This document shows, in pieces, positions 1 to 11,053 of a stretch of 11,053 nucleotides of DNA. A program made the position numbers and the translations under genes. The notes beneath the pieces were generated by a model that worked only from the letters and a program-made list of their open reading frames with translations, did not search any database and had not been told where the DNA came from. Position 1 is the stretch's first letter. Each line of letters opens with the position of its first letter. Source of the stretch: a virus. Taxonomy: Duplodnaviria; Heunggongvirae; Uroviricota; Caudoviricetes. The stretch covers positions 1 through 11,053 of IMG/VR virus record IMGVR_UViG_2541047882_000001; one strand, given 5' to 3'.

Positions 1-1014
1 CTAACACTCTGCATGGACATTTTGTGGATCTTTTTTGCTGATTTTTAACTTAATGAACTGAGGAACGCTTGCGTCAATTGTAGTGTGATATTGAAATAAG
101 GGGTATTTTCTATCACGATTATTGATTGAATAACTTATTATATCCTTCATAAGTAGCACAAAGTCAGTGGTGAAATTATATTCAAGTATCTCAACCATTT
201 TTAAATGAAAGTGCCAGTATGATTGTAGATATTTTTTTATATCCAATTCATCCGAAAATTTTGTTTTTAAGAATAAAATATATTCATCTTCACCGTGGGT
301 TGAGCACTGATAGAGTTTTTCAATATCTAAACGCTTTAGTCCATAAAGGTTGTGCAATAATTCTAATAGTTTTTCAATGCTATGTATATGGGTGTATAAC
401 TCTGTATAGTCATTAATTTCTTCTTTTTTAAATAGTTCAACTAGTTGGCACCAAATTAATTCTGCATTTTGTATGTAGTCCTTGGAAGCATCAAAATTAT
501 TATTAGTAGTTGAAGCATAAGGATAGCATTTACGATATGTAGAATAACAATTTTCAAATTCTAATTTTGCGTTCTTTTTTATCAAAGGAATGTCTAAAGA
601 TTCAAGGTGTTGTAATGCTTCTATAGTGTTTTTTCTATGGGTATAGAAAAAATCCACTTTGTTTTTCTTTTCTGCTTCTTTGATTTGTTTATCTGTTTGT
701 ATTGTTCGATGAATATTATTGACAACTACTCCCAGTGGAATCGATAAAGATAAAACAGCTAAAGGAAGTTTACTAATGTTTAGGAAATTATTAAATCCTT
801 CCGTATCGATTTGAACATTGTGACCATTCCATGCAACAAATCCGAGCAGAAAAAAACTAATTATTGGAATTGCCAGTGCGGCTTTGAATAATGGTTGATG
901 CGTAAGAGGTTCAGCATTCATCTTGAATGCATTTATCTTGAATAAATAACCCATGTAAACAACCACAAATAAAATGTTAAATAAAACGATGCATTGATTG
1001 ATTGTAAGGTTCAT
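1..1014 (-). CDS. Hypothetical membrane-anchored protein (337 aa): three predicted N-terminal TM helices plus a ~230-aa helical soluble domain of unknown function; AT-rich cargo gene directly downstream of the integrase
   Basis: Uninterrupted 337-codon ORF in very AT-rich DNA, where stop codons are otherwise frequent. ATG at 1014..1012 lies 6 nt after the int stop, with a GAG-containing SD-like stretch just upstream; the stop codon TAG is at 3..1. Hydrophobic segments: CIVLFNILFVVVYMGYLF, LFKAALAIPIISFFLLGFVAW, LPLAVLSLSIPLGVVV. I recognise no catalytic motif. Confidence 0.6.
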   Translation of the reverse strand: MNLTINQCIVLFNILFVVVYMGYLFKINAFKMNAEPLTHQPLFKAALAIPIISFFLLGFVAWNGHNVQIDTEGFNNFLNISKLPLAVLSLSIPLGVVVNNIHRTIQTDKQIKEAEKKNKVDFFYTHRKNTIEALQHLESLDIPLIKKNAKLEFENCYSTYRKCYPYASTTNNNFDASKDYIQNAELIWCQLVELFKKEEINDYTELYTHIHSIEKLLELLHNLYGLKRLDIEKLYQCSTHGEDEYILFLKTKFSDELDIKKYLQSYWHFHLKMVEILEYNFTTDFVLLMKDIISYSINNRDRKYPLFQYHTTIDASVPQFIKLKISKKDPQNVHAEC

Positions 1015-1020
1015 TTTTCT

Positions 1021-2034
1021 CTAAATTATTAATGATAAAGGATTTTTTGTTATTACATCTTCAAGATGCGTTGGCGCAAAGTGAGCATAGATCATAGTCA
1101 TTTTTATATCTGAATGGCCTAAAATCTCTTTAAGAACAAGTATGTTTCCGCCATTCATCATAAAGTGGCTGGCAAATGTATGTCGTAATACATGTGTACA
1201 CTGGCCTTCAGGCAGTACAATCCCCGCTTTAGCTACAGTACGCTCGAAAGTTTTACGGCACGGGGCAAACAACTGGCCTCGTTTTTTTGGTATCTCGTTA
1301 TAAAGCTCTTTTGAGATAGGTATAGAACGTACCTTTCTACTTTTCGTATTTTTGTAAGTGATACGGTATGGCGTAACTTGAGAGCCTTCTAGATTTTCCG
1401 CTTCACTCCACCTTGCACCGGTAGCAAGGCAAATCTTAGTGATGATGAGAACGTGCGGGCTATTAGATTCGGATAAATATTGTAAAAGAGTTTTGATTTC
1501 TTCTGAATAAAGAAAAGAAACCATTTTTTCATCAACTTTAAAGGTTGGAATTCCTGCCAATGGATTTGGAAGCGACCAATGGCCTAGTTTTTTTAGTGTA
1601 CCAAATACGGCAGATAGATAGCGTTGCTCATGATTTACTGTCCGTGGTTGTATCGGCATACAACGTCCATTTATATCCGGAATTTCACCCTTTAAGCGAC
1701 CTTCTCTGTATTGGCTGAAATCCGCCGCTGTGATTTGTGCTGCAATCGGATTTCCCATACCAGCACAAATACCTTTCAATTTCGACATCATGCGGTCGGC
1801 ATCTGCTAATGTTCGACCATATAGATCATGCCACTGCTCAATCAGATCTGATAAGCGTCGATTATCTTGCTTCTCACCCAGCCAGGGTTTGCCTTCCATT
1901 TCGCTGGCGATATATTTTTCATATGCCAGTGCTTCACCTTTCGTGGCGAATTTTTTACGAATACGCTTACCTTTCACCCCATTAGGGCGAAGATCGCACA
2001 ACCATTCACCGCTTTCGATTTTCCGAACTGCCAT
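1021..2034 (-). CDS. int: Phage tyrosine integrase, P2/186 family
   Basis: 337-aa ORF. The N-terminus (MAVRKIESGEWLCDLRPNGVKGKRIRKKF...) parallels the P2 Int N-terminus. The C-terminal catalytic region has LATGARWSEA (Arg box), HVLRHTFASHF (H-x-x-R) and a MIYAHF-like tyrosine motif. Start ATG overlaps the cI stop (TAATG). Confidence 0.9.
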   Translation of the reverse strand: MAVRKIESGEWLCDLRPNGVKGKRIRKKFATKGEALAYEKYIASEMEGKPWLGEKQDNRRLSDLIEQWHDLYGRTLADADRMMSKLKGICAGMGNPIAAQITAADFSQYREGRLKGEIPDINGRCMPIQPRTVNHEQRYLSAVFGTLKKLGHWSLPNPLAGIPTFKVDEKMVSFLYSEEIKTLLQYLSESNSPHVLIITKICLATGARWSEAENLEGSQVTPYRITYKNTKSRKVRSIPISKELYNEIPKKRGQLFAPCRKTFERTVAKAGIVLPEGQCTHVLRHTFASHFMMNGGNILVLKEILGHSDIKMTMIYAHFAPTHLEDVITKNPLSLII

Positions 2035-2609
2035 TACTCACTCACTAAGTATGTGGCCACAACCTTCCCAATCAATTGCACATCAGATACGTCGCAATCA
2101 ACTGGATATTTTCCCCAGTCAATCCGCAATTTGTTACCAGGAAGTAACGTCAATTCTTTGATGCTTTTCGTACCAGAATACTCAAGAAGGAACTTACCGT
2201 CCGTAACAGGGTAATCAGCGATATCTACGAAAAATCTCACTGAACTATCACTGATTATTTGAAGTTCACCTTTGTAGTTTGGGAGTATTGTCTTATCGAA
2301 AATTACGGATGCTTGGCGAACCATATCAGACCCTTCGATTTTATAGGCTGAGATTCGAGTGGTATCACTTGCCACCTGATCAAATCTAACGCCATCACCA
2401 GTGGTTAGCCAGTAGATAGAAGCTCCTGTTTCTAGAGCACAAAGTAGTACTAAATCAGCAGGAAAGTTGTCACGCATGATACGTGTACTTAAAGCACTTG
2501 GAGACATTCCAAGATAATTTGCTAACTGCATTCTGGATGTAAAACCATAAGCCTCACACACCCTTTCGATTGCTTCGCGTGCACCTGTCTTGATGTTGTA
2601 AGTTGTCAT
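2034..2609 (-). CDS. cI: 186-type CI-like phage repressor (N-terminal HTH, C-terminal oligomerisation domain)
   Basis: 191 aa from the internal Met at 2609 (MTTYNIKTG...). HTH-like segment GFTSRMQLANYLGMSPSALSTR. Size matches 186 CI (~190 aa). Lies directly upstream of int on the same strand and divergent from cox, the P2/186 lysogeny-module arrangement. The 38 upstream in-frame codons of the full ORF overlap the operator region and look non-protein-like, so the 2609 start is preferred. Confidence 0.75.
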   Translation of the reverse strand: MTTYNIKTGAREAIERVCEAYGFTSRMQLANYLGMSPSALSTRIMRDNFPADLVLLCALETGASIYWLTTGDGVRFDQVASDTTRISAYKIEGSDMVRQASVIFDKTILPNYKGELQIISDSSVRFFVDIADYPVTDGKFLLEYSGTKSIKELTLLPGNKLRIDWGKYPVDCDVSDVQLIGKVVATYLVSE

Positions 2610-2760
2610 GTTTGTAGTTCGCAACTGTTGACAAACGACAATTTTAAAAATAATCTCCGAATTGTTTCGAATGTAGATATTGATAATTGTCGTTTGTAGA
2701 TTATTAACAACTATTGTCACCAACGCTCATTAGTGACAAACGAAGGAGGAATTTTGCCGT
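2602..2760. promoter_or_regulatory. Divergent cI / cox promoter-operator region with repeated TTGTC/GACAA half-sites
   Basis: Rightward promoter candidate: TTGACA (2628..2633), 17-nt spacer, TAATCT (2651..2656). Perfect 13-bp inverted repeat ACAAACGACAATT (2631..2643) / AATTGTCGTTTGT (2686..2698). Direct repeat TGACAAACGA at 2629..2638 and 2734..2743. Inverted repeat TTGTCAC (2714..2720) / GTGACAA (2733..2739). A further TTGTCA overlaps the cI start codon (2603..2608). Confidence 0.5.
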
Positions 2761-2949
2761 ATGCAAACTAAAGCTGCAACACATTCAGAAAGCAGGTGGG
2801 TACCTCTGAAAACGTTTTGCGACAGGGTTGAAATAAAACTGCGCACGGGACGTTACTGGGTACACACTGGCAAACTCAAAATCAAACCTAAAAGCAAACC
2901 GAAAGAACATGTGTTTGTAGATTGGCTTGCGTGGAACAGTGAAAAGTAA
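2761..2949 (+). CDS. cox: Cox/Apl-like small regulator and excisionase-type protein
   Basis: 62-aa ORF divergent from cI-int, with AAGGAGG SD upstream. C-terminal EHVFVDWLAWN resembles the EYWVYLPAWN segment of P2 Cox as I recall it. Position between cI and cII matches Apl/Cox in 186/P2. Confidence 0.55.
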   Translation: MQTKAATHSESRWVPLKTFCDRVEIKLRTGRYWVHTGKLKIKPKSKPKEHVFVDWLAWNSEK

Positions 2950-2992
2950 TCATCACTTTTAGTGATTTTGAGATTGGGATGGAAGAAAAACA

Positions 2993-3496
2993 ATGTTTGA
3001 TTACCAGACCTCTAAACATGCGCACTTTGATGCGGCTTGCCGAGCATTTGCAATTGAGCACAATCTTGAAGATGTGGCCGCTGCCGTTGGTATGAGGCCG
3101 CAGATCCTGCGCAACAAACTGAACCCAGCACAACCGCACCGCCTGACCTGTGATGAGCTTTTGGCTATCACGGATTACACCGAAGATGCGCGTTTGCTTG
3201 ATGGAATGTTAGGTCAGATTAACTGCCTTCCATCCGTGCCGGTGAACAATGCCACAGAAGGCAACATGCAGTTGTGCGCACTGAGTGCCACAGCCAGTGT
3301 GGGCGCGATTGCTGGGGAAGCCGTATCAACTGGCCATATGACTGCCGCCCGCCGTACTCAAATTCTGGATCGTGCCCGCGATGCAATCCGTAGCTTATCC
3401 GTGCTGGCTTATACCGTTGAAAGCCGTATTCACTCTGCGCCTGTTCTGGCCGCTGCGGTGGATCTGGCCACAACCAACGCCACCGGCCTGATGTGA
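2993..3496 (+). CDS. cII: Phage regulatory protein CII family (186 CII-like)
   Basis: 167 aa, close to the ~169 aa of 186 CII. Contains the VGMRPQILRNKLNP motif characteristic of this family as I recall it. Sits immediately after the cox/apl-like gene. Confidence 0.65.
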   Translation: MFDYQTSKHAHFDAACRAFAIEHNLEDVAAAVGMRPQILRNKLNPAQPHRLTCDELLAITDYTEDARLLDGMLGQINCLPSVPVNNATEGNMQLCALSATASVGAIAGEAVSTGHMTAARRTQILDRARDAIRSLSVLAYTVESRIHSAPVLAAAVDLATTNATGLM

Positions 3497-3505
3497 GGGA
3501 ACACC

Positions 3506-3679
3506 ATGAAAGCGTTTGTCACTTACCTGAAAAAAGAATCACCAGACATGCAGTTGCCGAGTGGTTCAACGGGATGGATAGAACTTCCGAACGGTCAGCG
3601 CTGGAACCCTGGCCACATGTACAAATTCAATGGCCAGCAGCCGCGTCGCCCATGGTGGCGTCGTCTGATGGGGCTATAG
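3506..3679 (+). CDS. Small hypothetical protein (57 aa), absent from the supplied ORF track
   Basis: ATG at 3506 preceded by GAGGGA SD (3495..3500). Translation MKAFVTYLKKESPDMQLPSGSTGWIELPNGQRWNPGHMYKFNGQQPRRPWWRRLMGL, stop TAG at 3677..3679. Different frame from the overlapping GTG-initiated 3493..3936 track ORF, whose first part looks non-coding. Confidence 0.4.
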   Translation: MKAFVTYLKKESPDMQLPSGSTGWIELPNGQRWNPGHMYKFNGQQPRRPWWRRLMGL

Positions 3680-3687
3680 GGGGCGTT

Positions 3688-4087
3688 ATGGCGATTAGCC
3701 AGGAACAGCAAAAGCGCGGGTTGGAGCATTGTAAAAGAATGCGTCTTCAGATCAACCCAGCCTACAGCGATGCGGGGGACTGGTGGGACAACTTGACACC
3801 AGAGTGGCGCGGCGTGGTGCTTCATGCTGCTGCTGTTACTTCAGGTGCCGGGGTATTTAAAGCCCACTTAAGCAAATGCTGCTGGCAGGAACTTTATGAA
3901 CGTCTGGGATACCCTGCGTCTGGCCGTGGATTTTAATCTGTTCGTGAAGGGCGAATTTAAAACCCGTACGGAAGATTACCGGCAACTGGGGGAATACTGG
4001 GAATCACTGGGTGGTACCTGGGGCGGGCGCTTCAAATCCAGACCGGATGGCAATCATTTCAGTCTGGAACATAACGGGGTGCGCTGA
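3688..4087 (+). pseudogene. Probable inactivated M15-family peptidase (endolysin-like) gene split across two frames
   Basis: Frame 1: ATG 3688 with AGGGGG SD, 82 codons ending at 3936, containing a QELYERLG segment. Frame 2: 3896..4087 encodes ...RLAVDF...LGGTWGGRFKSRPDGNHFSLEH, matching the A-x-D and WGG...D-x-x-HF-x-LE signatures of the VanY/M15 (LAS) zinc peptidase C-terminal half. The expected S-x-H-x-x-G segment with the first zinc-ligand His is missing at the frame junction (about 3910..3922). The combined ~400 nt is the size of a ~130-aa M15 endolysin. Confidence 0.4.
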
Positions 4088-4425
4088 TGAGCAGCGGGCA
4101 GTGGCTGGTTGTGGTGGCGCTGGCGTTTGTCTGGGGCTGGCTGACCGCTGACTGGCGGCGTGACAGCTTAGAGCTGGCAATCAATACAGCGGCGCAGGTG
4201 GCCGGTAATGAATCGCGAAAAGTAATGCAGGGCATTGCCAGTGATTCGGCCAGAGTGCTGGAAGATAAACTGGAGGCGTTAAAAAATGTGGCACCGCGTG
4301 AAATACGCACGGAAATACTTAAGCCTGTTTTTACTAATCGCTGCCTGTCTGATGAGTTTGTCAGCATGTACAACAGCGCCGCAGCCGGTACCGAACGTGC
4401 GTTATCAGGAAAACCTGAAAACTAA
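4087..4425 (+). CDS. lysB: LysB-like i-spanin (Rz-equivalent lysis protein)
   Basis: 112 aa. N-terminal TM anchor LVVVALAFVWGWL followed by a charged, helical periplasmic region. Start overlaps the upstream stop (TGATG). Contains the embedded/overlapping lysC gene, as in P2. Confidence 0.7.
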   Translation: MSSGQWLVVVALAFVWGWLTADWRRDSLELAINTAAQVAGNESRKVMQGIASDSARVLEDKLEALKNVAPREIRTEILKPVFTNRCLSDEFVSMYNSAAAGTERALSGKPEN

Positions 4426-4585
4426 ATGCACCACGCAGCTGCCGCGCCTGAACGGTACGACAGGAAAAGACGCAACGGAATTACTGACAATTTATCCTGA
4501 AATTTATGGGCAGTGTGCTGCGCGTCATAATCAGTTAGTGGACGAAATTAATTTAAGAGAGAGTATGAGTGATGGAACAAATTAA
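4286..4585 (+). CDS. lysC: LysC-like o-spanin (Rz1-equivalent outer-membrane lipoprotein)
   Basis: 99 aa in an alternate frame overlapping the 3' third of lysB. GGAGG SD 9 nt upstream. Lipoprotein signal: basic n-region MWHRVKYARKY, hydrophobic core, lipobox L-S-A-C, then a Pro-rich mature N-terminus CTTAPQPVP. Confidence 0.65.
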   Translation: MWHRVKYARKYLSLFLLIAACLMSLSACTTAPQPVPNVRYQENLKTKCTTQLPRLNGTTGKDATELLTIYPEIYGQCAARHNQLVDEINLRESMSDGTN

Positions 4586-4829
4586 ACTGTGTGTTTGTGG
4601 TGTAGATATTGTTTTTGAGCCAAATCAGACCGCCTACAACAAATTTATTAATGAAATGGCGATGGATAATAAAGTTGCCCCGGCACATAACTATTTGACA
4701 CGAATTGTGGCAACGGAAAGTAAAGAAGCACTGGCAGAAGTATTAAAACGTCCGGGTGCAGCGCTTCAACTGGTTGGCAAAGTAAATGATATTTATGCGC
4801 CTGAACTGGAAATTGAAGTAAAAAACTGA
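4572..4829 (+). CDS. E: Phage tail assembly chaperone gpE (P2 E-like)
   Basis: 85 aa from ATG 4572 (the track ORF starts 3 nt earlier at GTG). Immediately upstream of the tape-measure gene. Ends at a slippery heptamer, the classic E/E-prime arrangement. Confidence 0.7.
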   Translation: MEQIKLCVCGVDIVFEPNQTAYNKFINEMAMDNKVAPAHNYLTRIVATESKEALAEVLKRPGAALQLVGKVNDIYAPELEIEVKN

Positions 4830-5020
4830 CAAAGCGAGTCCATGAAATTGAAAGGAATGGACTCGAACAATATTTAATTCTCCGCCGTCATTATTTACCG
4901 CATGGTCAGGATTCCGTTGATGATATCGCCGCCGCTATCTGGCTGGACAATCGTCACTGGGAATATACCGGAATAGCCGTGGCCAATGGTGTGGCAAAAG
5001 CATTTAAAGGCACTGAATGA
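4820..5020 (+). CDS. E-prime extension of the E+E-prime -1 frameshift product (slippery site A_AAA_AAC at 4820..4826)
   Basis: From AAAAAAC, the -1 frame is open for 66 codons: KKLTKRVHEIERNGLEQYLILRRHYLPHGQDSVDDIAAAIWLDNRHWEYTGIAVANGVAKAFKGTE. It ends at TGA 5018..5020, overlapping the T start codon (ATGA). The RRHYLPHGQ...IWLD...ANG segment resembles the conserved P2 GpE extension as I recall it. Confidence 0.65.
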   Translation, partial: KKLTKRVHEIERNGLEQYLILRRHYLPHGQDSVDDIAAAIWLDNRHWEYTGIAVANGVAKAFKGTE

Positions 5021-6864
5021 AACAATTAGATTTTACATTGAGCCTGATTGATAAATTATCCCGCCCGTTAAAACAGGTGCAGGGTAACGTCACTGGCTTT
5101 GCGGAAAAATCAAAAGCGGCCTTTATGCAGATCGGTGGCGGTGTACTGGCGCTGGCTGGTACCGGGATGGCGATCAAAGGCGCGTTATCACCGGCAATTG
5201 AAATGTATGACGCGCTGAATGATGCCGCCGCAAAAGGGATTGAGGATTCCGCGCTTAAGACAGTTCAGCGTGATGCCCTGCGCTTCAGTACAACCTATGG
5301 CGCCAGCGCGGTGGAGTTCGTTAAATCCACGGAAAATATTAACGCTTCCATTGCGGGGCTGACGGGTAATGAATTGCCGAAGGTGACGAAAGTCGCCAAT
5401 ACCCTGGCTTTTGCGCTTAAGTCCACAGCGGCGGACACGGCGGAATTTATGGGGCAGATGTTCGGTAACTTTTCAGCCGATGCCGCCAGACTGGGCAAGG
5501 TTGAATTTGCCGAGCAGCTGGCAGGCAAGATGGTTTATATGCGCAAAACCTTTGGCACAGAAATGGCTACTATCAAGGATTTGATGGAAGGTGCGCGTGG
5601 CGTCGGGACTAACTACGGCGTGGGACTGGATGAACAGCTGGCCGTGCTGGGGCAACTTCAGCGGACACTGGGAACGGAAGCCAGCAGCGCCTATGAAGGG
5701 TTTATGACCGGTGCGATTGATGGCGCTAAAAAGCTGGGGCTGTCCTTTACTGACTCCACCGGCAAAATGCTGTCCATGCCTGAAATGCTGATCAAGTTGC
5801 AGGGCAAATATGGCAAAAGCCTTGAAGGGAACCTGAAAGCCCAGGCGGAACTGGATGCAGCCTTTGGTGACAGTTCGGCAGTGGTTAAACAGCTTTACGG
5901 CAATGTCGCGTTACTTCAGCGGAACATCACCGAACTGGGCGGCGCGGACGGTCTGAAGCGTACCCAGGAAATGGCACAAAAAATGGTTAAGCCGTGGGAT
6001 CGCTTTGTGCAAATCCTGAAAGCCATTCAGACCGTGATCGGGCTGACGCTGATCCCGGTGCTGTATCCGGTTCTGAATCGCCTGGCTGATATGGGGCAGA
6101 CCTTTGCCCGCTGGATGCAGCTATTTCCTAACATTGCCCGTGTGATTGGTTATGCGTCGATGGCACTCCTGAGCTTTGCCGCCGTGGGTGCGGTGGCCAA
6201 TATCGTGATGGGGGTTTCCAGATTCATCATGATGGGATTGCGCGGGATCTGGGTGGCGTTAACGGCGGTTACGAAAATCTACACGGCCACTGTCTGGCTG
6301 GCGCAAATGGCGGTAATCGCCTGGAATACCACGCTGAAGTTTTTGCGCGGTGCGTTACTGGCGGTACGCATGGCCGCAATAATGGCCGGAATTGGTATCA
6401 ACCTGATGAGCTGGCCGATCCTGCTTGTGATTGGTGCCATTGCACTGCTGGTTGCCGGTTGTTATCTGCTGGTTAAGCACTGGGACACGATAAAAACAGC
6501 GGTGGTGAATACCGAAGCCTTCCAGACATGTGCCGCCGTGGTGAAATGGCTGGCGGGGATCTTTGCTTCAGCCTGGCAATATATCAGTGAAGGATGGAAC
6601 AGCTTTATTTCTTTGCTGACAGGATTTTCACCGTTTGAGGCGTTAAAGGGGATGGCCTCCGACATTATGTCGCTGTTTGATAATGTCTGGAAGTCAATCA
6701 AAGGGGGATTTCTTAAGTCGTGGAACTGGATTGTTCAGAAACTGAATAAAATTCCCGGCGTGGATATTTCACTGGCCAGTGAAACCACGCAGCCATTAAC
6801 CGGAAATACACTGTCAACGGGTGGTGATTTAAAAGGTGTGGATAACTGTCCATATTGGCAGTGA
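5017..6864 (+). CDS. T: Phage tail tape measure protein (P2 gpT-like), probably C-terminally truncated or frameshifted
   Basis: 615-aa ORF. N-terminal region parallels P2 gpT (MKQLDFTLSLIDKLSRPLKQ... versus the gpT N-terminus as I recall it). Long helical N-terminal half, central hydrophobic/Gly-Ala-rich stretch, Trp-rich C-terminal part. Shorter than P2 gpT (~815 aa), and an overlapping ORF continues in another frame to 7042. Confidence 0.85.
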   Translation: MKQLDFTLSLIDKLSRPLKQVQGNVTGFAEKSKAAFMQIGGGVLALAGTGMAIKGALSPAIEMYDALNDAAAKGIEDSALKTVQRDALRFSTTYGASAVEFVKSTENINASIAGLTGNELPKVTKVANTLAFALKSTAADTAEFMGQMFGNFSADAARLGKVEFAEQLAGKMVYMRKTFGTEMATIKDLMEGARGVGTNYGVGLDEQLAVLGQLQRTLGTEASSAYEGFMTGAIDGAKKLGLSFTDSTGKMLSMPEMLIKLQGKYGKSLEGNLKAQAELDAAFGDSSAVVKQLYGNVALLQRNITELGGADGLKRTQEMAQKMVKPWDRFVQILKAIQTVIGLTLIPVLYPVLNRLADMGQTFARWMQLFPNIARVIGYASMALLSFAAVGAVANIVMGVSRFIMMGLRGIWVALTAVTKIYTATVWLAQMAVIAWNTTLKFLRGALLAVRMAAIMAGIGINLMSWPILLVIGAIALLVAGCYLLVKHWDTIKTAVVNTEAFQTCAAVVKWLAGIFASAWQYISEGWNSFISLLTGFSPFEALKGMASDIMSLFDNVWKSIKGGFLKSWNWIVQKLNKIPGVDISLASETTQPLTGNTLSTGGDLKGVDNCPYWQ

Positions 6865-7042
6865 GAGTATCAACGCCCTGACCATGATGCTGGATACCAT
6901 TGATTTACTGGCAGATCTGGCGCAGCAATGCGCGAGCCATTCGCACCCCACCGTTGGGACGCCAACCAATGCCGCCGCGTTCACACAGACGGCGACGAAA
7001 GCCGGGCAGACCCGGAGCAAGTACCAGGGGATCATTGCTTAA
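6836..7042 (+). pseudogene. Possible out-of-frame continuation of the tape-measure gene (remnant)
   Basis: 68-codon ORF in the +1 frame relative to T, overlapping the last 29 nt of T. It ends where GC-normal phage DNA gives way to AT-rich DNA. No downstream tail genes U or D are present. Confidence 0.3.
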
Positions 7043-7139
7043 TGCTGGTATTCATGTGATAAGTTGAGACGTTCTGGACTTCCTGATGGCTGTAGCTCTG
7101 TTGTTGGGTAGTCCAGAAAAATTCGAAATAAAATGGGTA

Positions 7140-7661
7140 TCAAGTAGTGGTAATTGTATGGCTTTTGCGGGTTATATAAACGCTATTGGCGGGTACGTCT
7201 CTGTTAACGAATGACATTGCGCCAATTGTCACGTTATCACCAATGGTTAGATCATCACCGATGATGCACGAATTTGCACCAATCTCCACATTGTCTCCGA
7301 TCCTGATGGCTTTGATTCCCTCAACCGTTTTTAATCCAATTGTTGTGTTTTGTCGGATACGCACATTCTTACCAATCACAGCCTGGGGGCAAATGACTAT
7401 TCCAACGAAATGATAAATTTTGAATTTTTCCCCTATCTGTGCCCCCAACCCAATATCAGTATTGTATTTTGAAACAAGTCTCCTATGGATTCTTCGCGCC
7501 CATTTCACTCTTGCTCTCCCACCCTGGCAGTAAAGGCAATTCGCTATTCTCCACCAACACATGAACCTGTATCCGGGCTGTCTCCAGCAACGTAGTATGA
7601 TTCTTCTCCATGAGAATTTTTTACTGTTGCTCAGTATGTCCGCGCACAATAACTGCTTCAT
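7140..7661 (-). CDS. Hexapeptide-repeat (left-handed beta-helix) acetyltransferase, serine O-acetyltransferase CysE/WcaB-like
   Basis: 173 aa from ATG 7661, which has a GAGGAA SD immediately upstream (the track ORF offers an earlier Met at 7709). Tandem imperfect hexapeptide repeats IGKNVRIRQNTTIG, IGDNVEIGANSCIIGDDLTIGDNVTIGAMSFV, then DVPANSVYI. N-terminal RIANCLYCQG segment typical of the small SAT-like family. Lies in AT-rich DNA. Confidence 0.75.
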   Translation of the reverse strand: MKQLLCADILSNSKKFSWRRIILRCWRQPGYRFMCWWRIANCLYCQGGRARVKWARRIHRRLVSKYNTDIGLGAQIGEKFKIYHFVGIVICPQAVIGKNVRIRQNTTIGLKTVEGIKAIRIGDNVEIGANSCIIGDDLTIGDNVTIGAMSFVNRDVPANSVYITRKSHTITTT

Positions 7662-8481
7662 TTCCTCGTAGTGAGATATTTTGCTGCTGCTCATAAATTG
7701 TCCGTCCAAATAATCCTGACGGTTATCGTAACATGGGAATGGTCTGATTTTCTGCTAACAGCACAACACTAGGCTATGTGGTTCGGTCTGATAGTGGGCT
7801 TCTTCATCCAAAATGATTTAGTTGGGTTACCAACACAAATCTATTTCTCACATCGTCATAGGCGTCACCAGACGCATTTTAAACCCTTTAGTAACAAACC
7901 CTACCCCGCGCACCAAGTGTAAAAGATCCGAAGCGTGGCGTGGCGCTGGTAGGGTCATATGATGGCGAAATAAATCTTTCGCAGACAAAAACGGCGCTAC
8001 ACCGCACCCGCCTGCGGTTTCTGGATCTGGAAATTTTTTCAGTTTTATTTTTCTACAAACCAGACCGCCAGACCGCACCATTACTGGCGGCTTTGCAGAT
8101 AATCAGAACTGAAATGATTGAAAAGAATTTCAGTGTTTTTCACTTTCATGGATCTGTGGAGGATCGAATACAAAATGTAACCAGCAGAAAAATAAGGGGA
8201 AATAATTTTTTTGTGAGTGGGAAGGATCGTTTTTGTTTTCTGGTTGTTTTCGTCGTAGAAAAGCCGAGGCCAGATTTAGCAAGGCATAGGGACAATTAGA
8301 AGGTTCATAGAAAACTGAAAAAACTGCATGCATGTCGTGGAAACTAGCGAGCTAACAATTGCATCGAAATCTAATTTTAATCTTGGAACTTGAGAAAACT
8401 TTTGTCAAATTAGTTGTCGCTTTTTAGTTGTGGATAACCTTCCGATGTTTACTTGGCAGAGCTTACATTAAGGCATTCGAT

Positions 8482-9600
8482 ATGACTGAAAAATTCACCG
8501 CAATTTTGTTAGATACGAGTATCTACGATCAGTACGGATTAAAGCTTGAGAAAGGACTGCTGGGTAAGCTTTCCCAGTTCAGCAGAACCCCGACAACGTT
8601 TTTGATACCGGATGTAATTTACAATGAAGTTAAAAATCATCTTGAAAGAAAAATCAAGACATCACGTGGCTCCCTTGAGAAAGCTTTCGAAGAAGCTGGC
8701 GATCATCTTTTTTTTGATGGAAGCGAACTAAATGATGCAAGAAAAACATTGATTGAAAGCAGAGAAGTTGAAGGATTAGGAAAGAGCAGATTAGACAGAT
8801 TTGTTGGCGTAACAGATGCGAAGGTTCTAACTACAGGGGATTATGTTTCGGTACCTGAACTCCTTGAACGATACTTCTCTTCTGAAGCTCCTTTCGCAGA
8901 TACAGGTAAGAAAAAAAATGAGTTTCCCGATGCAATAACATTAATGGCCGTCCAAGCCTGGGCTAAAGAGAATGGTGAAAATGTTCTTGCTGTAGCAAGA
9001 GATGACGACTGGCAGAGATTTTGTATTGATGCTGAGAATTTGCACTATGAACCTGACTTATCAAACGCTTTAGCACACTTCAATGAAGAAACCGCACCTT
9101 ATGAACTAATTGATAACTTACAAAAAGCACTTGCTGAAGGACAAGCCGGTAAATTCTTGCATGATGTTGCTGTACACCTTGAGTCAACCTTTGAAGGATT
9201 TGCACCAGAACAAGAGGCAGATTCATATTTATACTGGGAGGCTGACGGATGCTCAGGTGGATTTGAAGATTTTGAGTTTACAGATAACCACTTCACTGTC
9301 ATCGACAAGGATGAAAACTGGGTTGTTATAGAAGCATTTGCAGACATTTCACTTTACGCAGAAGGTGATTTCTCCCTATCGGTTTACGATTCATTCGACA
9401 AAGACCATGCTTACATGGGGTCAATTACCAAGCGAGCCGAGGAAACATATACATCCAGAATACTTATCACAATCTCCGGAGACTTATCAGGTTCTATAGA
9501 TGATTTGACCGTTGACGATGTGGAAGTGATCGAGCGTCCAACGTCGATGGATTTTGGGGAGCTTGAATTAGAGTATGAGCCTGACGAGCAAGACTTGTAA
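8482..9600 (+). CDS. PIN-like nuclease domain protein (DUF4935-like N-terminus) with acidic C-terminal domain of unknown function
   Basis: 372 aa from ATG 8482 (AAGG SD 8 nt upstream; the track ORF begins at an upstream TTG). N-terminal ILLDTSIY (PIN Asp-Thr motif), FLIPDVIYNEV, then FPDAITLMAVQAW ... VLAVARDDDW acidic cluster. C-terminal ~170 aa highly acidic (EADGCSGGFEDFEFTDNHF ... DDLTVDDVEVIE ... EYEPDEQDL). AT-rich composition. Confidence 0.65.
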   Translation: MTEKFTAILLDTSIYDQYGLKLEKGLLGKLSQFSRTPTTFLIPDVIYNEVKNHLERKIKTSRGSLEKAFEEAGDHLFFDGSELNDARKTLIESREVEGLGKSRLDRFVGVTDAKVLTTGDYVSVPELLERYFSSEAPFADTGKKKNEFPDAITLMAVQAWAKENGENVLAVARDDDWQRFCIDAENLHYEPDLSNALAHFNEETAPYELIDNLQKALAEGQAGKFLHDVAVHLESTFEGFAPEQEADSYLYWEADGCSGGFEDFEFTDNHFTVIDKDENWVVIEAFADISLYAEGDFSLSVYDSFDKDHAYMGSITKRAEETYTSRILITISGDLSGSIDDLTVDDVEVIERPTSMDFGELELEYEPDEQDL

Positions 9601-9690
9601 CAACTATGATTAGGCACTATCGCTGTCGCCATTTTGTCGCCAACTCGATTGCAGTTTCGTTGTAACTAATTGAATTTAATCTTTTTTATT

Positions 9691-9724
9691 TTCAGGCAAC
9701 AAAAAACCCATCATCTTTAGAGCA
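9691..9724. terminator. Bidirectional intrinsic terminator between the convergent PIN-like and Abi-like genes
   Basis: A6 (9691..9696), perfect 8-bp stem CCCATCAT (9697..9704) / ATGATGGG (9714..9721) with a 9-nt loop, then TTT (9722..9724). The A-run and T-run flanks allow termination in both directions. Confidence 0.6.
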
Positions 9725-9743
9725 TGATGGGTTTATAACTTGC

Positions 9744-10553
9744 TTATTCTTTTTTTTCATCCCACGATTCAAGAATAAACATAGTTAGTGTATGTGCAGC
9801 ATTGATGGCTAATCGTGCGTGTCGGGGCTTGAGATTGTAAATTTTTCGTCCTGCGCCATGAGCTGAACTCGCATGAGTTCTTAGCGAGCCGATACCATCG
9901 GTGAGAGAATATAAGCCGCTCAAAATGCGTTTTAAGTCCTCATCTTCTACCGCTTTAGTGTCAAGACCTAAATGTTCACGAACGGTCTTCCACAAGCCCT
10001 GCAAATCCTGCTTCGCAGGAATCGGTAGGTTTTCATCTGCGATAAAAATTTTAAATGTTGATTCTAATATATTACAGGCTGCTGATACTGCTTCTCTTGG
10101 GTCAGTATGCAAGTTTTCTAAAGCTCTTGCGAATTCCATTTCTACTGCTGGAGTATTACGTTTCTGGATAGCTTCTTTCAAGGAAAGGGATGCTAGTGAT
10201 GCTCCATCAGTAATGTAACCGCCAGTCACATAGTTCAGCCCATAACGACCAAGTAGTTCCGGCATTTTTTTAACAAACTCGACTTTCTTTTTTTCCCACT
10301 CATAGTATGGATTGGCGGGTAACTCTGACTCCATATAGGTTTCGATTAAGCGACCAAGTAAAACTAATGGTTCATCAGATTCTTTATTAATACGCCTTAA
10401 CCATTCGAGAGCTTTAACGTGCTTAGATCCTTCGGGTGGTTCCCCTGGCGCATCAGCATAGGCAAACAAACTATCCAAACTAGCATGGGTTTCAGTGCTA
10501 GCAACGAAGTCAGCTACAACAGATATTACAGGTTGAGGTATTGGCCGTCCCAT
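9744..10553 (-). CDS. Abortive infection family protein (Abi_C-like C-terminal domain)
   Basis: 269 aa; ATG 10553 with GGAG SD 6 nt upstream. C-terminal LYSLTDGIGSLRTHASSAHGAGRKIYNLKPRHARLAINAAHTLTMFILESW matches my recollection of the Abi_C signature (R-x-x ... HG ... PRHARLA-x-NAA). AT-rich gene immediately downstream of ssrA. Confidence 0.55.
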   Translation of the reverse strand: MGRPIPQPVISVVADFVASTETHASLDSLFAYADAPGEPPEGSKHVKALEWLRRINKESDEPLVLLGRLIETYMESELPANPYYEWEKKKVEFVKKMPELLGRYGLNYVTGGYITDGASLASLSLKEAIQKRNTPAVEMEFARALENLHTDPREAVSAACNILESTFKIFIADENLPIPAKQDLQGLWKTVREHLGLDTKAVEDEDLKRILSGLYSLTDGIGSLRTHASSAHGAGRKIYNLKPRHARLAINAAHTLTMFILESWDEKKE

Positions 10554-10610
10554 ATCTACTCCATCAGCGGGTCAATTTTGAACTTAGTGGACGCAAAGTG
10601 GACATTGCAT

Positions 10611-10648
10611 AAAAAAAGGGACTACGTTTTCACGTAACCCCTTGTTTT
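10611..10648 (-). terminator. ssrA intrinsic terminator
   Basis: On the minus strand, about 10 nt after the encoded CCA end: GGGGTTACGT / ACGTAGTCCC imperfect 10-bp stem (8 pairs) with GAAA loop, followed by T7. Confidence 0.55.
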
Positions 10649-10651
10649 AAT

Positions 10652-11014
10652 TGGTGGAGCTGGCGGGAGTTGAACCCGCGTCCGAAATTCCTACATCCTC
10701 GGTACTACATGCTTAGTCAGTCTTTACATTCGCTTGCCAGCTGCGGACGGACACGCCACTAACAAACTAGCCTGATTAAGTTTTAACGCTTCAACCCCAG
10801 GCAGGGCTTCCACGCGATCTCTTTTGGGTTTGACCTCTCTTGATCCCCGTCCTAAGAGCGGAGGCTAGGGAGAGAGGGCTCTAAGCAGGTTATTAAGCTG
10901 CTAAAGCGTAGTTTTCGTCGTTTGCGACTATTTTTTGCGGCTTTTTACGAGGCCAACCGCCCCTCGGCATGCACCTTGGGTTTCGCAAATCCCGTCGAAT
11001 CCAGAATCAGCCCC
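10652..11014 (-). ncRNA. ssrA: tmRNA (transfer-messenger RNA, SsrA), 363 nt
   Basis: The reverse complement begins GGGGCTGATTCTGGATTCGACGGG and ends GGTTCAACTCCCGCCAGCTCCACCA (tRNA-Ala-like acceptor/T-arm with encoded CCA). Internal tag frame GCA AAC GAC GAA AAC TAC GCT TTA GCA GCT TAA encodes ANDENYALAA-stop (10925..10893). Matches enterobacterial ssrA as I recall it. Confidence 0.95.
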
Positions 11015-11020
11015 AATGTG

Positions 11021-11053
11021 TAAAGGTAAGTATACCAGATTTATGAGCGCCAT
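11021..11053 (-). promoter_or_regulatory. Probable ssrA promoter region (partial, runs off the window)
   Basis: TATACT -10-like hexamer on the minus strand (plus coordinates 11029..11034), about 15-20 nt upstream of the mature tmRNA 5' end. No -35 could be judged because the window ends. Confidence 0.3.

What the first reader, a model, noticed from the sequence alone, without database searches (positions are those of the whole stretch)
1..1014. AT-rich 3-TM membrane protein apparently co-transcribed with the cI-int lysogeny operon: candidate moron, exclusion or abortive-infection protein
A 337-aa ORF with much lower GC than neighbouring phage genes starts 6 nt after the integrase stop on the same strand. 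It would therefore be expressed from the lysogenic promoter together with cI and int, the expression logic of prophage-encoded superinfection exclusion and defence genes. It has three N-terminal TM helices and a ~230-aa helical soluble domain with no motif I recognise. Its stop codon coincides with the window edge, so partner genes or the attL side may lie just outside.
Basis: partly seen in the sequence, partly recalled or inferred. Interest (0 to 1): 0.6.

Follow-up and report, generated by a model that had tools for sequence, protein, structure and literature searches.

The report
Uncharacterised prophage membrane protein after integrase
The last gene of a decayed 186-like prophage in E. 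coli encodes a membrane protein from a large, unnamed, prophage-borne family that is probably switched on together with the phage repressor and most likely protects the host from other phages, although nobody has tested this.

Summary
Window 1..1014 (-) holds a 337-aa ORF, 6 nt after the integrase stop. Its GC is 0.30 against 0.41 for int. It has three N-terminal hydrophobic helices and a cytoplasmic remainder.

Extending the locus shows a 49-nt repeat of the ssrA 3' end (attR) 80 nt past the stop. The gene is therefore the last gene inside an ssrA-integrated 186/ESSI-2-like prophage. It occupies the slot that Orf69 holds in the phage 186 lysogenic operon (pL-cI-int-Orf69-attP-terminator). It has no obligate partner gene.

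The last TM hairpin and the juxtamembrane helix are nearly invariant. The ~200-aa C-domain keeps its fold but is hypervariable. dN/dS is 0.1-0.45, so the gene is functional.

Profile comparisons give a plausible but unproven remote link to the retron Ec48 two-TM suicide effector.

Best reading: a lysogen-expressed, stand-alone membrane defence protein. The function is untested.

The parts
1..1014 (-). 337-aa ORF (stop codon at 1-3). Identical to E. coli UMEA 3150-1 protein ERB20943.1 / G918_01138, annotated 'hypothetical protein'.
937..1008 (-). TM1 (aa 3-26). Poorly conserved (entropy 2.5 bits); absent or duplicated in relatives.
832..894 (-). TM2 (aa 41-61). Invariant residues Q40, F43, P50, G58 and W62 lie at or around it.
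718..777 (-). TM3 (aa 80-99), motif ISKLPLxxLSLSxPxGVxVNN. The most conserved segment (entropy 0.67 bits).
610..717 (-). Juxtamembrane cytoplasmic helix (aa 100-135), motif NIHRTIQTxxQIxEAxxKNxxDxFYSHxKN. It carries 10 of the family's 22 invariant columns.
4..609 (-). C-terminal alpha/beta domain (aa 136-337). Confidently modelled (pLDDT 93.5, pTM 0.88), hypervariable in sequence (entropy 2.76 bits), with no fold match.
1015..1020 (-). 6-nt spacer (AGAAAA on the coding strand) between the int stop TAG and the ORF ATG. There is no room for a terminator.
1021..2034 (-). 186-type tyrosine integrase, the upstream gene of the same putative operon.
2034..2612 (-). 186-type CI repressor (Phage_CI_repr + Phage_CI_C). 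Its stop overlaps the int start (TAATG).
2613..2760 (.). Divergent switch region between cI and the cox/apl-like gene (2761..2949 +). By analogy with 186 pR/pL, this is where the lysogenic promoter should lie. Inferred, not mapped.
10650..10700 (-). 3' end of ssrA: the att identity block (attL). Its 49-nt repeat (attR) lies 80 nt beyond window position 1.
10616..10643 (-). Strong hairpin-plus-T-run terminator 8 nt after the ssrA CCA end. In the circular phage it would follow cI-int-ORF-attP, the same layout as the 186 'terminator of lysogenic operon'.

Best explanation
The ORF is an accessory (moron) gene in the third slot of the 186-type lysogenic operon (pL - cI - int - X - attP). It is made at a low constitutive level in the lysogen together with the repressor, including in this decayed prophage.

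Its product is an inner-membrane protein with N-out/C-in topology. The conserved TM2-TM3 hairpin and juxtamembrane helix form the working membrane module. The fast-evolving ~200-aa cytoplasmic domain acts as the specificity or sensor module.

The most likely function is stand-alone protection of the lysogen against other phages. On recognising a phage component in the cytoplasm, the protein would disturb the membrane, giving an abortive-infection type outcome. This resembles the retron Ec48 two-TM effector, to which it may be distantly related, but without a reverse transcriptase.

Shown here: gene position, family, conservation pattern, purifying selection, accessory status.

Inferred: transcription from pL, topology, sensor/effector split, defence function.
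For: Position.
- An att repeat lies 80 nt after the stop in six independent contigs.
- The gene sits in the same slot as 186 Orf69, with the operon terminator beyond attP.

Tight linkage to repressor operons.
- 77 of 88 family loci lie directly after cI-int.
- Vibrio double jelly-roll prophages carry a relative 1 nt after an S24/CI repressor.

Other members occupy recognised cargo or defence sites.
- The P2 portal/ogr-gpA hotspot.
- A prophage end beside PRTase-CE and DUF4747 genes.
- Behind a SMEK-domain protein that hits a PADLOC model.
- The int-att interval of P2-likes is described as a minor defence hotspot (PMC13586616).
- In an integrase-anchored sample the slot holds varied, mutually exclusive cargo, including a dCTP-deaminase-like gene.

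Conservation pattern.
- Entropy is 0.67 bits for TM3 and 0.97 for the juxtamembrane helix, against 2.53 for TM1 and 2.76 for the C-domain. The membrane part is therefore more than an anchor.
- Among prophages whose int is at least 85% identical, the N-domain is 60% and the C-domain 35% identical.
- The C-domain fold is nevertheless kept: profile matches run to positions ~280-320, and the model is confident.

Selection and retention.
- Purifying selection, with omega 0.08-0.45.
- Three different deletion derivatives keep cII-cox-cI-int-ORF intact.

Topology.
- 8 K/R after TM3 and a net negative loop 2.
- Relatives with 2 or 4 TMs keep the same out-to-in final helix.

Remote link to the retron Ec48 effector.
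- Family member P0188 against the Ec48 profile: probability 69.5%, E 4e-5.
- Broad family profile against the Ec48 profile: probability 45%, E 2e-4, over 144 colinear columns.
- A weak precomputed PF28197 hit on P0273.
- The Ec48 effector needs its TM helices for defence (bioRxiv 10.1101/2020.06.21.156273).
Against: - There are no expression data for this gene.
- Nothing matches a PADLOC, Pfam or NCBIfam model.
- The Ec48 link fails with the narrower profile (A1 against A4, probability 0.7%) and gives at most 13 bits by hmmsearch.
- Pairwise dN/dS never exceeds 1 except in one near-identical pair, so positive selection on the C-domain is not shown. Relaxed constraint would give the same pattern.
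- The other genes in the slot are mostly unknowns, so 'defence hotspot' rests largely on the literature and on a few cases.
- Hotspots also carry non-defence cargo.
Confidence: 0.5

Rival explanations
1. [quoted passage not shown]
For: - Three predicted TM helices, prophage-borne, and placed to be expressed in the lysogen.
- SieA is likewise a three-TM inner-membrane protein, with sequence types less than 30% identical to each other (PMC10883804).
- The strongly conserved TM2-TM3 hairpin could bind a conserved host or phage membrane component.
Against: - No similarity to SieA (hhalign probability 0.3%).
- The protein is twice the size of SieA.
- The variable part is predicted to be cytoplasmic, whereas the periplasmic loop is short (17 aa) and fairly conserved. 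An entry blocker would be expected to vary where it meets the injection machinery.
- The possible relationship to the Ec48 suicide effector points the other way.
Confidence: 0.2
2. Accessory gene with a non-defence role. It could change host envelope physiology (lysogenic conversion), or serve the prophage itself, for example by adjusting induction, lysis timing or lysogen fitness.
For: - The int-att position is the classical site of lysogenic-conversion genes in other phages (own knowledge: gtrABC and oac in P22 and Shigella phages; gtrC/gtrB of P22 seen).
- No known defence model matches.
- The topology (three TMs, N-out/C-in) is that of class I holins (own knowledge, not tested).
- The same prophage carries a hexapeptide acetyltransferase, so it does carry conversion-type cargo.
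Against: - The gene is not needed by the phage. It is present in only ~26% of related prophages, and absent from phage 186 and from the annotated genes of ESSI-2.
- The gene does not co-vary with cI or int.
- It recurs in sites enriched for defence genes in four unrelated prophage types.
- A hypervariable cytoplasmic domain is hard to explain by a housekeeping interaction.
Confidence: 0.2
3. An incomplete or dependent module. The protein works only with a partner encoded elsewhere (as the Ec48 effector needs its RT and msDNA), or it is a decaying passenger of a defective prophage with no current function.
For: - The prophage in the window is heavily deleted.
- One lineage has a second ~397-aa gene behind the family gene.
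- The nearest candidate relative, the Ec48 effector, is not autonomous.
Against: - The 397-aa gene also occurs alone directly after int, at 96% identity, so it is stacked cargo and not a partner.
- Most loci have no downstream same-strand gene.
- The gene beyond att differs in every context.
- No RT domain or retron RNA lies near the gene.
- The ORF is intact, identical on 19 contigs, and under purifying selection.
Confidence: 0.1

Closest known systems
Retron Ec48 family effector membrane protein (Pfam PF28197)
   Same: - N-terminal TM helices followed by a cytoplasmic domain.
- The last TM, the juxtamembrane helix (FYxH aligned with HIAHF) and a hYxxhFPxS motif align colinearly over 94-144 columns.
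- One family member carries a weak precomputed PF28197 hit.
- The Ec48 TM helices are required for defence, and the system kills the infected cell.
   Different: - The similarity is not significant with the narrower profile.
- No NCBIfam hit.
- 3 TMs and 337 aa here, against 2 TMs and 237 aa for Ec48.
- No reverse transcriptase or retron RNA next to the gene.
- It is placed in a phage lysogeny operon instead of a retron cassette.
- The second half of the C-domain has no counterpart in Ec48.
Orf69 (CP69) of phage 186, third gene of the lysogenic operon
   Same: Same slot: directly after int (14 nt in 186, 6 nt here), abutting the attP arm, with the operon terminator on the far side of attP.
   Different: No sequence similarity (hhalign probability 0.07%). 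Orf69 is only 83 aa.
Lambda RexA/RexB exclusion system
   Same: A prophage gene downstream of the repressor gene on the same strand. The arrangement pairs a membrane component with a cytoplasmic component, here fused into one protein. The mechanistic analogy comes from my own knowledge.
   Different: No similarity to RexB or RexA. One protein here instead of two.
P22 SieA superinfection-exclusion protein
   Same: A three-TM inner-membrane protein of a prophage, expressed in the lysogen, with highly divergent sequence types (PMC10883804).
   Different: No similarity. SieA is 162-164 aa and lacks a large cytoplasmic domain. It lies in a different genome position.
PdpSau of Staphylococcus aureus prophages
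   Same: A single membrane-anchored prophage protein with a cytoplasmic C-terminal part. It causes abortive infection with loss of membrane polarity (PMC10127798).
   Different: Gram-positive host, one membrane helix, linked to the lysis genes. Homology was not tested here.

Membership tests
Retron Ec48 effector family (PF28197 / NCBIfam 'retron Ec48 family effector membrane protein') | Scores above threshold with the family's curated HMM | tested here: not met
   NCBIfam gives no family for the window protein or for 7 relatives. The local Pfam copy lacks PF28197: a true Ec48 effector gets no hit. An HMM I built from 17 Ec48 effectors gives at most 13 bits on any family member.
Retron Ec48 effector family (PF28197 / NCBIfam 'retron Ec48 family effector membrane protein') | Detectable homology by profile-profile comparison | tested here: inconclusive
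   hhalign results: A1 against A4 probability 0.7%; A3 against A4 1.3%; P0188 against A4 69.5%, E 4e-5; A5 against A4 45%, E 2e-4, over 144 colinear columns. P0273 carries a precomputed 'weak' PF28197 hit.
Retron Ec48 effector family (PF28197 / NCBIfam 'retron Ec48 family effector membrane protein') | Encoded next to a retron reverse transcriptase and msr/msd RNA | tested here: not met
   There is no RVT domain among the window ORFs that were scanned or among the called genes of the loci that carry this same protein. Rfam finds only the tmRNA in the window. Family genes follow int or a repressor instead.
Cargo of the int-att interval of P2/186-like prophages (minor defence hotspot, PMC13586616) | Lies between the integrase gene and the att site, inside the element | tested here: met
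   A 49-nt repeat of the ssrA 3' end lies 80 nt past the stop in L003-L008, and int lies 6 nt upstream.
Cargo of the int-att interval of P2/186-like prophages (minor defence hotspot, PMC13586616) | The interval holds variable, interchangeable genes among related phages | tested here: met
   In the integrase-anchored sample of 80 prophages: family gene in 21, a ~400-aa unknown family in 19, other genes (dCTP-deaminase-like, SMEK, 506-aa unknown, small TM proteins), none in 12.
Known anti-phage defence systems (PADLOC-DB 2.0) | Match to any defence-protein HMM | tested here: not met
   0 families at E<=0.01 for the window protein and 0 at E<=0.001 for P0075.
Lambda RexAB | Sequence homology to RexA or RexB | tested here: not met
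   hhalign probability 0.28% against RexB and 0.14% against RexA.
P22 SieA | Sequence homology to SieA | tested here: not met
   hhalign probability 0.28%.
P22 SieA | Blocks DNA injection of superinfecting phage | not testable with these tools
   This needs infection assays.
186 lysogenic operon (pL transcript) | Co-transcribed with cI and int from the lysogenic promoter | not testable with these tools
   The layout is consistent: 6-nt gap, no terminator-like site, and the 186 annotation. No RNA data are available.

The most novel reading that the evidence does not exclude
The family is a new, widespread, single-gene anti-phage system. It would be a retron-independent descendant or sister of the Ec48-type membrane effector that has acquired its own hypervariable cytoplasmic sensor domain with a previously unseen fold. 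It is carried in the repressor operons of both tailed (Peduoviridae) and non-tailed double jelly-roll prophages, so that the lysogen is armed whenever the repressor is made.
Probability: 0.35. Interest if true: 0.65.

Novelty: new variant of a known kind. Interest (0 to 1): 0.5.

Why it matters
If the reading is right, a family of more than a thousand sequence clusters with no name in any database is a stand-alone membrane defence carried by prophages.

It would add a new sensor fold to the catalogue. It would also show that the third slot of the 186-type lysogenic operon is a cargo site for immunity genes wired to the repressor promoter. And it would link a free-standing protein to the retron Ec48 effector, which bears on how retron systems recruited their effectors.

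In practice the gene could affect phage-therapy host range in E. coli, Salmonella, Klebsiella and Enterobacter.

If the reading is wrong, the gene is still a well-defined marker of the int-att cargo slot.

Tried and rejected
- **Sequence libraries.** Pfam, NCBIfam, PADLOC and the PDB sequence profile all gave nothing. PHROGs gave only an unknown-function family (phrog_17460). The weak DctQ hits in 16 members are TM-composition noise.
- **Fold searches.**
  - BFVD gave nothing, and AFDB50 was not available.
- **Megablast in E. coli.** The gene has no match in 5426 complete E. coli genomes. Blastn with the N-terminal part found relatives in only 3.
- **Partner gene.** I suspected the 397-aa downstream gene in the Klebsiella/Citrobacter lineage. 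I rejected it because the same gene occurs alone after int.
- **Conserved face on the juxtamembrane helix.** The periodicity test was not significant (995 of 5000 shuffles), so no such claim is made.
- **The Vibrio match might have been an integrase.** It is not: it has no Pfam hit, and it matches the family at 97.8% probability.
- **Own promoter inside int.** Promoter-like sites are no more frequent than in shuffled sequence, so this is neither shown nor excluded.
- **Homology to known candidates.** Orf69, RexA, RexB and SieA gave none.
- **Literature by accession number.** No paper mentions these proteins.

Full report
**1. The observation**

Window 1..1014 (minus strand) is a 337-codon ORF starting with ATG. 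Its stop codon is bases 1-3, so it sits on the window edge.

The gene upstream on the same strand is a tyrosine integrase (1021..2034; Int_N + Phage_integrase). The int stop TAG, the spacer AGAAAA and the ORF ATG follow one another, giving a 6-nt gap. Upstream of int lies a 186-type CI repressor (2034..2612). Its stop overlaps the int start as TAATG.

GC content of the genes:

| Gene | GC |
|---|---|
| ORF | 0.302 (GC3 0.27) |
| int | 0.413 |
| cI | 0.415 |
| cII | 0.55 |
| tape measure | 0.52 |

Hydropathy gives three hydrophobic segments (aa ~3-25, 41-62, 80-99) and nothing after aa 110. AlphaFold2 on a 52-sequence alignment gives a confident model (pLDDT 93.6, pTM 0.76). It has helices at 3-26, 41-61 and 82-135, followed by an alpha/beta domain.

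**2. Where the gene sits**

The right end of the window is ssrA (tmRNA, 10652..11014, minus strand). It is 99.5% identical to E. coli.

The exact protein is encoded on 19 public contigs. One of them (L003, E. coli UMEA 3150-1) is this same locus and extends 10 kb further. In six contigs, a 30-51-nt copy of the ssrA 3' end starts exactly 80 nt after the ORF stop; it is perfect in five of them, has one difference in L003, and in three is cut short by the end of the locus. That repeat is attR, so the ORF is the last gene inside the prophage.

What lies beyond attR differs from contig to contig:
- an AIDA-type autotransporter in L003;
- a P4-like satellite in L004;
- dinI and ybjQ in L005.

There is therefore no conserved outside partner.

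Intact relatives are ESSI-2/186-like Peduoviridae with the order terminase, portal, ogr, gpA ... cII, cox | cI, int, ORF (L004, L006).

The window itself is a deletion derivative. The replication and head genes are gone, only a 63-aa endolysin fragment remains, and the tape measure is shortened. Three different deletion derivatives all keep cII-cox-cI-int-ORF.

**3. Operon logic**

The curated record of phage 186 shows pL, cI, int, then a third gene Orf69 14 nt after int, then attP. A 'predicted terminator of lysogenic operon' lies on the far side of the attP core.

The window has the same layout. A strong terminator lies 8 nt after the ssrA end on the phage side of attL (10616..10643). Intact prophages show that this side belongs to the same phage. 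In the circular phage this terminator would therefore follow cI-int-ORF-attP.

No terminator-like site lies between int and the ORF. Promoter-like sites are not enriched there.

Co-transcription is therefore well supported by analogy, but it was not measured for this gene.

**4. The family**

A word-indexed search found 76 homologues, all 'hypothetical'. An exhaustive profile search found 1044 clusters at 50% identity (223 at E<=1e-30). The listed hits are at most 443 aa long, and most are 300-400 aa.

Among 214 retrieved members with the core motif, the N-terminal part has a median of 126 aa and the C-terminal part 202 aa. The architecture is uniform.

No Pfam, NCBIfam or PADLOC model matches any tested member. 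PHROGs has the family as phrog_17460, function unknown. No paper mentions the accession numbers.

**5. Context of relatives**

Of 88 loci fetched through family motifs, 77 have the gene directly after cI-int on the same strand. In the integrase-anchored sample the start lies between about -44 and +6 nt of the int stop. Two more loci have one inserted gene: a SMEK-domain protein that hits a PADLOC model, or an IS element.

Other members lie in these places:
- between portal/ogr and gpA of P2-like phages, which is the main P2 defence hotspot of the literature (PMC9122126, PMC13586616);
- at the end of a prophage with a lambda-J-type tail-tip gene, beside PRTase-CE and DUF4747 genes;
- in Xenorhabdus and Pseudomonas prophage-like regions;
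- 1 nt after an S24/CI repressor at the end of Vibrio double jelly-roll prophages (hhalign probability 97.8%; not an integrase).

In an unbiased sample of 80 prophages chosen by their integrase, the slot after int was filled as follows:

| Content of the slot after int | Loci |
|---|---|
| Family gene (directly after int 19, a little further downstream 2) | 21 |
| Unrelated ~400-aa unknown family | 19 |
| P4-type integrase of the next element | 8 |
| Other genes (dCTP-deaminase-like gene, SMEK protein, 506-aa unknown, portal-like fragment, small membrane proteins, short ORFs) | 13 |
| No ORF of at least 60 aa | 12 |
| Contig ended | 7 |

The 397-aa gene that follows the family gene in one lineage also occurs alone after int, at 96% identity. 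It is stacked cargo and not a partner.

A 2026 survey states that 3% of P2 defence systems lie between int and att (PMC13586616).

**6. Evolution**

All 22 invariant columns lie between aa 40 and 128. Column entropy by segment:

| Segment | Entropy (bits) |
|---|---|
| TM1 | 2.53 |
| TM2 | 1.45 |
| TM3 | 0.67 |
| Juxtamembrane helix | 0.97 |
| C-domain | 2.76 |

For prophages whose integrase is at least 85% identical to the window's, median identities are int 86%, cI 74%, N-domain 60% and C-domain 35%.

Pairwise dN/dS is 0.08-0.45 for the gene, against 0.02-0.08 for int. For the window against L029 the values are 0.17 (N-domain), 0.42 (C-domain) and 0.05 (int). The gene is therefore under purifying selection, but much less tightly than int. 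Positive selection is not shown.

In several pairs, dS of the gene is far below dS of the adjacent int (0.10 against 0.80; 0.04 against 1.2). In others the reverse holds. The gene is thus exchanged as a cassette.

**7. Structure and topology**

The stretch after TM3 carries 8 K/R, and loop 2 is net negative. Relatives with an extra N-terminal TM begin with a basic N-terminus. The two-TM Vibrio branch keeps the same final out-to-in helix. The C-domain is therefore predicted to be cytoplasmic. This is an inference.

A test for a single conserved face on the juxtamembrane helix was not significant.

**8. A lead to a known effector**

A search with the N-domain profile found a Vibrio member (P0273) that carries a precomputed weak hit to PF28197, the retron Ec48 effector. 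The local Pfam copy lacks that model, so I built a profile of 17 named Ec48 effectors.

| Comparison | Result |
|---|---|
| Narrow family profile (A1) against Ec48 | probability 0.7%; best local match pairs the family Y..Y..(Y/F)P.(A/S)S motif with Ec48 WY..IFP.SK |
| Family member P0188 against Ec48 | probability 69.5%, E 4e-5, 94 columns |
| Broad family profile (A5, includes the two-TM branch) against Ec48 | probability 45%, E 2e-4, 144 colinear columns (last TM, juxtamembrane helix, first half of the cytoplasmic domain) |
| BLASTP of P0273 against an Ec48 effector | same register, E 0.045 |
| hmmsearch with the Ec48 HMM | at most 13 bits |

I rate the relationship as plausible but unproven.

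The Ec48 effector has two TM helices that are required for defence. The system kills the cell when phage proteins inhibit RecBCD (bioRxiv 10.1101/2020.06.21.156273).

No reverse transcriptase or retron RNA lies near the window gene.

**9. Interpretation**

The pattern has three elements: an almost invariant membrane hairpin with a juxtamembrane helix; a structurally conserved but fast-diverging cytoplasmic domain; and prophage cargo sites wired to repressor operons in unrelated virus groups. It fits best a stand-alone membrane defence protein with a conserved effector and a variable sensor (confidence 0.5).

| Reading | Confidence | Main reasoning |
|---|---|---|
| Stand-alone membrane defence protein | 0.5 | Fits the pattern above |
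| Entry blocker of the SieA kind | 0.2 | Explains the variable cytoplasmic domain poorly |
| Non-defence accessory role | 0.2 | Cannot be excluded |
| Dependence on an unseen partner, or decay | 0.1 | Purifying selection and the lack of any conserved neighbour argue against it |

**10. Verdict**

The gene is a member of a large unnamed family. As a kind of thing, a prophage moron likely to protect the lysogen, it is known. As a protein family and fold, it is new.

I score interest at 0.5.

Noticed in passing
window 8428-10553: An AbiJ-like protein (Abi_C; PADLOC AbiJ, 9e-17; 9744..10553 -) and a PIN_12 protein (8428..9600 +) lie directly next to ssrA. In intact relatives they are cargo at the tail-gene (attL) end of the same prophage, and one relative carries different genes after AbiJ. 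Both ends of this phage therefore carry accessory or defence-type genes.
   Followed up: partly
window 7140-7709: A hexapeptide-repeat acetyltransferase sits on the minus strand between the phage tail genes and the PIN/AbiJ pair. It is a possible lysogenic-conversion (surface polysaccharide O-acetylation) gene.
   Followed up: no
window 3493-6864: The prophage is defective. Fil is followed by a truncated ORF fused to a 63-aa endolysin (Peptidase_M15_4) fragment, then spanins, a tail chaperone and a shortened tape measure (615 aa against 655-686 aa in intact relatives). Replication, head and baseplate genes are deleted. Other strains carry different deletions but keep cII-cox-cI-int-ORF.
   Followed up: partly
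window 10616-10643: A 12-bp-stem terminator lies 8 nt after the ssrA CCA end, on phage DNA. It would terminate ssrA in the lysogen and the cI-int-ORF operon in the circular phage, mirroring the phage 186 annotation.
   Followed up: yes
L141:6022-7209, L149:5789-6982, L021:7069-8262 and 16 more loci: A second unnamed family of ~395-418 aa (no Pfam or PADLOC hit) is the other common occupant of the slot directly after int, in 19 of 80 sampled prophages. It contains a conserved RYSVxGLPCLYLGxSLYVCWxEM stretch that resembles a RES-domain motif by eye only.
   Followed up: partly
L003:11094-16676: Elements are stacked in tandem at ssrA. After attR comes a 1526-aa AIDA-type autotransporter, then a 45-nt, 91% repeat of the sequence that follows ssrA. 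In other strains a P4-like satellite follows attR directly.
   Followed up: partly
protein cluster of the window ORF: Most of the 415 members of the 90%-identity cluster are partial Salmonella enterica proteins cut at contig ends. This suggests that assemblies often break inside or next to this AT-rich gene. The cause is unknown.
   Followed up: no
L013:11865-13128: In one Klebsiella-type locus, a genuine retron Ec48 (RT plus effector) lies about 5 kb downstream of a family gene, inside the neighbouring P4-like satellite. This is a coincidence of stacked elements and not a linkage.
   Followed up: partly

Follow-up and report, generated by a model that had tools for sequence, protein, structure and literature searches.

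The gene at positions 8482..9600 (+ strand; 372 aa, stop codon included in the coordinates) of the 11,053-nt stretch of viral DNA analysed here, referred to below as the window, is a divergent member of a known single-gene defence family, with the end of a prophage rather than an integron as its vehicle. Judged from sequence comparison, it probably encodes a stand-alone anti-phage effector of the PIN_12/Cosus family, which is carried as right-end cargo and would protect the lysogen from other phages. This single-gene reading, proposed in the original prediction, is the best supported one, since a full-length homologue, Cosus (Brc24), is by itself protective against phage T7. As the two proteins share 30% identity, however, the function and the phage range of the window protein may differ. 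The architecture had been thought to be undescribed, but the two-part DUF4935 family was defined in 2017, PIN_12 was listed among the contents of P2 hotspots in 2022, and Cosus was named in 2024/25.

The coding sequence, assigned from the reading frame, a Pfam match and homologues, lies in a 390-codon frame (8428-9600, +) that opens at a TTG. The internal ATG at 8482 was taken as the real start, since the closest homologues are likewise 372 aa long. Counted from this start, the motifs LLDTSIY, NEV, FPDAITL and ARDDDW begin at residues 9, 48, 148 and 172, respectively. The gene is AT-rich relative to the phage genes, as first noticed from the bare sequence, with a GC content of 40.9% vs 52–54% in the genes for tail and lysis; a similarly low content (40–43%) is seen in the integrase gene, in cI and in the cargo genes nearby. 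In the assembly collection, 74 blocks contain exactly this protein.

In its N-terminal half, the protein has a PIN domain of the VapC type, whose metal-binding site of four acidic residues is complete. Residues 8–177 (8503..9012, +) match the Pfam family PIN_12 (PF16289, formerly DUF4935) (113 bits, E = 2.6e-32; curated gathering cut-off, 32 bits), and the model is matched from end to end (positions 1–172 of 172). Four acidic residues, D11, E49, D150 and D174, which are predicted to be catalytic, are unchanged in 51 of 51 aligned sequences representing two clades. An AlphaFold2 model built on this 51-sequence alignment (mean pLDDT 84.6) was compared with the PDB using Foldseek; the best match of the N-terminal half was the VapC2 structure 3zvk (probability 0.99, TM-score 0.62 on the target), followed by 4chg and 5h4h. 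The PIN-like fold with ordered acidic residues that had been read from the translation is borne out by the profile match, the invariant residues and the VapC-like model alike. The protein also matched PDB entry 2l6o weakly (E = 0.077), the two having the motif DDWQRFC in common.

The C-terminal half forms an alpha+beta domain that is hyper-acidic, specific to the family and homologous to the C-domain of Cosus. Residues 200–372 (9079..9597, +), delimited from composition, model and alignment, contain 25.4% D+E and 4.6% K+R, with a net charge of -36 and a pI of 4.05. In the AlphaFold model, this region forms a long curved antiparallel sheet with two packed helices, plus a disordered acidic tail (residues 361–372); the fold is weakly NTF2-like, an assignment that is marginal. 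The loop D303-S-x-D306-[KR]-D308 is invariant, and the invariant positions of the domain in the 51 sequences include A246, S248, F297, D303, D306, L328, G333, E348 and G359. No Pfam family, PDB sequence relative or viral model was matched by residues 200–372, which agrees with the earlier description of an acidic domain without an assignable family. A profile search with the C-domain for other architectures recovered PIN_12 proteins and fragments only, so that, within the sensitivity of the search, the domain is not a portable module.

Cosus, the product of the integron cassette brc24, contains a PIN_12 domain ("Mobile Integrons Encode Phage Defense Systems", 10.1101/2024.07.02.601719). In that study (10.1101/2024.07.02.601719), i) Cosus alone made E. 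coli completely resistant to T7, with no escape plaques and >10^5-fold protection, ii) protection was seen at both high and low multiplicity of infection, iii) the mutations T12A, D14A and D96A each lowered protection by >10^5-fold, mutagenesis primers for D153A and D177A also being present in the supplement, iv) the cassette carried a fitness cost of 11% in the first position, i.e. when strongly expressed, and v) a mutation in the T7 tail protein gp12 led to partial escape, and a dual activity was proposed by the authors. Protection at high multiplicity of infection and partial escape through gp12 argue against a purely abortive mechanism of Cosus. Cosus is predicted by its authors to assemble into a hexamer. 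The work was reportedly later published by Kieffer et al. in Science in 2025.

The gcu24 DNA is printed in the supplement of the Cosus study with machine-reading errors; even so, tblastn showed it to be collinear with the window protein over both domains. A clean sequence was obtained by placing gcu24 on the IncC plasmid pKAZ2 (KR827391.1) with megablast, the coding sequence there being ALG87191.1 (382 aa). BLASTP aligned residues 5–371 of the window protein with residues 8–379 of Cosus (30% identity, 54% positives, E = 6e-63, 97% coverage), and the C-domains alone share 24–28% identity together with the invariant motifs. In the 51-sequence alignment, D14, E52, D153 and D177 of Cosus correspond to D11, E49, D150 and D174 of the window protein, whereas Cosus T12 and D96 are replaced by L9 and S93 (adjacent to E92), neither residue being kept outside the Cosus clade. 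From the end-to-end alignment, the invariant residues and the equal charge of the C-domains, we conclude that the window protein is a bona fide full-length Cosus homologue of another clade. The two proteins are alike in length class (382 vs 372 aa), in their two domains with four acidic PIN residues, in a C-domain with a net charge of -36 and an invariant DSxDxD loop, and in being encoded by single genes of mobile elements. They differ in that the window protein, at 30% identity, falls into a separate clade, lacks the equivalents of T12 and D96, and is borne by a prophage rather than an integron cassette.

The same two-part layout is that of DUF4935, a new VapC-group PIN-like family in which residues 1–200 form the PIN domain and residues 201–380 an alpha/beta region without known homologue, the genes being usually monocistronic; no function was given to it (Matelska et al. 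2017, PMC5499597). The window protein resembles this family in its length class (~350–380 aa), in a PIN domain with 4–5 acidic residues and helical inserts, in its C-terminal alpha/beta region and in being monocistronic, and no structural difference from it was found (PMC5499597). With the VapC toxins of VapBC modules, it shares the PIN fold and the acidic active site, and by analogy metal-dependent RNase chemistry is probably common to both. It is, however, nearly three times longer than VapC (372 aa in two domains vs ~130–150 aa in one), and its gene has no accompanying VapB antitoxin gene and is not part of a two-gene operon. CapRel(SJ46) is a prophage-encoded fused toxin-sensor defence protein, in which a toxin-type enzymatic domain is followed by a C-terminal regulatory domain replacing the antitoxin. 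Its domains are unrelated to those of the window protein, which is also prophage-encoded, and autoinhibition or sensing by the PIN_12 C-domain may be envisaged from this analogy.

By analogy with the VapC toxins, the PIN domain would act as a Mg2+-dependent nuclease, most probably an RNase, and this activity would be needed for protection, as the loss of protection in Cosus D14A suggests. The C-domain, in place of the separate antitoxin of VapBC, could have a regulatory, assembly or sensor function; it would restrain the nuclease or mediate assembly, linking activation to a phage cue. This role of the C-domain is much less certain than the reading of the protein as a stand-alone anti-phage nuclease. 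A more specific and quite tentative possibility is that the acidic domain could be a nucleic-acid mimic or decoy; the PIN nuclease would then stay occluded until the domain is engaged by a phage protein that binds DNA or RNA, or by an injected virion protein. Such a C-domain would represent a new kind of built-in sensor, and the window clade, at 30% identity to Cosus, would then sense a different trigger and protect against different phages.

Members of the family are widespread. A word-indexed search returned 278 clusters, the best 120 of which share 52–96% identity with the window protein, are ~370 aa long and come mostly from Gammaproteobacteria. When 1.84 billion cluster representatives (clusters at 50% identity, across bacteria) were searched exhaustively with HMMER, 2120 matched at E ≤ 1e-3 and 335 at E ≤ 1e-30; nearly all of the best 150 representatives were aligned from about residue 5 to about residue 365 and are ~360–400 aa long. 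The family was further detected by tblastn on 46 plasmids, 26 of them conjugative, and pattern scans recovered it from species-level genomes (431) and from IMG/VR viral contigs (59). Of the 139 loci that the two pattern scans supplied, 35 fall into the window clade (defined by at least 45% identity), 9 into that of Cosus and the other 95 into neither. The gene itself is rare in E. coli, being present in only 1 of 5426 complete genomes (strain LR-51, 93% nucleotide identity), and tblastn against phage GenBank records gave no match to the window protein.

The window protein found no match in PADLOC-DB 2.0.0 (2023), NCBIfam or PHROGs, and this PADLOC release, which is older than Cosus, misses candidate Cosus-family genes. 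The window gene and the ~2000 clusters of relatives, now annotated as "PIN domain-containing protein", can be flagged as candidate Cosus-family defence genes. The window clade also offers a native E. coli prophage setting in which to study the PIN_12 family, for which there is no solved structure. These results leave the current picture of phage defence unchanged.

The surroundings of the relatives include several defence-type contexts. The portal gene is the immediate neighbour of a family member in 23 loci (22 IMG/VR contigs of P2-like phages and one Pseudomonas genome locus); two of the 23 belong to the window clade, and most also show terminase and scaffold genes. We take this position in P2-like phages to be the P2 old/tin hotspot. 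"PIN_12" is listed among the contents of E. coli P2 hotspots in the supplement of Rousset et al. (2022), the phrase "PIN domain" being absent from the main text of that paper, and PIN_12 is not mentioned in Vassallo 2022 or in the 2026 P2/P4 paper. A relative fused to a cold-shock domain has an RT+SLATT pair on one side and an OLD-like TOPRIM ATPase on the other, and the family gene of Vibrio cholerae is directly adjacent to a filamentous prophage. As several other homologues (in Aeromonas and Shewanella) are solitary among housekeeping genes, outside defence islands, an association with such islands is at most suggestive.

When three genes on each side were clustered in 80 species-level loci, no neighbour family was present in more than about 6 of them, which agrees with a single-gene unit. 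One of the neighbours found is a gene with a SocA/Panacea antitoxin domain, adjacent to the family member in 4–6 cyanobacterial loci, which suggests that family members can be toxic. These neighbours bear on the possibility that the gene encodes a self-contained toxin, i.e. a fused toxin-antitoxin-like module that stabilises its mobile element, or a stress-responsive RNase. A PIN domain of the VapC toxin type, carriage on mobile elements and the cost of strongly expressed Cosus (10.1101/2024.07.02.601719) would fit such a function. We nevertheless consider it unlikely, as the sole member tested, Cosus, is strongly protective against phage at both multiplicities of infection, no antitoxin partner is conserved across the 80 loci, and the sites occupied, at prophage ends and beside the P2-like portal gene, are typical of defence cargo. 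An antitoxin gene was not found immediately upstream in the same operon either; the sole upstream ORF in the window (7940-8299) lies in poorly conserved sequence with indels between near-identical loci (in L005, for example, a T-run differs by 2 bases), and gene calling did not predict it in L005, L006 or L008. An Rfam scan of the window for a non-coding RNA partner detected tmRNA only.

What is new here is that Cosus is linked to a prophage-borne clade that occupies a slot common to E. coli and Serratia, and that the family shows a marginal NTF2-like C-domain fold with an invariant DSxDxD loop, cold-shock-domain fusions and Panacea neighbours. The slot common to the two clades, the P2-like portal neighbours, the fusions, the Panacea neighbours and the loop provide experimental handles.

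The window record corresponds to KE701672.1 (assembly GCA_000460335.1), in which the flanking core genes are 100% identical to those of E. coli K-12. An Rfam scan located ssrA (tmRNA) at 10652-11014 (- strand), its 3' 49 nt (10652-10700) forming the att repeat, and this 3' end is repeated as a second, 49-bp copy outside the window, ~80 bp beyond its left edge; in another locus (L007), the same left copy abuts a P4-type integrase. From this second copy it follows that positions 1-10651 of the window lie inside an element integrated at ssrA. In intact relatives, the PIN_12 gene comes after the tail module; the phage is temperate and HP1/186-like, and its genes include a CI-type repressor, CP76, Fil, Baseplate_J, a tail fibre, an HP1_ORF34 homologue and a terminal 567-aa gene. 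The window prophage is partly deleted: its tape-measure gene ends at 615 aa, 63 aa of the M15 peptidase remain and the tail module is otherwise missing. Expression of the PIN_12 gene is therefore not assured. The right-end cargo consists of a hexapeptide (serine/sugar O-) acetyltransferase gene (7140..7709, -), a similar gene occupying the same slot in other E. coli prophages, followed by the PIN_12 gene (+) and an Abi_C gene (-). The gene had been placed in a tmRNA-associated integration hotspot in the original prediction; it does lie beside ssrA, but it is the second-to-last cargo gene of a partly deleted HP1/186-like prophage and not part of a free-standing islet.

Prophages of this type were found in 48 complete E. 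coli genomes, 47 of which lack the PIN_12 gene; the gene is thus dispensable for the phage. In the six of these E. coli prophages examined, which are integrated at mntR, raiA, ybjL or ssrA, the cargo of the slot varies: a serine acetyltransferase, an acyltransferase, DprA with two genes of no known function, a similarly unassigned gene of 411 aa and a different, 470-aa PIN protein were seen. In Serratia marcescens, the corresponding slot of a prophage of this type, also by ssrA, holds the gene for a Cosus-clade protein (identity of 75% with Cosus and 31% with the window protein). It appears improbable that the gene encodes a nuclease for the phage's own cycle (e.g. in host takeover or processing), or that it is an inert passenger of a decaying prophage, as the missing tail genes and the shortened tape-measure and peptidase genes might suggest. 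The ORF is undamaged and has identical counterparts in complete prophages, its absence from 47 of the 48 genomes speaks against a part in the phage cycle, and other family members are found on plasmids, in integron cassettes and at solitary chromosomal sites.

The Abi-like neighbour recognised in the original prediction is confirmed, as is the ssrA gene at this flank. The Abi_C-domain gene (9744..10553, -; 269 aa; Abi_C, 8.4e-22) matches the C-terminal part of AbiJ in PADLOC and is convergent to the PIN_12 gene; it is found in none of the 5426 complete E. coli genomes. However, PIN proteins 100% identical to that of the window are encoded beside ybjL without Abi_C in two loci (L005 and L008), and the same applies to 93–96% variants (L009-L016 and L001). 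The sequence common to the ssrA and ybjL settings extends from ~8305 to 9713, where it ends within a terminator hairpin. Since identical copies occur without Abi_C and the shared stretch ends at 9713, the PIN gene moves as a one-gene module. The end of the shared sequence had led us to consider the Abi_C gene as lying outside the prophage; this was dropped after the second ssrA 3' copy was found, which places Abi_C inside the element, and position 9713 is a module boundary within the prophage. The cassette moves between prophages, plasmids, integrons and chromosomal sites without a conserved partner. A two-gene system formed with the convergent Abi_C (AbiJ-like, HEPN-type) gene, which is adjacent, has the hairpin in common with the PIN gene and lies with it in the terminal cargo by ssrA, is very improbable and largely refuted by distribution, as identical and 93–96% PIN proteins occur without Abi_C, the shared sequence stops short of it, the 271-aa gene between the PIN gene and ssrA in Serratia is unrelated to it, and no Abi_C cluster was present among the neighbours in 80 species.

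Non-coding sequence on both sides belongs to the cassette of the PIN_12 gene. Upstream, the leader at 8305..8481 (+), presumed to contain the promoter and the ribosome-binding site, is near-invariant in relatives with 93–100% identity, and the sequence further upstream diverges. A scan for the sigma-70 consensus upstream of 8482 detected no site, and by eye only a weak promoter candidate, CTAACA-18-TTTAAT, could be seen. Downstream, identity with the ybjL-integrated relatives extends through the 3' untranslated end of the cassette (9601..9713, +) and ceases at about 9713. The hairpin AAACCCATCATC...GATGATGGGTTT lies at 9704..9734, where the PIN and Abi_C genes converge. On the minus strand, a T-run comes after it and the fold has z = -3.25; it looks like a bidirectional terminator. 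Folding of both strands of 9596-9745 in search of an attC relic gave the terminator hairpin only, with no canonical R''/R' core sites recognised by eye, and this candidate was rejected.

The direct repeat TAGTTGT, to which attention had been drawn upstream of the gene, is present at 8411-8417 and 8425-8431, but its first copy is not conserved, reading TAGTAGT in the 93–96% relatives L009 and L001, so that the repeat is probably not meaningful and was set aside as chance or minor. The window contains 5 copies of the heptamer in total vs 1.14 expected, a number reached in 2 of 200 shuffles. A third, inverted copy overlies the stop codon at 9600-9606 and is changed in strain LR-51.

The window prophage, integrated at ssrA, has lost part of its genome, including the baseplate-to-tail-fibre module, as seen by comparison of positions 2993–6864 with locus L003. 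Its tape-measure gene ends at 615 aa vs. 655 aa in intact relatives, and only 63 aa of its M15 peptidase remain. The cargo genes of this partly deleted prophage are still intact. The 3' end of ssrA is directly repeated over 49 bp at the two boundaries of the element: one copy is at 10652–10700 and the distal copy, found in L004 (1390–1440) and L007 (3029–3077), about 80 bp to the left of the window start. Since a P4-type integrase directly abuts the distal copy in L007, these data indicate that the ssrA site is occupied in tandem.

Comparison of the ssrA-integrated prophages with three integrated at ybjL (L005, L009 and L001) showed that their common sequence stops at ...AAAAAACCCATCA, within the hairpin at 9704–9734. 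In both settings, this sequence supplies one arm of a hairpin resembling a terminator, the second arm being made of different far-side sequence at the ssrA and ybjL junctions. Another hairpin-containing element, GAACTGAAA(T/A)GATTGAAAAGAATTTCA, is located at 8105–8135 in the window and at about 9570–9600 in the Serratia prophage L025. It lies upstream of the PIN gene (8482–9600) in E. coli and downstream of the Cosus-clade gene in Serratia, so the insertion of the two cassettes took place on opposite sides of a conserved phage landmark. In addition to the two direct copies of the heptamer TAGTTGT upstream of the PIN gene (8411–8417 and 8425–8431), an inverted third copy (9600–9606, minus strand) overlaps the stop codon of this gene, which is thus flanked by oppositely oriented heptamers; the inverted copy is changed in E. 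coli LR-51. Also upstream of the PIN gene, an ORF of 119 codons (7940–8299, plus strand) is annotated as a gene in some assemblies; since the region is poorly conserved and contains indels between near-identical loci, it is probably non-coding.

The last cargo gene before ssrA, on the minus strand at 9744–10553, encodes a 269-aa protein with an Abi_C (HEPN-type) match confined to the C-terminal 110 or so residues, which also match the C-terminal portion of the AbiJ model from PADLOC; the N-terminal 150 residues gave no match. This gene, found in none of 5426 complete E. coli genomes, is a defence candidate independently of the PIN gene. The prophage-end slot also holds a hexapeptide acetyltransferase gene (7140–7709, minus strand; phrog_2154) resembling CysE, WcaB and EpsC. 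In other prophages of E. coli, this slot is occupied by serine acetyltransferase or acyltransferase genes, suggesting that the lysogen alters its surface polysaccharide. In E. coli mip270_22, the gene in the same slot (L171, 6783–8195) encodes a 470-aa PIN-domain protein different from that of the window. At the left end, a very AT-rich gene (1–1014, minus strand; 30% GC) encodes a 337-aa protein with hydrophobic segments at the N-terminus, matching only phrog_17460, of unknown function. Being situated beyond the integrase and beside the left att copy, it may be a further cargo gene.

Elsewhere, some Cosus-clade proteins of 462–467 aa (P0216, P0220, P0226 and P0233) carry an extra cold-shock domain (PF00313), which implies that they bind single-stranded nucleic acid. 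One of them (L026, 6001–7389) lies between an RT and SLATT_5 pair and an OLD-like TOPRIM/AAA_15 gene. In the cyanobacterial loci L144, L149, L160, L161, L158 and L082, a small gene encoding a SocA/Panacea antitoxin domain follows or adjoins the PIN_12 family member; in L161 it is located at 7408–7878, on the same strand as the family member.

Follow-up and report, generated by a model that had tools for sequence, protein, structure and literature searches.

An intact AbiJ/Abi_C-family gene beside ssrA in a decayed P2/186-like prophage of Escherichia coli, encoding a predicted anti-phage protein

Close behind the tmRNA gene ssrA, in a stretch of viral DNA of 11,053 nucleotides (hereafter the window), lies an open reading frame that a preliminary description, made from the sequence alone, assigned to the Abi_C abortive-infection proteins. 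The locus raises two questions: what kind of protein is encoded there, its N-terminal part having been left without assignment, and why the gene stands next to ssrA. Our analysis leads us to favour, with a probability of about 0.75, a single-protein anti-phage factor of the AbiJ/Abi_C family, carried as a moron by P2/186-like phages that integrate into ssrA.

The gene and its protein family

The gene and its ribosome binding site are placed as follows.

9744 to 10553, minus strand: AbiJ/Abi_C-family gene, an intact open reading frame of 269 aa with an ATG start
10559 to 10562, minus strand: Shine-Dalgarno sequence GGAG, 5 nt 5′ of the ATG and kept in related loci

The peptides quoted in the preliminary description (RTHASSAHGAGRK, PRHARLAINAAHTL, YYEWEKKK, GGYITDGASL and the Pro-rich start MGRPIPQPV) are all present in the translation. 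Its assignment to Abi_C was borne out by the Pfam scan, where PF14355 matched residues 187-262 with an E-value of 8.4e-22 (77.5 bits, for a gathering score of 24) over profile positions 3-83 of 83, that is 19 orders of magnitude better than the 1e-3 that had been proposed as the limit for an Abi_C match. The PADLOC AbiJ model matched residues 156-265 (9.3e-17), only with its profile positions 170-278 of 281, the C-terminal ~110 residues; no full-length match to this lactococcal AbiJ profile was found, the N-terminal two-thirds being unmatched. The PHROGs match, phrog_23253 (annotated as function unknown), covered residues 125-268 only, and a scan of the 269-aa protein against NCBIfam returned nothing.

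A large protein database contained 1740 relatives. The best 120 of these were almost all 268 to 297 aa long, covered at least 88% of the query and carried PF14355 in every case (120/120); proteins from Acinetobacter, Vibrio and Myxococcota, at ~60% identity, were among these 120. A scan of one genome per species gave 165 loci with a relative. We retained the best 80, at 51-83% identity. They came from Gamma-, Beta- and Deltaproteobacteria, Planctomycetota, Hydrogenedentota and Kiritimatiellales, with one from a cyanobacterium. The subfamily is very widespread, identity still exceeding 50% across Gammaproteobacteria, Betaproteobacteria, Myxococcota, Planctomycetota and others.

An identical protein is held at NCBI as ‘abortive infection family protein [Escherichia coli]’. 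Older NCBI records mislabel the same protein ‘ATP-dependent RNA helicase HrpA’. Members of its 90% cluster are found on more than 1000 Salmonella contigs. The gene was absent from all 5,426 of the 5,426 complete E. coli genomes searched at megablast sensitivity, which means that any benefit it confers is not general in E. coli. By sequence, the 269-aa protein belongs to the known Abi_C/AbiJ family; as a family assignment this is an ordinary finding, the gene having been recognised correctly and the family-level name being already in public records. A literature search found no published experimental test of the subfamily carrying this N-terminal module.

As judged from pairwise codon comparisons, the gene is under purifying selection: dN was 0.08-0.21 with saturated dS, and dN/dS was 0.2 against a 98% relative. 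The N-terminal module changed 2 to 3 times faster than the HEPN half (see below) in these comparisons. The G+C content of the gene is ~40%, against ~50-55% in the phage structural genes.

A predicted HEPN domain and an exchangeable N-terminal module

The protein was resolved into two parts, given here with the predicted catalytic motif.

9759 to 10190, minus strand: predicted HEPN domain, residues ~122-265, of which Pfam Abi_C covers only 187-262
9858 to 9881, minus strand: predicted catalytic motif R225-T226-H-A-S-S-A-H232 (R-phi-x5-H), followed by G233, from the alignment of 20 homologues
10194 to 10553, minus strand: N-terminal module, residues 1 to ~120, five helices and a beta-hairpin (Y108..G111-G112)

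Among the 20 aligned homologues (60-87% identity), R225, T226, H227, A228, S229, A231, H232 and G233 are invariant, and S230 varies. The motif fits the R-phi-x(3-6)-H definition of the HEPN RNase motif (PMC13590631). An AlphaFold2 model built from the same number of homologues had a mean pLDDT of 82 and fell into two parts, the C-terminal one being a bundle whose helices fall within residues 125-263. Confidence in the model is lowest in the catalytic loop, residues 230-237. Fold comparisons of the model with HEPN proteins scored 12.1 for 2hsb, 11.4 for 1ufb, 11.0 for the sacsin HEPN, 10.1 for the HEPN toxin 5yep, 9.2 for AbiA, 8.4 for Csm6, 7.7 for HepS of a Salmonella prophage and 6.8 for AbiV. 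The C-terminal part, about residues 122-265, is predicted from this model to have the HEPN helical-bundle fold. Since that fold would start at ~122 and Pfam Abi_C represents its second half only, the part left to assign comprises ~120 residues, and not the ~180 aa first proposed: residues ~122-186 correspond to the helices with which the predicted HEPN fold begins. Searches of PDB sequences with the protein, the family profile and the N-terminal profile returned only spurious matches to repeat proteins, meaning that no solved relative exists by sequence.

In the AlphaFold2 model the N-terminal module consists of helices 7-20, 23-32, 44-58, 62-74 and 85-102, followed by a beta-hairpin at 107-115, and it bears the conserved motifs IPxPVI, THA..L..LF, APGEPPEGSK and WLRRINKE. 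When residues 1-134 alone were used as query against 1.84 billion cluster representatives, 384 proteins were found at E≤1e-3. Abi_C was present (E≤1e-3) in 32 of the 54 matches of at least 200 aa, or 33 of 55 if the window protein is counted. In 6 proteins the module was followed by a TIR domain in place of Abi_C, and the alignment-wide tally gave seven TIR matches. The fusions were of two types.

TIR_2 fused to the module: P0129, P0136, P0247 and P0182
CAP12/Pycsar-type TIR fused to the module: P0158 and P0198

A joint alignment of the HEPN and TIR proteins left I5, P6, P8, I10, H23, L29, F30, P36, P40, K44, K47, W51, Y108 and G112 invariant. These residues being common to both effector types, the module, hairpin included, is a discrete domain exchanged between effectors, and the alignment shows it fused either to HEPN or to TIR. 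Most homologues of P0136 share its TIR half only, so that the module-TIR fusion appears to be rare. One module-TIR protein sits in an integrase-linked island.

The module is absent from the domain databases that were scanned, and this is the unusual feature of the gene as far as its sequence goes. The Pfam models AbiJ_NTD3, NTD4 and NTD5 gave no match at E≤1 in the window protein, and no Pfam model, these three included, matched the module at E≤1e-3 in any of the 55 module-bearing proteins; the N-terminal region gave nothing either against NCBIfam, PHROGs and PADLOC. As a consequence, surveys count such proteins as ‘no NTD’.

What the module does is the point on which the main alternative to our reading turns. 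When its model was compared with known structures, death-fold proteins were among the comparators (FADD, CRADD and NLRC4, with scores that are modest for a small helical bundle), and the bacterial death-like domain 8ss1 and the bacterial CARD 9frr scored 5.2 and 4.4, again modest for a bundle of this size. The agreement among these comparisons is suggestive. Profile searches of PDB sequences for death-like families yielded nothing relevant at E≤10, none of the 55 module-bearing proteins had a Death or CARD Pfam match, and Foldseek of the N-terminal model against viral structures gave no match better than E=0.7. Bacterial death-like adaptors follow a pattern in which a second copy of the domain is carried by a partner protein of the same locus (PMC8195603). 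This paired-copy pattern was not seen here, as no neighbour recurred in 73 loci and a tandem paralogue was found in a single one (L038).

The module may be a bacterial death-fold-like domain that is swapped between HEPN and TIR effectors, which we regard as a lead rather than a result. The alternative built on this lead is that the module is a homotypic assembly domain and not a phage sensor: higher-order oligomerisation would unite the HEPN (or TIR) domains, and sensing would take place elsewhere. We consider this possible but unlikely. If true, the family would be a prokaryotic one-chain counterpart of the immune proteins that combine a death domain with an effector, to be compared with MyD88, which joins a DD to a TIR. 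Knowing what the module senses, and whether it assembles in the manner of a death domain, would account for the activation of a large share of Abi_C proteins and for the use of this module by TIR effectors as well.

Neighbourhood, att sites and transcription

The gene could be placed in 73 of the 80 loci taken one per species, and there the open reading frames within 2.5 kb of it were compared to see whether the protein acts with a partner. No neighbour family recurred in these 73 loci outside closely related enterobacterial ones. Even with an identical protein the downstream genes differ, being a PIN_12 gene and an acetyltransferase gene in one locus (L090) and three other open reading frames in another (L091). 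PIN_12 as an obligate partner was ruled out on this ground. A tandem-repeat RNA of the type III antitoxin kind was searched for between 9400 and 11053 and none was present. The gene, having no conserved neighbour, looks like a single-gene system, and with 269 aa and no partner gene it would make a clean and compact test case for the subfamily.

These data also bear on a second alternative, in which the protein would serve mainly as a HEPN toxin for addiction or stabilisation; its N-terminal domain, or an antitoxin that escaped notice, would restrain it, and it would guard against loss of the prophage remnant instead of countering phages. HEPN toxin-antitoxin pairs, whether HEPN-MNT or type III such as AbiV, have a feature that was not found here, namely a conserved adjacent antitoxin gene or repeat RNA: no MNT-type gene or other conserved gene adjoins in the 73 loci, no type III repeat RNA was detected, and the neighbours downstream of the identical protein are different. 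The characterised relatives, moreover, act against phages and plasmids. An addiction role is in our opinion quite improbable, and a single-protein anti-phage factor is preferred to it.

The position next to ssrA was analysed with the following features.

10652 to 11014, minus strand: ssrA (tmRNA), with the tag ANDENYALAA, found by ARAGORN and by Rfam RF00023 (295.8 bits)
10652 to 10697, minus strand: att core, formed by the final ~45 nt of ssrA; a second copy stands at attR, and in attP-like junctions the core lies between int and the gene
10606 to 10643, minus strand: intrinsic terminator of ssrA on the phage side of attL, with a 12-pair stem and a T-run at 10616-10643, from a terminator scan and folding
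10586 to 10603, minus strand: direct repeat GTCCAC(T) x2 on the sense strand (AGTGGAC x2 on the plus strand), in 11-bp phase, at -50/-39 from the ATG
9701 to 9734, minus strand: hairpin and U-run directly after the stop codon, the predicted terminator of the gene itself (fold of -19.3 kcal/mol, z = -4.8)
9624 to 9642, minus strand: second repeat pair, TGGCGACA x2, in 11-bp phase, 102/113 nt after the stop codon

Read along the ssrA strand (minus), the window contains ssrA, the AbiJ-family gene, PIN_12, the acetyltransferase gene, a truncated tape-measure gene, lysis genes, cII and cox, cI, int and a 337-aa open reading frame; of these, PIN_12, the tape-measure gene, the lysis genes, cII and cox are transcribed from the opposite strand. 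The int gene occupies 1021-2034. The ssrA gene is 99% identical to that of E. coli. The gene order is shared in full by an E. coli draft chromosome (L092), which is identical to the window over the 1,207 nt aligned, from ssrA through the terminator of the gene; its housekeeping flank is 100% identical to complete E. coli genomes. In this chromosome the attR copy of the core was found at 20637-20680, about 84 nt beyond the point corresponding to window position 1. With attR just outside, the window corresponds to the attL-to-int span of a decayed P2/186-like prophage. By its sequence this is an E. coli prophage reduced to about 10 kb, in which the AbiJ-family gene is intact.

Related loci indicate how the gene came to lie there. 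Two of them (L002 and L004) contain an attP-type junction in which int is followed by a copy of the ssrA 3′ end, the terminator, the repeats and the gene. Six others have smpB, ssrA, the gene, variable cargo and tail genes with a complete tail-fibre and baseplate set; the protein is 100% identical in three of these (L090, L093, L094), and an 87% relative occupies the same layout in the other three (L005, L007, L008). In the Escherichia phage ESSI2_ev040 (Peduoviridae), a 77% homologue comes right after int, the intergenic region between the two being devoid of an ssrA core. The core lying between int and the gene, integration places the gene at the opposite end of the prophage, next to ssrA. 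Thus the adjacency arises because the phage integrates into ssrA with the gene beside attP, and is not a property of the protein family: of 60 species-level loci scanned for tRNA and tmRNA genes, only 1 had a tmRNA upstream. From these junctions the gene is the first cargo gene beside attP of ssrA-integrating P2/186-like (Peduoviridae) phages. Integration into ssrA is described for Fels-2 and SopE-phi (PMC3448106), and minor defence hotspots adjoin the att site of P2-like phages (PMC13586616). The gene has been retained in several independent prophage remnants (the window and L092, L004, L006 and L009), and the locus illustrates that prophages can leave an intact predicted defence gene at ssrA once the remainder of the phage is in decay.

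The same evidence largely refutes, on grounds of genomic context, a third alternative, namely that the gene serves tmRNA or trans-translation, for instance by processing or regulating ssrA RNA: such a role would suit a predicted RNase whose gene directly adjoins ssrA on the same strand and has no separate consensus promoter, and is nevertheless highly improbable, as the att site explains the adjacency (the gene following int and an ssrA 3′ copy in attP-like junctions), ESSI2_ev040 keeps a homologue with no ssrA core in the intergenic region, a tmRNA lies upstream in just that one locus among 60, and a strong terminator separates ssrA from the gene.

As first described, the gene follows the ssrA terminator as the first one on the same strand, and the distance to ssrA is 98 nt. 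The terminator hairpin is also present after the ssrA 3′ copy in the junctions between int and the gene of L002 and L004, and the sequence that follows CCACCA at attR differs from that at attL. The hairpin behind the stop codon was not equalled in folding by any of 200 shuffled sequences (0/200). The sequence thus suggests a gene bracketed by two terminators, a monocistronic cassette. A promoter scan detected no sigma-70-like promoter between the ssrA terminator and the ATG. A weak -10, TAAGTT, was seen by eye, with no convincing -35, and no promoter is claimed. Transcription may come from a weak promoter of the gene's own or from read-through from ssrA or int. It is a possibility that the placement behind ssrA lets read-through from the ssrA promoter, one of the strongest of the cell, express the gene specifically in the integrated state. 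A combined proposal, with a death-fold-like module making an assembly-activated one-chain immune protein and, as a second and independent part, integration-specific expression by ssrA read-through, is as a whole improbable.

The two copies of AGTGGAC were found where they had been reported, at 10586-10592 and 10597-10603. This word occurs 3 times in the window, a number reached in 11 of 200 shuffles, so that the word count alone is not significant. The pair in its 11-bp phase is kept at the same position in related loci (L002, L004, L005, L090, L091 and L011), and the loci that keep it include one with a protein of just 74% identity. On the plus strand the two sites read TAGTGGACG and AAGTGGACA, the latter matching 7 of 8 positions of tgTGGaCa, the consensus of P2-type Int arm sites (PMC3448106). 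At the equivalent position of ESSI2_ev040 (-46/-35 from the ATG), TGGCGACA x2 is found, the same motif as in the int-proximal repeats of that phage. This supports the AGTGGAC pair as candidate Int arm-type sites of attL. The assignment is not settled, because a different motif is present in the P arm at attR, where the repeats are TGTTAGCGAC-like rather than GTGGAC, and in the pair behind the gene. That second pair, at 9624-9642, and the hairpin at 9701-9734 show homology to the att region that precedes the homologue in ESSI2_ev040; as a speculation, the gene might have been acquired at a point between the core and a P′ arm of earlier origin. The AGTGGAC pair could also regulate the gene. The repeats at 10586-10603 fall where the spacer of a promoter would be.

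Proposed action and comparison with known systems

The favoured reading, a single-protein anti-phage factor, would work as follows. The gene would be a lysogenic-conversion ‘moron’ beside attP, which integration sets behind the phage-supplied ssrA terminator. Its product would presumably be silent until a superinfecting phage is sensed; the ~120-residue N-terminal module would be the regulatory or sensing part, possibly an assembly part, through which that phage activates the protein. The HEPN domain, a predicted metal-independent endoribonuclease using the R225/H232 motif, would then cut RNA, phage growth would stop with loss of the infected cell, and this abortion of the infection would protect the population of lysogens. 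We infer the RNase activity, the defence phenotype and the abortive-infection outcome from characterised relatives and from general knowledge of HEPN proteins.

Variable, low-GC cargo at fixed positions is what the window gene shares with the defence hotspots of P2-like prophages (PMC9122126; PMC13586616), what sets it apart is the att core, which separates it from int; the words ‘AbiJ’ and ‘Abi_C’ are absent from the main text of both reports. HepS, from the Salmonella Gifsy-1 prophage, is a member of another HEPN family and has no N-terminal module in common with the window protein; the title of its PDB entry, 9oik, describes it in complex with the J tail tip of phage lambda.

Closer in family is AbiJ (Abi-859) of Lactococcus lactis, the founding Abi of this group (PMC13064643; PMC3710099). 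AbiJ and the window protein are of the same HEPN family, and each is an Abi-type system of one gene. AbiJ is found on a plasmid in a Gram-positive host, is distant in sequence and has another N-terminal region. Its HEPN nature was proposed in 2013 (PMC3710099), and a 2026 review lends this proposal support from structure prediction (PMC13064643). The 2013 work also describes AbiJ-NTD2 as a domain of ~100 aa, mostly helical, in which a conserved strand adjoins helix 1 and which occurs in fusions with AbiJ-HEPN, Mrr or TIR; our module fits it by description only, with its IPxPVI segment before helix 1 and its HEPN and TIR fusions. In the passages of that work consulted, no death-fold resemblance of the AbiJ-NTD domains is stated.

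A further comparison is with SadR, an Abi_C RNase of Staphylococcus aureus described in 2026. Both proteins have an Abi_C/HEPN C-terminal domain, with R-phi-x5-H at the same residue numbers (R225, phi226, H232), and each is encoded by a single gene that a mobile element carries next to a conserved site of integration. The two also fall in the ‘no NTD’ class of CD-search, which in the SadR survey comprised 2,257 of 2,815 proteins (PMC13590631). SadR is a distant relative, its N-terminal region is unrelated to the module or unclassified, and it belongs to a Gram-positive host and an SCCmec or rlmH locus, whereas the window gene belongs to a P2-like prophage. Escape mutants of AbiJ and of SadR map to phage single-strand annealing proteins (PMC13064643; PMC13590631). 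RNase activity and defence are demonstrated for SadR and predicted for the window protein. In SadR, the substitutions R225A, N226A and H232A in the sequence RNEYGDAH abolish both RNA degradation and phage defence (PMC13590631), which counts in favour of a role of the R-phi-x5-H motif in the window protein.

Retention of the Abi gene after prophage decay

The prophage in the window is a remnant of about 10.4 kb, in which one shortened structural gene adjoins the cargo block:

within 2700-7140: tape-measure gene, shortened to 615 aa, abutting the cargo block

When 2700-7140 was compared with other E. coli assemblies carrying an identical Abi gene (L090, L093 and L094), replication, capsid, baseplate and tail-fibre genes were absent from the window prophage, whereas in those assemblies the Abi gene is followed by a full tail-fibre and baseplate gene set. 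At three further loci (L004, L006 and L009), an 87% homologue and its downstream neighbour of 224 aa survive as a two-gene remnant, with an IS3-family transposase and the kduI/iol genes of the host beside it; at L004, a newer prophage, itself complete, has integrated ahead of it. We conclude that these three loci represent a gene repeatedly kept after decay of its prophage.

Neighbours in the cargo block

Two other genes accompany the Abi gene:

8428-9600, plus strand: PIN_12-domain ORF (PF16289, E=2.9e-32), 390 aa, or 372 aa in other calls
7140-7709, minus strand: hexapeptide-repeat acetyltransferase (phrog_2154, 3.4e-59), resembling serine/WcaB-type O-acetyltransferases

The PIN_12 ORF and the AbiJ-family gene are convergent, both within one low-GC block. 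An obligate partnership between them is ruled out by L091, a locus encoding an identical Abi protein, because other genes there take the place of the PIN_12 ORF. This ORF, for which PADLOC returned no match, could be a separate defence or toxin candidate. As for the acetyltransferase, a "serine acetyltransferase" likewise comes after the Abi homologue in phage ESSI2_ev040, and the window gene may be a conversion gene modifying surface polysaccharide.

Naming and paralogues of the family

In several public records, among them GenBank LR597638 (phage ESSI2_ev040), the window protein or a homologue bears the name "ATP-dependent RNA helicase HrpA". No helicase domain is present in the protein so named, and the name is therefore a propagated misannotation. 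Second copies of the family occur elsewhere: a Vibrio genome (L038) carries two AbiJ-family paralogues in tandem (1051-1866 and 2022-2843), the second 35% identical to the window protein, and in a Herbaspirillum genome (L050) the family member at 4001-4795 has another Abi_C protein directly downstream (5173-6126), whose N-terminal region is different.

Att regions and the integrase-proximal ORF

The following elements lie towards the two ends of the prophage:

9701-9734: hairpin (GGGTTTTTTGTTGCCTG) 3' of the Abi gene
9624-9642: pair of TGGCGACA repeats (x2) 3' of the Abi gene
L092 (matching E. coli draft chromosome) 20637-20680: attR, about 84 nt outside the window, past position 1; a displaced piece of the ssrA 3' end from which 1 nt is deleted (CAGCCCACCA)
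1-1014, minus strand: ORF of 337 aa, 29% G+C, between int and attR

The hairpin and the repeat pair, both compared with 7860-7975 of homologue-bearing locus L001, share homology with the att region that lies upstream of the Abi homologue in ESSI2_ev040; they look like the relic of a second att arm. Ahead of attR in L092, a direct repeat resembling TGTTAGCGAC occurs three or four times, in a phase of ~10 bp. The 337-aa ORF starts 6 nt past the int stop codon, its N-terminus is hydrophobic and its sole match is phrog_17460 (function unknown). Its location corresponds to the "integrase-to-att" position at which P2-like phages have been described as carrying cargo.
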